DNA from: an uncultured Thermoproteaceae archaeon | GTDB taxonomy: Archaea > Thermoproteota > Thermoprotei > Thermoproteales > Thermocladiaceae | Assembly: GCA_964575955.1 (NCBI GenBank) | Contig: CAZNTG010000006.1 | Location: forward strand, 416,001-480,000 | Length of the DNA: 64,000 nucleotides | Direction: 5' to 3' | Shown here: positions 1 to 64,000 of the stretch, in pieces | Layout: each line of letters begins with the position of its first letter | Numbering within the stretch: the first letter of the stretch is position 1 | The notes under the pieces: generated by a model | Told to the model about the DNA's origin: nothing | Seen by the model: the letters and a program-made list of their open reading frames with translations, nothing else | Databases searched by the model: none | Made by a program: the position numbers and the translations under genes

Positions 1-1440
1 TCAATCCTCTTTTTGAGATTCTACTGTTATAGAACAAATTGACCGTTTTTGTCCTGAAAATGTCTTTCAATCCTCTTTTTGAGATTCATTGAAAATTTTG
101 TACATTCTTTCAGTAACAATAACTGTCTTTCAATCCTCTTTTTGAGATTCGAAGGTATGGCTAGTGTATTCGAAACATTCATACTCTCTGAAGACCTTTC
201 AATCCTCTTTTTGAGATTCACATATACATATTTGAAGGTGAGAAAGATCATGAAGACTAGGAGCTTTCAATCCTCTTTTTGAGATTCTCGTTGTACCTGC
301 TACGACATTAATTATTTCATCAAGTATTGTCTTTCAATCCTCTTTTTGAGATTCTGTTTGGTTTGGTGTGGTGTTGGGCTTGGTTTGGCGTTGGCGCTTT
401 CAATCCTCTTTTTGAGATTCCAGTGAAGCAGCATGGTAAGAGCATGTTACCAACCTTCCTAATTCTTTCAATCCTCTTTTTGAGATTCAAGTTTTGACTA
501 CATAAAGAATGATTTCTGTCCATGTTTGTACTTTCAATCCTCTTTTTGAGATTCGAAAAAGCAAAAACTGCTTTTAAGAATAAGCAACTAGACTATGCAC
601 TTTCAATCCTCTTTTTGAGATTCCACGAGGTGCGTGTAGCATACAACGACTACAAGACGATTGTACACTTTCAATCCTCTTTTTGAGATTCAGAATCAAA
701 ATTGAAAGAAGACTTAGAGGAACTATACAGATCTTTCAATCCTCTTTTTGAGATTCCTAGATGAACTACCTAACGAGTTAGAGAAAATCTTTTCTAGTCC
801 TTTCAATCCTCTTTTTGAGATTCCTCATCTTCACCATGCCAATGTTCAGCTGGTAGCCACGTATAGACTTTCAATCCTCTTTTTGAGATTCCAATATTGG
901 AAACGTTTCTGGTATCATTTTTTCTAAAGCAAACTTTCAATCCTCTTTTTGAGATTCTCGTACATATTTGCAACAAGAGATGAACAGTTCTGGCAGACAC
1001 AGTACTCTTTCAATCCTCTTTTTGAGATTCTGTACCTTGTACAAAGTTTCTAAACCTGACTTGACATAGTCTTCTACTTCCTTTCAATCCTCTTTTTGAG
1101 ATTCTTGCAAAATTTGATAATCTTGACTATAAAAGTATTAAACACTTTCAATCCTCTTTTTGAGATTCCATAGAGATGCTAGTAGGAGGACTAGAGCTGT
1201 TACTACTGTCTTTCAATCCTCTTTTTGAGATTCAGATTGTTGAGTACTGTGTAGACCCCATGAACAAGATGTTTAACTTTCAATCCTCTTTTTGAGATTC
1301 CTAAGATATTGCTCTTACAGTGAGAACTACATGACTATTCAAGAGCTTTCAATCCTCTTTTTGAGATTCACGTGTATTTCTACATATACATCACATGCAA
1401 AACATTTGCATCTTATCTTTCAATCCTCTTTTTGAGATTC
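1..1440 (-). CRISPR. CRISPR array 1, 22 repeats (first cut by window edge), 21 spacers; repeat GAATCTCAAAAAGAGGATTGAAAG
   Basis: 24-nt CTTTCAATCCTCTTTTTGAGATTC recurs at 1(partial),64,127,196...1346,1417 with unique ~39-50 nt spacers; ATTGAAAG 3' end on the minus strand and AT-rich leader on the right give orientation. Confidence 0.99.
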
Positions 1441-1560
1441 AGAGATTGTTCATGTTTTGTGTTTTTCTTAAGTTTTTCCTATTTTACCATTAGAACATCC
1501 ATAACTTAACCTCAAATTACGACAAAGACTTCCAAAGAACAATTGAAAGTTTGATAATTC
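1441..1560 (-). promoter_or_regulatory. Leader of array 1
   Basis: AT-rich non-coding DNA next to the last repeat; minus strand GAAAAACTTAAGAA (BRE/TATA-like) about 30 nt before the repeat; far boundary approximate. Confidence 0.7.
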
Positions 1561-1735
1561 AGCTTTATTGTCTTTATAGTTTTTGTTTTATTCAGGTTCT
1601 GTAGTTGATTTTTCCTCTATATGTTGTCTATGAATATCTGTTCTTGATTATTTTTACTATTCCTGTCATGCTTTGGTAAGTTGTTTTTCTCATGTTTTGG
1701 TAAGGCAGATATTTTTTAATACATCTTTGTATTAT

Positions 1736-2689
1736 ATGTTTTCTTTCAGAGAGTTGGCAAGGTATCTAAGGGTGCTTAGAGTTAGGGCGGTTTCTGACCC
1801 TATATCTGATGAGTATAGAGGTTGGTCTTGGTATAGAGAGCCTGTTAAGCCTCCAGGTTATAGGGGTTTGGCATTATCAGACATAGCTTATCTATATTGT
1901 CAATCTATGAGAAATGTTTACTTAAAATATGTTCTCAAGGTTGAACCTCAAGTTACTAGACCACTATTTGAAGGTTTTGTCTTACATAACGTTCTATATA
2001 GAGTTGTTGAGGATATTCGTAAGCATATATATGAAAATGTTGATATATCTAGACTTGCAAAACTTCTAGAAAATGTTAAAGATGTTGTTGAAGATATTAT
2101 AGAAAACTCTCTAAGTATTAAGAATGTAGAGATAGATAGCGACTATAAGAGAGAGCTTATGTTAAAGGCAGAGTCACTTTACATACATCTAGCAATGTAT
2201 TATGTAGGTGAGATCAGTCACGTATCTACTGAGATAGTAGATTTAAGACCTGATGCGTTAATATCTAAAGCTATACCTCAATTTTCTCAATTTCACGTTG
2301 ATGGTTATCTAGTAGGTCTATCAAGAAGACTTGTAGTTGATGCTGTACTATCCAATGTTATTGTAGAGTTCAAATTTGGAAATAGTGTAAATACAGATTC
2401 TGTAAGTACAGCACTTGCAGGATATGCAATAGCTATAGAGTCTGACTACGAGATTCCTATAGATTTTGGAATAGTATCTAAAATATGGTTTATAAAAATC
2501 AAAGAAGGTAAGTATGTGCCAAGATTTAACATAATTCCAGTATATCTTAGTAACGAGTTGAGATATAGATTCCTAAGTCTGAGAGATGAGGCATACGATA
2601 TAATATACTCTGAGAAAGATCCAGGTAAATCAAAATACTGCTCGGAGACGTGCCCATACTATCATATATGTGTGGGAGATAGCTCATGA
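1736..2689 (+). CDS. csa1: Type I-A Cas4-like protein Csa1
   Basis: RGWSW N-terminal motif, one Cys near the N-terminus plus C-terminal CSETCPYYHIC, D..EFK nuclease motif, directly upstream of cas1; ATG 1736 preferred over the ORF-track start at 1673. Confidence 0.9.
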   Translation: MFSFRELARYLRVLRVRAVSDPISDEYRGWSWYREPVKPPGYRGLALSDIAYLYCQSMRNVYLKYVLKVEPQVTRPLFEGFVLHNVLYRVVEDIRKHIYENVDISRLAKLLENVKDVVEDIIENSLSIKNVEIDSDYKRELMLKAESLYIHLAMYYVGEISHVSTEIVDLRPDALISKAIPQFSQFHVDGYLVGLSRRLVVDAVLSNVIVEFKFGNSVNTDSVSTALAGYAIAIESDYEIPIDFGIVSKIWFIKIKEGKYVPRFNIIPVYLSNELRYRFLSLRDEAYDIIYSEKDPGKSKYCSETCPYYHICVGDSS

Positions 2690-3702
2690 AGACGTTGATC
2701 CTCTCAGGATATGGAGTGAAGCTTGGATTTAGGAAAGGTAGATTTGTCATATATAAGAGAGGTGAGAAAGTACATGAAGTTTCACCACTCGAGCTTGAGC
2801 AGATAATAATAACTACAAGTGGTATATGCATAACAAGTCGTGCATTGAGAGCATGTGCTAGATTAGGTATAGACTTAGTAGTGCTAGATCATAAGGGAGA
2901 TGTTACTGCTAGACTAATGCCCACATACGTAACACAGACAGTCGAAACTAGAAGATTACAATACTTAGCATTTATTGATAAGAAAGCTGTGGAAATTGCT
3001 AAGTGGGTAGTTCAAAGTAAGTTGGCAAATCAGGCAGAAGTCTTAAAATACTTCTCAAAATCACGTAGAAAGAGTATTGAAATATCTTCTAAACTACGTG
3101 ATCTTGCATATGAAATCGAGTTTAAATTGCTAGAGCTATCAAAAATTAACTCAGAAATACTCACAAGTGATGTTAGAGAGAAAATTCTAAGTATTGAAGC
3201 AGTTGCTGCAAGAGCATATTGGGAAGGATTTAGAATACTCATACCTGAAAAGTTGGGATTTGAGAAGAGAGATAGAGAATCAGTAGATATAGTTAACCTA
3301 TCACTAAACTACATGTATGGATTATTAAGACATGTATGTACAAAAGCAGCATTATTACTAAACCTTGACCCATATGCAGGATATCTACATGTAGATCGTT
3401 CAGGAAGACCAAGTCTAATCCTAGACATAATGGAGATCTTCAGACCTATAGCAGTAGATAAACCATTAATAACATTCTTATCATCAAATCACGACAAGAT
3501 TAATGCAATTGAAAATTGTAGACTAAGTCCAGAATATAGAGTAAGACTCATACAGCTATTTCTAAACAATCTAAAACAAACAGTTAAACTATGGTCAGAA
3601 AAGAACACACTTGAGTCATTAATATACAAAGCTGTTAAACATTTAAAAGACTACCTACACAATAAGGTAAAGTTGAAACTTTTCCACATATCACTATGCT
3701 AA
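2686..3702 (+). CDS. cas1: CRISPR-associated endonuclease Cas1
   Basis: EAVAARAYW, NLSLNYMYG, DPYAGYLH, LILDIMEIFRP motifs. Confidence 0.97.
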   Translation: MKTLILSGYGVKLGFRKGRFVIYKRGEKVHEVSPLELEQIIITTSGICITSRALRACARLGIDLVVLDHKGDVTARLMPTYVTQTVETRRLQYLAFIDKKAVEIAKWVVQSKLANQAEVLKYFSKSRRKSIEISSKLRDLAYEIEFKLLELSKINSEILTSDVREKILSIEAVAARAYWEGFRILIPEKLGFEKRDRESVDIVNLSLNYMYGLLRHVCTKAALLLNLDPYAGYLHVDRSGRPSLILDIMEIFRPIAVDKPLITFLSSNHDKINAIENCRLSPEYRVRLIQLFLNNLKQTVKLWSEKNTLESLIYKAVKHLKDYLHNKVKLKLFHISLC

Positions 3703-3980
3703 TCTTGGTAATATATGACATAACAGAAGATGAAGTACGCCAAAAAGTAGCAAACCTACTACTACAGTATGGATTTAAAAGAATACAAAGAAGTGCATAT
3801 ATAGGAAAAATACCAAACCACATACTGAAAGAATTAGAAATAAAACTTAGAAAAATAATGAAAACAGCACATGGAAATATACAAATATTCAAAATAACAA
3901 AACAACAATACAGAAGCAGAATAGAGATAGGATATAGAGAAGAACCACCACTAGATAGTGATATAGACGTTATATATTAA
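3696..3980 (+). CDS. cas2: CRISPR-associated Cas2
   Basis: LVIYDI...RIQRSAY, 94 aa, follows cas1. Confidence 0.97.
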   Translation: MLILVIYDITEDEVRQKVANLLLQYGFKRIQRSAYIGKIPNHILKELEIKLRKIMKTAHGNIQIFKITKQQYRSRIEIGYREEPPLDSDIDVIY

Positions 3981-3984
3981 TGAT

Positions 3985-4833
3985 TTAGAACTTATAGAGG
4001 TCTAGTTTTATAGTCTCAATATATTCCCTATCAAGTCTTGAGAACTTAAAGTCGCCTCTTACTATTTTAGCAGCTATCCTATCTGCAAGGATTATGATTC
4101 CGGACAATATTGAGTAAAGTGTTATTTTCCCTCCAGCTCTAGTCATAGATCCCAAGACCTCTTCTTTTATAACATTAATACATGTTCTGTAATCATAACA
4201 ATCTTTCAATATTTCTACAAGATACTTATCTATTCTCATGTCTAGATAATGTTTTAATACATCTACTTTTAATATGTCTGCTGACAATTCTAAAGCCTGT
4301 TCTGTAGCGTTACAAATATAGTAAATCGTTTTTTCACAAACACTCCACTTATCTGGAATATTTCCGTTTCTAGAATTAGCAATATCTTCTATACTTCTCA
4401 TAGCTTGATGATGACGCAAAACGGCTAACGAAAATATTGCAGCTAGATTTCTAGCAAGTTCTCTATCATTATACGCATCGTTAAATACCTTACAAAGTAG
4501 TCTAAATAGTATAGCCGAACTATATATCTCATGACCATAAAAACTGGCTACTTGTAATTTCCCGGACACTACATCCCTTACCCTGCTTTGGTATGCTTCA
4601 CAAACCTTACCAATATCGTGAAGTATTACTGCTAAAATTGTACTAACCTCAATAGGGCTAGTAGTGCCAATTAATTTAAATGTAGTCTTTAATCTGTATC
4701 TAATCACTTGCAGTGTACGTCTCAACATTAAACATGCGAAATATGTAGTGAATATCGCATGTTCCTTGAAGGATTCAATAATTACTACTCTTCTCTTATC
4801 TCTTTCTTTAGCTATAGCAAACGTTGCTAGCAT
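3985..4833 (-). CDS. cas3'': Cas3'' HD nuclease
   Basis: EHA, LHDIGK, GHE, RHH, LADR motifs; stand-alone next to the helicase. Confidence 0.93.
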   Translation of the reverse strand: MLATFAIAKERDKRRVVIIESFKEHAIFTTYFACLMLRRTLQVIRYRLKTTFKLIGTTSPIEVSTILAVILHDIGKVCEAYQSRVRDVVSGKLQVASFYGHEIYSSAILFRLLCKVFNDAYNDRELARNLAAIFSLAVLRHHQAMRSIEDIANSRNGNIPDKWSVCEKTIYYICNATEQALELSADILKVDVLKHYLDMRIDKYLVEILKDCYDYRTCINVIKEEVLGSMTRAGGKITLYSILSGIIILADRIAAKIVRGDFKFSRLDREYIETIKLDLYKF

Positions 4834-4836
4834 GAT

Positions 4837-6723
4837 TCAATACCCTATAATTAGTCCTAAATCTCTACTATATGCTTCGTATTTCAAAATTGGGGCTATT
4901 AAATAGAGTCTCTCATTACCATTATGCTTAACATAACCTAATAATTTTCCAGCATTCTCTCTCCATCTTCTAAATATTTCATATAGATTTTCATCCTTAT
5001 CGACGACTATTTCTCCATTTTCTGTCTCATACAATGCATATACTTTATTATTATCTATAAGTAATAGATTTTTGTAATTTTTTACCAATATTTTAGCTTC
5101 TATAGGTACTAAGAATTTTTGTATATCTCGACTATTAACATATCTTTCTACTATATTCGTAACACATATGTGATCTACAGGTTCTGGAGGTACGAATAAT
5201 GGTAAAGCAATGTCATCTCTAATGAAGCTAAGCAGTTTCTTCAAGATGTTCTTAACATCTTTCATATCTATTAGAGGATTTTTAAAAATTTCAATTAGGA
5301 TTCTTCTATATTCACCATCCTCTTCTAATTCAATATTATTATACACGCTCTCAGCTATCTTAACGTAAGATTCGCCTCTCCAAGTGTCATACGGTAATCT
5401 CCACTCAATATTACCTATACTGCGTAGTTCATCGTATGTTTTAAGTGTTATATCGCTTCTGTACACCGAGTATAAGCCTTTGTTGACATCCATGTTTTCC
5501 CCTATGAGTATTACATGAATCTCTGCATTGTCTATCGATCGAACTTCAGGATCTCGTGCCACTCTGCCACAACGTTGCACTAATGATGTTATTGGGGCTA
5601 TCTCAGTTATCATAATATCGACATCTAAATTAATGCCGACCTCTACTACTTGTGTGGCTATAAGAACAAATTTTTCGTTCGAGGATCTCATTAGTTCGAT
5701 GAGCCTATTCTGAATGCGTCCTCTATCTAACATAGTGTATCTTGAATGTAGTAGAATTGTATTATGATGTGTATATTTGAGGTTCGAATAAATTTTCTGT
5801 GCAAGTTTTACACTATTCATTATAATTGCTACTCTTTTATCTAAATTCTCCCTTACTATATCACGTACATATTTCTCTAATTCCCCATAGTCCTTTACAG
5901 AATGTACGTAGGTGTTAATTCTTACTGATGTTATGCTATTTTCAAAATCTTTATCACTAACATTATGCTCTACAATTCTTATATTTGAGATATTTCTTAT
6001 CCTACTTTGATTTTCTCTACTTAGATTTACTAGTAATATGTCCATATTTGAATCTATTTCTTTACAGGCTTTGCAAAATGAAGATAGTATAATGTTGTCA
6101 ATAGCTTTCTTTACATACGTTGCAGATGAAAGCACTATAGGCACTCTACACACTGAGAGATTGTATATTGTTGAGACAAGTGCTGTCCATCCTCTTTTAT
6201 GTACGTTTACCGACAAGTATTCTCTCTCTGCACTATCTCCGGGAACGAGTATGTGATACTCATCAAAGAATACTAAAGATGTCAATATAGATGCTCTAGG
6301 TACATCATAATGTCCATAATCATACTCGTATTCGGGAACACATACCTTGTATAAATTAAACATGAATGAATCATACGTAGTTACTACGTATCTAGGTATG
6401 AAGTATGGAGCTTTTACAGATGGTTCAGCCCACATATGTTGAACAGCGTATGGGATTCCAATTATGCGAGCTCTTCCGCAAATGTCTTCGGCGAGTACTC
6501 TAGTTGGAATTACATGTATAACTCTATCAAAAAGATTATATGTGGAATTCCAAGCAGATCGACCTAACATCAGGCTAAGTGTGGATTTGCCATATCCAGT
6601 GGGTAGATTTAGAAATGCGTATACAGGTTTTTCTTCACAAGTTCTTTTATCGATATATTCGATGAATATATTAATTGCTTTCCTCTCACCTAATAGTTTT
6701 TCTATACCTTGTTCAAGCTTCAT
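4837..6723 (-). CDS. cas3: Cas3' helicase
   Basis: PTGYGKS, DEYH, SAT, ATQVVEVGINLD, QRCGRVAR SF2 motifs. Confidence 0.96.
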   Translation of the reverse strand: MKLEQGIEKLLGERKAINIFIEYIDKRTCEEKPVYAFLNLPTGYGKSTLSLMLGRSAWNSTYNLFDRVIHVIPTRVLAEDICGRARIIGIPYAVQHMWAEPSVKAPYFIPRYVVTTYDSFMFNLYKVCVPEYEYDYGHYDVPRASILTSLVFFDEYHILVPGDSAEREYLSVNVHKRGWTALVSTIYNLSVCRVPIVLSSATYVKKAIDNIILSSFCKACKEIDSNMDILLVNLSRENQSRIRNISNIRIVEHNVSDKDFENSITSVRINTYVHSVKDYGELEKYVRDIVRENLDKRVAIIMNSVKLAQKIYSNLKYTHHNTILLHSRYTMLDRGRIQNRLIELMRSSNEKFVLIATQVVEVGINLDVDIMITEIAPITSLVQRCGRVARDPEVRSIDNAEIHVILIGENMDVNKGLYSVYRSDITLKTYDELRSIGNIEWRLPYDTWRGESYVKIAESVYNNIELEEDGEYRRILIEIFKNPLIDMKDVKNILKKLLSFIRDDIALPLFVPPEPVDHICVTNIVERYVNSRDIQKFLVPIEAKILVKNYKNLLLIDNNKVYALYETENGEIVVDKDENLYEIFRRWRENAGKLLGYVKHNGNERLYLIAPILKYEAYSRDLGLIIGY

Positions 6724-6725
6724 AT

Positions 6726-7964
6726 TTACTTTTCATAAATACTATATATCTCGTTCAGTAGATTTCTAATTAGAGATACATCGTAGGGACTCAATAATAG
6801 ATGTCCAAGCTTTCTACACTCCTGTGCTGAAGATGTTGCATATAAAAGTCCTATCCTAGCAATCTCGAATAGTAGTCTTTCACGAAGGATTACATTGTCA
6901 TAGTACTCTATAGCCATATACAGCTTCTCTAGTATTTCAAGTATAGTCTTTGATGCGGAGTCTGTATAGCCTTTAGCATATGCTCGTGATATCTCTTCAA
7001 CCATCTGTATAAGCTTCTTGAGTAAATTCTTAGCCCAGGCTTTATCTTGTGAGGCTTTATCGTACAATGTTTTTACAAATGCTATAATTGGGGTCTCTTT
7101 AATTCTCAGAGTAGACATACGTATCAGCTCCAATCTCTGTGTTTTGAAGGACTTTGAGCTATGTATCTCAAATATCTTATATACACCCGCTATCGTTGGA
7201 TGTTTCAGAGCTACGTATAGTAGTCTGACTGTCTCTGGGATGTAGTTTCGAAGAGTATTCCTAAGAGACTTATGTTCTTCAACTACCAGTTTCAAACTTT
7301 CAACTTTACCTACTTCCACTCTGCTATATTCTAGACACTCTGGAATTAATAAGAGAAGAGTTATACAATTTTCAGATACCGAACATAGACCTAGTATTGT
7401 CCCTACTATTCCCAACACTAACGTATGTAAACCAACTCTAAACTGCTTACTTATCTTTGTAGATGTAGCAATACTTCTCAAATACTCTGTATATTGAAGT
7501 TTAAATATATTTAGCGGTGCAAATTTATTATTCGGGTTCAACATCGATTTTAGATCATTTCGCATTTCTTCCAGAAGTTTCTCTTCATCTGTTATACCTA
7601 CGTACTCTTTATAGAGCTTTAAGAGAGTAAGTAACTTCTCCTTAGCTCCACGTAACTCTCCTACATCACTTCTCCTTACCAGACTTTTCAAATAGTCTAT
7701 TGCGCGAGGTATGACATTCCTGAGATCATTGCCTACGAAAGGTCGTTCTGCGGGTATTTCCTCTAGGAGTTTAATAGTTTCTTCAACTGTATCAATAAGC
7801 CCCCTTTTAATATCTATAGGGCTTATATTTATACTGTTATTACATACTTCTAAACTGCCATCTGAGTAGTATATTATGTATGCTATACTCGTCGTTAATA
7901 ATTCACGTAGAAGGAATGATCCTTCTTCTGGTAGATTTATGTTAATAATGGTAGATTTACTCAT
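6726..7964 (-). CDS. cas8a: Probable type I-A large subunit Cas8a (Csa4-like)
   Basis: 412 aa between cas5 and cas3'; PLNIFK segment; assigned mainly by position. Confidence 0.7.
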   Translation of the reverse strand: MSKSTIININLPEEGSFLLRELLTTSIAYIIYYSDGSLEVCNNSINISPIDIKRGLIDTVEETIKLLEEIPAERPFVGNDLRNVIPRAIDYLKSLVRRSDVGELRGAKEKLLTLLKLYKEYVGITDEEKLLEEMRNDLKSMLNPNNKFAPLNIFKLQYTEYLRSIATSTKISKQFRVGLHTLVLGIVGTILGLCSVSENCITLLLLIPECLEYSRVEVGKVESLKLVVEEHKSLRNTLRNYIPETVRLLYVALKHPTIAGVYKIFEIHSSKSFKTQRLELIRMSTLRIKETPIIAFVKTLYDKASQDKAWAKNLLKKLIQMVEEISRAYAKGYTDSASKTILEILEKLYMAIEYYDNVILRERLLFEIARIGLLYATSSAQECRKLGHLLLSPYDVSLIRNLLNEIYSIYEK

Positions 7965-8833
7965 GTCTCTTCACCCGTCCATGGAATGTGTATAGTCTTG
8001 TCGAGAAATCTACATTCATAGAGTACGGTCTTCTCAGTACACCTAACCTTAGCTTCAACTCGAACTGGTTCTAAAAAGCTTCCTCTTCGAACTGGTATCA
8101 AAAACACCTTCGTCTTAATAGGTATTGTGTGTGTTCGTTTGCCATAGATGGTGTACCAGTTTTTGCTTGGTATTGGGAGAGGTTGAATTGTGATATAACT
8201 TCTGTAAAATTCTTCTATCTCAACAATACCAGCAGGACAGTAAAAAGATAACTCTATTTCTTTAATAGGCGGTTTATATATGACCTCTACACTATCTGTA
8301 ACCTCTACACTATCTATAGATACGAGACTCTCCTTCGACCCCAGCATCGTTATTGAATATGCACCTAATACTACATGATTGATGTCTAATGTCACTAATC
8401 TTGCTAACGATCTCAATAGTTCAATATCGATTATGTATAGTATCTCAAACGATACACTTGGGGAATATACTTTACCAAATCCGCAAAATCCAATGGGAGA
8501 TTTATCTTCACTTTCCCTTTGGTATGGAGCTCTTATTAACTTTACCGGATCCATATACGGCAATGGTAGTGAAATTGAATTATTATCATATCTAAATGTT
8601 GAAACTTTGATGCATGGTGTGAGTATTTCTGATGTGCTAACAATATTATTACCATTATAGTAAACTTCTGTTCTTGGTAATATTCCTACTTCTGCTAAAC
8701 CTCTTGCTAATGCTCCTACTAACGTAGTTGGTGGAGGTACGATGTAACTTTCTGCTGCTGCAGACGTACCTGGATATCTAATAGAAAAGCCCCAATGAAA
8801 GTGTCCTCGTACTAGTAGAGCTATAAGTTTCAT
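7961..8833 (-). CDS. cas5: Type I-A Cas5
   Basis: HWGFSIR...PPPTTLVGALA and LGSKESLVS RAMP motifs. Confidence 0.93.
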   Translation of the reverse strand: MKLIALLVRGHFHWGFSIRYPGTSAAAESYIVPPPTTLVGALARGLAEVGILPRTEVYYNGNNIVSTSEILTPCIKVSTFRYDNNSISLPLPYMDPVKLIRAPYQRESEDKSPIGFCGFGKVYSPSVSFEILYIIDIELLRSLARLVTLDINHVVLGAYSITMLGSKESLVSIDSVEVTDSVEVIYKPPIKEIELSFYCPAGIVEIEEFYRSYITIQPLPIPSKNWYTIYGKRTHTIPIKTKVFLIPVRRGSFLEPVRVEAKVRCTEKTVLYECRFLDKTIHIPWTGEET

Positions 8834-8835
8834 AG

Positions 8836-9882
8836 TTACTTCTTCATGCTTTCCGAGAGCAATTGTACTATGTAGTGCTTTACCTCTTTAAATAACTCAT
8901 CTGGAGAGTTCATTAGACTAAGTTCCTTATCTTCAGGTAAGTCCACTATACTCCTATCAAGTTCATCAACGTATGCAAATACTCTAACACATGAGTTAGT
9001 GATAGTCCTGAAAGCGCTAGCACTTATTAAAGTGTCTCTAATATACGTCCTTCTATGTCCTGATTTAACATTAAATGGAAGTCTATCGCTTACTGCTACC
9101 ACTAGGCTAGCTACTTGGTAGTCTGGCATAAATCTACTTTGTTTTGCCCCAAACTTACCCTGTACAAGAACTAGGTATAGCGCGTCGAGCCCTGCTTCAG
9201 CTCTCTTAATCTTCTGTTCCGAATCTACTACGAGTTCTCTCTTAACCATCGAAGTCTCACCTACCCTAGATACGTCAAAAGCACATGACATCACGTAGAG
9301 AGCACTTCCACTTTCTACATAGAATATCATCTGTTCACGCTGTCCCCGCGCTACAGCTTTCACATGTCTTGTATGAAATTGTGGCTCAACTGTGGCTATT
9401 CCAGACTGTGATAAATCTTCCAATGCTGGTATAGCATATCCAAACATTATACATGAGGTTCTTCTCACAGGGACATTACCAGTATGCTCACCTGTGTGTA
9501 AAAATCCCCCTATATCCTCTACAACACATTCAGAGATTACCTTTTTCTCGTAAAGGTGTGCTCTATCCTTAGGATTTAGCCTAGTATCAACCTTCCAATC
9601 TTTAGGCTTATGATCGGGTACTCCCCTCTTAATAAACTCTTCACATTTGCAAAGCTCGCATACAGGTAGGTTTCTTAATTCAGATATCCTCGCTAGATGT
9701 GCTTGAAACGCGTGAGCGATGCATTCTCCAGATATCACTGGGACATACCTAATACTATACCCATGCTCTGTCTTTATAACTACAGGAGCTCTTCTATGTC
9801 TGGTGTAGTTTCCTATAGATTCAACCATATTCAGAGCTTCAACATTTATGAGGACTCTTGAAGATATTGAGAGCCAGACCAT
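8836..9882 (-). CDS. cas7: Type I-A Cas7/Csa2
   Basis: LNMVESIGNYTRHR, VPVISGE, VVEDIGGF, GAKQSRF. Confidence 0.96.
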   Translation of the reverse strand: MVWLSISSRVLINVEALNMVESIGNYTRHRRAPVVIKTEHGYSIRYVPVISGECIAHAFQAHLARISELRNLPVCELCKCEEFIKRGVPDHKPKDWKVDTRLNPKDRAHLYEKKVISECVVEDIGGFLHTGEHTGNVPVRRTSCIMFGYAIPALEDLSQSGIATVEPQFHTRHVKAVARGQREQMIFYVESGSALYVMSCAFDVSRVGETSMVKRELVVDSEQKIKRAEAGLDALYLVLVQGKFGAKQSRFMPDYQVASLVVAVSDRLPFNVKSGHRRTYIRDTLISASAFRTITNSCVRVFAYVDELDRSIVDLPEDKELSLMNSPDELFKEVKHYIVQLLSESMKK

Positions 9883-9884
9883 GT

Positions 9885-10445
9885 CTACTCACCTCTCTCA
9901 CTCTCCAATTCTTGTCTAGTAACCTTTGGTTTACTTAAAGCCAGGCTCGCAATAATGTGAGCAATATCTATATCTCTTCTCGCAGCATCTAAAAACCTAG
10001 CTATCTCACTCTCGGATGGATATACTATTCCTTCATTCTCATTCGGCAATGTATATACCGAATAGTATTTGCCTACTTCCAGAAACGGTTTCTCCGCATG
10101 TATGACTTTGCCTATCACGACTATGTCAGGAAATTGGTGAGAGAGGATTTTAATTCTCGAGTCAATATCATCATAACTGAAATATGGTCCTTCATAATCT
10201 AACGCTAGGATCTCTAGAATTTTACCCTCACCTAAGTCTAAACTAACTTTTGTAGCTTGGTTTAATAATGCTTGAAAAACTCTTAACATCTGAGTTATGG
10301 TCTCCTCAACTACTTCGTAATTTAACGCCGATGATAGTCTATCAATGTAGTTGTATTGCCTTCGAGCCACGAAGAATCTGAGCAATGTTATCAATCCTCG
10401 AAATTTACGTGCTGCCCGAAGATCTGTAACCTCTAGTGTTGACAT
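9885..10445 (-). CDS. csa5: Type I-A small subunit Csa5 (Cas11)
   Basis: YNYIDRLSSAL and IASLAL motifs; first gene of the Cascade operon. Confidence 0.8.
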   Translation of the reverse strand: MSTLEVTDLRAARKFRGLITLLRFFVARRQYNYIDRLSSALNYEVVEETITQMLRVFQALLNQATKVSLDLGEGKILEILALDYEGPYFSYDDIDSRIKILSHQFPDIVVIGKVIHAEKPFLEVGKYYSVYTLPNENEGIVYPSESEIARFLDAARRDIDIAHIIASLALSKPKVTRQELESERGE

Positions 10446-10671
10446 GTCGACCTCACAAGTTTTCTCTCATTCTCAAACTTAAATATTACTACACCATTTT
10501 TTTCCTCAAAAATATTTTGACTCAGGAAATGTAGTTGAAGTCTAGTGAAACATGCTGTATTGAAGAGGTATTGACTTTACGTTACTCATTCAAGTCTTCT
10601 TTAACAGCTTTTTAGCTCACTTCAACTTCACATTATGAAGAGGAGAGAATGTATATAAGACTCTAAATAGG

Positions 10672-11391
10672 GTGGTTTCTGTGCATCCTACATATTCTCT
10701 CTACTTTACTGTTGGTTTCTCACCTGAGTTTATAGTACCCAGATTATTGTCATTCAAGTCGAAGGATATTGACCAGGTTTGGCTTGTTAGAATTAGGACG
10801 GGTCGTTCTGAAGACAGAAAGTCGGAGTACGCTGCTCTGTTGGTGAAACAAGCGTTAAGTCTTAGCATAAAAGTTGGCGAGATTGTGCTTGATTCTCTAG
10901 ATGTTACATCCATGCTATGTACACTTTCAGAACATATGTTAGATAGAGTTATGCAAGGTCAAGGTCTTCTTGTAAATGTTAGTGGTGGTCCACGTATTTT
11001 ATCTATAGTCACCTTGCTATCTGCTGTCATAGTTAAGGCATTATCTGGATCTTCGTATGTAGATATTGAGATAGTACCTGAATATGCAGTTGATAAGGGT
11101 TATACTATAGACTTAACCTCACTTACTGAAGCATTTGTACATGGTCTTGAATATATCATTAGGAAAATTAGACAGACTAGACTTAAAGACATTCTATTGG
11201 CAGCTTCTGAAGATGGTAAGATAACTACTCGATATCTAGCAGATATTCTAAATATTAAAGAGAGTACTGTAAGTAATTACTTATACGAACTTGTTCAATA
11301 CGACCTAGTGAAGTCTATACAGAAGGGTATTTACGAATTAACACCTATAGGTAAGGTTCTATCTAAATTACTGAAGAAGTTGCACAGTTAG
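10672..11391 (+). CDS. csa3: CARF-HTH regulator Csa3
   Basis: TVGFSPEF and NVSGGPR CARF motifs with a C-terminal winged HTH; divergent from Cascade. Confidence 0.9.
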   Translation: MVSVHPTYSLYFTVGFSPEFIVPRLLSFKSKDIDQVWLVRIRTGRSEDRKSEYAALLVKQALSLSIKVGEIVLDSLDVTSMLCTLSEHMLDRVMQGQGLLVNVSGGPRILSIVTLLSAVIVKALSGSSYVDIEIVPEYAVDKGYTIDLTSLTEAFVHGLEYIIRKIRQTRLKDILLAASEDGKITTRYLADILNIKESTVSNYLYELVQYDLVKSIQKGIYELTPIGKVLSKLLKKLHS

Positions 11392-11400
11392 ATCTATACA

Positions 11401-12258
11401 ATGAGTACCTACATAGTTGTTGTAAGAATATACTTAACACCGAAACATGATATCATATTGACAAACTTTACAGGAACTGTAGTTGAATCCTTTTTACTAA
11501 AGTTAATTGATAATGTCGAACCAGGACTTAGTGATAAACTTCACAATACTAGAGGTCCTAAGCCATTCTCTGTAACTCCCTTCTTCATAGGTAAAAAGCC
11601 TATAATAGGCATCAAACCAGTGCATGTACAAGCAGGTTCAAAATTGTGGTTTAGAATCTCGATTATAGGTGATCTAGCTATTAGAGCTATTCCACAATTT
11701 CTGGACCTGATAGATAAAGAAGTGACATTTTTTAAAAATAGCATAAAGCTCATAGTCGAGAATGTGGAAGTTGATATAGTTGACATTAACACACTATTTA
11801 ACAATGATGTGAATTATAAAGCATTTAAAATTAATTTTTTAACACCTACAAGATTTGCATTAAGAAGACCGAGAAGATCTAAAAGAGCTAGATTTTGCTT
11901 TTGTCCAGATGCTTGGAGAATTATTAAGTCAAGTCTTAAACATTGGAGATACTTCACTAACATACACATATCTGACAAGGTAATACAATGGGCTTACCAA
12001 TATGTAATACTTGCCGACTTTGGACCTTTTAGAGGTGTTAAATCTAACGTAATCACCGTTAGATTACCTAGAGGAGGTATTGCAAGAGGTTACGTGGGAT
12101 TTGCACTTTACCAAATACTTGGACGTAGAAGATTAAGTGAATTTTGGGCTCTGATAAGATATGCAGAGCTTATGAATGTAGGTACTGGTAGGAGTATGGG
12201 TCTAGGTGTCATTAGTGTTAAAAAGCTTGAGTGTAGGAAAGTTAAAACGACATCTTAA
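11401..12258 (+). CDS. cas6: crRNA-processing endoribonuclease Cas6
   Basis: LH...KPFSVTP, FLTPT, C-terminal NVGTGRSMGLG glycine-rich loop. Confidence 0.95.
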   Translation: MSTYIVVVRIYLTPKHDIILTNFTGTVVESFLLKLIDNVEPGLSDKLHNTRGPKPFSVTPFFIGKKPIIGIKPVHVQAGSKLWFRISIIGDLAIRAIPQFLDLIDKEVTFFKNSIKLIVENVEVDIVDINTLFNNDVNYKAFKINFLTPTRFALRRPRRSKRARFCFCPDAWRIIKSSLKHWRYFTNIHISDKVIQWAYQYVILADFGPFRGVKSNVITVRLPRGGIARGYVGFALYQILGRRRLSEFWALIRYAELMNVGTGRSMGLGVISVKKLECRKVKTTS

Positions 12259-12868
12259 CACAATATTTTCTAAACCAACAATTAGCACATTTCCATGTAC
12301 TAGCTGCTCTTCTAGGTATATCTCCATAAATTAAACACTTTCTCAATTTCTCTATCTCATCTATAACTAGCTTCTTCAAATCTTCAGTTATATCTACACG
12401 TACAAGCTTGTCAGACTTAACATAGTACAGATATCCTTCACAAACAGCTCTTCTAAACATCTCCTCAAGACATAATGCATATGCTGTTAATTGAGCTTTA
12501 TGATGAATAGGTATATCCCTACTACCCAACATACTTAACTTAATCTCTATTGGTATTGGAATACCATTACGAAATATTAACATATCTAGAATACCTTTAA
12601 TACGAAACTTCTCACAATACACAAATACTTTCGAGACCTTTCTATCATATTTAAACCTTCTATAGAACAAGGTCTTTCTAAACTCCTCATAATTAATTAA
12701 ACTATTATGAAGATCTCTACCCTCAATTACATATTCAAACGGAGGTTCAGACATACCTAAAACATACCTAAAATAGACATATCTAGGACAATAAAACCAC
12801 TGTTTAATAAGAGAAATATCTATATAAGACTGATCACTCAATACAGGATCAGACACAGAATATGACAT
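12242..12868 (-). CDS. cas4: CRISPR-associated Cas4
   Basis: FYCPR, GILD..PIEIK, QLTAYA, CANCWFRKYC. Confidence 0.95.
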   Translation of the reverse strand: MSYSVSDPVLSDQSYIDISLIKQWFYCPRYVYFRYVLGMSEPPFEYVIEGRDLHNSLINYEEFRKTLFYRRFKYDRKVSKVFVYCEKFRIKGILDMLIFRNGIPIPIEIKLSMLGSRDIPIHHKAQLTAYALCLEEMFRRAVCEGYLYYVKSDKLVRVDITEDLKKLVIDEIEKLRKCLIYGDIPRRAASTWKCANCWFRKYCVKMSF

Positions 12869-12947
12869 CTATCTGAATATCTATAAACACTACCAGATTT
12901 AACATTTTCGAAAAAATTCGAAAGATAATTCACACATCCTCATCTTA

Positions 12948-13022
12948 TGGTGGGCCCGCCGGGATTCGAACCCGGGATCACCCGCGCGTCAGGCGGGCAT
13001 CCTGCCGCTAGACTACGGGCCC
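12948..13022 (-). tRNA. tRNA-Val(GAC), CCA encoded
   Basis: Reverse complement folds as a cloverleaf: GGGCCCG acceptor, CCCGC-CTGACGC-GCGGG anticodon arm, GTTCGAATC T loop, ACCA end. Confidence 0.97.
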
Positions 13023-13088
13023 TTCTCTATCCAACACATGGACTAAACCTATTTTTATTTGTTTCTTCACGTATTACCATTCTCAGAG

Positions 13089-14743
13089 CTTTCAATCCTC
13101 TTATAGAGATTCTTACAATCCAAATGTGCATAAATGTACGATAGTGCACATGAATTTTCAATCCTCTTATAGAGATTCCAAGTACAAACACAAAAGAAGA
13201 AGTACAGAGTATACGGAGAAGTACTTTCAATCCTCTTATAGAGATTCAACTTTTCTATGACGTTACTGTCAGCTAGCTGTACATATATCTTTCAATCCTC
13301 TTATAGAGATTCAGAATGCTACTGCCATCAGGGCTCTTACTTCATAGTAATAACTCTTTCAATCCTCTTATAGAGATTCCAGGACTTTTCTCAAGAACCC
13401 TCCTGAGCTCCTGCACCAGCATCCTTTCAATCCTCTTATAGAGATTCCGTACCTCATGTTCAGGCAGCCTCGTTGCTCTCCTAATGCTCTCCTTTCAATC
13501 CTCTTATAGAGATTCCATCTTTATGACATTAGCATTCTACATTATACCTTTATTAACATTCTTTCAATCCTCTTATAGAGATTCCTCTCAGGAACATCAA
13601 TAGCAACACCAGCAGTCGCTGGAGTACCTTTCAATCCTCTTATAGAGATTCTATGTTGCTTCATTTTGCTAGCGATTTTCTAGAAAATGTATTACCTTTC
13701 AATCCTCTTATAGAGATTCGATGGGAAAATGAGGACATTTGTAAAGATAAGAAACCTGAACAGTTTTCTTTCAATCCTCTTATAGAGATTCCTCTTGAGA
13801 ACCCAACCATAGACATACTCGTCATTGTACATTCTTTCAATCCTCTTATAGAGATTCGAGGCATGGGCAAGCGTGAGGAGGGCCTTGAGCCTAATCTTGA
13901 AGTACTCTTTCAATCCTCTTATAGAGATTCCAGTGTACCGCTAGGATTTGAAATATTCATAGTTGAGAAGAAGAACTTTCAATCCTCTTATAGAGATTCA
14001 AGATTTCCTATGAATAGGAGAAACTTTCTCATAAATGTTCCAAGCTTTCAATCCTCTTATAGAGATTCTCTCAATTAATCTACCTAGACTTGCACTTTTG
14101 TGCTTGAGATACTTTCAATCCTCTTATAGAGATTCTCTTTCTCTGTCTTCTATCTTATAGTTGTACCCCCATGAAAATGCTTTCAATCCTCTTATAGAGA
14201 TTCATCATTTAAAATATATGATTTTTAAAAATATTCGTGATGAGGATCTTTCAATCCTCTTATAGAGATTCTTGATGCAGGATGAAAAACTTTGGACATC
14301 AGAGATTGATATTGACTTTCAATCCTCTTATAGAGATTCTCTATATAAAATGTTTCTATTGCTATACATTCTATTAATATTGCCTTTCAATCCTCTTATA
14401 GAGATTCTCTGGATCAGTTAAGATATCTAATAAATTTCAATCAATTTTTAACTTTCAATCCTCTTATAGAGATTCGTGTAGAGGTAGGAGGATAGTCGTG
14501 TATAGACCAACACTATTCACCTTTCAATCCTCTTATAGAGATTCAAGAACGTCGTTAGAAATCGTAACACCGTCAAGAGTTGTGCACTTTCAATCCTCTT
14601 ATAGAGATTCAAAGCAATAATGTTGACAAAATTTAAGAAACCTAGTATCTGTCTTTCAATCCTCTTATAGAGATTCGGGAACATTTACCTGATTGGTTAA
14701 AAAATGCTTTTGAATATATCTTTCAATCCTCTTATAGAGATTC
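13089..14743 (-). CRISPR. CRISPR array 2, 25 repeats, 24 spacers; repeat GAATCTCTATAAGAGGATTGAAAG
   Basis: CTTTCAATCCTCTTATAGAGATTC from 13089 to 14720; the copy at 13155 has C>T at its first base, near the presumed trailer end. Confidence 0.99.
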
Positions 14744-14880
14744 GGTTTCTCCTGATTCTCTTTTTGTTCTGTGATTCTTTCTTACTGGTAGTTTTATGCG
14801 TTATCCTTTGGAACACTTACTTTATTACTTTACCGATTATCATCGTGTTCTCATGGTCTATTGTTGAGGATATTCGATAT
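14744..14880 (-). promoter_or_regulatory. Leader of array 2
   Basis: AT-rich non-coding DNA next to the last repeat; extent approximate. Confidence 0.6.
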
Positions 14881-15491
14881 TGTTGAGACAAGATATATCT
14901 ATCCTTATGTAGTGTGATGACACGACAATCGATGTTAGCCTTGTAAAGCGATGGTCTTAGAGTTCTCATCGTATGAATTTGCTATGTTTTAGGCATTCTC
15001 GAATTAGGCTTTGTGTAGAGGAGTAAGGTTGACATTTCTTGCTTATTCCATTTAGTTGTTGTTAGTCTTTGCTGTAGGTAGCGCTATTTCAATTACAAAT
15101 CCTGAGTGAGGAGGAGTAAAAATCTTATCATGAGACCTTACTACTTTAATATCCATGTGCACTAATATCTACATCTATGTCCTTAGAGAAGAAATGTCGA
15201 ACACGAGATCTAGATGTGAACAGAGTTAAGGAACTTGCAAAATTAATAGCTAAACACTATCTTAGAGAAGAGAGATATTCCATCACTGATCGTCTTGTAG
15301 TATCTCCTTTAGCATTATGTTTTTTGTCTCTTAGATTTTAATTTTCTGTTCTCTATCTCCTATTTAGGGATAGGCATGGAGAGCTTGTTGTGGAGAGTTT
15401 TTCAGTGCTGACCGCGGTCTTCATTTTTCAGTACGTCGTAGGTTCATCATTTGGGTTTTGTTTATTTATTTCTTATTTCTCTTTTTCTTGT

Positions 15492-16055
15492 ATGTGGTGT
15501 GTCTTGGTTGTTGATATGTTGTATGAGTTTGTTTATGGTAGGCTTAGTTCTCCTTCTGCTAGGTCTATTGTTTCTAATGTTGTTAAGATTGTTGATTGTG
15601 CACGTAGTTTAGCTATTCCTATTGTTCATCTTGTTGATTCTCATCTCCCTGTTGATTTAGAGGTTAGGAAGATTTGGGGTCCACATGCTATGAAGGGTTC
15701 TCCAGAGGCTGCTATTATTCCTGAGCTTAAACCGAGTAGTGATAGGGAGTTTGTTCTTGAGAAGAGGTGGTATAGTGGTTTTAGAGGTACAGGACTTAAT
15801 CAACTTCTAAGAGATTTATCTATTAGTAAGGTTGTGATTACAGGTATTGCAACTAACATATGTGTTCTACATACAGTATGTGATGCAGTTTATGAGAGAT
15901 ATGATGTATATGTTGTTAAAGATGCAACAGCTGCAATACCAATAATTTTTGAAGATTCTGAGAAAGAACATGAAGCATTTATAAAATATATGGAGAAAGT
16001 CTATAAAGCAAATATTGTAAATACAGAAGAGATATTAAAGATGTTTAAAAGCTAA
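15492..16055 (+). CDS. Isochorismatase/nicotinamidase family cysteine hydrolase
   Basis: VVDML..F, DSH, WGPHA, KRWYSGF, GIATNICVLHT; ATG 15492 preferred. Confidence 0.9.
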   Translation: MWCVLVVDMLYEFVYGRLSSPSARSIVSNVVKIVDCARSLAIPIVHLVDSHLPVDLEVRKIWGPHAMKGSPEAAIIPELKPSSDREFVLEKRWYSGFRGTGLNQLLRDLSISKVVITGIATNICVLHTVCDAVYERYDVYVVKDATAAIPIIFEDSEKEHEAFIKYMEKVYKANIVNTEEILKMFKS

Positions 16056-16061
16056 ATCTAT

Positions 16062-16853
16062 ATGAGTTTAGAAGATTGGAGAGAGATTTTAAAGATTGAA
16101 ATACCTGAAAATCATCCAAGAAGAAGAAGTTTACTAATACGTGAAAAACTTGTACAAGGATTTTTAGATGGGTATGTAGTTCCTCAAGGATTAATAGCTC
16201 ACGGTAGAGGTGAGGCTTTTGACTACATAATTGGTGAAGAAACTACACAATATGCATTAGAAGCAATAAAGGCAGGTGTAGCATCACTACTTTTAGCTAA
16301 ACATCCTGTAATATCTATAAATGGTAATGTTGCTGCACTATGTATAGAAGATGTTGTAGAACTTGCAAAAGAGGTAAATGCTAAAATTGAGATAAACCTA
16401 TTCTACAGAACTTGGAGTAGAATTGGAAAAATTGCAAATATAGTTAGAAAATTTGGAATTGAACCACTTGGAGCAGATGAAGAACATATATGTACAATAC
16501 CTGAACTACATAGTGAACGTAGAAAAGTAGATTGTAGAGGAATATACATAGCAGATGTAGTACTAGTAGCAATTGAAGATGGAGATAGAACAGAAGCATT
16601 AAAGAAGATGGGTAAGAAAGTCATAGCAATAGACCTAAATCCACTATCAAGAACTGCACAATATGCAGATATAACAATAGTTGACAATGTTGTTCGAGCT
16701 ATACCAAAAATGGTAGAGATAGCTAGAGAATTTAAAAAATTATCAAGACAAGAACTTGAGAATATAGTTAAGAAATTCGATAATAAGAAAAATATTAAAG
16801 AAATGTTAAAGTATATGGCTAATAGATTGATAAGTCTAGCTAGACAAGAATAA
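16062..16853 (+). CDS. Archaeal phosphopantothenate synthetase
   Basis: GLIAHGRGEAFDY, EDGDRTEAL, IDLNPLSRT signature motifs. Confidence 0.93.
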   Translation: MSLEDWREILKIEIPENHPRRRSLLIREKLVQGFLDGYVVPQGLIAHGRGEAFDYIIGEETTQYALEAIKAGVASLLLAKHPVISINGNVAALCIEDVVELAKEVNAKIEINLFYRTWSRIGKIANIVRKFGIEPLGADEEHICTIPELHSERRKVDCRGIYIADVVLVAIEDGDRTEALKKMGKKVIAIDLNPLSRTAQYADITIVDNVVRAIPKMVEIAREFKKLSRQELENIVKKFDNKKNIKEMLKYMANRLISLARQE

Positions 16854-16863
16854 ATCTTAGAGA

Positions 16864-18711
16864 TTAATCATGTACGTATCTAACTAAAACTTTCTCACTA
16901 TCTTTATGAATTATCTTAACAAAACCATATCTAAATATCTGTACTATACTACCAACATTAACATCTATAATATTCTTCTCAACATATCCATACTCTCTCT
17001 CAAACTCTCTCGATGTTAATGGTGTTTTATCAACTCTCTCAACAATAATTTCAATCTTATCTCTATATGGAACCCATTGGATTATATCTAATCTCAATTT
17101 TCTAGCAGTATCGAGACTATAATCTACAAGTTTTGTAATTATCTTACCATCTCTCTCACCTACATATTCAACATTCATCAACTCCATCAATCTAACTTTA
17201 CCATTTCTCTTCAATAGTTCAACATCTCTTCTAGATATGTAAAGTCTTGCCTTACCATTCTCAACAGGAATCTCTATTCTTCTCTTACCTCTATCTGGAT
17301 AAGATGGATGGTAAGGTATTTCAGTAATTAGTAAATCTTTATCGATACCTTCAATCTCTATCAATACTGGATCTATAACTGCTAGATATCTATTAGCTCT
17401 CTCATCTAGATATTTCCTATTTATTGAATATAGATTTGCTAAACTAATTTTAGCATCTGTAGACTTAATACCAACATTTAACATTATTTCCCAAATAGCT
17501 TCTGGAAGTATTCCACGTTCTCTTAAACCTGATAGTGTTGGTAATCTAGGATCATCATACTTCAAACCAAGTTCTTTAAGTTTAGATTTACTCAATGTAG
17601 CACCTTCAATATGTAATCTTCCAAAATGTATTGTTTCAGGTTGTTCCCATCCAAGATATTTAAATATGTATGACTGTTTTATAGTATTTACACGATGTTC
17701 CTGTGCTCTTAATACATGTGTAATATTCATGAAATGATCATCAACAGCAACAGCAAAGTTATATGTTGGCCAAACTTTAAACTTCTCAGCAAAATTTTCA
17801 CCATACTTCAACACAAGTCTTGGATGTGGTGTATCCACAATTCTCAAGGCAACCCAATCACGTACTGATGGATCAGGATGAGACATGTCAGTCTTTATTC
17901 TAACAACAGCTTTACCTTCACTAAACTCTCCATTTAACATCTTTTCAAAAAGTTCTAAATTATCTTCAACACTTCTAGATCTACAAGGACATTCTCTCTT
18001 CAAATCTCTATAATTTCTCCAAACATCTTCAGGACATGTACATACATATGCATTTCCACTCTCTATAAGTTTCTTAGCAATATTGTAGTATAAACCTTCA
18101 ACAACTCTATCACTCTGTATATACACTGCATCAGGCTTAATACCAAGCCACTCAAGATCATCTATAATAAATTTATACTCTAACAGCTCTCTCTCACTAT
18201 ACCTCTCTCTAACATATGGATCATCTATGAATGGTCTCTTAATCTTAGGGTCAGTATCTTCAAAACGAAGAATAAACCTACTCTCCTTACCTAACCTCTC
18301 ATACTTCAACTTATACGCATAGTTAAGTATGGCTGGTCTAGCATTACCGAGCGTAAGTACAAAATCTGGATTTGGTGCAAATCTCAAAACTATACTACCA
18401 TACTTATAGTCATTTGGTAAAGGTGGTAAAGTCTCAATATCTTTCCTAACTTCCTCTCTCTTCTCTTCGAGAAGTTCAGGCCATCTCTCTCTCAAAATTT
18501 TCAACTGTTCTTCAAGAGTTAGAGAGTTTACATAGTTAACAACATCTTCAACTATACTCAAGACATTTCGTGCTATTTTTCTCAAATCTTTACGTTCAGC
18601 CATTATTTTAGACATAACAGCATTTTTGTTAGCCTTACCACCATACTTCACAGCATTAGCTAGTGCGTATTTCAATGCTAATTCTCTAATCTCAACATCA
18701 CTAATAGTCAT
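16864..18711 (-). CDS. gltX: Glutamate--tRNA ligase
   Basis: RFAPNP, LRFEDTDP, PTYNFAVAVDD, LSKS; archaeal N-terminal domain. Confidence 0.97.
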   Translation of the reverse strand: MTISDVEIRELALKYALANAVKYGGKANKNAVMSKIMAERKDLRKIARNVLSIVEDVVNYVNSLTLEEQLKILRERWPELLEEKREEVRKDIETLPPLPNDYKYGSIVLRFAPNPDFVLTLGNARPAILNYAYKLKYERLGKESRFILRFEDTDPKIKRPFIDDPYVRERYSERELLEYKFIIDDLEWLGIKPDAVYIQSDRVVEGLYYNIAKKLIESGNAYVCTCPEDVWRNYRDLKRECPCRSRSVEDNLELFEKMLNGEFSEGKAVVRIKTDMSHPDPSVRDWVALRIVDTPHPRLVLKYGENFAEKFKVWPTYNFAVAVDDHFMNITHVLRAQEHRVNTIKQSYIFKYLGWEQPETIHFGRLHIEGATLSKSKLKELGLKYDDPRLPTLSGLRERGILPEAIWEIMLNVGIKSTDAKISLANLYSINRKYLDERANRYLAVIDPVLIEIEGIDKDLLITEIPYHPSYPDRGKRRIEIPVENGKARLYISRRDVELLKRNGKVRLMELMNVEYVGERDGKIITKLVDYSLDTARKLRLDIIQWVPYRDKIEIIVERVDKTPLTSREFEREYGYVEKNIIDVNVGSIVQIFRYGFVKIIHKDSEKVLVRYVHD

Positions 18712-18773
18712 ATACGTGTTAACAAGTGTAAATACCTTAATAAACCATATCTAATTTTCAAAATTTCATAATT

Positions 18774-19250
18774 ATGAAACTTGAGAAATATGTAAGACAT
18801 ATCAACAATGTGAATACTAACCTCATGAATATTTTAGAAAAATTTAGAAACATGGCTAGAAGTGTGGTATGTAGAGGTAGTAAGTTGATTATGAATGTTG
18901 ATAAAGATAAGATTAGAAATGTTGTAGATGTATTAAATAGTGAAGGTTTTGACACAATACTCTCAATAACTGTTGTAGATATTCCTGATAGGAACATGTT
19001 TATAATTAGATACATATTTTCAAAAAGGGTATTAGATAACTATCCAATTAGGAGAGTTATAGTTCAAACATATGTTAGTAGAGATAGACCTGAGATAGAT
19101 AGTATTAGTGATATCTACCCATTTGCTAACTATCTAGAACGTGAATGTTATGAGATGTTTGGTGTAAGATTTATTGGAAATGATAGATGTAGAGGAACAT
19201 TCTTTCTAGACAAATCTCTAGAGGGTAAGTTTCCTCTTAGGAAAATATGA
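18774..19250 (+). CDS. nuoC: Complex I-like subunit C (NuoC family)
   Basis: SISDIYPFANYLERECYEMFGV and FPLRK motifs. Confidence 0.8.
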   Translation: MKLEKYVRHINNVNTNLMNILEKFRNMARSVVCRGSKLIMNVDKDKIRNVVDVLNSEGFDTILSITVVDIPDRNMFIIRYIFSKRVLDNYPIRRVIVQTYVSRDRPEIDSISDIYPFANYLERECYEMFGVRFIGNDRCRGTFFLDKSLEGKFPLRKI

Positions 19251-20218
19251 TACCTACAAAACTCATAGCTACATTGATAGTTCCAGGACTTGGTGCTGCA
19301 TTTATATTTGCACTACTCTTAGTATGGCTTGAGAGGAAGTTAACAGCATTAATACAACATAGATATGGACCACTACGTGTAAGTCCTCTTGAAGGTATAT
19401 TACAGCCAATTGCAGATTTTATAAAACTTCTAATATCTGAAATAATAATTCCTGAAGAGAGTATTAAGATATTGTTTATACTCCTACCTGTAGTATTTAA
19501 TATAGTTGTACTACTATGCATAGCCTATATACCTGCAACATCGACATTATACATAGCTAGGTCAAGTATTAGTCTTATAATAGTGCTATTCTTACTCTTG
19601 CTAGCCTCTACCATAGTTGCAATTATTGGATGGTCTGCAACTGACAAGTTTACATATGTTGGTGCTGTTAGAGAGGTACTTCAATCATTATCATATGAGA
19701 TACCTCTCATAATAGTGTTTGCAAGTATTGCAATAATATGTAAGAGCTTTGATATATATAGCATAGTTCTATACCAGAAGAATATACCAATAGCATTACT
19801 AGACCCACCTGCATTTATAGTATTCTTCATATGTTCACTAATGGCTACAAGTAGATTTCCATTTGAAGTTCCTGAAGCTGAGACTGAGATAGTTTTTGGA
19901 CCATATACAGAGTATTCAGGTATTCTATTTGCACTATCATTCTTAGGAATATACTTGAAGATTTATGTATATAGTCTACTTGCATCATGCCTATTTCTAG
20001 GTGGGTGGTTTGGACCTTTATCAAGTTTAGAACCTCTACAACTATTTTGGACATATCTAAAAGCTGGAATATATGCTATAGTCATGGTTCTTACACGTGC
20101 TGCATATCCTAGACTACGTATTGATCAAGTACTTAAGATTGGTCTTGGTAAGTTGACAATTTTAGCTATATGTGCACTAGTGATAGCTATAGTTGTTAGA
20201 ATATTCATTCCAAGATGA
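19247..20218 (+). CDS. nuoH: Complex I-like subunit H
   Basis: ERKLTALIQHRYGP, QPIADFIKL, PFEVPEAETE, PRLRIDQ; multiple transmembrane segments. Confidence 0.92.
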   Translation: MIPTKLIATLIVPGLGAAFIFALLLVWLERKLTALIQHRYGPLRVSPLEGILQPIADFIKLLISEIIIPEESIKILFILLPVVFNIVVLLCIAYIPATSTLYIARSSISLIIVLFLLLLASTIVAIIGWSATDKFTYVGAVREVLQSLSYEIPLIIVFASIAIICKSFDIYSIVLYQKNIPIALLDPPAFIVFFICSLMATSRFPFEVPEAETEIVFGPYTEYSGILFALSFLGIYLKIYVYSLLASCLFLGGWFGPLSSLEPLQLFWTYLKAGIYAIVMVLTRAAYPRLRIDQVLKIGLGKLTILAICALVIAIVVRIFIPR

Positions 20219-20256
20219 GCATATTTATTAGCTAGATCTTCCAAAGATTAGCTAGT

Positions 20257-21171
20257 ATGGAGATTAAACTACTAGCATTTGACAGTTTTGGTGTTAGATC
20301 TATGTCAACATTCATACAGACTAGAGATGTCCTTATACATATTGATCCTGCAGTCTCACTCGCACCACAGAGATATAAACTTCCTCCACATAGGAGAGAG
20401 GTTGAAAGATTGCTCGAGTGTGCTAGAGAAATTGAAAAACATGCAAGAGATGCTGAAATAATAATAGTGACACACTACCACTACGATCATCATGATCCAG
20501 GTAAGCTAATTCCAATTGAAATATATAGAAATAAGATAGTCTACATAAAAGATCCACAAAACAAGATTAATAGAAGTCAAATGCAAAGAGCTTCAAGATT
20601 TCTATCATTAGTAAAACAGGTTGCTAAAGAGATAAAAATTGCTGAAGGAAGTGTTATAACTATAGGTAGGACAACTATAAAGATATCTCAGGCAGTACCT
20701 CACGGTGTTAATGATAGATTAGGATATGTTGTTGAAGTATCTATACATGATGGTGAAATGAAAATTCTATACACATCAGATGTTGAAGGTCCACCACTAG
20801 AAGAGCAGGTAAAGTATATACTTGAAGAGAAGCCTGACATAGTGATACTTGATGGACCTATGACATATATGCTAGGTTTTAGATATAGTAAAAAAGCACT
20901 TGAAGCAAGTATACAAAATATTAAGAAGATTATTGATATCGGTGTCAAAACTATAGTAATAGATCACCACTTCATGAGAGATATAAAGTATAGAGAGAGA
21001 CTTGGAGATGTGTATAAATATGCTGAAGAGAGAGGTGTTAAAGTTATGTGTGCTGCAGAATTTATGAATAGACCAATAGAGATGCTTGAAGCACTTAGAG
21101 ATAAGCTATATCAGGAGGAGAATGCTCCTGGAAATATTCCTGAAAATATTAAAGAAATTCTCGAAGAGTAA
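20257..21171 (+). CDS. Metallo-beta-lactamase fold hydrolase (UPF0282-like)
   Basis: DSFGVRSM, THYHYDHH, PHG, DHH. Confidence 0.88.
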   Translation: MEIKLLAFDSFGVRSMSTFIQTRDVLIHIDPAVSLAPQRYKLPPHRREVERLLECAREIEKHARDAEIIIVTHYHYDHHDPGKLIPIEIYRNKIVYIKDPQNKINRSQMQRASRFLSLVKQVAKEIKIAEGSVITIGRTTIKISQAVPHGVNDRLGYVVEVSIHDGEMKILYTSDVEGPPLEEQVKYILEEKPDIVILDGPMTYMLGFRYSKKALEASIQNIKKIIDIGVKTIVIDHHFMRDIKYRERLGDVYKYAEERGVKVMCAAEFMNRPIEMLEALRDKLYQEENAPGNIPENIKEILEE

Positions 21172-21255
21172 TACATGAGGTATAGTTTTTTAAACGCTTC
21201 TCAATACTAAGACCTTTACTGAAGGGTTTATACGCTTCTGAAACACGTATAACAC

Positions 21256-21588
21256 ATGGGAACGAAATCTCTAACTCCAGAGGAGATAATTAGAGAGTTT
21301 GTTAGATTTCTAGACTTACTTTCACAAGAATCGATACATGTAAAGATAATTATAGCATTAGCAAGAAGAGGTTGTCTATCACTTAGAGGAATTGCTAGAG
21401 AAGTTGGAATGGCACCAAAAAATGTTAGAAAGTATTTAGAAAAGTTGGAGAGTCTTGGAATTATAGCATGTATAAAGCCAAGTAGAAGGATGTTTCTATA
21501 TAGACTTAGTGATGAGTACTCATGGTTACAGGAGCTTATTAAAAGAGTAGAAGATCAAGCAAAACCAATACCAAGACCTACAAGCTAG
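21256..21588 (+). CDS. Winged HTH transcriptional regulator
   Basis: SLRGIAREVGMAPKNVRKYLEKLESLGII HTH pattern. Confidence 0.82.
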   Translation: MGTKSLTPEEIIREFVRFLDLLSQESIHVKIIIALARRGCLSLRGIAREVGMAPKNVRKYLEKLESLGIIACIKPSRRMFLYRLSDEYSWLQELIKRVEDQAKPIPRPTS

Positions 21589-21593
21589 AACTA

Positions 21594-21854
21594 CTATCTA
21601 GATGAAGTTAACATTCTAGTAAATGCTTGATAAGATTCTTCAGTAGGTAGTGGAATTTGTATAAGAAACATATACTCAACATCTCTAACTTCTCTATACG
21701 CAAACTTTAGAGCTTCATCTCTACTATCAAAAACATGATATTCATCTCTAATAGGAATATACAGTATCCACTTACCCTGTAATTCCTGTTTCATAATAAA
21801 TTCCTTCAAAACTTTATCTAAAAACTTCTCTATCTCTCTCTCAATCCTATCCAT
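21594..21854 (-). CDS. Small hypothetical protein (weak DUF5678-like GKW motif)
   Basis: 86 aa ORF with normal codon use, tightly packed with neighbours. Confidence 0.6.
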   Translation of the reverse strand: MDRIEREIEKFLDKVLKEFIMKQELQGKWILYIPIRDEYHVFDSRDEALKFAYREVRDVEYMFLIQIPLPTEESYQAFTRMLTSSR

Positions 21855-21862
21855 AGCTATAC

Positions 21863-22387
21863 CTATCTAGACTCTACTTCTTTAATAAGTTTTACAATAT
21901 TCTCAAGATTCCTTATTAGACTAATAATCATAAAATTTCTAAGATCTTTAGAATCTATCTTAGATATTATATTGTTAAGTTTTTCAAATTCTTTATTAAC
22001 ATCTTCACCAACTATACACATTCTCAATACTCTATCTATTATGTATGTTATATCTGTTAGATTTTTCTCTAATATAGCCTTCTCATAGTCTATATCAACT
22101 TCATAATTCTTATCTTTGTATATAAATATTCTACATAGTTCATATAGTATGTGATATATTGATGCAATATTTATAAGATCATACTCTCTACCTCTCAATA
22201 TCTCTGTATCTGAGAGTACGTATGTCTTTTCATCATGTATTAGTTGAGATATGATTTTCAACTCTTTCTCTCTATCTCTGAAATCTAGAATTGTCTTAAT
22301 TAGATTTTTGATAGCATTTTCATCTCTATTCTCACTTATCTTCTTTAAAATATCCCTAATATATGATAATAACATGTCTAGATTCAT
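21863..22387 (-). CDS. Hypothetical protein
   Basis: 174 aa helical ORF, fills the gap. Confidence 0.7.
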   Translation of the reverse strand: MNLDMLLSYIRDILKKISENRDENAIKNLIKTILDFRDREKELKIISQLIHDEKTYVLSDTEILRGREYDLINIASIYHILYELCRIFIYKDKNYEVDIDYEKAILEKNLTDITYIIDRVLRMCIVGEDVNKEFEKLNNIISKIDSKDLRNFMIISLIRNLENIVKLIKEVESR

Positions 22388-22443
22388 GTTAGATACTAAG
22401 TAGCTATGTTTTATAAGGCTGATTTATCTAACATAAAATTACA

Positions 22444-23519
22444 GTGAAGATTGAGGAAGTGTATGAGACTGCTTATCAATTATTAATATCTGAAAATGTG
22501 GATGTTGTAGTTAGAGATGCATATCTCAGATATGGTGATGAAGCCTCTAGGATAGTTGAAGAGGCTAAGAAGTTAGTAGATAGATTACTTTCAGAGTATG
22601 GAAGTAGAGAGGATGTTATTAATTTCATAATAATGAATTTTGGGAGTAGTATTGTAGATTTAATAACTTCAAGATTTCCAAATTTTGAAAATGTTATACC
22701 AATAGTTAAGTATTTTAATAAAAATGCACATAGACCTTCACCATATCAGGAAGTTCTATGCGTTGTTAAAGTACTAGAGCTAGACTTAGATATTGATAGC
22801 CTGATCAAGATTGGAGTATTGATGCATGTAGATGAGAATAGTCTAGTAGTACCACACTACTTATCTACATATGATGAGTGTAGTGTAGATATTGAAAATA
22901 TTCTAGATTTAGTATCTCAAGATTATGCAAAACTCTCTATAATTGAAAGTATTGTTGAAAATGTTAAACCAAGTAGAGAGATGTTTCAAATACTCTACGG
23001 TATAGATATTGAGAGTCCTGAACTTTACGAGGTTAGTAGAGTTATGACATATTGTGAATATACTAGCTCTCCAATTCTAAATCCATGTATAGATACTCAT
23101 GAGTTAAGAAGAATATTGCACGAATTTAAACAAGCTCGTGCTAGAAGACTTTTCAGAATTATTGAACCAGGTATGGGACATGTTAAGTATAGTAAGAAGA
23201 TTGGTGCATTAGTAAGTTTCATAATGTTAGGACCTGGAGAACATGGTATTTTGATGTTCATGCCTTGGATAGTTCCTAGTAGAAGAGTTGAAAAATATTA
23301 TGCATCATCTCCAAGACTAATAATAACTTCAATACCATTTAGAAGAGAATTTGCAGAATATTTTCATAATGTGTTAGAAGATACTAAGACTTTTAAAAAT
23401 ACAGCATTCATATTCATACAGGAAGGTGTTTGTTATCTAGTTTCTCCAAGTAGGAGAAGTAGAACTCTAGACTCACTATTAGATATTATATATAGAGCTA
23501 ATCTTGAAGTTCTAGAATT

Positions 23520-23523
<4 letters not shown>
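22444..23523 (+). CDS. Hypothetical protein
   Basis: 359 aa ORF with a 4-nt overlap to the next gene. Confidence 0.8.
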
Positions 23524-24194
<671 letters not shown>

Positions 24195-24209
<15 letters not shown>

Positions 24210-24890
24210 TCTCAAGTCTGAAATTTTCAATCTCTCAACATTTCTACGAAATATCTCCAACTTAACTTTCTTAACATCTGAAATACCTTTAGATGACAAT
24301 GTTTGACTATAGTCAAGCTCAGGAATATCGACAACACATCCTGACATGTATGCTATATGTATAGCTCTATCACCATCTGTAAATCCTGGACAATATTCAA
24401 CATATCTAAATGTATGCACTACCTGACATGTACCACATATATTACAAAATTCTAAATCCTCAATATTATGAAGTTTATCAACATTATCACCATGTGCATG
24501 AACTACAACTATAGGTTTAACATAGTTACAAAACATTTTCAAACATTTAAAGTCTGAATCTAGATCAGTAATTAAGATAACACTATCAATATTCTTAATA
24601 TGATTAATAATTTCACTATTTGAATATAGAAAATCTACAACACTATCAACAACAATAACACAATCATAATCTCTCAATACATACTTAGTAATCTTCAAAA
24701 TACCTCTAGTTGGCATTAATATTAAACATTTACAGTATTTAGACATCTTCAATACTAATTCTCTAAGTCTTACTACACCGTTAGTACAGTCTAGGATATC
24801 ATCTAAAACTTTAGCAGCATAATAATCATCTCTAGTATTTATGAAACCTCTAAGCAAATTCTCAGCCTCTACAACATATATACTATCCAT
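24195..24890 (-). CDS. 6-hydroxymethyl-7,8-dihydropterin pyrophosphokinase MptE-like
   Basis: ITDLD, VVHAHGDN, GFTDGDRA, KKVKL motifs. Confidence 0.78.
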
Positions 24891-24941
24891 ACGATAACTT
24901 AAGAAAGTTTATCAATTTTAGAAATTTATAACTATGCCACT

Positions 24942-25109
24942 ATGAGCGAAAGTTATGTAATATGCTTCTTCTGCCTTAGAAGAGTTCCATATAGCTATGT
25001 TAAAGTTATAGATCTGAAAATTCCACATATAGACATGAAATTTAGGGTATACATATGTCAAGACTGTGTCAAAAAACATAAAGATAAAATCTTAAAAACA
25101 CATCTTTAA
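24942..25109 (+). CDS. Putative 55-aa zinc-finger microprotein (not in ORF track)
   Basis: Translated by hand: MSESYVICFFCLRRVPYSYVKVIDLKIPHIDMKFRVYICQDCVKKHKDKILKTHL, two CxxC pairs. Confidence 0.6.
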   Translation: MSESYVICFFCLRRVPYSYVKVIDLKIPHIDMKFRVYICQDCVKKHKDKILKTHL

Positions 25110-25767
25110 TATCGTGGAAATTTTCTATAAAGCTTCTCAATTTCCATATAGGAATTATTAAGATATTTAGATTCATATTCAATACATGTTCATGTACGGT
25201 AATTATTGTAGGATATATCTCGTAAATACCACTCTTTAAGCCAAGTCTAGTAATTAATTCTTGTCTAAACTTCTTACACAAACTCTCAATACTATTAACA
25301 TAGTCTAATATATCACTTACCTTAATTCTAGATTTTAAATATCTCTTAGCATCTATCATAAATATATAACTATCTTTTATAGCAATCATATCAACCTCAA
25401 ATCTATGTGAATTTATTGGAAATCTAACCTTATGTATAACATTAAAGTTAAATTCTCTAAAGATAATCTTGATAAGCTTTTCAAAATCATTCCAACTCAA
25501 ATCTCTACTTATCCTCTCCAAATCTATCATATATCCAAATTTTAACAACTTTACCATAATGCTAGCTTTATCTTCTTTCAAGATTATTGTATTATTCTTA
25601 ATCTCAACTATGCCTATCTTCTCAATATCTTTCAAAGTTTCTAATGTTAATTCTTCATCTATCTTTAATTCTCTTACTATATCTTCAATATTTATTGTGG
25701 AATTTCTCTCATGCTTTAACAATTTTGTAATTATCTTATTTAGAATTCTCTTTTTGAGATTATTCAA
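25069..25767 (-). CDS. wHTH + PD-(D/E)XK (Mrr-like) endonuclease-fold protein
   Basis: WNDFEKLI...EVDMIA...IDAK; N-terminal HTH-like segment. Confidence 0.72.
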   Translation of the reverse strand: MNNLKKRILNKIITKLLKHERNSTINIEDIVRELKIDEELTLETLKDIEKIGIVEIKNNTIILKEDKASIMVKLLKFGYMIDLERISRDLSWNDFEKLIKIIFREFNFNVIHKVRFPINSHRFEVDMIAIKDSYIFMIDAKRYLKSRIKVSDILDYVNSIESLCKKFRQELITRLGLKSGIYEIYPTIITVHEHVLNMNLNILIIPIWKLRSFIENFHDIKDVFLRFYLYVF

Positions 25768-25818
25768 GATTTATAATTTTAAGAAAGAAAGTGTTTGGAG
25801 AATATATTATTGAGTGTT

Positions 25819-26265
25819 TTACTTCTTGAGTTTTGGAACTTCTGGTACTCCAAGCTTCTCTGGTTCGTGGCTTAGTACTGGTTCTTTGAGCTTTGCTGGG
25901 TCTGGTTCTGGATATTCTTGTGGTGCTTTTATTGATCCCCATGGTGTTGTTCTTATAACCATCTTAAATCTTAATACTTTTCCTGATCTGTAGATTACGG
26001 TCCACATTATTGAGTCTGTACCTCTCATTGGTACTAATCTACCTCCAAGTGGTGCAACATCTGTATAGTGTCTAATCTCGATTGCTCCCTGTGGACACAT
26101 CTTTGCACATGAGAAGCATTCCCAACACATGTCTGGCTCTATGTTATATGATTTTCCTGTTGTTTTGTCAAGGTGCATTAGATCGTTTGGACATATGTAG
26201 TTACATGCTGGTACTGCAAGTGCTTTACAACCGTCACATTTCTCTGGATTAACTACAGGGGGCAT
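25819..26265 (-). CDS. aprB: Adenylylsulfate reductase beta subunit
   Basis: CDGC...CNYICPNDLM, CWECFSCAKMCPQGAI, SIMWT, IRTTPWGS tail. Confidence 0.97.
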   Translation of the reverse strand: MPPVVNPEKCDGCKALAVPACNYICPNDLMHLDKTTGKSYNIEPDMCWECFSCAKMCPQGAIEIRHYTDVAPLGGRLVPMRGTDSIMWTVIYRSGKVLRFKMVIRTTPWGSIKAPQEYPEPDPAKLKEPVLSHEPEKLGVPEVPKLKK

Positions 26266-26372
26266 TGTTGTGATATGTGTAGTCTATTGCTTTTAAGCTT
26301 CTTCCTCTTCGTGTAAAGGAGACATGTGATGGTAATAGTTAAATGAATTAATCAAGATTTAGGGTATCAAGT

Positions 26373-28244
26373 ATGCCATATCCAACAGGTGTAGAAAAGG
26401 TAGAGTGTGACATTCTAATAATAGGAGGTGGAATGTCAGGATGTGGAGCTGCATATGAGGCAAAGTATTGGGGTAGAAAGCTAAAGGTAGTTCTCGTAGA
26501 GAAGGCAGCAACAGAGAGAAGTGGTGCAGTAGCTGCAGGATTATCAGCAATTAACCTATACCTAGGAATGAGATGGGGTGAGAATACACCAGAAGACTAT
26601 GTTAGATATGTGAGAAACGACTTGATGGGTATTGTTAGAGAAGACCTAGTATATGACGTAGCTAGACATGTAGACTCAACAGTACACCTATTCGAAGAGT
26701 GGGGTCTACCAATCTACAAGGATCCAAAAACTGGTAGATATCTAAGAGAGGGTAGATGGCAGGTACTGATATCAGGAGAGTCATACAAGCCAATTGTTGC
26801 AGAGGCAGCAAAGAAGGCTGTAGATGCACTATATGAGAGAGTATTCATAACACATCTCCTACCTGACAAGAACAATCCAAGAAGAGTAGCTGGAGCAATA
26901 GGATTTGGTGTTAGAGATGGAAAGCTCTACATATTCCTAGCAAAGGCAGTAATAATGGCAGCAGGAGGAGCAGTACACATATTCAGACCAAGATCACATG
27001 GTGAAGGTATGGGTAGAACATGGTATCCACCATGGGACAGTGGTAGCTCATATGCAATGATGATAATGATGGGTGCAGAGATGACACAGATGGAGAATAG
27101 ATTCGTACCAATGAGATTCAAGGACGGTTATGGACCAGTAGGTGCATACTTCCTATTCCTAAAGTGTAAGGCAACAAATGCAATGGGTGAAGACTACTTT
27201 GCAAAGGGTGTCGAGAAGTTAAAGCAGATGAAGGACAAGTATGGACCATATGTAGAAGCAACACCACTACCAACATGTCTAAGAAACCACATAATGCTAG
27301 AAGAATTGAAGGAGGGTAGAGGACCAATATTCATGAGACATGACTTAGCAATTAAGGAGGTAGCAGATCCAAAGGAGAGAGCAGCTAGAGAGAGATGGTG
27401 TTGGGAGGACTTCCTAGACATGACACCATCACAGGCACTATTATGGGCATGTATGAACATAGACCCAGCTGAGAAACCATCAGAGCTAATGGTAGCTGAG
27501 CCATACATCATGGGTTCACACGCAGGATGTGCAGGAGCATGGGTAAGCGGTCCAGAAGACATAGCACCACCAGAATACCAGTTCGCATATAACAGAATGA
27601 CAACAATCGAAGGACTATTCGCATGTGGTGACGCTGTAGGTGCATCAGCACACAAGTTCTCAAGCGGATCATTCACAGAGGGTAGAATCGCAGGTAAGTC
27701 TGCAGTAAGATTTGTAGTTGAGAAAGCAGCAGACTACAAGCCAGAGGTTGATGAACAGCTAATTGAGAATCTAAAGGTCAAGATATTTGAACCATTAGAG
27801 AGATATGAGAAGGGTAAGGCAACAACAACAAGACCAGACCTATCATTTGAGTACATACTACCACAGCAAGGATTAAGAAGACTACACAAGATAATGGACG
27901 AGTATGCAGCAGGATACTCAATGTGGTACACAACAAACGAGCCAATGCTACAGAGAGGTCTAGAGCTAGTACTAATGCTTAAGGAAGACCTTGAGAAGCT
28001 AGGTGCAAGAGACCTACACGACCTGATGAGATGTTGGGAGCTAGTACACAGAGTATGGACAGCAGAAGCACACATAAGACACATGCTATTTAGAAAAGAG
28101 ACAAGATGGCCAGGATACTACTATAGAGCAGACTATCCAAATGTTGATGACCAGAACTGGAAGTGCTTCGTAAACTCAGTATACGATCCAAAGACTGGTG
28201 AGTGGAAGCTATTCACAAGACCATACATACAGCTAGTACCATAA
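26373..28244 (+). CDS. aprA: Adenylylsulfate reductase alpha subunit
   Basis: GGGMSGCGAA, RSGAVAAGLSAIN, GESYKPIVAE, RFKDGYGPVGA, HKFSSGSFTEGR, ETRWPGYYYR. Confidence 0.98.
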   Translation: MPYPTGVEKVECDILIIGGGMSGCGAAYEAKYWGRKLKVVLVEKAATERSGAVAAGLSAINLYLGMRWGENTPEDYVRYVRNDLMGIVREDLVYDVARHVDSTVHLFEEWGLPIYKDPKTGRYLREGRWQVLISGESYKPIVAEAAKKAVDALYERVFITHLLPDKNNPRRVAGAIGFGVRDGKLYIFLAKAVIMAAGGAVHIFRPRSHGEGMGRTWYPPWDSGSSYAMMIMMGAEMTQMENRFVPMRFKDGYGPVGAYFLFLKCKATNAMGEDYFAKGVEKLKQMKDKYGPYVEATPLPTCLRNHIMLEELKEGRGPIFMRHDLAIKEVADPKERAARERWCWEDFLDMTPSQALLWACMNIDPAEKPSELMVAEPYIMGSHAGCAGAWVSGPEDIAPPEYQFAYNRMTTIEGLFACGDAVGASAHKFSSGSFTEGRIAGKSAVRFVVEKAADYKPEVDEQLIENLKVKIFEPLERYEKGKATTTRPDLSFEYILPQQGLRRLHKIMDEYAAGYSMWYTTNEPMLQRGLELVLMLKEDLEKLGARDLHDLMRCWELVHRVWTAEAHIRHMLFRKETRWPGYYYRADYPNVDDQNWKCFVNSVYDPKTGEWKLFTRPYIQLVP

Positions 28245-28369
28245 AAACAGAAGTCTAAACTACAAAAACTCTACATATATTTCAATCTTCATAATTTTCT
28301 TAATTACTAATCTTCTAGATATCTTTCTGAGTATTCTTTTTAAACCTCTAACATGACTATAATCTAGGT

Positions 28370-28765
28370 ATGAGTACAAGTCCTGAAGCTTATGTTTCAG
28401 AAGCAGCTATTCTAGATCTGAGTAAGGAGTTTGATGAGGAGTTGTATAAGGCATTTATTAAGAGGTATGGGATCGATTTTAAGGCATGTATGCAATGTGC
28501 GACATGTGTATCAGTATGTCCACTATCTGACATAGTTCCTGGAATGCCTAGACTAGACATGCTTCTTGCAGGTCTTGGACTTTTTAATGAGATTGCACGT
28601 AGATTATCACCATGGATATGTGATCAATGTATGGAATGTTCTAGAAATTGTCCACGTAGAGCAAATCCTGCTAAGATTCTTGCAGCTCTTAGAGAGATCT
28701 TAACAGCAATGTACGATCCTACTGGAATTACTAAGCGTGTAATTCTTGGTAGAGCTAAGAAGTAG
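28370..28765 (+). CDS. QmoC soluble (HdrC-like) 2x[4Fe-4S] domain as a separate gene
   Basis: CMQCATCVSVCP and CDQCMECSRNCPRRANP, followed by YDPTG as in the QmoC N-terminal part; no transmembrane segment. Confidence 0.8.
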   Translation: MSTSPEAYVSEAAILDLSKEFDEELYKAFIKRYGIDFKACMQCATCVSVCPLSDIVPGMPRLDMLLAGLGLFNEIARRLSPWICDQCMECSRNCPRRANPAKILAALREILTAMYDPTGITKRVILGRAKK

Positions 28766-28818
28766 GTTTAGTATTGATAAAACTAAAAAATAGTTTAGAC
28801 TTAACATCTACGAGTTAC

Positions 28819-31290
28819 ATGACTAAAGTTGGAGTTTATATATGTACTTGTAGAGCTGTTACAGAAGTTATAGACGTGAATAAGCTTGCTGAAGATGTTA
28901 AGAAGATTGAAGGTGTTGAACTTGTAAAATTCATAAAGTCATGCTACGACTATGATGAGATTATTAAAGATTTACAGGAGAAGAGGATTGAGCGTGTAGT
29001 AATTGCAGGTTGTTCTCCAAGATATGTTCTAGATATTGCAAGAGAGAGAATTACACTAGCAGTACCTGACATAAGTCCATTATGGATTGAGGTAGCACCA
29101 ATACGTGAACAGGCAGCATGGGCATTTAGAAATGATAGACAGAGAGCTCAAGAAGCTGCATTAACATACATAAAGGCATATGTATCGAGAGTAAAAGCTG
29201 CAGAATACATACCTAGAGAAGTTGAGGTTGAGAGAGTTAGAAGAGCATTAGTGATAGGTGCAGGTATTGCTGGACTTACAGCAGCTGTAGATTTAGCAGA
29301 TATGGGTATAGAAGTCATAGTTGTTGAGAAGAGACCATATGTAGGTGGTAAAGTCGTACAATTAGCAAGGTACTTCCCAAAGATGTGTCCACCATACTGT
29401 GGTATAGAGTTCATACTTGGAAGACTTAAAGCAAGAGCAAACCCACTCATAAAGATATACACAAATGCAGAAGTACTAGAAGTATATGGATCACCAGGAA
29501 AGTTCAAGGCTAAGATTAGAGTTAATCCAAGATATGTAGATCCTGAGAAGTGTTTAGCATGTGGTAAATGTAGTGAAGTATGTCCTGTAGAAGTACCAAA
29601 CGAGTTTGATTTTGGACTATCTAAGAGAAAGGCAATATACCTACCTCACGAACTTGCATGGCCATATGCACATGTTGTAGATCCTGAAAATTGTCTAGAA
29701 ATTAAGAATCCCGGATCATGTGGTAAGTGTATTGAAGTCTGTCAATCAGGTGCTATAAATCTGAAAGAGCAGCCTAGAGAATTTGAAGTTGAGGTTGGTG
29801 CTGTAATCGTAGCAACAGGATGGGAGCCTTACGATGCTAAGAAGCTTGAACATCTAGGATATGGAAAGTATCCAAATGTCATAACTAACGTACAGATGGA
29901 GAGACTACTAGCACCAAATGGACCGACTAAAGGTGAGGTTATAGTTCCAGGTCTTGGTAGAAAGCCTAGGAAGATAGTATTTATACAATGTGCAGGTCAG
30001 AGAGATGAGAATCATCTACCATACTGTAGTGCTGTATGCTGTGCAGCAACTGTGAAGCAGGCAATTACAATAGCTGAGAGATGTCCAGATACTCAAATCT
30101 ACATATTCTACATTGACGTAAGAACATTCGGACTCTACGAACTATTCTACAAACAGGCAGGTAAGTATCCAAACATATTCTTCATACGTGGCAGAGCTTG
30201 GAAAGTTGAGCAAGATCCAGCTACTGGAGAACTTGTAGTATATGCTGAAGATACAATACTTGGAAGAAAGGTCTCAGTTAGAGCTGACCTAGTAGTACTA
30301 GCTGTGGGTATGGTACCATCATTGAGAGTTAATCCACCATCATGGTATAAGTCAGGTGTTGGTAGATCATGGGAGCAGGAACTACTACAAATACCAAGAC
30401 ATCAGTACTTCGTTGAGAGTGACTACATATGCTTCCCAATGGAGACTAAGAGAACTGGAATATATGCATGTGGATGTGCTATGTGGCCAATGGATGTTCA
30501 GACTAGTGTAGCAACAGCACATGCAGCAGCTATGAGAGCTGCATCAGTAATACTTGGAAAGGCTAGAACAGAATACTCATATCTAACAGATCCAAACCAG
30601 ATAAAGATAGAGACTATAAAGTGTACACAATGTAAGAGATGTACTGAAGAATGTCCATTTGACACATACTCATTCGATGAACGTGGATATCCAAAACCTG
30701 ACCCATTGAAATGTAGAAGATGTGGTATATGTGTTGGTGCATGTCCAGCAGTTGCACTATCATTACCATATCACAACACTGAGCTAATAATGAGCATGAT
30801 TAAGAGTATAGATATCAAGTCTGACAAGCCACAGGTAATAGTGTTTGCATGTGTAAATGATGCATATGCATCACTAGACATAGCACTTAGACAAGGTAAG
30901 ACACTACCACCAGAAGTTGAGTTGGTAATACCTGTACCATGTATAGGTAGTGTAAACATGAGATGGGTAACTGATGCACTATCACTAGGATTTGACGGTA
31001 TACTACTACTAGGATGTAGAAGTGGCGAAGCAACAGCAACACAGCAATGCCACTTCATTAGAGGACCCGACTTAGAGAGAACTAGAATAGAGAACTTGAG
31101 AGATACATTACAGAAGATGATGATTGAACCAGAGAGAGTTAAACTTGTAGAGATAACATTAGAAGACTATAACAAGGTTGTGGAAGTAATACGTGACTTC
31201 GTTGAGCAGATAAAGAAGATGGGTCTAAACCCAATGAAGCAGTTTGCTGGAGGTGCTGGAATGGAGTACGGATTTGGATACACATTCTAA
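28819..31290 (+). CDS. HdrA-MvhD fusion flavoprotein with both QmoA and QmoB signatures
   Basis: GAGIAG FAD site, YFPKMCPPYCG, QCAGQRDENHLPYCSAVCC, CTQCKRCTEECP, CRRCGICVGACP, C-terminal MvhD-like CVNDAY/PCIGSVN/QCHF; ATG 28819 preferred. Confidence 0.9.
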   Translation: MTKVGVYICTCRAVTEVIDVNKLAEDVKKIEGVELVKFIKSCYDYDEIIKDLQEKRIERVVIAGCSPRYVLDIARERITLAVPDISPLWIEVAPIREQAAWAFRNDRQRAQEAALTYIKAYVSRVKAAEYIPREVEVERVRRALVIGAGIAGLTAAVDLADMGIEVIVVEKRPYVGGKVVQLARYFPKMCPPYCGIEFILGRLKARANPLIKIYTNAEVLEVYGSPGKFKAKIRVNPRYVDPEKCLACGKCSEVCPVEVPNEFDFGLSKRKAIYLPHELAWPYAHVVDPENCLEIKNPGSCGKCIEVCQSGAINLKEQPREFEVEVGAVIVATGWEPYDAKKLEHLGYGKYPNVITNVQMERLLAPNGPTKGEVIVPGLGRKPRKIVFIQCAGQRDENHLPYCSAVCCAATVKQAITIAERCPDTQIYIFYIDVRTFGLYELFYKQAGKYPNIFFIRGRAWKVEQDPATGELVVYAEDTILGRKVSVRADLVVLAVGMVPSLRVNPPSWYKSGVGRSWEQELLQIPRHQYFVESDYICFPMETKRTGIYACGCAMWPMDVQTSVATAHAAAMRAASVILGKARTEYSYLTDPNQIKIETIKCTQCKRCTEECPFDTYSFDERGYPKPDPLKCRRCGICVGACPAVALSLPYHNTELIMSMIKSIDIKSDKPQVIVFACVNDAYASLDIALRQGKTLPPEVELVIPVPCIGSVNMRWVTDALSLGFDGILLLGCRSGEATATQQCHFIRGPDLERTRIENLRDTLQKMMIEPERVKLVEITLEDYNKVVEVIRDFVEQIKKMGLNPMKQFAGGAGMEYGFGYTF

Positions 31291-31417
31291 AAATAATTAT
31301 TTAAGGTATTAATAACACTATGATACATACTAATAAATTAAACATTCTATCTCTTTTCAGTTTCATATGTATCTCACATGTTAATATTTTAATAATGTAA
31401 AACAACTTCTACTCGGC

Positions 31418-32272
31418 ATGTCAACAGGAGACTTTATACCATACTACTCCTACTATGTTGATCCCGTACTAGTATTAATACTTGGTGCAATATGCTCAAT
31501 AATACCTGCAATAATATTGATAATAGGATTATATAGAATGTACCAATTTGTAAAACCATCACTTGGAGATCGTAGACAGAATGTTATTAAAGCATTTTTC
31601 TATACATTAATTGAAGAATTTATAATACATAGAAATCTTTCAAAATGTAGACCTGAATGGACTAGATGGATTTTACATCAGATGGTTCTATGGGGTATGG
31701 TTATTCTTGTCGGCTGTACAGGTTTTGACGCAATTGTCGATCATGAAGATATTCTCCTCTGTGGTCTTGCAAATCCATACCTAAAACCTATTGCTGAAGC
31801 AATGTTACCACCATATCTACACAATGTTCCTCTAAGTGCTGCAATTGCTGCATGTGGTAGAGTTATGCATACACTTGCAGACCCTGTAAAGATTCTATAC
31901 AACATTGGTGGTATATTACTAGTAGCTGGATGTATAGGTCTTATTGTTAGAAGATTTGTAAATAAGGATGCTCGTGAATGTGTTATAGCATACGACTGGT
32001 ATTTACTAGTATTACTGACATTCGTAGGTGTTTCAGGTTATGTTGCAGAGATTCTTAGATTAATAGCATACACATACTGGAAGATGGGACTTACAACAAT
32101 TGCAGCATACTTCTTCTATCCTGGTCTAGTAATATATTGTGCACATCTAATATCTGTAGCAATACTATTCCTATCAATACCATTTACAAAGACTGCACAT
32201 GTAGTATATAGATTCTTCGCACTACTATGGGTAAGGTATAGAGGTATTAGAGCTACAGAGTTAGTAGTTTAA
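31418..32272 (+). CDS. QmoC membrane (heme b, NarI/HdrE-like) domain as a separate gene
   Basis: About 5-6 hydrophobic helices; His in WILHQ, CAHL and FTKTAHVVYR; DPVKILYNIGG. Confidence 0.82.
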   Translation: MSTGDFIPYYSYYVDPVLVLILGAICSIIPAIILIIGLYRMYQFVKPSLGDRRQNVIKAFFYTLIEEFIIHRNLSKCRPEWTRWILHQMVLWGMVILVGCTGFDAIVDHEDILLCGLANPYLKPIAEAMLPPYLHNVPLSAAIAACGRVMHTLADPVKILYNIGGILLVAGCIGLIVRRFVNKDARECVIAYDWYLLVLLTFVGVSGYVAEILRLIAYTYWKMGLTTIAAYFFYPGLVIYCAHLISVAILFLSIPFTKTAHVVYRFFALLWVRYRGIRATELVV

Positions 32273-32301
32273 ATATAGGTTATCGAGATATGATATGCAA
32301 T

Positions 32302-32355
32302 ATGATGAGTTCAGCGGAATATAGAACGATAGATGAGTGTAGGGTCAGTGGCTGA
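32302..32355 (+). ncRNA. C/D box sRNA candidate
   Basis: ATGATGA box C at 32302, internal TAGATGA C'-like box, CTGA box D at 32352; 54 nt, mostly intergenic. Confidence 0.65.
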
Positions 32356-32869
32356 TCATATAGAGACATCTACCAGACTCATCACGCTTAATAATGACTT
32401 TTCCACATGTCTCTAATATTCTTAAAGCTGTTGAAACTCTATCTGCTCTCTCACCTACAGAATCTGCAATAGTCTTCAAATTAGACTCTCTACCAATATC
32501 TTTCAACTTCTTCTCAACAAGATCTACAAGATCTCTACTAACAACTCTGACAGTAGCTCTATCATTTAGAAGTCTAACAAGAATCATAGAATCACCTTCC
32601 TGAATTACAAATCTCCTATCTTTAACACATATAACCTTTCTACATACTTGATCTACAACTTCAGGATCTATTTTAAACATACCATCTTCACACTCAACAA
32701 CTATATTAAGCTTCTTCAAAATCCATATTAAAGTTCTTGAAAATCTACTACAAATACCGAGCTTTTCAGATAGTATTTTCCTATCAAACTTCTCAAATTT
32801 TAAAATATAGATTACAGGCACTACCCATGGATATCTAGTAACTATGACTGATATCGGAATTCTAGACAT
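32345..32869 (-). CDS. Hypothetical protein with two wHTH-like segments
   Basis: 174 aa; LKTIADSVGERADRVSTALRILETCGKV. Confidence 0.7.
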   Translation of the reverse strand: MSRIPISVIVTRYPWVVPVIYILKFEKFDRKILSEKLGICSRFSRTLIWILKKLNIVVECEDGMFKIDPEVVDQVCRKVICVKDRRFVIQEGDSMILVRLLNDRATVRVVSRDLVDLVEKKLKDIGRESNLKTIADSVGERADRVSTALRILETCGKVIIKRDESGRCLYMISH

Positions 32870-32948
32870 GTATTACCGAGACTGATAGCTTGAAGTCTTT
32901 AAGCTTAGGTTTTTAAATATTATGTGTATTATCAGTGGTGAGAGATCT

Positions 32949-34034
32949 ATGTCTCGTAGAAAGAAGACTGAAACTACAAGTAGTGGAAGTACAAGCACAG
33001 CATCGACCAGTGTAGAAACTACAACTACAAGTAGTGCAGAGACCAGTGACCCAGCAACACAATCATCATCACAGACAAATCCACTAGAGTCTGAATATGC
33101 TATGATGGATGTTGAAGAAATTGATGGTGTTGGTAGAGTAACGGCACAGAAGCTTCGTGAAGCTGGATATCTAACTGTTAGAGATGTAGCATTTGCAAGT
33201 GTTAAAGAGCTTGCTGAAGTTATAGGTAGTGAAGATAGAGCATATCAAATAATTAGAGCAGCACAGAAGTTGTTAAGAATTAAGCCGTTCGTAACAGCAC
33301 TAGAACTTTACGAACGTAGGAGAAATATAAAGAAGATAAGCACAGGTGTCAGATCACTAGACGAACTACTTGGAGGTGGTATTGAGACTAGAGCAATTAC
33401 AGAATTTGTAGGTGAGTTTGGTGCAGGTAAGACACAGCTATGTCACCAACTTGCAGTAATGGTACAACTTCCAGAAGATAAAGGTGGACTAAACGCTAAA
33501 GCATTATACATAGATACTGAAGGAACATTCAGACCTGAGAGGATTATGCAAATAGCAAAGTACCGTGGTCTAGATCCAAAAGAAGCACTTAAAGGAATTC
33601 TATATGCAAGAGCCTACAACAGCGATCACCAAATGATGATTGTTGATGAAGCTAGAAAGATAATAGATAAGGAGAACATTAGACTGATAATAATTGACTC
33701 ATTAATATCACACTTCAGAGCTGAATATCCAGGAAGAGAAAATCTTGCAGAAAGACAGCAGAAGTTGAATCAACACATATCACAACTATTGAGAATTGCA
33801 GATATACACAACGTAGCTGTAGTAGTTACAAATCAAGTAATTGCACAACCTGACGTATTCTTTGGAAATCCACTAAAACCTGCTGGAGGTAACGTACTTG
33901 CACATGGAGCAACATATAGAATATGGTTAAGAAAGAGTAAGGAGAGTATTAGAATTGCAAAGATATTTGACAGTCCAATGCATCCTGAGCGTGAAGTAAC
34001 ATTTAAGATAACTGAAAATGGATGTGTAGACTAG
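32949..34034 (+). CDS. radA: DNA repair and recombination protein RadA
   Basis: [34 protein letters not shown]; Ser/Thr-rich N-terminus; ATG 32949 follows GGTGA. Confidence 0.98.
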
Positions 34035-34041
34035 AATATTA

Positions 34042-34623
34042 ATGCCATATTTCTTCGGTATAAAAACTCCCCTCTCCAATATAGATATTGTTGATAAAAT
34101 TAATAACATCATAACAACACTACCTGTAGAACCTATACCTAGAGAACTTATACACATAACAATACTATACGTGGGTAAGTATAAAATTCCTAATGAAGTA
34201 ATTGAGAAAATTGAGAAAGATTTAATAAATATTGGCTATGTCAAGTTCAAAATTACAGATATTGTAGATATATACCCAAATATGTCAAAACCTAGAGCTA
34301 TAGTATTGAAAGTTGAAGATATTCAAAATAGACTTTCAAAAGTTAGAGGTATAATAATGAGTAGATTGAGAGAATTTAAAATTCCAATAGAGGACAAGTA
34401 TATTCATACATTTTCTCCACATATTACAATTGGGAGAATTAGAAGTAAGATAGATATGTTACAGGTTAGAGATATTGTTGAGATTGTTAGTGAGAGTGTT
34501 AGAGGTTATTCGAAGATTGTAGATGTAGATTTTATAGAACTTATAGATTCTTCAGATGGTTTATATAGAACAATGAGAAAGATATTTCTTAATCCTCAAA
34601 AACAAGATCTAGATACTCTCTAA
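34042..34623 (+). CDS. thpR: RNA 2',3'-cyclic phosphodiesterase (2H family)
   Basis: Two HxT motifs: HITI and PHITIGR. Confidence 0.85.
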   Translation: MPYFFGIKTPLSNIDIVDKINNIITTLPVEPIPRELIHITILYVGKYKIPNEVIEKIEKDLINIGYVKFKITDIVDIYPNMSKPRAIVLKVEDIQNRLSKVRGIIMSRLREFKIPIEDKYIHTFSPHITIGRIRSKIDMLQVRDIVEIVSESVRGYSKIVDVDFIELIDSSDGLYRTMRKIFLNPQKQDLDTL

Positions 34624-35350
34624 TATTTTCGAAGTAGAAGTTGTTTCTTGAGAATGATCTAAAATCATCATACTTATCTAGAAAACTTCTTCCATATTCA
34701 CTCATTATATTCGTAAATTTTCTAGTTTCTAAAAATAGTCTTGAACCAATATCTCTATATCCAGCTAATTCAAAACTTATTGGAATATCCCAGCAAAGTG
34801 CTTCTAATGCTCTTACTTTAGGATTTGTTTTTATATCTTCTGCGATATTTACAATATCTTTAGCATTGTTATGAAATTCTTGTGCAATAATTTCTTTATA
34901 TCTTCTAGATACTAGTAAGCTATCTACAAGTCTTAATATTATTGCTGTAGATAACATTGCATCTAGAGGTGATATTTTATCAATATTTTCGGGTATAGCC
35001 CATCTTTCAACGTGTATTGGATCCATAATTACTTCATATGTTGTTAATTCTCTAGCAATCTCCAATCTCAATTCATCAATACTCATGTTTACAAAATCTT
35101 TTCTAATAGATAGTACTGGTTCTAGAGTATCATAATCTATGAATAGTTTTATAGGTTTTTCATCATATTCAACATTCTTCTCAATACCTAATATACTTCT
35201 AACAACATCATGAGAATCTACAACATGTACAATCAACACATCAGGAAGTATGTAAACATCTTTTATAACATTCTTTATAATCTTCTCTAAAACATCGAGA
35301 TGATCCTTATGAATATCTGAACTTACTATAAGTTCAAGTCTAGTATTCAC
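34589..35350 (-). CDS. Hypothetical protein
   Basis: 253 aa ORF with normal codon use. Confidence 0.75.
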   Translation of the reverse strand: MNTRLELIVSSDIHKDHLDVLEKIIKNVIKDVYILPDVLIVHVVDSHDVVRSILGIEKNVEYDEKPIKLFIDYDTLEPVLSIRKDFVNMSIDELRLEIARELTTYEVIMDPIHVERWAIPENIDKISPLDAMLSTAIILRLVDSLLVSRRYKEIIAQEFHNNAKDIVNIAEDIKTNPKVRALEALCWDIPISFELAGYRDIGSRLFLETRKFTNIMSEYGRSFLDKYDDFRSFSRNNFYFENIREYLDLVFED

Positions 35351-35390
35351 AATCTTTCTAAAGCTTTAGAAATTTAAAAATCTTAGAAAT

Positions 35391-35446
35391 TCAGCACTGC
35401 CGGCGTATCTTCATATGTCTAGAGTGGCCACGGAGCAGTCATCATC
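35391..35446 (-). ncRNA. C/D box sRNA, probable 16S rRNA guides
   Basis: ATGATGA-CTGCTCCGTGGCCACT-CTAGA-C-ATATGAAGA-TACGCCGGCAGTG-CTGA; GC-rich guides in AT-rich intergenic DNA. Confidence 0.85.
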
Positions 35447-35475
35447 TATGACCTATGTCTACTAGGATAAATATA

Positions 35476-35527
35476 TCAGTTGCGAGAAGTCCTTCATCAC
35501 CACTCATCACAGTCCTGGGCTCATCAT
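35476..35527 (-). ncRNA. C/D box sRNA
   Basis: ATGATGA-GCCCAGGACTGTG-ATGA-GTG-GTGATGA-AGGACTTCTCGCAA-CTGA; all four boxes present. Confidence 0.85.
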
Positions 35528-35572
35528 CTTACATATATTTATATAGTGGAAGTAGAATCCTACAGTACTCTC

Positions 35573-36349
35573 ATGCTTCCAATAATATCAATCTTAGGTT
35601 ATAAAGATTCAGGTAAGACAAGATTAATATCACAGATATGTGCTAAGTTGATAGATAAGGGATTTAAAATACTTCCTGTTAAGCATATTCCACATAAAGA
35701 CTTCACAATTAACAATACTGACAAAGATACATCAAAATTAAGAAAGTATTGTAGATATTCTGCATATTTTGCTGAAAGTCTGGAGTTCGGTCTCATAATA
35801 TCTAACTTCAATAGAGATGAATTATTTGAAACATTATTAAAAATATACAACACTCTACAACTAGACTTAATAATACTTGAAGGATTTTCAAAATATGTCT
35901 TAAAAAATGACAAGATTATCAAGATTGTATGTGTTAAGAATATTGAAGATATAGAAGATTTCTATGGTGAAGGTATTCATATATTTTGCTCATTTAATAT
36001 TAAGTCAAGCACAATATTAAAATTACCTGAAGATATTAATATATTGATAAACTTCATTGAAAGATTTATAAGTATATTCAAGATCTTTAATAGACTTCCA
36101 AAATTAGACTGTGGTAAGTGTGGACTATCTTGTTGGAAGATGGCTGAGAAGATATTTAGAGGTGAAGCAAGACTTGAAGATTGTCATAATTTATCTAATG
36201 TTGAGATATATGTAGATGGTAGATCTATAAAGTTGAATAGATTTGTTCAAAATATTGTAAGAAATGTTATGTATGGAATATTGAAGTCTTTGAAAGATGT
36301 TCCTGATATATATTCAGAAGTTTTTGTTAGAATTAGAGAGTTATCATGA
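35573..36349 (+). CDS. mobB: Molybdopterin-guanine dinucleotide biosynthesis protein B with Fe-S domain
   Basis: GYKDSGKT, VKH, KDT, LEGF, LPKLDCGKCG..C, LNRFVQ; ATG 35573 preferred. Confidence 0.88.
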   Translation: MLPIISILGYKDSGKTRLISQICAKLIDKGFKILPVKHIPHKDFTINNTDKDTSKLRKYCRYSAYFAESLEFGLIISNFNRDELFETLLKIYNTLQLDLIILEGFSKYVLKNDKIIKIVCVKNIEDIEDFYGEGIHIFCSFNIKSSTILKLPEDINILINFIERFISIFKIFNRLPKLDCGKCGLSCWKMAEKIFRGEARLEDCHNLSNVEIYVDGRSIKLNRFVQNIVRNVMYGILKSLKDVPDIYSEVFVRIRELS

Positions 36350-37153
36350 TTATTTTACAATTTTTGTTCCTCTACCTTCTAATGCTTCCTGTATAGGTCT
36401 TTCTCTAAGACCATTATATAGTACTACGTTGATCCCTTCTTTAGCTATCTGTGATGCCATGTATAATTTTCTTTTCATTCCTCCACGAACTTCTTCACTT
36501 TCTTTAAATATCTTTTCAGCTTCTTGTGATGTTAATTTATCAACAACTTTACCATTTATTAATAGTCCATCTACATCTAGCAATATTATACAGTATTGTG
36601 GTTTTATGCTTAAAGATATCATGTATGTTACTTGGTCACTATCTACATTTAGCATTGTTCCTCTACTATCTACTGCTATTGGTGCAATTACTGGTAGATA
36701 TCCTTTCTCTAAAATTGTGTTTAGTAATTCTACATTTACGTTAATTATCTTACCTGTATATCCACCATCAATAACTCTTTGTCTTCCTCTCTCATCTACA
36801 ATTATTATATTCTCTTTTCTTTTAGCTAGAAGAATCTTACCATCAATTCCTGAAAGTCCTACAGCATTTACACCTAATTCTAGAAGTTTTGAAACTATCA
36901 TCTTGTTAATCCACATCATACCCATCACATAGCACCAAAGAGTATTCCAATCTGTATATCTACTAACAACTCCACTAGGACTTTTTACAAATATTGGCTT
37001 AATGTTTAGTTTCTCCATAAGCTCTGTAACGTAGTAACCACCACCGTGTACTAGTACTATCTTATGGCCCTTATCTACAAGTTCTTTTAAATCTTTTAAT
37101 ACATTATCAACACCTTTACGTATTACCGAACCACCAACTTTTACAAGGATCGT
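36350..37153 (-). CDS. lysZ: [LysW]-aminoadipate/glutamate kinase (acetylglutamate kinase family)
   Basis: In-frame ILVKVGGS and VLVHGGG upstream of the ORF-track ATG (37018); SPSGVVSRYTD, GLSGIDG, NVDSD, GGMKRKL; true start uncertain. Confidence 0.85.
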   Translation of the reverse strand, partial: TILVKVGGSVIRKGVDNVLKDLKELVDKGHKIVLVHGGGYYVTELMEKLNIKPIFVKSPSGVVSRYTDWNTLWCYVMGMMWINKMIVSKLLELGVNAVGLSGIDGKILLAKRKENIIIVDERGRQRVIDGGYTGKIINVNVELLNTILEKGYLPVIAPIAVDSRGTMLNVDSDQVTYMISLSIKPQYCIILLDVDGLLINGKVVDKLTSQEAEKIFKESEEVRGGMKRKLYMASQIAKEGINVVLYNGLRERPIQEALEGRGTKIVK

Positions 37154-37213
37154 GGCAAAGATTGACCACCCACTCTGAATGATTGTGAATATTTTTAAGC
37201 TATACTATGTAAC

Positions 37214-37675
37214 CTATTCTCCTGTACTTGATGTCTGTATTGTTGTTTTCTCTCTTTCCTCTAAGTACCTCTCAACAAGTTCGTCAATAGTCTTCTTAAC
37301 CTCATCTTTAGGTAATGCTGATGCTAGTAGATCAACTATCTCTCTTAGTTTTAACTCAACTTTAGATTTGACATTATCAATATAGAATTCTCTTCCCTTC
37401 TCTGTCAGGTTGTAGTACACTTTCAATTTTACACCCTTAACCTCTACCTGCTTATTAACAAGACCAAGATTTACAAGCTTATTCAATACCTGTGTAAGTG
37501 TTGCCTTACTCATAGATTTCCTTCCCTGTCTGGCTCTTCTCTTAGATATCTCTGCCAGAATATCACTCCAGGTCAATTTACAGTCTGGCGACTTACATAG
37601 CTCACACATAACACTTAGAACTTCAAACTCACTCTCAGTAAGTTCAACTTTCTGAATCTCTGCCACATTATCCAA
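37214..37675 (-). CDS. MarR/HxlR-like winged HTH regulator
   Basis: MSKATLTQVLNKLVNLGLV...YYNLTEKG. Confidence 0.8.
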   Translation of the reverse strand: MDNVAEIQKVELTESEFEVLSVMCELCKSPDCKLTWSDILAEISKRRARQGRKSMSKATLTQVLNKLVNLGLVNKQVEVKGVKLKVYYNLTEKGREFYIDNVKSKVELKLREIVDLLASALPKDEVKKTIDELVERYLEEREKTTIQTSSTGE

Positions 37676-37750
37676 AGCTTACTAGTTCCTTATAAATCTT
37701 AGTTTTAGGAAAGTTAGAGCACTTACATGGAGAATACTGGTTTATCAAAT

Positions 37751-38809
37751 CTATGTAGTTACACTTCTTTCTCTCCTAACCTTCTCTATAAATTCAGGAA
37801 CAATGTACTTATTTATTATGTCCATTATCATCCTCTTAGACACTTCCTGATCTATAGCAGATATCTCATACACATCTTTAACTACTCTAGATACTTGACT
37901 TTTAGCTCTTTCAATCTCTTCTTTTGAAGCTATGTCAATCTTATTTATAACAGCAACTATAGGTATATTATTGAAGTTTTGAACAATCTCCTCAAGAAGT
38001 TTAATCTGTCTCTCAATCTCATAACCTGAGTGTAATGTTGGGTCAACTATGAATAGTATTATCTTTGCAAGATGTTTTAATGCAAGAACAGCCTGTCTCT
38101 CAATCTTGTTCATTTCACTAATAGGTCTATCAAGAAGACCTGGAGTATCTATTATCTGTACTATAGCATCACCGTATAGTCTAATATGTCCAACATGTAT
38201 TTCCTTAGTAGTGAATGGGTATTCAGCAACTTCAGGTTTTGCTGAAGATACAGCTCTGACAAGACTAGACTTACCAACATTAGGCATTCCAGCCACAACT
38301 ATAGTATACAATTCAGGATTTATTGATGGAAGCTTCTTAATCTTTCTAACAGCATCTCTCAAATACTCTAATTCAGGTGCTATATCTTCAATAAGATCTA
38401 TAATTCTTCCAATAAACATCTTCCTAGCCTTAATAATCTCTTCACGAGAACCTGCAGTTCTTATCATAAATAATGCATCTCTCTCAATAGCTCTAATAGC
38501 TGTTGGAAGATGTGCAATCTTTCCAAGAGAATGTCTATACATGTTAATATCAATTAGTAGATCGAGAAGTTCTCTATAGAAAGGATGAAGCTTATCTACA
38601 AATGGCATATTCATAACAATATCTCTAGAAAATTCTATCAAATACTTACTAGTCTCCTTAACTCTCCTAATCTCTAATCTTCTCAACTTTATAAATCCAG
38701 GATCAGTAGATGGTGAAGGAACTTCAACAGTCTTATATCTACTAACAATCATCCTAATAAGTTCATCTTTAGAAGGTATGTATGGTAATGGTCTAGTTAC
38801 AATACTCAT
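37751..38809 (-). CDS. NOG1-family GTPase
   Basis: GMPNVGKS, YPFTT, DTPGLLDRP, NKID, HPFYREL. Confidence 0.93.
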   Translation of the reverse strand: MSIVTRPLPYIPSKDELIRMIVSRYKTVEVPSPSTDPGFIKLRRLEIRRVKETSKYLIEFSRDIVMNMPFVDKLHPFYRELLDLLIDINMYRHSLGKIAHLPTAIRAIERDALFMIRTAGSREEIIKARKMFIGRIIDLIEDIAPELEYLRDAVRKIKKLPSINPELYTIVVAGMPNVGKSSLVRAVSSAKPEVAEYPFTTKEIHVGHIRLYGDAIVQIIDTPGLLDRPISEMNKIERQAVLALKHLAKIILFIVDPTLHSGYEIERQIKLLEEIVQNFNNIPIVAVINKIDIASKEEIERAKSQVSRVVKDVYEISAIDQEVSKRMIMDIINKYIVPEFIEKVRRERSVTT

Positions 38810-38867
38810 ACAATCACTATAGCAATATTCACAATTATTCTAAATTTTAAAAAACTTTCCATATGCA

Positions 38868-39365
38868 CTATACAATAACTGAAGTTAGTAAGTACATAGA
38901 TATTGCTAAAATTATTACAAGACCTAGATATGCTAGACATGTTGTATATATAATATTTTCTGCAATATGTTTAACACTTTTCAATACATTTAACTCTCTA
39001 GCAATTACGATACAGAAAGAATTTATTAAAGTTATCAATATTACAAGAGTTAGGGAGTACATGAGTTTAAATAGTGATAATAATATGAAAAGCATTACAA
39101 CTATCGAAAATGTACATATTGTAAATATCAAACTCTTGTTAAAATCTCTCACTTCTCTAATAAATACTCTACCAATATTCGCAAATATTAATGTTATTAA
39201 TGGTGCTAAAACTAATATTAATGCAATCCACTTAACAGCTGTCACATTCTTTATAAAGTATATAACAATTCCAGGTAACGATCCCATTAATGTTGCATGT
39301 ATAGGTTCATATAGATCTGAATATTCTATAACTATGTCTAGTAATGATTTTATAAGTTTACTCAT
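38868..39365 (-). CDS. Hypothetical membrane protein
   Basis: 165 aa with about 4-5 hydrophobic segments. Confidence 0.65.
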   Translation of the reverse strand: MSKLIKSLLDIVIEYSDLYEPIHATLMGSLPGIVIYFIKNVTAVKWIALILVLAPLITLIFANIGRVFIREVRDFNKSLIFTICTFSIVVMLFILLSLFKLMYSLTLVILITLINSFCIVIARELNVLKSVKHIAENIIYTTCLAYLGLVIILAISMYLLTSVIV

Positions 39366-39436
39366 AACCTATATCTATACTCCTATATCTGTAATGTTTT
39401 TAAACTTGAATTTTAAGTATAGTCTAGATTTCTGAA

Positions 39437-39485
39437 GTGATGAGCTACGGATCTGGTGATTGAATGATCGAAATGGGATTGCTGA
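39437..39485 (+). ncRNA. C/D box sRNA candidate
   Basis: GTGATGA-GCTACGGATCTG-GTGA-TTGAATGA-TCGAAATGGGATTG-CTGA, intergenic. Confidence 0.7.
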
Positions 39486-39487
39486 TT

Positions 39488-39652
39488 TTAGTAGTATTTC
39501 TTAAATCCTAACTGCTCAGCAACTTCTCTAAAACATCTTCTACATAGCATTAAACCATACTTTCTAATTATTGCTTCATGTGTTCCACATCTTAGACATC
39601 TCATAGATCCTTTTCCAAACTTTCTCTGTTTTGGTGGTTTTATTTTTGCCAT
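39488..39652 (-). CDS. rps14: 30S ribosomal protein S14 (zinc-binding)
   Basis: [32 protein letters not shown]; real ATG at 39652, the ORF-track extension is spurious. Confidence 0.95.
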
Positions 39653-39737
39653 ATGTTTCTCAATATTAGATAGGCATATTAATATCTTACGCACCCATAA
39701 AGAATGAGTTATATTGTTCAAAGAGTATTGAATCAAT

Positions 39738-40148
39738 ATGGGCATAGTATGTGTTAAGGTTAGGATATGTAGTTTAGATAAGTCCAAGTGTGTAGATACT
39801 GAAGCTATTGTAGATACAGGATCTACATTGACTGTCATTCCTAAGAATATTGCAGAAGAGTTAGAGCTTAAGGTTAGGAGAATTGATAAGGTTCTCACAG
39901 GTAGTGGACTTATAAATATTGAAGTTTCTTCAGCAATAATAGAGATTATGGGTAAGGAGACTGTTAATGATGTTTGGATTAGTCCAAGTATTGATAGAGT
40001 ACTTATTGGTGCTGTAACACTTGAATGTCTAGGTCTTAGAGTTGACCCTATAACAGGTAGGCTTGTTGAGACTTTTCAAATGTTCTATCTATCAAATCTA
40101 TGTCAAGTCTCCACAAGTACAGAAGACTTCATATATCAAAGTATGTAG
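39738..40148 (+). CDS. Clan AA (retropepsin-like) aspartic protease
   Basis: AIVDTGS and [16 protein letters not shown]. Confidence 0.85.
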
Positions 40149-40850
40149 ATCTTCAAGACCTTCACCAGTTATTGAACATATCTTAACTATTCTCTGTTTC
40201 TTCTCAATCTTCTTGATAGTATTCCAAAGTTCATATACAAGATCTCTCTCAGTTCCTGCTAACTCTACATCTTTAACATCTATACCTTCATTTAGTATAT
40301 TTTCAACATTTGGATTTAGATCTATCTTAGATATTGCCGTTATTACTGGAACATCTATCCTATACCTGATGGCCAATGCCATAAGTTTTAGAAATGCGAT
40401 ATCTCTAACACTTCTAATAATATCTGCAGGTATTAGAAATACTATACATGATCTAGTTCTTTCTGAAAATAATTTCATAATCTTAATACATGCTTCATGA
40501 AATATTGTTAATTCAAGCTGACCTGGCGTATCTACTAGTATATAGTCATAATCTTCCTTCACATACTCTATAAGATTTTTAATATCATTTTCATACTTTA
40601 ATAAAAGTTCAACACTTCTAATTAATGCTAAATTTGGCCCTATTTTCTCCTCTTTCATTATCTTTGAAACTGTGTAGTATGTTCTAATATCAAAATCTGG
40701 CTCATATGGAATATCTTCAACAGCTGCATCAAGATTTACATAACATACTTTGAAGTTTTGTTCTTCTAAATATCTACCTAAAGTACTTGTTAGTGTAGTT
40801 TTACCACTACCTGCTGGTCCAACTATGAATACTGTCTTTACCCATGTCAC
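40098..40850 (-). CDS. GPN-loop GTPase
   Basis: GPAGSGKTT, NLDAA, GPN, DTPGQLE, SKID. Confidence 0.92.
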   Translation of the reverse strand: MTWVKTVFIVGPAGSGKTTLTSTLGRYLEEQNFKVCYVNLDAAVEDIPYEPDFDIRTYYTVSKIMKEEKIGPNLALIRSVELLLKYENDIKNLIEYVKEDYDYILVDTPGQLELTIFHEACIKIMKLFSERTRSCIVFLIPADIIRSVRDIAFLKLMALAIRYRIDVPVITAISKIDLNPNVENILNEGIDVKDVELAGTERDLVYELWNTIKKIEKKQRIVKICSITGEGLEDLHTLIYEVFCTCGDLT

Positions 40851-40923
40851 ATGTTAATACAGTTTGACATGGTTAAATTCTTACTTTCATGTAGAAGCAG
40901 TTATAAAGGGGTTTTAGATAGCC

Positions 40924-41607
40924 ATGTTAATGTCTTCAGACTTCACTAAAGGTCAACAGTTGAGTAAGGAAAGTGTAGTTCATGAAGTTGCTGGTGTACC
41001 TATCATTGAGGAGTGTCCTAGAGATTTGAAGACTCTTGATGGTCAAGAAATTAAGCTATTCGGTAAGTGGAGCTATGAAGATGTTATTGTTAGAGATCCA
41101 GGACTTAGAAGATATATATGTCTAAAACCTGTACTACTACCACACACAGAGGGTAGATATCAGAAGAGGAGATTTGGAAAAGCTAAGATTCCAATAGTTG
41201 AGAGATTGATAAATCAGTTAATGCATCCTGGTAGAAATTCAGGTAAGAAACATAAAGCATACAACATAGTTAAGAGAGCATTTGACATAATATGGCTTAA
41301 GACAGGTAAGAATCCAATACAGGTACTTGTAGACGCAATAATAAATGCAGCACCTAGAGAAGAAATTACAAGAATAATATATGGAGGTATTGCATATCCA
41401 GTATCAGTAGATGTAGCACCACAGAGAAGAGTAGACCTCGCAATTAGATGGATAACTGAAGGTGCAAGATCATGCGCATACAATAATCCAAAACCAATAG
41501 AAGAATGTCTAGCAGATGAAATTATAGCAGCAGCAAATAACGATCCTAAAAGTTATGCTATAAGAAAGAAGGATGAAGTTGAGAGAATTGCAGCATCAGC
41601 AAGATAA
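40924..41607 (+). CDS. rps7: 30S ribosomal protein S7
   Basis: [40 protein letters not shown]. Confidence 0.97.
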
Positions 41608-41619
41608 TGTAAAATATTA

Positions 41620-42300
41620 ATGCTAATTCAAGAAATATATGAAGAGATAAAACATTATAGAAAGATAATAAAGGATAGAATAGAGAGTAATATTATAAAA
41701 AACACATCAGAACCATTAAAATCATTTATAGAAGCATTAATAAATAGAGATATAGTACATCCACTACCTGAAAATAGATTAGCAGGACTTATAACATTAT
41801 TTAGAATATTATCATTACCAAACAATTATAGAATAGTTAGAACATATATACAGGATAGATTAGAATCACTATATCTAACACACATATTAGAATATGTTGG
41901 TTTAAGAGAATGTTATTCAATAATTTTAAACAAGAGTAGGATTTTAATATCAATACCTGAGATATGTTTAATGAGTATAGATACATACTGTATGCGGAAA
42001 ATAGATAAAATACTTGGAGAATTATGTACAAAGACTAGCAAGATACTAGACTATGATTTAGAGATATGTGATGACTATACTTCTATAAGAATAATGTTTC
42101 AGGGATATGTAAGAGATATGTATTGTAAACCTTGTAGATTTATAGATATAACTGTTAAAGGTCTACATGATAGTAGTATTATATCTTTAAGATTTCTAGA
42201 TGATATAGGGTCTAGAGTTAGGTATGTGATGTCTAGCTTATCTACAAGTTCAGAAACTAGGTCTGGATTATTGTATTATCAGATAGTTCAACTATCTTGA
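41620..42300 (+). CDS. Hypothetical protein
   Basis: 226 aa ORF directly after rps7. Confidence 0.65.
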   Translation: MLIQEIYEEIKHYRKIIKDRIESNIIKNTSEPLKSFIEALINRDIVHPLPENRLAGLITLFRILSLPNNYRIVRTYIQDRLESLYLTHILEYVGLRECYSIILNKSRILISIPEICLMSIDTYCMRKIDKILGELCTKTSKILDYDLEICDDYTSIRIMFQGYVRDMYCKPCRFIDITVKGLHDSSIISLRFLDDIGSRVRYVMSSLSTSSETRSGLLYYQIVQLS

Positions 42301-42314
42301 ATAATCTACATTTA

Positions 42315-43049
42315 TCATATTAATTTAACTTTCTTACTAATTTTGAAGTTTTCTAACTTGATTATGTGTATGTAATCGTTATCTATCATTACGACACCTC
42401 TACTCTCTTCTGATGGTTTTATAATTTCACTAATAGGACCACAACCACCTATCTTTGCTATTTCTGCTAGATATCCAACATGTACTATCCTATACTTCTC
42501 ATCTATGTAGAGTAGATTTGTATGTCCTATAAACCACCATGCGTCTCTAGGTAGGATACTTCTCAATCCAGCTATCTCTTCCTTCCTTCTAGCTCTTCTA
42601 GCTGCCTCTATTAGAACTTGCTCATCTGAGTATTCAGGATTTAGACTTTCTGGTATTGCAATATTTATCTGTACATGTCCATGACTAAATACTAATTTTC
42701 TACCATGTATAGACTCTACATGATATGCACATAGCTTAACCATGTGTCTTCTAGTTGAGAATAATCTTGAATATGCTTCAGACCACTCTAATAATACTCC
42801 ATCTCTATCACCAACAACATACACTATCTCTCTACATCCAAGTCTTAAGATTCTATTAAAAAACTTATGACTATCCTTCTCTAAACTATCTATAAATTGT
42901 CTTGTCGGTCTTCTAGGGAAATCTATGAAATCTCCAAGTATTACAAGTTTTGAAAATTTAAAATTTTCTAAAATTCTTAAAAGTTCTAAAAATGATATTC
43001 CTGTAGGTATATAACAGTTAGATATTATTAATATATCCCCACTAATCAC
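42315..43049 (-). CDS. Calcineurin-like metallophosphoesterase, divergent motifs
   Basis: LGDFID, VGDRD, SHGH, GHT; first DxH and GNHD motifs altered. Confidence 0.7.
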   Translation of the reverse strand: MISGDILIISNCYIPTGISFLELLRILENFKFSKLVILGDFIDFPRRPTRQFIDSLEKDSHKFFNRILRLGCREIVYVVGDRDGVLLEWSEAYSRLFSTRRHMVKLCAYHVESIHGRKLVFSHGHVQINIAIPESLNPEYSDEQVLIEAARRARRKEEIAGLRSILPRDAWWFIGHTNLLYIDEKYRIVHVGYLAEIAKIGGCGPISEIIKPSEESRGVVMIDNDYIHIIKLENFKISKKVKLI

Positions 43050-43086
43050 TAGACTAGTAGTACACTTCTAGAATAAGTCAGTTTCG

Positions 43087-43138
43087 ATGATGAAGGCAGG
43101 GCTTAGCAGATATGTGAAGAAGCCTTGACGGGGACTGA
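43087..43138 (+). ncRNA. C/D box sRNA
   Basis: ATGATGA-AGGCAGGGCTTAG-CAGA-TAT-GTGAAGA-AGCCTTGACGGGGA-CTGA. Confidence 0.85.
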
Positions 43139-43142
43139 TATT

Positions 43143-43266
43143 TGGAGCCCCGGCCGGGATTTGAACCCGGGACCTGCCGCTATCGTGGACCCCGAGGGGC
43201 TCTTACCCACTGTACCCCTCGGGGCCTTACAAGGCGGCCGCTCTGACCGGGCTGAGCTACCGGGGC
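43143..43266 (-). tRNA. tRNA-Thr(TGT) with 46-nt intron (43182-43227) at 37/38, CCA encoded
   Basis: Removing the intron gives a 78-nt cloverleaf with GCCGC-CTTGTAA-GCGGC; intron stem GGCCCCGAGGGG/CCCCTCGGGGTC and a bulge-helix-bulge-like junction. Confidence 0.95.
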
Positions 43267-43392
43267 TTTCTTGTAGTCGTTATTTTGTGTGGGGTTTTTA
43301 ATTCTTTCTTCAGTTACTAAAAATACTAACTCTTTGTAGAGTCTTGGTGTCTCTATTGCCTTGAGGATACACTATTTAGAGGTACTTAGAAT

Positions 43393-44356
43393 ATGAGTAG
43401 TTCGAGATCTATGGCAGGTGAGAAAGGTGTCTATGGATTTATTGGTATCTCACTAGCTATGATGTCTATAGTGATAATACTTGCTGCTTTAGGAACATAT
43501 TTTTAAGCTACCAGCAACATTTTGGTCTATAAGTCTATTCTTTCTGACGTTTGCTATTGGAATACTAGCACCTGTTGGTGGTGTAATTTTCGTACCAGTA
43601 GTATCAGCATTCTACCCATTTAGCATAACTTTCGTTAGAGGTGCTGGTCTAGTTATGGCTCAGGTTAATGCACTAGTGTCAGTACCAAAATTTTTACGTG
43701 TAGGACTTGCATCTCTACGCATAGGTCTATTAGCAGCAGTTGTTGCTGCTGGTGCAGCAATTGCAGGAGCTAAGATGGGTATATGGGTTGTTAAGGCTTT
43801 TCCAAAAGGAAAATACTACATATATGTAGTACTCGGTGCATTACTATTCTTCATATTTGCAATAATGGTAGCATCTAAAAGAGTAGAATTTCCAGAGGCT
43901 AAAGAAATGAATTCACTAGCAGAGATGTTTAATTTAACAGGAGCATACTACGAACCCGCACTTGGAAGAGTTATAGAGTATAAAGTTACTAGAGTACCTC
44001 TAGCACTTGCAGCATTTGCAGGTGTTGGATTTATAGCTGGAATGTTTGGACTAGGAGCAGGTTGGGCAAATGTTCCAGTACTAAACCTGATTATGGGAGC
44101 TCCAATAAAAGTATCAACATCGACAAGCATGTTAATAATAGCATTAACAACACCAGCAGCATGTGTATATCTTGTAGATTGTGCAATACTACCACTAATA
44201 ATGATACCTGCAGTAGTAGGAATGTTCTTTGGATCAAGACTTGGAGCATGGTTAAGTACTATACGTATTCAACATAGTACCACCATTCGTACCAATGAAC
44301 GTAATGGAGTCACTATGGCATCTAAAACCATCAGTATTCTGGCAGAAAATTTCTGA
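43393..44356 (+). pseudogene. Disrupted TauE/SafE (TSUP) family transporter
   Basis: GGVIFVP and GMFGLGAGWANVP motifs; frameshift at the T5 run 43500-43504; C-terminus runs into a different frame at about 44255. Confidence 0.75.
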
Positions 44357-44579
44357 AAAACTACACCTAACACTTAAATTAGGTAAGTATTGGTGGATAT
44401 TTGATAATATTAATCACTCTGACATGATAGCTATGGTTGGTGTATTGATATTCATAATTGGCGTAATTGCAACTATAGTTGGAATATGTGCAGCATATGC
44501 AAAACATGATAGAAAGACGCTGATAATATCGATAATATTGTTAATAATAACACTATACGCAGTATTGGAGTATATATAA
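44256..44579 (+). pseudogene. 5'-truncated DUF1634-like TSUP partner membrane protein
   Basis: Frame reads VLYVFNIVPPFVPMNVMESLWHLKPSVFW...WW...DM, beginning abruptly inside the TauE remnant. Confidence 0.6.
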
Positions 44580-44734
44580 GTTCTACAAAGTTCATAATTA
44601 ATCAAATACAGCCTTTCTACAATCTTAAATCTATACTAGACTTTTCATTAACATTCTCTCAGTTCTAACCATTTAAACAGTTCTTTAAATGGATAGTACT
44701 CTTTTTAAGCTTAGCACATTCTTGAAGTCTTGAG

Positions 44735-46201
44735 ATGAGTAATACAAATGATGTAGAATTTTCTCGTAGAGATTTTCTTAAGCTTGCCATTTCAACAGGC
44801 GCTGCAATTGGTATAGCTGTTACATGTTTTGGAGCTGGTATCGGTACAGGATATGCAATATCTCAAGCATTGTCTAAAGCTGTTAAAGTATCTCCAAAAG
44901 TTAAGACTGTAATAAAGTATCAAGTACCTAAGATTAGAGTAGGCTTCATATATATTGGACCTATAGGTGACTATGGTTGGACATTTGCACATGAGAGAGG
45001 TAGAGAGTACGTGTCTAGATATCTAGGACCAATATTGAAGGAGTGGAAAGGTAAGCCACAGCCAATATATATTGAGAAGGTATTTCCTGAATCTAGAGTT
45101 ATTGAAGCTATCAAAACACTTGTAGAAGAGGAAGGATGTAATCTCATATTTACAACAAGTTTTGGATATATGAGATATACTTGGGAGATGGCTAAAAAGT
45201 ATCCTGATGTACTTTTTGGACATTGTTCAGGATATTTAACACCAGAAACACCATTAAACGTTGTTGAATATTTCATAGATGAATATCCAGCATACTACCT
45301 ATGTGGTATTGTTGGTGGAGCAATGACTAAAACTAACAAGGTAGGTTATGTACCTGCATTCTTAACACCAGAAATTATTAGACATATAAATGCATTTACG
45401 ATAGGTGTTAAAGAAGGTGCAGCACTTGTAGGTAAAGATCCTGATAGTGTTGAAGTGATAGTAGCACCACCATTAGGAAGATGGTACTATCCTGAGAAGG
45501 CTAGAGAAGAAGCAGAAGCATTAATAGCAGAGGGATGTGACGTACTTGCATATACAGAAGATTCTCCAACAGTTCTAGAAGTTGCAGAAAGCTATCAGAA
45601 GAAGGGTATGAAGATTTGGAGCTTTAGTCATTATAGCGATATGCATGTATATGGTCCACATGCATGTCTAACAGGACAATTAGTAAATTGGGGACCAATG
45701 TATGAAGAACTTGTAATTAGAGCTTACATGGTATACCTAATGCATAAATATTGTGAAACACCACTTGAAGAAGCTTTAAAAATATGGACACAATGGCCAC
45801 CTGAAAGACCAAGAGATTACTGGTGGACAATGCATAGATCACACTATGTACCACTAACATTAAAAGATGCTTTCGTACCTGTTAAAGAAACTCCATATGG
45901 AACAATATATGAACCTATAAATGTTGTAGATATATGGTTAATAAATCCTGCAGTTCCTGAAAATGTGAAGAACTACGTTCTCTATAAGAGAAAGCTAATC
46001 ATGGAGAATATAGTAGACCCATTTGGACCACCAATATCAATAATTAAGAATGGAAAGATTGAGAAGATAGTTATGAAAGAGATTATAGATGTAGAAAGTA
46101 AGGTGAGGGTTGAACCTGGAATGAGGTTAAGTAAAGATGAGCTATATAGCATGAAGTGGTTTGTTAAAGGTGTTGTACTTCCAAAAGGTGTATCAGTTTA
46201 A
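44735..46201 (+). CDS. BMP-family ABC substrate-binding protein with Tat signal
   Basis: SRRDFLK twin-arginine motif, GPIGDYGWTFAH, TTSFGY, RHINAF. Confidence 0.9.
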   Translation: MSNTNDVEFSRRDFLKLAISTGAAIGIAVTCFGAGIGTGYAISQALSKAVKVSPKVKTVIKYQVPKIRVGFIYIGPIGDYGWTFAHERGREYVSRYLGPILKEWKGKPQPIYIEKVFPESRVIEAIKTLVEEEGCNLIFTTSFGYMRYTWEMAKKYPDVLFGHCSGYLTPETPLNVVEYFIDEYPAYYLCGIVGGAMTKTNKVGYVPAFLTPEIIRHINAFTIGVKEGAALVGKDPDSVEVIVAPPLGRWYYPEKAREEAEALIAEGCDVLAYTEDSPTVLEVAESYQKKGMKIWSFSHYSDMHVYGPHACLTGQLVNWGPMYEELVIRAYMVYLMHKYCETPLEEALKIWTQWPPERPRDYWWTMHRSHYVPLTLKDAFVPVKETPYGTIYEPINVVDIWLINPAVPENVKNYVLYKRKLIMENIVDPFGPPISIIKNGKIEKIVMKEIIDVESKVRVEPGMRLSKDELYSMKWFVKGVVLPKGVSV

Positions 46202-46207
46202 GAAAAT

Positions 46208-47701
46208 ATGAAGAATGCATTAAAACTTGTAGGTATAGTAAAGAAATTTCCACACGTAACAGCACTAGATAATGTAGATTTTGAACTCAACTATGGAGAG
46301 ATTCATGCACTACTAGGTGAAAATGGTGCAGGAAAAACGACATTAGTAAACATAATATCTGGAGTATACATACCCGATGAAGGAGAGATATATCTAGAGG
46401 GTAGAAGAGTAATTATAAGATCTCCAAAAGATGCCCAAAAACTTGGAATTGTATCAGTATCACAACATCCAGTACTTATAGACTCATTAACAGTTTTAGA
46501 AAATATAGCATTAGCACTTGGTAAAAATCCTCATGATAAAAAGTTTCAAGAAAATATTAGGAGGGTAGTGAATGAGTTTAATATTAAGATTAATCTAGAT
46601 GCAAAGATATGGCAACTATCAGCTACTGAGAAAGCTAGAGTAGAGATAGTTAAGGCACTTATGAAAAATGGAAAAATATACATATTCGATGAACCGACAT
46701 CTCTAGTAGGATTGAAAGATAGAGACAACATCATGAATATAATGAAAAAATTGAGAGATGAAGGAAAGGCAGTACTATTCATAACACATAAAGTTGATGA
46801 AGTATTTGAAATAGCTGATAGAGTTACAGTACTTAGAAAAGGTAAGAAAGTATTAACTAAAGATGTCAAAGAAATTACTAAAGATGAATTGATAATTGCA
46901 ATGTTTGGAAGATATAGTGAAGATTTAGAATATTCAAAATGTAGAAGATATAGTAATGGACTTACACCAATATTAAAGGTAGATAATATCAAAGTTAAAG
47001 ATGATCTTGGAAAGATAGCTGTAGATGATGTAAGTCTAGAAGTTTATCAAGGAGAGATAGTAGGTATTGCAGGTCCTGTAGGTTCTGGACAGAGAGAACT
47101 TCTAGAAGCAATTGCAGGTATTAGAAAGGTAGTGTCAGGTAAAGTATACATGTTTAATATAGATGTCACAAATAGAGATTCAAAATTTATTAGAAAACTC
47201 GGAGTAGCATATATACCAGATGATAGACTTAGTATAGGTTCTGCATTATCACTCACAGTTCGTGATAATTTAATTATGAGAGATTTAGACATATATACAA
47301 ATAGAATTGGCATATATGTTAAGAGTAGGTTCAGAAATCTTGAACATATCTTAAGCAAGGTTGGACTAAGTAAAGAACTTCTTGAAGTACCTTGTGCAGA
47401 CTTGTCAGGTGGTATGATTCAGAGAGTTATACTCGCTAGAGAACTTCTAAATAGAGATATTAGACTTATAATAGCATCATACCCAACTAGCGGTCTTGAT
47501 CATGAAACTACAAAGCTTATTCATGACATGTTTATGAAGTTTAGAGATAGAGGATGTGGAGTAATTATCGCATCTGAAGATATTGAAGAACTATTGAGAT
47601 TATGTGATAGAATCTTAGTAATGATTAATGGTAAGATAGTTTATGAATCTAGAGTAGATAGTTTAGACATTGAAAAACTTAGAGAATTATTATCAACATA
47701 G
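46208..47701 (+). CDS. Sugar/nucleoside ABC transporter ATPase (two domains)
   Basis: GENGAGKT, FDEPT, ITH, LSGG. Confidence 0.93.
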   Translation: MKNALKLVGIVKKFPHVTALDNVDFELNYGEIHALLGENGAGKTTLVNIISGVYIPDEGEIYLEGRRVIIRSPKDAQKLGIVSVSQHPVLIDSLTVLENIALALGKNPHDKKFQENIRRVVNEFNIKINLDAKIWQLSATEKARVEIVKALMKNGKIYIFDEPTSLVGLKDRDNIMNIMKKLRDEGKAVLFITHKVDEVFEIADRVTVLRKGKKVLTKDVKEITKDELIIAMFGRYSEDLEYSKCRRYSNGLTPILKVDNIKVKDDLGKIAVDDVSLEVYQGEIVGIAGPVGSGQRELLEAIAGIRKVVSGKVYMFNIDVTNRDSKFIRKLGVAYIPDDRLSIGSALSLTVRDNLIMRDLDIYTNRIGIYVKSRFRNLEHILSKVGLSKELLEVPCADLSGGMIQRVILARELLNRDIRLIIASYPTSGLDHETTKLIHDMFMKFRDRGCGVIIASEDIEELLRLCDRILVMINGKIVYESRVDSLDIEKLRELLST

Positions 47702-47709
47702 TTGAGAAG

Positions 47710-48801
47710 ATGAAAATTTTAAACTATAAAATTGATATTGTAGTTAGAAGACGTGAAAAAATTTCAAAATCTAGAAAAGCACTATATACAGCATTGTCAC
47801 TATTAATAGCATTCCTACTTGCTGCACCGATAACATACTTCCTAGGTGTTAATCCAATACTATTCTATAAGTATCTAATAATTGGATCATTCTCACCATA
47901 TTCAATATCTTCAACTATTGTAAATTTAATACCTGTAGCATTATGTTGTTTAAGTGCGATATTCTCATTTAGAGCAGGATTGTGGAATATCGGTCAAGAT
48001 GGTCAATATGTTCTAGGTGCAATAATGCTACTTTGGATATCTTCTCTCATACCAAATGTTCCAAAACCAATAGCTTACACACTTGTAGTTATTATTGGTG
48101 GAATTGCTGGAGGATTGTGGTGTCTTATTTGTGGTGTTCTTAGAGCATTTACGGAAGCTAATGAGGCTGTTACAACATTGATGATGTTGTACATAGCTAC
48201 AAACATACTGAACTACCTATGCTATGGTCCTTGGAGAAGTAAGGTTGGATTTCCTGAGACATTTCCACTACCTCAAAATTATCAACTTCCCAATATTGGA
48301 CCTATAACATCTGCAGTAATAATATTAGCAATATTGACTATTATTGCATGGTTCATACTTGAGAAGACTAGACTAGGATTAGAGATGTCTCTACTTGCTG
48401 AAGGTACTAGAGTTGGAGATTATGCAGGTATTAGATATAGAAGATTGATATGTACTGTAATGTTCATAAGTGGAATGTATGCAGGTATTGCAGGTTCACT
48501 ATACCTATCATACTATGCTAAGTTTCTACAACCAGGATTTGTAGCATTTTATGGATTTTCTGGAATCATAGCTGCATGGCTTTGCGAACTTAGAGTTGAA
48601 TATTCAATACTTGCATCACTACTCCTAGCAGCAATATATGCAAGTAGCTATACTATGCAGGCAGCATTAAACATACCTTCATACATGGTTGATACACTTG
48701 AAGGACTTCTACTTACATGTATATTATTGACATACTTCTTTACTAGGTATAGTGTTAAAATAAGACTTATTAAAGTTGATAGGGTTGAGAAGAAGAAATG
48801 A
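47710..48801 (+). CDS. Nucleoside-type ABC permease
   Basis: WNIGQDGQ, NEAVTTLM, YGFSGIIAA. Confidence 0.9.
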   Translation: MKILNYKIDIVVRRREKISKSRKALYTALSLLIAFLLAAPITYFLGVNPILFYKYLIIGSFSPYSISSTIVNLIPVALCCLSAIFSFRAGLWNIGQDGQYVLGAIMLLWISSLIPNVPKPIAYTLVVIIGGIAGGLWCLICGVLRAFTEANEAVTTLMMLYIATNILNYLCYGPWRSKVGFPETFPLPQNYQLPNIGPITSAVIILAILTIIAWFILEKTRLGLEMSLLAEGTRVGDYAGIRYRRLICTVMFISGMYAGIAGSLYLSYYAKFLQPGFVAFYGFSGIIAAWLCELRVEYSILASLLLAAIYASSYTMQAALNIPSYMVDTLEGLLLTCILLTYFFTRYSVKIRLIKVDRVEKKK

Positions 48802-49712
48802 ATATTTCAATAATAGTTTCAGATATATTAGAGAGATCTACAGTATATCTACTAGCAACTGAAGGATCGCTAATAGTTCAGAGAGCTGGACTTCTAAATC
48901 TTGGAATTGAAGGATTTTTCGCAATTGCCGCACTCGTAGCATATGCAGTTGCTGTATATACTGGAAATGTAATCTATGCATTTATAGCAGCAACAATATC
49001 AGCAATAGCATTTAACATGATATTTACAGTATTGACGGTACATCTCAGATTAAATCACATAGTTTCAGGTTTAGCAGTGTCAATGTTAGGTATAGGTATT
49101 AGCTATACTCTAGGTATTGTCCTAGTTGGTGTTCCACTACCATCAACAATAACAATACCAACAATAAGTATATGTGGCGTATGTATAGATCCGCTAATCT
49201 TAACATCAATAATCGTAGCAGTATTGCTATGGTACATGTTGTATAGAACTAGGATTGGGTATGAAATTAGGATTGTAGGTGAAAATCCACATGCAGCAGA
49301 TCTACTTGGAATATCTATAAATAAGGTTAGGTATGTAGCAACATTAATTGAAGGCTTTTTAGTAGGTCTTGGAGCTGCATACTACTCACTAGAGGTAATA
49401 CCTGTATGGTCAACAGGTGTTACACTTGGAAAGGGTTGGCTAGCTATTGCATTAGCAATGTTTAGTCTATGGCATCCAATATATGCCATTGTTGGAGCAT
49501 ACTTAATAGCATGTTCAGACACACTAGCAACAATCCTTCCAAGACTTGGAATACCTGTATCACCATACCTACTCTACACATTACCATACGCATTAACTAT
49601 TGGAGTATTAGCAGTAGTATCGTATATCGAGATTAGAAAGAAGAAGCTTGGAATACCTACAGCACTTGCTAAAGTATATTCAAGAGAGGAGAAGGCTAGA
49701 AAATATACCTAA
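48798..49712 (+). CDS. Nucleoside-type ABC permease
   Basis: LNLGIEG, VGENPHAA, GKGWLAIA, LPY. Confidence 0.9.
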   Translation: MNISIIVSDILERSTVYLLATEGSLIVQRAGLLNLGIEGFFAIAALVAYAVAVYTGNVIYAFIAATISAIAFNMIFTVLTVHLRLNHIVSGLAVSMLGIGISYTLGIVLVGVPLPSTITIPTISICGVCIDPLILTSIIVAVLLWYMLYRTRIGYEIRIVGENPHAADLLGISINKVRYVATLIEGFLVGLGAAYYSLEVIPVWSTGVTLGKGWLAIALAMFSLWHPIYAIVGAYLIACSDTLATILPRLGIPVSPYLLYTLPYALTIGVLAVVSYIEIRKKKLGIPTALAKVYSREEKARKYT

Positions 49713-49715
49713 ATT

Positions 49716-50270
49716 TTACTCAACCTTAATATCGACACCCTTCCTCTTCTTCTCCCTCTTCTCAAGCTCTATTGTTAAGACACCATTTCTATATGTTGCC
49801 TTTGCTTTTGTTGGATCTACAGGTGCTGGTAGGTCAATCTCCTTATAGTATTTCCTATCCTCTCCCTTAGCTGATACTGTAAGCTTTGTACCATCTTCAC
49901 TAACAGTTACCTTAATATCCTCCTTATTTACTCCAGGCATATCCATTATCACCTTAATCTTATCATCTTCCTCAATAACATCTGTTAGAGGTTCAATATC
50001 TTCCTGAACTTCTATTACAGGCTTACCAGCTGTTTCAATTCCTCTAGGTCTTATATTTCCAAATTCCCTAATCCTAGGCTTACCATCAGGACCTACAGTA
50101 ATTTCAAAACCATAATAATACACTCTAGGCTTACCCATAGCAAAGAACTTACCAGGTTCTCTACTCAACCTTTCAAGTCTTTCAAACTCTGCAAGCATCT
50201 CCTTCTCCATCTCTTCAAAGAACTTCATCATACGTTTCATCCATCTCTCAAAGTCCTCCATGAAGCTCAT
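49716..50270 (-). CDS. hsp20: Archaeal small heat shock protein Hsp20
   Basis: YGFEITVGPDGKP, EPLTDV, DMPGV, YRNGVL, terminal IKVE. Confidence 0.95.
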   Translation of the reverse strand: MSFMEDFERWMKRMMKFFEEMEKEMLAEFERLERLSREPGKFFAMGKPRVYYYGFEITVGPDGKPRIREFGNIRPRGIETAGKPVIEVQEDIEPLTDVIEEDDKIKVIMDMPGVNKEDIKVTVSEDGTKLTVSAKGEDRKYYKEIDLPAPVDPTKAKATYRNGVLTIELEKREKKRKGVDIKVE

Positions 50271-50383
50271 ACAACTAGATAACTTCTTAAAGAGTTAATA
50301 AACCATTGGTCATAGACTACCAATATTCAATACATCAACACAGTAGACTTGAAGTCAAATTATTGATGTTACAGCACTAGAAA

Positions 50384-51184
50384 CTATATTTCAAAAACCC
50401 TCTCTAACTCACTACACAGTCTCGACTTATCTATACACATCTTAAGTATCTCACGTATTCCTCTGAATTTATCCATTAATGATCCACCTAGTAGAAATAG
50501 AGAACCTTTAACTGCTAATGTATCAGTAACACCTTTACTTTTAAAATTATTAATTAGTTGCAATATCTTTGATAGATCCTCTGATGTACTATATTTTTCA
50601 CACTCTTTAATTAATCTTAGTATTAATTCCTCAGCTGTGTTGTAATAAGAGAGTATATTTATACGAAGTGTAAAGTTACTAAATATGATGTCAATATATT
50701 GTTTTCGAATTGGGATTATATCGAACTTGCACTCTTTTACTGTTAGCACTAGCCTCAGAGATTTCCTACTACATAAATCTTCAATTTTATGTTGTAGATT
50801 ATCTAGACAATCATAATCGATTAAAACCGAAATTTGCCGTACAGACTCTACAGAGAATTTCTGAAGTTCTTTAATAACTTCAGATCTTCCTAAAGGAATA
50901 TATTGAATAACTATTGGCTTTGTGCCGTGATTGATCGTTGAATAAATTATGTGTTTGAGGAAATCTATAACACCTCCACACCCTCCACATGGTATAATCC
51001 ACACATCGTAATCATGCTTGTTGGAAATCTTCCCTCTACATATATAATCAACAATTCTTCCACCTATGTAATGCCCACCTAACACTTCAACGTTTTTTAA
51101 TATACCACATAAGTGTTCCATCATTAATCTCAACAATAAGCAGTCTCGCAATCCTTCAGTGATGATAAACATTACCTTAACCAT
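50384..51184 (-). CDS. Putative TOPRIM-fold nuclease (DUF3226/OLD-like)
   Basis: ITEGLRD, PCGG, LIDYD (DxD), TAEE; directly downstream of an ABC-type ATPase. Confidence 0.6.
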   Translation of the reverse strand: MVKVMFIITEGLRDCLLLRLMMEHLCGILKNVEVLGGHYIGGRIVDYICRGKISNKHDYDVWIIPCGGCGGVIDFLKHIIYSTINHGTKPIVIQYIPLGRSEVIKELQKFSVESVRQISVLIDYDCLDNLQHKIEDLCSRKSLRLVLTVKECKFDIIPIRKQYIDIIFSNFTLRINILSYYNTAEELILRLIKECEKYSTSEDLSKILQLINNFKSKGVTDTLAVKGSLFLLGGSLMDKFRGIREILKMCIDKSRLCSELERVFEI

Positions 51185-51199
51185 AAGTCTGTGGCAGAG

Positions 51200-52489
51200 C
51201 TACACTATGAGTCTTAGGTCATAACCAAGCTTTTCAATATTTAACTCGACTTCTTCACCTGTGTAGTTAGCGATTGAGGTCATTCCATTGCTAAGATCAC
51301 GCTTTAGTGCTATGAGGTTCAAGTTATCTATACCCTCCTCCTTCAGCTTAAGTACATTGATGAATTCTCTAATTAATTCTAAGCTATGTGTAGAAAGTAT
51401 GACTTGTACGCCTTTTTTCGCAAATTCTATAGTCATTTCACAGAATTTTCTAAGTAAACCTGGGTGTAACGTATTCTCAGGTTCTTCAATGAGGATTATA
51501 GAGGGTCTAAGTTTCTCTGCTACGGTATATGCCAGTAGTGCTGTGATAAAACTCTTGATGCCATATCCACATAGCTCTATATCGAGTGGTCTATCTACAC
51601 CTCTATACTTAACAAGACATCTTACACGTCTTATAGAGTCTCCTGGTACAAAATCTAAATCTTCAATATAATCTATATATGTGTTTATATACTCTTTTAA
51701 TTTACTACTTAAGCCTAGTTCTATAATTTTACGTAGAAGATTTTTAAATAACACTCTCCCTCTTTCAATTACATCTATGAGAATGCAGTTCAATAACTGT
51801 ATTTCTTCTTTTCTTCTCATTCCTACAGCGAAGGTAGCAATTCCATACGTGTGTGAAATTGAATAAGACATTCCGTAGAGATCTCTATTCACTAACGTAC
51901 ATAAATAAAGTCTATCATATCTATATCTTCCACCAACAATTTCAAGTCTTCTCTCTACCTCTTCCTCTACCTCTCTTGGAGTAGGTAGAACCTCCTCAGG
52001 ACGTATAAGTTGCAATACTTCAAAGCCCAATGTGCTAATTAGATTAAAGATCTTGCTTACTCCGGATAACTTTCTTTTAAATATAGCTGCCTCTTTCTTC
52101 AAATGATCAAGATATTTTCTAACATCTCTCTCCTCTATACCTAGCTCTTTACACTTTTTCAATAAAGCTAATCTCGATTTCGATAACAATGTACTTACAG
52201 TGTAAGTATGCTCATTAAGTTTAATCTCTAAATCTATCTCTGATAAGTTTGAATCTCTAAATAGCAAATTTGTGATAGAGCTATACTTACCGGCTAGAAT
52301 ACACAGTGTACATTGATCAGCTAGATCACGTAATCCTCGGAGACTAGAAGTTGATAGATATATAGCTTCAAGAATAGAACTCTTACCTGCATCATTTCTT
52401 CCAACAATTATAGATATTTTAGAGAAGGTTACTTCTGCAACCTCTCTTATACCTTTAAAATTTTTTATAGTAAGTTTTCTAACATACAT
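51200..52489 (-). CDS. AAA_15/AAA_21-type ABC ATPase
   Basis: IKNFKG, GRNDAGKS, LCGYG, IEEPENTLHP, STHS. Confidence 0.9.
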   Translation of the reverse strand: MYVRKLTIKNFKGIREVAEVTFSKISIIVGRNDAGKSSILEAIYLSTSSLRGLRDLADQCTLCILAGKYSSITNLLFRDSNLSEIDLEIKLNEHTYTVSTLLSKSRLALLKKCKELGIEERDVRKYLDHLKKEAAIFKRKLSGVSKIFNLISTLGFEVLQLIRPEEVLPTPREVEEEVERRLEIVGGRYRYDRLYLCTLVNRDLYGMSYSISHTYGIATFAVGMRRKEEIQLLNCILIDVIERGRVLFKNLLRKIIELGLSSKLKEYINTYIDYIEDLDFVPGDSIRRVRCLVKYRGVDRPLDIELCGYGIKSFITALLAYTVAEKLRPSIILIEEPENTLHPGLLRKFCEMTIEFAKKGVQVILSTHSLELIREFINVLKLKEEGIDNLNLIALKRDLSNGMTSIANYTGEEVELNIEKLGYDLRLIV

Positions 52490-52552
52490 ATTGTATAGTA
52501 TAGCTTCGCTCCTATATATATCTGTGGGATTATCATGTTCTTGAATGTGTGG

Positions 52553-53248
52553 TTAGATCAGTTTTGTCTGTTTTAGAGCTTTAATTATTCTATCTGGGTA
52601 GTCTGATGCTACCATGTCAACTCCAAACTCTAACACTCTCTGTAGATCATGTTCATCATTTATGACCCATGTACCAACTTTCATACCTAAATTATGAGCT
52701 TCTTCTACAAGCTCTTTATCAAGCATATCATATCTTGGCAATATTATGTCTGGTTTTTCATGTTTAAACATATCTTCAAGACTTATAGGTCTACATACGA
52801 AAATTGCACCAAACATATATCCTCTATCTTTTACATTTTTAATAATTTTATGGTGAAATGATACAAATATAATTCTATTCTTCTCTATACCATATCTAGA
52901 TACTATATCTAATACCTTATCTACAGTGTCTGGCTCCTTTATTTCAATTATAATTTTAACATTCTTATTCTTTAAAACTTCTAATGCTTCTTCTAATGTT
53001 GGAATCCTCTCTCCCCTTATAGAGAATTTTCTAATAAATTCAAATGTTCTATCTCTAAGTCTTCCATGAATTTTTAATAGTCTGTCTAGTTTTTCATCAT
53101 GGAATAGTACGATTACTCCATCTTTAGTCATTCTAACATCAAATTCTACAGCATCAACACCCATCTCAATAGCCTTCTTAATTGATACTAGCGTGTTTTC
53201 AGGATAGTAACCACAGGCACCTCTATGACCTATGACTAGAGGTCTCAT
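52553..53248 (-). CDS. Glycerophosphodiester phosphodiesterase
   Basis: GHRG..PENT, EFDV, HD, IEIK, SDYP; start at MRPLV (53248) preferred. Confidence 0.92.
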   Translation of the reverse strand: MRPLVIGHRGACGYYPENTLVSIKKAIEMGVDAVEFDVRMTKDGVIVLFHDEKLDRLLKIHGRLRDRTFEFIRKFSIRGERIPTLEEALEVLKNKNVKIIIEIKEPDTVDKVLDIVSRYGIEKNRIIFVSFHHKIIKNVKDRGYMFGAIFVCRPISLEDMFKHEKPDIILPRYDMLDKELVEEAHNLGMKVGTWVINDEHDLQRVLEFGVDMVASDYPDRIIKALKQTKLI

Positions 53249-53282
53249 AGTACTATTTAAACAACAATTATTCAATATATTA

Positions 53283-53546
53283 ATGTCTATGCCTGTAACT
53301 ATAAGAATTGAAGGTCCTGAATATTACATATACACATTGAGGTCTTGGCTTAAAGAAGTTGAAGATTTTATTAAAGAGATGACCTGTATAGATGAGTTAA
53401 ACGTTATAGAGTTAGTAGGAGATCAAGTTAGGATATATGTAGATAGTAAGCTAGTATTTGAAGGACTTCCAGATGCTGAGTGGGCTTTAGCTGAAATATT
53501 GATACATGAGTTGAAGAGTATGGGTTATGAATGTGAGAGTGAATGA
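53283..53546 (+). CDS. Small hypothetical protein
   Basis: About 87 aa, divergent from the GDPD gene; IYVDSKLVFEGLP. Confidence 0.6.
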   Translation: MSMPVTIRIEGPEYYIYTLRSWLKEVEDFIKEMTCIDELNVIELVGDQVRIYVDSKLVFEGLPDAEWALAEILIHELKSMGYECESE

Positions 53547-53595
53547 TCAGCTCGTGGAATCTTCCTCAACATTCGGCGTGAATACGTTTCATCAT
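53547..53595 (-). ncRNA. C/D box sRNA, probable 16S rRNA guides
   Basis: ATGATGA-AACGTATTCACG-CCGA-ATG-TTGAGGA-AGATTCCACGAG-CTGA; first guide is complementary to conserved 16S GUGAAUACGU. Confidence 0.88.
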
Positions 53596-53657
53596 AACTA
53601 TCTAGTAAGACATATATAGTTAGTCTTATATACCCTCACACTCACCACATAATAAGC

Positions 53658-54119
53658 ATGCCAACATTTAAACTAGTACTTGCAGATCCAATGTCTGGAA
53701 AATCTAGACAATTTGAAATTAAGGATCCAGTAGCACAGAGATTTATAGGTTTAAAAATTGGTGATATTGTTGAAGCATCAATACTTAAAGGTGTTATAGA
53801 TCTACCTCCTGGATTTAAAATTAAGATTACAGGAGGAAGTGGTTATGAAGGTGCACCAATGCTACCATACATTGAAGGTCCCGTAAAGAAGTATGTACTA
53901 CTAAGTGGACCTCCAGGTTTTCATCCAAGAAAGAGAGGTGAAAGAAGGAGAAAGCTTGTTAGAGGTAATACGATAAATGAGCAGATAGTGCAGATAAATG
54001 CTGTATTAATATATCCACCAAACTGGAAAGAAGGACCAATATTTCCACTTGGTGAAAAAGAGCTTCAGAAAGTCTTAGAGAAATTGAAGGGAGGTTCCGA
54101 GAAGGGTGAAGAGCAGTAA
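53658..54119 (+). CDS. rps6e: 30S ribosomal protein S6e
   Basis: FKLVLADP, IGLKIGD, ITGGS, GERRRKLVRGN, QIN. Confidence 0.96.
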   Translation: MPTFKLVLADPMSGKSRQFEIKDPVAQRFIGLKIGDIVEASILKGVIDLPPGFKIKITGGSGYEGAPMLPYIEGPVKKYVLLSGPPGFHPRKRGERRRKLVRGNTINEQIVQINAVLIYPPNWKEGPIFPLGEKELQKVLEKLKGGSEKGEEQ

Positions 54120-54159
54120 AAATCACACTTATTAAATCTAGAATAGTATACTTAGTCTA

Positions 54160-55407
54160 GTGGTATATACAGTATTGAAACCTGAAGTATGTTATAGATG
54201 TAAGACATTTAAAAAGCTCTGTGGCTTACCTAGCTGTCCAATAAAGGAGAGATTGAAGGTTGTTATAAAGACTTTCACAAAAATATCTACAAACAGCGTA
54301 GTACTAGGAAGTACACCTCCAAGTGGTGTTGTTGGAGAATTTAACTATCCGAAAGTAAACATATACACAGGAATATCACCAGATAAGGATAGAGATGTAA
54401 AATTTTTAGAAGATCCTCAAAGATGGTGGTTAAACAACCTTTCTCTAGATGATGTTGTTAAAATTAGATCAAGTATGATATCAATATTAGATAAAAATGT
54501 AGACGTACATGATGTAGATAAATTGTTAAGTAGAGAGATATCTCTAATTCAAATATCTTCAAAACCTGTTGATTGTGATGTATTTATAGAGAAGATACTT
54601 GATAAGAACATGATATTTGATCTAAAACTACTACCTCTAAGTGTTAGAGTTTTAGGAAATATTAAAATATCTTCAAATCCAAAGATTGAGAGAAGTTTAG
54701 AGAAAGTTATATATGATACAGACCTTAAAGCAAGAGATGCTGTTATTAAATTGTATAGAGATGGTATTGATATATACATTATACAGAAAGCTTTTAGCTT
54801 TGGACTACTTGGAACTAGAAGATTTAGAAAGCTAGTACCTACAAGATGGGCTATAACTGCAGTTGATAGAATAATATCTCAATACCTTAGAAATACTATT
54901 ACAAAATTCGAATTTTTAGATAAGTTTAAATTTTATCAAATAACATATATGAATAATAGATTTACAGTAATAATGATACCAGGATCATTAAAAATTTCAT
55001 GGCTAGAATTCTGGTATCCAAGATTAGGAATTGATAGTGGTGTTAAGAAAAGTCCAACTCTATCAGTACAGATTGAGGAAGATCTAAAAGGCAATGTTGA
55101 GACTATGGATGGAGGTTTTGAAGCTGCTAGAATGGGAATATTAGAGACACTATATAGAAGAAGAGTACAGTGTAGAGTAATAATAGTTAGAGAAATACTA
55201 CCTGAATACTATATTGGTATTGGAAATTGGCATATTAGAGAAGATATGAGAAACATAGTTAACATAAAACCAATATTATCAACATATAATATTGATGAAC
55301 TTATCAAAACTATAAATGAAAAACTTCCAAAAGAGATAGCTAGCGTTGTAGTGAGAAATGTTAGAAAATTATATTCTCAAAAATCTATACTAGAAACATT
55401 ATGGTAA
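54160..55407 (+). CDS. nreA: Nre-family DNA repair protein
   Basis: CYRC..LCGLPSCP, GSTPP, KLVPTRWAITAVD, C-terminal PIP-like QKSILETLW. Confidence 0.9.
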   Translation: MVYTVLKPEVCYRCKTFKKLCGLPSCPIKERLKVVIKTFTKISTNSVVLGSTPPSGVVGEFNYPKVNIYTGISPDKDRDVKFLEDPQRWWLNNLSLDDVVKIRSSMISILDKNVDVHDVDKLLSREISLIQISSKPVDCDVFIEKILDKNMIFDLKLLPLSVRVLGNIKISSNPKIERSLEKVIYDTDLKARDAVIKLYRDGIDIYIIQKAFSFGLLGTRRFRKLVPTRWAITAVDRIISQYLRNTITKFEFLDKFKFYQITYMNNRFTVIMIPGSLKISWLEFWYPRLGIDSGVKKSPTLSVQIEEDLKGNVETMDGGFEAARMGILETLYRRRVQCRVIIVREILPEYYIGIGNWHIREDMRNIVNIKPILSTYNIDELIKTINEKLPKEIASVVVRNVRKLYSQKSILETLW

Positions 55408-56357
55408 AGATACTACCTGCATTTGAATGTGAAAATAGGATAGTTGATATATGTGTTGAAGAGTTGAATAATGATAAGCTTATAGTACTACCAACAGAGA
55501 CAGTATATGGAATTACTATAAAAATAAACTCAAAAAACATAGAATCCCTATACAGGATAAAGGGTAGACACGAAAGATTTACAATACATATATCACATAT
55601 AGACGATCTTAAGAATTTTGGAATAATAATTAAAGATAAGTATGTAGACATTATCGAAAATATAACACCAAATCCAATAACTTTAATAGTAGAAGATATT
55701 AACAACAACAAGATTGGTATTAGAGTTCCTGACATAGAGTTAACCAGAGATATACTAAGCAGAGTAGGACCATGCTATATGCCTAGTGCAAATCTAAAAG
55801 ATAATCCAAGTCCAACAAATATATATCACGTAATTGAAGATCTTTCAGAATATGTAGATCTGATAGTTGACTACGGTGAAGCTAGGTATGGTATTGATTC
55901 AACAGTTATAGATTTAACAAAAACTCCACATAAGGTATTGAGAATTGGAGCATTTACACCAGACAAATTGAGAGAGTATTTCAATAATATTGAAATTGAT
56001 GAAAGAATTTTAAAAATGAAACCTCTAGATAAGAAATATTTGAAGAATATTGAAGTATACGGATTTAAGAATATTGATAAAGTCTTTAGAATTTTAGATA
56101 AGTATGAGAGATGTATAATAGTATGTACATTAGAGACATATTACAATAATGTTGAGAAGTTTAGAGGTAATGTAGATTTCTACATCTTAGGTTCAATAGA
56201 GAATCCATTAACACTTTATAGAAATGTATATCCATCTTTCAGATACATTATGAAGAAAAGTCCTGATAAAGTATTTCTAGAATTACTACCTGTTGAGGAT
56301 GTTTTCCTACCTGTAATTGAGAAGTTTTTAAATGCTGTTAATTATATTCTTGAGTAG
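55401..56357 (+). CDS. sua5: Threonylcarbamoyl-AMP synthase Sua5
   Basis: PTETVYG, IKGR, IRVPD, PSAN, STVID, LRIG. Confidence 0.9.
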   Translation: MVKILPAFECENRIVDICVEELNNDKLIVLPTETVYGITIKINSKNIESLYRIKGRHERFTIHISHIDDLKNFGIIIKDKYVDIIENITPNPITLIVEDINNNKIGIRVPDIELTRDILSRVGPCYMPSANLKDNPSPTNIYHVIEDLSEYVDLIVDYGEARYGIDSTVIDLTKTPHKVLRIGAFTPDKLREYFNNIEIDERILKMKPLDKKYLKNIEVYGFKNIDKVFRILDKYERCIIVCTLETYYNNVEKFRGNVDFYILGSIENPLTLYRNVYPSFRYIMKKSPDKVFLELLPVEDVFLPVIEKFLNAVNYILE

Positions 56358-57074
56358 TTACGTTCTTGGTGGTCCTTGTAATATTCTATTTAATTGTGCT
56401 AGAAAATCATTTACAACTATCTCAAGTATTTGTTTACCCTTCTCCTTATCTAAATCTCTAGTTAATCTTCCAATTATACCAATATCTGAGATTTCCTTAG
56501 TTCTATATAATTTTAATGATCCTTCTCTAACAATATCAACTATTCTTTCAAATTTTACAAGTTCTTCATTTATTGTCATTATCATGTATGTTTCTACAAG
56601 TCCTGCATGTTCTACATATACATCTCCAAGTAAATCTCTCAATTTTCTCTTAACTCTCTCATTTAGTACATAGTAGTGATATGTTTTGATACTATTTCTA
56701 TAGTTTAACGTTCTTGCTACAAGATCTAGAATTTCACAATTACCTCCATGTCCATTAACTAGTACTACTCCTCTAGGTGAACATGTCTCTATTATTGACT
56801 CTACAATATCTTCAATATATCTCATAAATGTTCTTGGAAGTACGTATATAGTTCCTGGAAAGTCTTTATGCTCCATAGAGCAGGTGTAGTATATTGGTGG
56901 TAGTACTAGTACTGTATCTCCAAGTACTCTCTCAGCTATTGAACATAGATATTCTGCAATTATAGTATCACAAGTATATGGTAGATGAGGTCCATGTTGT
57001 TCAACACTTCCAATAGGTATCAATACTAGTCTATTTGGAGTGAAGTCTAGAAGTGTCATATTTTCAAGTCTCAC
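56358..57074 (-). CDS. Creatininase family amidohydrolase
   Basis: GSVEQHGPHLP..D, EH..FPGT, NGHGGN, HAG..ET. Confidence 0.9.
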   Translation of the reverse strand: MRLENMTLLDFTPNRLVLIPIGSVEQHGPHLPYTCDTIIAEYLCSIAERVLGDTVLVLPPIYYTCSMEHKDFPGTIYVLPRTFMRYIEDIVESIIETCSPRGVVLVNGHGGNCEILDLVARTLNYRNSIKTYHYYVLNERVKRKLRDLLGDVYVEHAGLVETYMIMTINEELVKFERIVDIVREGSLKLYRTKEISDIGIIGRLTRDLDKEKGKQILEIVVNDFLAQLNRILQGPPRT

Positions 57075-57199
57075 TATGATGCACCTACTATGAGGATTTT
57101 TAAGAGATATTTAGAGGAGATTTAAATATGTCACTTGAATACTTAATCTAGAGTACTTTTCAAGTAGCATACTTTTAAATCATCGTAGCATCATAGAAC

Positions 57200-57631
57200 A
57201 TGATTCGAATAGCAATAGCAACAGACGATGGAAACATAGTATCCAACAGGATGTTTACAGTAGCTAAGATGTTTAAGATATATGACATGGATGAGGAGAA
57301 GGGAACATTAACATTTGTTGAAGATAGAAAGAATGCATTAGCAACATCTCAAGAAGTTTCAAATATGCCTGAAGAAGAGTATTGTAAACTTCTTCATGAG
57401 AAAGTTCTAAACGATATTAATGTAATAATTGGAACAGTATGCACAAGATTAACATACTACTACTTCCTATCTAACAATGTTCAAGTTCTCTTTGTTGAGA
57501 GAGATACACCAATATCAATGGTTGAGGAATATCTTAGAAGAGTTGCAGAAGAGATAAGTAAGGAATTGAAAGCACAGAGTGGAGGTTATAGTGAGGAAGA
57601 GTTTGAGAGTGAGGAAGAGGAAGGATATTAA
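57200..57631 (+). CDS. NifX/NifB-like domain protein with acidic tail
   Basis: [18 protein letters not shown]; [12 protein letters not shown] tail. Confidence 0.72.
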
Positions 57632-58629
57632 TCATAACCAAACTCTCTTCTAAGTTCTATAGAAGCTTTAACAATATTTCTCAATTTTTCTAAAGCAATT
57701 TCTCTAGGAAGTCTCTTCAAACCACAGTCAGGATCTAGATAAATCTTTTCAGGACCTACAATATCGAGTTTCAATAATCTATATACAGCATCTTTAATCT
57801 CTTCAACAGTCTCTACACGTAGTGTATGTACATCAACAACACCAAATCCAAGCTCCTTATTATATCCATACTCTTTCAAATATGGTAATAGTCTAAAGTT
57901 ACTATTCTTAAATTCAAAATCGAATTGATCTACAGGATAGTCTAGAAGGTATGGTATTATCTTTTCAATTTTTCCAAAACATATATGGACTATCTTCTTA
58001 CAGTCTAATCCATGTAGCATCTCTTTAAGAACATCTTTCAAAATCTCTACTTCCTCCTTCACAGGTCTTGTAGATAGTGCTGGTTCATCAACTTGAACAA
58101 ATTTTGCACCTCTCTTAACAGCTTCCTCAATCTCTACTCTGAGAGCTTTAGCAATATCAAACATTAATTCTACTCTATCTCTATAGTATAGATTAAAACT
58201 CCAATCAACAATTGTGTATGGTCCTGTAAGTATGAATTTTACAGGTCTTCCATCACTGACACTTTTTGCAAATTCCCAATCTTCAATAATCATTTTACAA
58301 CAATACTCAACCTTATCTACAACTATAGGCTTTCTGAAATAGACATTGTCAAATATTCTAACCCAATCACCTACCTTATACCCTTTCATTCTCTCTACAA
58401 AGAATACAACCATATCTTCTCTTGTCTGTTCACCATCACTAATTATGTCGATACCTGCAGTGATGTAGTCTTGAACTACCTTCCTAATAGCTTCTCTACA
58501 AATATTTCTAAACTCCTCCTCACCAATAAGACCTCTCTTTCTCTTCTCTATAGCTTCTTGAGCTTCTGGAAACTTTGGATAACTACCAACTACAGTTGTT
58601 ATGAATGCTTTTGGTAATCTATAAGTCAT
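57628..58629 (-). CDS. metE: Methionine synthase, MetE catalytic half
   Basis: [33 protein letters not shown] zinc ligands. Confidence 0.93.
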
Positions 58630-59600
58630 GACTTAGATAATTCCTCTAAAATCCTTAAACCATATCGTCCTAATAGTCTAGTCTTCTCAATAGCATATTC
58701 TAATGGTATTAATTCAAAACTTGAAGATGTTGTTAATGCACCAATCTTTCTATCAGAAACTATCTCAAGAACTTTATCTACAATCTTCTTAACATATTCA
58801 TAATCTTCACATTTAATATCTCTACCATCAATAATACCTAAACCAAGTCTTGAACCTTCAGGCTTAACATCCCTCAAAACTTGAAATGTTCTATCTGTAT
58901 ATTCTACAAAGCTTATACATACAAGATCTACAGAAGTGTCAAATATTCTCTTTAACACACTACTCTTAGGAACATTGAAATATATTGATAGTATAACTCT
59001 ATCATAAACCTTCTTCAACTCTCTAACACATCCATCCAATACGTCTAGAAACTTCTCATCAAAATCAGGATCTGCAACATATGGTTCATCAATCTGTAAA
59101 AATTCAGGCTTTATACCACCAATCTCAACATCAAGAATGTATAATCTAGATATTGAGTAAGCTAGCTCTACCTTATCTAGATCGGTTTTAGACATATTAA
59201 CAAATGTTATAGGTCCTGGAACACTTATCTTAACTGGTTTATAATGTACAAACTTCTTAAGTAATCTACATCTTGTAGATATTACACATCTCTGTATATC
59301 TGGCTCTTCTACAAATACGGGAATTCTATAGAAGAAGTTATTGTCAAAATATCTCAATAGACCATCATAGTATACTCCTCTCCAAGATTCTACGAAGGGT
59401 CTAAATATGTCATGAAAATCTATCTGTGGATCTTGAATTATGGTCATATTTGAACCATCTTGAACACCACAGAGATATGCTAGATCTTCAATTAGAGATG
59501 TGTAATATTCTATATATGTTAGTTTACCTTCATCAAAATCTCTTATAGTTTTTCTAAATTTAGAACTTCTAGAATATCCTCCAAGTATGAATATTTCCAT
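58626..59600 (-). CDS. MetE N-terminal-like half (split MetE partner)
   Basis: [29 protein letters not shown]; zinc ligands absent; overlaps metE by 4 nt. Confidence 0.8.
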
Positions 59601-59636
59601 ACTCTAGACCATGTTAAGAATATTCTAAAGTATTTT

Positions 59637-61145
59637 CTAGTACTTCCACTTAATTACTGTGTATAGTGTCTCTTGTGCAGGACCTTCTTCAACTATCTTA
59701 TAGAATTCTGCTCTACAGTATAGACATCCTGGATCATCTGCTAGTGGATCTCCAAAGTATGAGAATGCTCTTGCTCTACAACCACCACAGATATCTCTAT
59801 ATTTACATCTTGAACATACATTTCCCGTGAATGTTCTTCTATCTCTAAACTTATTCATTAATTCATCATATTTCCAAATTTCGTAAAAGCTCTTTTCACG
59901 TATATTACCTCTAGGTATTGGCATGAATACGCATGGTGTTACTGTTCCATCTGGCTCAACTGCACAATATACACGACCTGCACCACAACCTCCAATAAAT
60001 TCTACAGCTGCTTTATATATTCCAAGTTTTAGAGCAGGTACGAAGTGTGTTGGTGCTGCAAGTTCTCCCTGAGTTTCTTGTAGTATTACTCTACCATATT
60101 GTGGTGCTGTTGTAACTATTTCAATTTTCCTTCTCCTAGTCTCTCTTGCTAATAATTTTAGAAATTCTTCCCTCTCTTCAGGTGTTAAATCAATCTTATA
60201 ATTATCTCTACCTCTACCAACAGGTACGAAGTTGAAAAATACTATACGTCTAACTCCAAGATCTTCAGCAAGATCTATCATATTTTCAATATCATCAATA
60301 TTGAACTTTGTTACTGTTGTTGCAATAGCTGTGAAAAATCCCTCTTTAACACAATTTTCTATTCCTTTAACAGTCTTCTCCCATGCACCTGGAACACCTC
60401 TAAACTTATCATGTATCTCAGGCTTTGAATGATCAAGACTAATCTCTACATATCTCATACCTGCCTTCTTCATCTTCTTAACAAAGTCTGAATCTGCTAA
60501 TGCTATTCCATTTGTAGCAACTGCAGCATACATTCCACGTCTAGATATCTCTGCAACAATATCTAGGAAGTGTGGATGTATTGTTGGTTCACCACCACTG
60601 AGAGCTACTCCACATACAAACATCTTATCAAGCTCGTCTATAAGCTTCAACTTCTCTTCAAGTGTGAGTTCTCTAACTTCAGCACCTGCACGTTGATAAC
60701 AGTGTATACATCTTAAATTACACATATTTGTAAAATTCCAAACTATGAAGAATGGTGCTTCAAATGGTAATGGTATTGTTAATCCATTTAGAGCAATAGT
60801 CCTAAATACCAACAATACACCTCTCCTCGTTGCAGGATCTGCTAATAACTCTTTAGCAAATTTATCATCTGTCTTCAATAATGCTAATGCAAATCTCATC
60901 CATGCAGAAAATACTTCACTGACAAACCTGGCTATAGGAGGTAAACCACCTCTAACAACTCCAGCAAAATATGCTAAACATATATCTAAGAGAGGTCTTT
61001 TCTCACCATTAATCTCAACCTCTTTTAACAATGCTTTAATTATTCTCCTGGTTGCTCTATTACCTAAGAAAAGTCTGAAGAAGGCAAGAACACCAGATAA
61101 ACCATGCTTACTATCTCTCTCAATCTTCAAATTACTCACAGTCAC
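59637..61145 (-). CDS. Radical SAM/SPASM domain protein
   Basis: CNLRCIHC, SGGEP, GCGAG..PC, CSRCKYRDICGGCRA, DPGC. Confidence 0.92.
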   Translation of the reverse strand: MTVSNLKIERDSKHGLSGVLAFFRLFLGNRATRRIIKALLKEVEINGEKRPLLDICLAYFAGVVRGGLPPIARFVSEVFSAWMRFALALLKTDDKFAKELLADPATRRGVLLVFRTIALNGLTIPLPFEAPFFIVWNFTNMCNLRCIHCYQRAGAEVRELTLEEKLKLIDELDKMFVCGVALSGGEPTIHPHFLDIVAEISRRGMYAAVATNGIALADSDFVKKMKKAGMRYVEISLDHSKPEIHDKFRGVPGAWEKTVKGIENCVKEGFFTAIATTVTKFNIDDIENMIDLAEDLGVRRIVFFNFVPVGRGRDNYKIDLTPEEREEFLKLLARETRRRKIEIVTTAPQYGRVILQETQGELAAPTHFVPALKLGIYKAAVEFIGGCGAGRVYCAVEPDGTVTPCVFMPIPRGNIREKSFYEIWKYDELMNKFRDRRTFTGNVCSRCKYRDICGGCRARAFSYFGDPLADDPGCLYCRAEFYKIVEEGPAQETLYTVIKWKY

Positions 61146-61225
61146 GTTAAATATCTATGTCATCTAATACATAAATTTGACATCATGCAAACATCATGAC
61201 CTAGAGATGTAGATTCATGGAAATC

Positions 61226-61948
61226 CTACAAACCTGACATTAAGATATCGCAGAGTGGCTTAATCTTCCTCTTTAACTTATCTAGAAGTTGACTACTATG
61301 AGCTTCAGGTAAGACATCTTTTAAAACATCTTTAAAATATGAAAGTTTTGAAACTATATTATTCATATTTAGGTAGAGATCTGCAATTTTATTAAAATTA
61401 CCACTCTTAATATCGTATATCAGTAGTAGAGTATTAATTAGAGAATCTAGAAGATCTATATGACCAGCCTCTACAAGCTTCTTAAGTAGGTATATCACAT
61501 TTATACGAATAAGATTACCCTCCTCTAACCTAGCTTCTAGATATGTATATAGTTTATACGCATTAGTTATCTGTACACATTGCACATTCTTAGAATCATA
61601 CTCATCAAGCATGTATGTTTCAGACTTATCTAAGTATAGTGTACCTTTCTTCAAAACTATGTATAAGTCAACTCTAAGAAGATCATCATCATCATAAATT
61701 CTAATTCTCTTCTCATTATTTACTAAAAATTTCTTAATAATTTTCCAAATCTTTCTAATCTTACTATACCTATCCTGTCTATCTATCATAACTACACTTG
61801 AGGAAAAGCATGGCACATCTATACAATGTAGACCCCTCTCTGCACAGTATAGTGCTTGTCTACGTACTATACATGCAATATACCTAACTACATCTGCTTC
61901 AGTAATCCTATCTCTAAGTATGAAGTTACTACAATCACCATTAATCAT
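61226..61948 (-). CDS. Hypothetical protein
   Basis: 240 aa ORF. Confidence 0.7.
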   Translation of the reverse strand: MINGDCSNFILRDRITEADVVRYIACIVRRQALYCAERGLHCIDVPCFSSSVVMIDRQDRYSKIRKIWKIIKKFLVNNEKRIRIYDDDDLLRVDLYIVLKKGTLYLDKSETYMLDEYDSKNVQCVQITNAYKLYTYLEARLEEGNLIRINVIYLLKKLVEAGHIDLLDSLINTLLLIYDIKSGNFNKIADLYLNMNNIVSKLSYFKDVLKDVLPEAHSSQLLDKLKRKIKPLCDILMSGL

Positions 61949-62016
61949 CTTTTACACTATCTTCAGGAAGGAAGTTTAAAAGTTGTAATTTTGATATATT
62001 TATCACAGTCTGAATG

Positions 62017-62583
62017 TTAGGATAAGTCTTCTAATGTTCTAGCCATAACATATGCATCTTCACCATCATGATAGTACTTCTTTATTATATTTACAACTGT
62101 AAATCCAAGTTTTCTATATAGATTTATAGCTGGTTCGTTAGATACTCTAACTTCTAAATATACTTCAGATGCACCATACTTATGCTTTAATACTCTTAAT
62201 GCTCTCAGAAGCATATTATATGCAATTCCAATCCTTCTAGCATGTGGTAAAACTCCAATCGATATTACATGACCTTTCCTCACAGGTTTACCAACTTTAA
62301 AGTATGACCAGCCATACTCAACTCTACACATTACATATCCAACAACCTCACCATCAATTTCAGCAACAATAAACGCTTTTGGATGTGTTAAATAGTGATC
62401 AACAAAGAAGAATGGTGGATAATTTTCTGGTAGTACTCTCCTATTAATAGATACTACCTTATCTAGATCTTCCATTTTAAACTCTCTCAATTTAAATATC
62501 CTCCCATCTTTACCACGAATAAGTTCTTCTCCTTCTAGTGCAGTTGTGGTATCTTTAATACCTTCCTGAAGCACAACTATCAT
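62017..62583 (-). CDS. N-terminal acetyltransferase (Ard1/RimI family)
   Basis: LPENY, GHVISIGV..RRIGIA, LEVRVSN, YYHDGEDA. Confidence 0.93.
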   Translation of the reverse strand: MIVVLQEGIKDTTTALEGEELIRGKDGRIFKLREFKMEDLDKVVSINRRVLPENYPPFFFVDHYLTHPKAFIVAEIDGEVVGYVMCRVEYGWSYFKVGKPVRKGHVISIGVLPHARRIGIAYNMLLRALRVLKHKYGASEVYLEVRVSNEPAINLYRKLGFTVVNIIKKYYHDGEDAYVMARTLEDLS

Positions 62584-62664
62584 ATTTCTATCTAAAACAT
62601 CTTTTAAATATGTATCTACACACTCTCAACATAGTTAAACACGAATTATCACAATACTACTAGA

Positions 62665-63174
62665 CTACTCTTCAATTACTCTACATAGCATATATGTGAC
62701 TAGTAAGTAGACTATTCCTAACATTAGTAGTAGTATCAGTTGTCCTTTTCCTCTAAATATCAAGTCTCTAAGTACTAGACCTATCAATCCTACATGAGGT
62801 ATTACTAGCGTTACAACACCTCTAATCTCTCTATTATTTATAAGCCATGGATCAGGAATTGGATTTGCATCACCTTTAGTTCTAATAAACACTACATGTC
62901 CTCTAACTATCTTCTCATATACTCTATGTACAATCTCTATACTCTCACCATGCATTTTCAATATGTATACAATGACCTGTCCTACATGTATCTCAGTTAT
63001 TGGTGTCTTCTGTAAAACTACTATATCTCCAATATCTAATGCTGGAACCATACTATAACTTCCAACTACAGCCCACGGTACTCCAAGTCCTGAATATTGT
63101 GATACTATGTAGTACGCTAGGAGTAGCACTATTACTATTAGTATTACTAGTTCTACTACGGTTCTCTTCTCTAT
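62665..63174 (-). CDS. sec11: Signal peptidase I (Sec11 type)
   Basis: SYSMVP, GD, IVHRV, TKGDAN..D; the hydrophobic frame extends from GTG 63129 up to 63174; start uncertain. Confidence 0.88.
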   Translation of the reverse strand: MEKRTVVELVILIVIVLLLAYYIVSQYSGLGVPWAVVGSYSMVPALDIGDIVVLQKTPITEIHVGQVIVYILKMHGESIEIVHRVYEKIVRGHVVFIRTKGDANPIPDPWLINNREIRGVVTLVIPHVGLIGLVLRDLIFRGKGQLILLLMLGIVYLLVTYMLCRVIEE

Positions 63175-63277
63175 CTATAAATCACCTCTAGACATGTCTA
63201 GATGAGAAGTTTTTCACATTTACTCAATATAGAGAAAGGTTTTTATAGAAGTGGAGTCTCATGTAGTATACGAGAAC

Positions 63278-64000
63278 ATGAGCGAGAGAAGAACTGGCGC
63301 ACCAGTTCTAATACTTAAGGAAGGTACTCAGAGAACAACTGGCACAGATGCTCGAAGAAGTAACATAATGGCTGCTAAGGTAATTGCAGAGATATTACAG
63401 ACCAGTCTTGGACCTAGAGGTATGGATAAGCTACTCATTGACGCTTTTGGAGATGTGACAATTACAGGTGATGGTGCAACAATACTCAAAGAGATGGAGG
63501 TTCAGCATCCTGCAGCAAAGCTTCTTGTAGAGGTTGCAAAAGCGATGGATGCTGAGGTTGGTGATGGTACAACAACAGCAGTAGTTCTTGCTGGTAAGCT
63601 ATTAGAAGAGGCAGAGAAGTTGTTAGACGAGGGTATTCATCCAACAATAATAATCTCAGGATATAAGAAAGCCGCAGACTACGCTATGCAGATTGCTGAG
63701 GAGATAGCGAAGCCTGTAAATGTTGAGAACAAGGATGAGCTTATTAGAGTTGCAATGAACGCATTAAGTAGTAAAGTTGTTGCTGAAGCTAGAGACTACT
63801 TAGCAAGAATTGTAGTTGATGCATGTAGTAAGGCTGTTGAGATTAGAGATGGAAAGTATTATCTAGATCTCGACTGGATTAAGATTGAGAAGAAGAGAGG
63901 TAAGTCACTATTTGAGACACAGCTAATTGATGGTATTGTACTTGATAAGGAAGTTGTACACCCAGGAATGCCTAGAAGAGTTGAAAATGCTAAGATAGCA
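63278..64000 (+). CDS. Thermosome (group II chaperonin) subunit, cut by window end
   Basis: Hand translation: PVLILKEGTQRTTG, LGPRGMDK, DGATIL, VGDGTTT. Confidence 0.96.
   Translation, partial: MSERRTGAPVLILKEGTQRTTGTDARRSNIMAAKVIAEILQTSLGPRGMDKLLIDAFGDVTITGDGATILKEMEVQHPAAKLLVEVAKAMDAEVGDGTTTAVVLAGKLLEEAEKLLDEGIHPTIIISGYKKAADYAMQIAEEIAKPVNVENKDELIRVAMNALSSKVVAEARDYLARIVVDACSKAVEIRDGKYYLDLDWIKIEKKRGKSLFETQLIDGIVLDKEVVHPGMPRRVENAKIA

What the first reader, a model, noticed from the sequence alone, without database searches (positions are those of the whole stretch)
28819..31290. Single QmoA/QmoB chimeric subunit: candidate new Qmo architecture
Seen: only one HdrA-like gene follows aprA. From my recollection of the families, its core is QmoA-like (QLARYFPKMCPPYCG, inserted ferredoxin, QMERLLAPNGPT), while the N-terminus (VGVYIC, GCSPR, IREQ) and C-terminus (SDYICFPMETKRTGIY, CTQCKRCTEECPF, CRRCGICVGACP, MvhD domain) are QmoB-like. 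It has one FAD motif, so it is not a tandem A+B fusion. Established: Qmo normally uses two HdrA paralogues, and HdrA itself is dimeric. Inference: a homodimeric Qmo, either ancestral or formed by qmoA/qmoB recombination, working with a split QmoC in an archaeal dissimilatory sulfur pathway. This is my best candidate for an undescribed system, though I cannot exclude prior description. sat and dsr are not in the window, so direction is unknown.
Basis: partly seen in the sequence, partly recalled or inferred. Interest (0 to 1): 0.85.

Follow-up and report, generated by a model that had tools for sequence, protein, structure and literature searches.

The report
One-flavoprotein Qmo-like complex beside AprA
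An uncultured heat-loving archaeon carries, next to its APS reductase genes, a version of the Qmo electron-transfer complex built from one complete HdrA-MvhD flavoprotein and two separate membrane-module genes instead of the usual QmoA, QmoB and fused QmoC, which gives a simpler natural form of a poorly understood step of sulfate respiration.

Summary
Window 28819-31290 (+) encodes an 823-aa protein with every HdrA domain plus a C-terminal MvhD domain. It is the only HdrA/QmoA/QmoB-like gene in a 94.7%-complete genome.

It lies between an HdrC-like two-cluster gene (28370-28765) and a 5-helix, four-histidine cytochrome b gene (31418-32272). These two match the two halves of QmoC. The cluster sits downstream of aprA, with aprB divergent. 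The genome also holds sat, dsrABC and dsrMK.

The same gene order occurs in two genera of one Thermoproteales family.

The "QmoA core with QmoB ends" look is real as domain content, but it is simply the undivided HdrA::MvhD architecture. Trees of the core, of the ends and of the whole protein agree. The clade is sister to the group holding type I QmoA, type I QmoB and an Archaeoglobus-type HdrA::MvhD (100/98 support). Joining its ends to QmoB is rejected (p-AU 0.0008). Recombination is therefore not supported, and an ancestral-grade reading stays open.

It differs from the published type I and type II Qmo. I found no description of it in four of the six completed literature searches. Function and homodimer are inferred. 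Verdict: new variant of a known kind.

The parts
25819..26265 (-). aprB, APS reductase beta subunit, transcribed divergently from aprA
   Evidence: TIGR02060 scores 199.1 bits (cut-off 135.65) and PF12139 scores 93.9 bits. The same divergent orientation is seen in L007, L008, L013 and L207.
26373..28244 (+). aprA, APS reductase alpha subunit
   Evidence: TIGR02061 scores 1003.7 bits (cut-off 641.75), matching full length 13-622 to 1-616/616.
28370..28765 (+). 131-aa soluble protein with two [4Fe-4S] motifs; it corresponds to the HdrC-like N-terminal module of QmoC
   Evidence: The QmoC model NF038018 matches positions 4-99 of 360 at 86.8 bits (cut-off 300). The HdrC model TIGR03290 scores 45.2 bits. 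Two CxxCxxCxxxCP motifs are present and C40, C43, C46, C50, C84, C87, C90 and C94 are invariant in alignment A2. The protein ends before the linker helix of fused QmoC.
28819..31290 (+). hdrA::mvhD, the 823-aa flavoprotein of the finding and the only HdrA/QmoA/QmoB-like gene in the genome
   Evidence: The solved HdrA structure 5odc_A aligns aa 3-660 to 5-645, E 2.7e-130. The HdrA2 model NF040770 scores 639.8 bits over 1-773/777, below its cut-off of 1100. FlpD scores 121.1 bits. It is unique in the genome.
28819..29223 (+). N-terminal HdrA domain (aa 1-135) with C9, C11, C42 and C65
   Evidence: These four cysteines align with cysteines of 5odc_A. C9, C42 and C65 are invariant in alignment A1.
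29239..29526 (+). First part of the FAD (thioredoxin-reductase-like) core, aa 141-236, with GAGIAG and YFPKMCPPYCG
   Evidence: Pfam dinucleotide-binding matches cover aa 143-177. The YFPK(M/L)CPPYCG motif is shared with type I QmoA and the Archaeoglobus-type HdrA::MvhD. It is not in type I QmoB, type II or 5odc_A.
29527..29760 (+). Inserted ferredoxin domain (aa 237-314), two cluster motifs
   Evidence: Fer4 matches start at aa 239-259. Both motifs align with those of 5odc_A. The domain is absent from 105 of 105 type I QmoB sequences.
29761..30558 (+). Second part of the FAD core (aa 315-580) with FIQCAGQRDEN..YCSAVCC
   Evidence: It aligns with 5odc_A, cysteines included.
30571..30813 (+). 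C-terminal ferredoxin domain (aa 585-665), two CxxCxxCxxxCP motifs
   Evidence: Fer4_7 matches aa 601-644. C602, C605, C608, C612, C632, C635, C638 and C642 are invariant in alignment A1.
30820..31242 (+). MvhD-like domain (aa 668-808) with four conserved cysteines, followed by a Gly/aromatic-rich tail that ends the protein
   Evidence: PF02662 matches aa 673-802. Solved MvhD chains match aa 670-809. C678, C708, C733 and C744 are invariant in A1. The tail is seen only in the window clade in the alignment.
31418..32272 (+). 284-aa membrane cytochrome b-like protein; it corresponds to the HdrE/NarI-like C-terminal module of QmoC, without the linker helix
   Evidence: The QmoC model NF038018 matches positions 152-359 of 360 at 95 bits. 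PF02665 scores 31 bits. A hydropathy scan gave seven partly overlapping windows, which I read as five helices. H71, H87, H243 and H261 align with histidines of type I QmoC. H87, H243 and H261 are invariant in alignment A3.

Best explanation
The four co-directional genes aprA, an HdrC-like Fe-S gene, hdrA::mvhD and a cytochrome b gene, together with the divergent aprB, encode an APS reductase and a Qmo-like membrane electron-transfer complex of a third architecture. Here the roles of QmoA and QmoB are held by one complete HdrA::MvhD flavoprotein. That protein has FAD, six [4Fe-4S] sites and a [2Fe-2S] MvhD domain. The two modules of QmoC are separate proteins.

Proposed working, in the reductive direction. 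The di-haem cytochrome b takes electrons from menaquinol. The two-cluster protein passes them to the flavoprotein. By analogy with the dimeric HdrA of solved Hdr complexes, the flavoprotein most likely acts as a homodimer. A second, low-potential donor (ferredoxin or a hydrogenase) may feed in through the inserted ferredoxin or MvhD domain, as has been proposed for QmoABC. The electrons then reach AprB and AprA, which reduce APS to sulfite, and DsrAB/DsrC/DsrMK reduce sulfite further.

Shown here: the genes, their domains and ligands, uniqueness in the genome, conserved synteny, the phylogenetic position, and presence of the rest of the pathway. Inferred: that the proteins form one complex, the homodimer, the donors, the direction and any energy coupling.

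In evolutionary terms the flavoprotein is not a QmoA/QmoB recombinant. It belongs to a separate full-length lineage that is sister to the clade containing type I QmoA and QmoB.
For: 1. Identity of the parts.
- aprA and aprB score above their curated cut-offs.
- The flavoprotein aligns end to end with solved HdrA, with all cluster cysteines kept, and carries an MvhD domain.
- The two flanking genes match model positions 4-99 and 152-359 of QmoC. They keep 2 x CxxCxxCxxxCP and four histidines at the positions of type I QmoC.

2. Uniqueness in the genome.
- There is one HdrA-like gene, one FlpD domain and one (split) QmoC.
- The only CCG-domain proteins are two DsrK-like proteins elsewhere, so no HdrB or HdrD partner is at hand.

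3. Conserved synteny.
- The order aprB(-), aprA, Fe-S gene, hdrA::mvhD, cytochrome b is found in L006-L010, L013 and L093 (86-93% identity) and in genus g2 (L207, 70% identity).
- 5 of 6 other genomes of genus g1 and 1 of 1 of g2 hold the gene.

4. Pathway context.
- sat scores 472.4 bits (cut-off 387).
- dsrA (287 bits), dsrB (334) and DsrK (350.5) all score below their curated cut-offs; dsrC (106) scores above its cut-off.
- The set also includes a NarI-like DsrM candidate and quinone-biosynthesis-like genes.

5. Phylogeny.
- Careful tree of 46 rows x 775 columns (UFBoot/SH-aLRT): window clade 100/100. It groups with P0013, type I QmoA, type I QmoB and the Archaeoglobus-type HdrA::MvhD at 100/98. 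Those others group without it at 100/98.
- Type II QmoA/B and canonical HdrA lie across a 100/100 branch.
- Separate quick trees of the core and of the ends give the same placement.

6. From papers (passages read).
- QmoABC is held to be the electron donor of AprAB.
- Tagged QmoA pulled down AprAB.
- QmoC is described as an HdrC-like plus HdrE-like fusion.
- Menaquinol alone is considered insufficient, which prompted a confurcation proposal (PMC3333476).
Against:
- The flavoprotein and both QmoC-like halves score below NCBIfam's curated cut-offs: 639.8 against 1100, and 86.8 and 95 against 300.
- The intergenic gaps are 126, 53 and 127 bp. By my own reading each holds an A/T-rich stretch about 25-35 nt before the start codon. 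The genes may therefore have their own promoters, and co-transcription is not shown.
- The closest full-length relatives outside the clade whose context I could see (Archaeoglobaceae) sit beside an HdrD-like protein and EtfBA. That is a soluble Hdr-type setting, not a Qmo one.
- The placement of the QmoC-like pair among QmoC types is unresolved (support 42, long branch).
- On the core alone, a clade of the window group with QmoA is not rejected (p-AU 0.141).
- The genome is 94.69% complete, so a missing gene cannot be fully excluded.
Confidence: 0.6

Rival explanations
1. The gene is a recombinant of a type I qmoA (core) and a type I qmoB (ends).
For: Domain content looks like QmoA in the middle and QmoB at both ends. 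On the core alone, a tree holding the clade with QmoA is 28.3 log-likelihood units worse but is not rejected (p-AU 0.141).
Against: The core, the ends and the whole protein all place the clade outside QmoA and QmoB. Holding the ends with QmoB is rejected (88.3 units, p-AU 0.0008). The control that holds QmoB alone costs 19.05 units (p 0.174). Identity per segment is no higher to QmoA or QmoB than to full-length HdrA::MvhD proteins: 45-49% and 27-45% against 30-50%. Many other proteins have the same six-part architecture; 29 hits plus 5 Archaeoglobaceae ORFs were counted.
Confidence: 0.03
2. It is a generic HdrA-MvhD of a soluble, Hdr-type (possibly bifurcating) complex that serves something other than APS reductase, for example DsrC or another disulfide. 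On this view its place beside aprA is incidental.
For: Its best family match is HdrA2. Its nearest relatives with known context sit with an HdrD-like protein and EtfBA. Public sources name members 'heterodisulfide reductase subunit A' or 'hydrogenase iron-sulfur subunit'.
Against: No HdrB, HdrC-CCG or HdrD gene is adjacent. The genome's only CCG proteins are two DsrK-like ones elsewhere. The gene is flanked on both sides by the two modules of QmoC, one of them an integral membrane cytochrome b. The linkage with aprA is kept across two genera at 70% protein identity. In the loci I surveyed, QmoC-type partners go with aprBA.
Confidence: 0.12
3. The complex is the same, but it runs in the oxidative direction: sulfite is oxidised to APS by AprAB and the electrons are delivered to the quinone pool.
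For: The papers read describe Apr and Qmo as working in both directions in different organisms (PMC10504309). The window clade's AprA is not inside the clade of the other Thermoproteales AprA. Direction cannot be read from these genes.
Against: This part rests on inference only. Papers read in passages describe cultured members of the order as sulfate, sulfite or thiosulfate reducers (PMC7174415). The dsr set here is the minimal dsrABC-MK. I did not search for dsrEFH, dsrL or sox genes.
Confidence: 0.1

Closest known systems
Type I QmoABC (Desulfovibrio, Archaeoglobus, Chlorobaculum; as described in PMC3333476 and PMC10504309)
   Same: It lies beside aprA. It has an HdrA-derived flavoprotein with an MvhD-like domain, an HdrC-like two-cluster module and a cytochrome b module with four histidines. 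The flavoprotein is in the same well-supported clade as QmoA and QmoB (100/98). It shares the YFPK(M/L)CPPYCG motif with QmoA.
   Different: It has one flavoprotein instead of two, and that protein keeps all HdrA domains. QmoA keeps only core plus inserted ferredoxin, and QmoB lacks the inserted ferredoxin. The QmoC modules are two genes separated by hdrA, and the linker helix is absent. aprB is divergent rather than in the order aprBA. The clade branches outside QmoA and QmoB.
Type II Qmo (reported for 'Ca. Vulcanisaeta moutnovskia' and Ammonifex degensii; Chernyh et al. 2020, known to me only as cited in PMC10504309 and PMC8477390)
   Same: It is an archaeal HdrA-like Qmo in the same order. 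I assume, but did not verify by name, that the clusters I found in sister genera correspond to type II.
   Different: Those clusters read mvhD (141 aa), qmoA-like (about 459 aa), hdrA-like without MvhD (about 657 aa) and a fused qmoC (about 374 aa). They are not beside aprA in the 14-19 kb fetched. Their flavoproteins group with canonical HdrA across a 100/100 branch from the window clade and are 34-49% identical to it per segment in the core and inserted ferredoxin, 25-28% in the termini.
HdrA of HdrABC-MvhAGD (solved structures 5odc, 7bkb, 8rvu) and HdrA2-type HdrA::MvhD fusions
   Same: The alignment runs the full length, all cluster cysteines are kept, and there is one FAD site. MvhD is fused as in the HdrA2 family model.
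   Different: No HdrB, HdrC-CCG or HdrD partner is present. The partners are a QmoC-like pair and AprAB. The score is below the family cut-offs.
Archaeoglobaceae HdrA::MvhD (about 785 aa) with an HdrD-like protein, EtfB, EtfA and HdrA (loci L208, L211-L215, L219)
   Same: It has the same six-part architecture and is 42-46% identical overall by BLAST (P0014 45%; FA_L208 42.5%) and 30-50% by segment. After the orphan P0013, it is among the nearest relatives.
   Different: Its partner is soluble: HdrC-like plus CCG domains, with no membrane module and no apr genes nearby. Only L208 was annotated with families.

Membership tests
Type I QmoB | HdrA-like flavoprotein with a C-terminal MvhD-like domain | tested here: met
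   FlpD scores 121.1 bits at aa 673-802.
Type I QmoB | Lacks the inserted ferredoxin domain and the core cluster motif | tested here: not met
   The inserted ferredoxin (aa 237-314) and YFPKMCPPYCG are present. 105 of 105 QmoB sequences lack the insert.
Type I QmoB | Paired with a separate QmoA | tested here: not met
   No second HdrA/QmoA-like gene was found in the 94.69%-complete genome.
Type I QmoB | Falls inside the QmoB clade | tested here: not met
   It lies outside (100/98). Joining its ends to QmoB is rejected (p-AU 0.0008).
Type I QmoA | Core plus inserted ferredoxin only (about 410 aa), inside the QmoA clade | tested here: not met
   The protein has N-terminal, C-terminal ferredoxin and MvhD domains. 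In the careful tree the QmoA clade (98/89) excludes it. On the core alone, holding it with QmoA is not rejected (p 0.141).
Type II Qmo (as seen in sister genera) | Separate mvhD, qmoA-like gene, hdrA-like gene without MvhD, and a fused qmoC; flavoproteins close to canonical HdrA | tested here: not met
   The gene content differs and the proteins lie on the opposite side of a 100/100 branch.
HdrA (heterodisulfide reductase subunit A) | FAD site and six [4Fe-4S] cysteine sets in four domains | tested here: met
   The alignment to 5odc_A keeps all the motifs.
HdrA (heterodisulfide reductase subunit A) | Scores above a curated family cut-off | tested here: not met
   NF040770 scores 639.8 against 1100, NF041778 scores 474.2 against 1400, and NF041891 scores 462.7 against 1300.
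HdrA (heterodisulfide reductase subunit A) | Works with HdrB/HdrC or HdrD (CCG domains) | tested here: not met
   PF02754 matches only two DsrK-like proteins, neither of them near the gene.
QmoC | Two [4Fe-4S] motifs in an HdrC-like module | tested here: met
   All eight cysteines are invariant in alignment A2.
QmoC | Cytochrome b module with histidine ligands for two haems | tested here: met
   H71, H87, H243 and H261 align with histidines of type I QmoC. That these are haem ligands is by analogy and was not tested.
QmoC | One polypeptide scoring above the NF038018 cut-off | tested here: not met
   There are two genes, scoring 86.8 and 95 bits against a cut-off of 300. The linker helix is missing.
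AprAB | Scores above the curated equivalog cut-offs | tested here: met
   aprA scores 1003.7 against 641.75 and aprB scores 199.1 against 135.65.
Qmo complex in the functional sense | Physical and electron-transfer link to AprAB and to the quinone pool | not testable with these tools
   Only conserved synteny is available.

The most novel reading that the evidence does not exclude
This cluster preserves the pre-duplication, pre-fusion grade of the Qmo complex. It would be a symmetric HdrA::MvhD homodimer with separate HdrC-like and HdrE-like partners, already wired to APS reductase. Type I QmoABC would then have arisen from such a state by duplication of the flavoprotein, complementary domain loss (QmoA keeping the inserted ferredoxin, QmoB keeping the ends) and fusion of the two membrane-module genes through an added linker helix. 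This would put the origin of the Apr-Qmo link before the QmoA/QmoB split, and would make these archaea a natural 'minimal Qmo' for structural and mechanistic work.
Probability: 0.25. Interest if true: 0.75.

Novelty: new variant of a known kind. Interest (0 to 1): 0.55.

Why it matters
How electrons reach APS reductase is one of the least settled steps of sulfate respiration. The papers I read say that the role of QmoB and the need for a second, low-potential donor remain unresolved (PMC3333476). No solved Qmo structure turned up when I searched the Protein Data Bank with this protein.

A natural version with one complete HdrA-type flavoprotein, whose fold and cofactors can be mapped onto solved HdrA, would be a simpler object. 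It could be used to test whether Qmo works by confurcation and how it docks on AprAB.

It also adds a third Apr-linked arrangement within one archaeal order. The others are a NarI-like gene beside aprBA and a type II-like cluster elsewhere in the genome. The flavoprotein branches below the QmoA/QmoB split, which bears on published scenarios in which archaeal sulfate reduction arose by separate transfers (PMC10504309).

Tried and rejected
1. Recombinant chimera. Rejected on the congruent trees and the AU test.

2. A second qmoA elsewhere in the genome. Not found with a protein search or with tblastn of 7 queries.

3. Context of the nearest outside relative, P0013 (804 aa, 46% identical). A scan of genome contigs returned 67 loci, with none above 47% in the best segment, so its neighbours remain unknown.

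4. Placing the QmoC-like pair among QmoC types. Unresolved: support 42 on a long branch. One HdrD-like row (L214) was included by mistake and came out as a 6.38-long branch.

5. AprA tree. The window clade falls in an unresolved three-way split, so no donor can be named.

6. Expression. The look-up of sequencing runs listed no holder on record as RNA.
- Three runs whose library text says metatranscriptomic, but which the tool flags as probably DNA (X3 and X4 from one sample, plus X7), hold short contigs. These lie on aprB, on parts of aprA and on 28821-28993; in X7 one also lies on 30966-31133.
- I do not count this as evidence for or against expression.
- Parts without cover say nothing.
- A DNA run of another study (X2) holds identical pieces along the stretch.

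7. Tools that did not run.
- Complex prediction of the flavoprotein with the Fe-S protein: tool not available.
- Structure prediction of the cytochrome b: not accepted.

8. Literature.
- Chernyh et al. 2020 is not held. What I say about type II comes from two papers that cite it.
- Supplements were not opened. Supplementary Figs 11-13 and the Supplementary Discussion of PMC10504309 may show arrangements like this one.
- Searches for 'fused QmoAB', 'QmoAB fusion', 'single Qmo', 'split QmoC' and 'HdrA-QmoC' found no paper. 'qmoBC' occurs once, in bioRxiv 10.1101/197269, which I saw only in the listing.
- Searches gave no paper describing this arrangement in the listings and passages I read.
- PMC8477390 notes Nitrososphaeria MAGs in which only QmoB and QmoC were detected. 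I could not check whether these are the same thing.

9. Rows left out of the trees.
- Of 99 loci with a QmoA/QmoB pair, 18 were used.
- From, only proteins under 900 aa with the inserted ferredoxin were used: 22 with all six parts and 9 without a detected N-terminal domain. The 64 QmoB-like hits and the forms over 1000 aa were left out.
- The careful tree used 46 rows that I picked from these.
- The AprA tree used 58 of 98 rows.
- The AU groups were named after the trees had been seen.


Full report
**What is there.** The window comes from contig C6 (positions 416001-480000) of a 1.52-Mb, 15-contig genome rated 94.69% complete. Its closest public relatives are MAGs titled Thermoproteota, Thermoproteales or Thermoproteaceae archaeon.

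Around the finding the genes are as follows:
- aprB, 26265-25819, minus strand. TIGR02060 scores 199.1 bits against a cut-off of 135.65.
- aprA, 26373-28244. TIGR02061 scores 1003.7 against 641.75.
- A 131-aa protein with two CxxCxxCxxxCP motifs, 28370-28765.
- The 823-aa protein of the finding, 28819-31290.
- A 284-aa membrane protein, 31418-32272.

The genes on either side are unrelated housekeeping genes, among them a diphthine-ammonia ligase (NCBIfam) and an ORF that I read as RadA from its translation alone.

**The flavoprotein.**
- It aligns over aa 3-660 with residues 5-645 of the solved HdrA of Methanothermococcus (5odc_A, E 2.7e-130).
- Every cysteine group is kept in that alignment: the N-terminal domain, the FAD core, the inserted ferredoxin and the C-terminal ferredoxin.
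- Residues 673-802 are an MvhD/FlpD domain (121.1 bits). Its four cysteines are invariant among 16 aligned relatives.
- There is one dinucleotide-binding site.
- The best NCBIfam model is HdrA2. It matches full length at 639.8 bits, below the cut-off of 1100.

**The flanking genes.**
- The small Fe-S protein matches positions 4-99 of the 360-position QmoC model, and the membrane protein matches positions 152-359. Both score below the cut-off of 300.
- Aligned with fused QmoC proteins, the small protein ends just before the first transmembrane helix of QmoC. The membrane protein begins at the second helix, so the helix that links the two modules in fused QmoC is absent.
- The membrane protein has five hydrophobic helices by my reading of the hydropathy windows. 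It has histidines at 71, 87, 243 and 261 that align with histidines of type I QmoC.

- All quoted motifs are present.
- I split the protein into six segments and searched them against 353 relatives. 107 of 108 type I QmoA sequences hold only the core and the inserted ferredoxin. All 105 type I QmoB sequences lack the inserted ferredoxin and hold the core, C-terminal ferredoxin and MvhD. The window protein and its six close relatives hold all six segments.
- So the "QmoA middle, QmoB ends" description is correct as domain content.
- The same six-part architecture is found in 29 other hits and in 5 Archaeoglobaceae ORFs. It is the complete HdrA plan with MvhD fused on.
- The genome holds no second HdrA/QmoA/QmoB-like gene, no second FlpD domain and no other QmoC-like gene.

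**Conservation.** The same order and orientation is present in several places:
- Loci from five other MAG records, at 86-93% identity: L006, L007, L008 (= L093), L009, and L010 with L013, as far as their contigs reach.
- A second genus of the same family (G003, locus L207), at 70% identity.
- In the order-wide search of 62 genomes (G000 included), the full-length gene is found in 5 of the 6 other genomes of genus g1 and in the single genome of g2. The g1 genome without a match is rated 69% complete.
- In the protein collection the clade comprises five 90%-identity clusters with 27 member sequences. The next relative is 46% identical.

**What other genomes do.**
- I surveyed 160 loci fetched with the flavoprotein or AprA as query. 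Of these, 116 hold two or more HdrA-like ORFs, and in 89 of those the pattern is aprA, two HdrA-like ORFs and one QmoC. The usual form is aprB, aprA, qmoA (about 410 aa), qmoB (about 740 aa), qmoC (about 400 aa).
- Fourteen loci hold exactly one HdrA-like ORF:
  - 7 belong to the window clade (L006-L010, L013, L093).
  - 2 are Desulfobaccales loci with a divergent AprA-like gene (L011, L012).
  - 3 have that ORF cut by a contig end (L035, L134, L142).
  - 2 hold a 357-aa HdrA-like ORF about 7 kb from aprBA (L096, L097).
- Within the same order, some genomes of genera g5, g3 and g7 carry the cluster mvhD (141 aa), qmoA-like (about 459 aa), hdrA-like without MvhD (about 657 aa) and a fused qmoC (about 374 aa). 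It is not beside aprA in the 14-19 kb fetched.
- I take this cluster to be the "type II" Qmo that two papers report for 'Ca. Vulcanisaeta moutnovskia' (PMC10504309 and PMC8477390, passages).
- In those genera, and in g4, aprBA is preceded by a weak NarI-like membrane gene.
- AprA itself is found in 42 of the 62 genomes.

**Phylogeny.**
- Quick maximum-likelihood trees of the FAD core (97 rows, 349 columns) and of the N-terminal plus C-terminal parts (73 rows, 363 columns) give the same picture.
- A careful tree of 46 selected rows over 775 columns confirms it with ultrafast bootstrap/SH-aLRT values:
  - The window clade is supported at 100/100.
  - It groups with the orphan P0013, type I QmoA (98/89), type I QmoB (100/100) and the Archaeoglobus-type HdrA::MvhD at 100/98.
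  - Those others group to its exclusion at 100/98.
  - QmoB is sister to the Archaeoglobus-type proteins (99/97), and QmoA is sister to that pair.
  - Type II proteins and canonical 658-aa HdrA lie across a 100/100 branch.
- Holding the window clade's ends together with QmoB costs 88.3 log-likelihood units (p-AU 0.0008). Holding QmoB alone costs 19.05 (p 0.174).
- On the core alone, holding the clade with QmoA costs 28.3 units and is not rejected (p 0.141).
- Identity per segment is about equal to QmoA, to QmoB and to full-length relatives.
- The core motif YFPK(M/L)CPPYCG is shared by the window clade, QmoA and the Archaeoglobus-type proteins. It is not in type II or 5odc_A.
- Caveats: the root is not inferred, the groups for the AU tests were named after seeing the trees, and I chose the rows.

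**Reading of the phylogeny.** Recombination between qmoA and qmoB is not supported. If the root lies on the canonical HdrA side, the full-length plan is ancestral. QmoA and QmoB are then products of a later duplication with complementary losses, and the window clade split off before that duplication.

Whether the common ancestor already served APS reductase cannot be decided here. The window clade and type I Qmo do serve it by context. The Archaeoglobus-type proteins sit with an HdrD-like protein, EtfB, EtfA and a canonical HdrA (L208 annotated; six further loci show the same ORF pattern). The context of P0013 is unknown.

The QmoC-like pair is too divergent to place. AprA of the clade forms its own branch in an unresolved three-way split. 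The other two branches are the AprA of other Thermoproteales plus Nitrososphaerota-labelled MAGs, which have no Qmo beside them, and the AprA linked to type I Qmo.

**Pathway context.** On the same contig lie:
- sat, at 472.4 bits against a cut-off of 387.
- A dsr cluster with divergent dsrA (287 bits) and dsrB (334 bits), both somewhat below their cut-offs.
- dsrC (106 bits).
- A NarI-like 333-aa protein that is probably DsrM.
- DsrK (350.5 bits, below its cut-off of 400).
- A uroporphyrinogen methyltransferase-like gene.
- MenA-like and UbiD-family genes.

[NiFe]-hydrogenase large-subunit matches occur at eight matches, which I group into about six loci. The organism therefore has the gene set for dissimilatory sulfate reduction with a quinone and possible H2 input. 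The direction is inferred, not shown.

**Mechanism proposed.** The proposal follows what the papers say of QmoABC (PMC3333476) and the solved HdrA complexes; the dimeric state of HdrA is recalled from those structures and was not tested here.
- The cytochrome b oxidises menaquinol.
- The two-cluster protein relays electrons to the FAD of a probably homodimeric HdrA::MvhD.
- The inserted ferredoxin or the MvhD domain may accept electrons from ferredoxin or a hydrogenase.
- The electrons leave to AprB and AprA.

Every step after gene and ligand identification is inference.

**Novelty.** In the held literature I found type I, type II, QmoAB-HdrBC/HdrD and AprM. I found no description of a one-flavoprotein Qmo with separate QmoC modules. 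The nearest hint is a remark that some Nitrososphaeria MAGs showed only QmoB and QmoC (PMC8477390). Public annotation calls the protein "hydrogenase iron-sulfur subunit", "heterodisulfide reductase subunit A" or "QmoB". Supplements and the 2020 paper were not seen, so prior tabulation cannot be excluded.

I rate it a new variant of a known kind, of moderate to good interest. It offers a simpler, HdrA-like form of Qmo for mechanism and structure, and a data point below the QmoA/QmoB split.

**Limits.** No structure or complex prediction could be run. No RNA holder was listed.

Noticed in passing
window 25819-26373; G000 contig C6 about 257244-259991 (locus L298 8245-10992): Both two-subunit sulfur enzymes are encoded by divergently transcribed genes here. 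aprB is on the minus strand facing aprA, and dsrA is on the minus strand facing dsrB. In the other loci surveyed, aprB and aprA are co-directional. The divergent aprB/aprA pair is kept in L007, L008, L013 and L207.
   Followed up: partly
L011 3451-8538 and L012 3452-8524 (Desulfobaccales and 'delta proteobacterium' MAGs): A divergent AprA-like gene (about 367 bits to the window's AprA, and a 3.26-long branch in the AprA tree) and an AprB-like gene are followed by a single 790-aa HdrA::MvhD-type protein. That protein has the inserted ferredoxin, but no N-terminal domain was detected. A 193-aa HdrC-like protein comes next. This is another one-flavoprotein arrangement beside an Apr paralogue, and it is unrelated to the window clade in the trees.
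   Followed up: partly
L208 7992-15489; the same ORF pattern in L211-L215 and L219 (Archaeoglobaceae MAGs): The cluster reads HdrA::MvhD (785 aa), HdrD-like protein (399 aa: HdrC-like part plus CCG-type part), EtfB, EtfA and a canonical 658-aa HdrA. In the careful tree this HdrA::MvhD group is the sister of type I QmoB.
   Followed up: partly
L378 8936-9802, L379 5265-6131, L383 2127-2903, L099 8770-9519: In other Thermoproteales genera, and in an unclassified archaeal MAG, aprB-aprA is directly preceded by a 250-290-aa membrane protein with a weak NarI-like match (PF02665 at 16.7-23.9 bits, at or below the cut-off). This could be an AprM-like or HdrE-like anchor for APS reductase without any HdrA-type protein beside it.
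   Followed up: partly
L201-L206 (genomes G024, G023, G007, G041, G005, G029): The type II-like cluster always begins with a separate 133-149-aa MvhD-like gene. In G005 the order and the QmoC part differ: a 111-aa HdrC-like ORF is present and no fused QmoC was seen.
   Followed up: no
window 31243-31287 (aa 809-823 of the flavoprotein): The protein ends in a Gly/aromatic-rich tail (…GGAGMEYGFGYTF) that extends beyond the GPNP(F/Y)KGF end shared by QmoB and the Archaeoglobus-type proteins. The genus g2 homologue has a similar Gly-rich tail. Its purpose is unknown.
   Followed up: no
window 32922-34034: The RadA-like ORF, as listed from its first ATG, carries about 60 N-terminal residues rich in Ser/Thr before a Met-Met pair. 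The true start may be downstream.
   Followed up: no
proteins P0012, P0016, P0020, P0024, P0072, P0078, P0082: Hits of 1100-1365 aa with FlpD domains scored as high as, or higher than, the single-length relatives. They may be tandem fusions of two HdrA-like units. I did not examine them.
   Followed up: no
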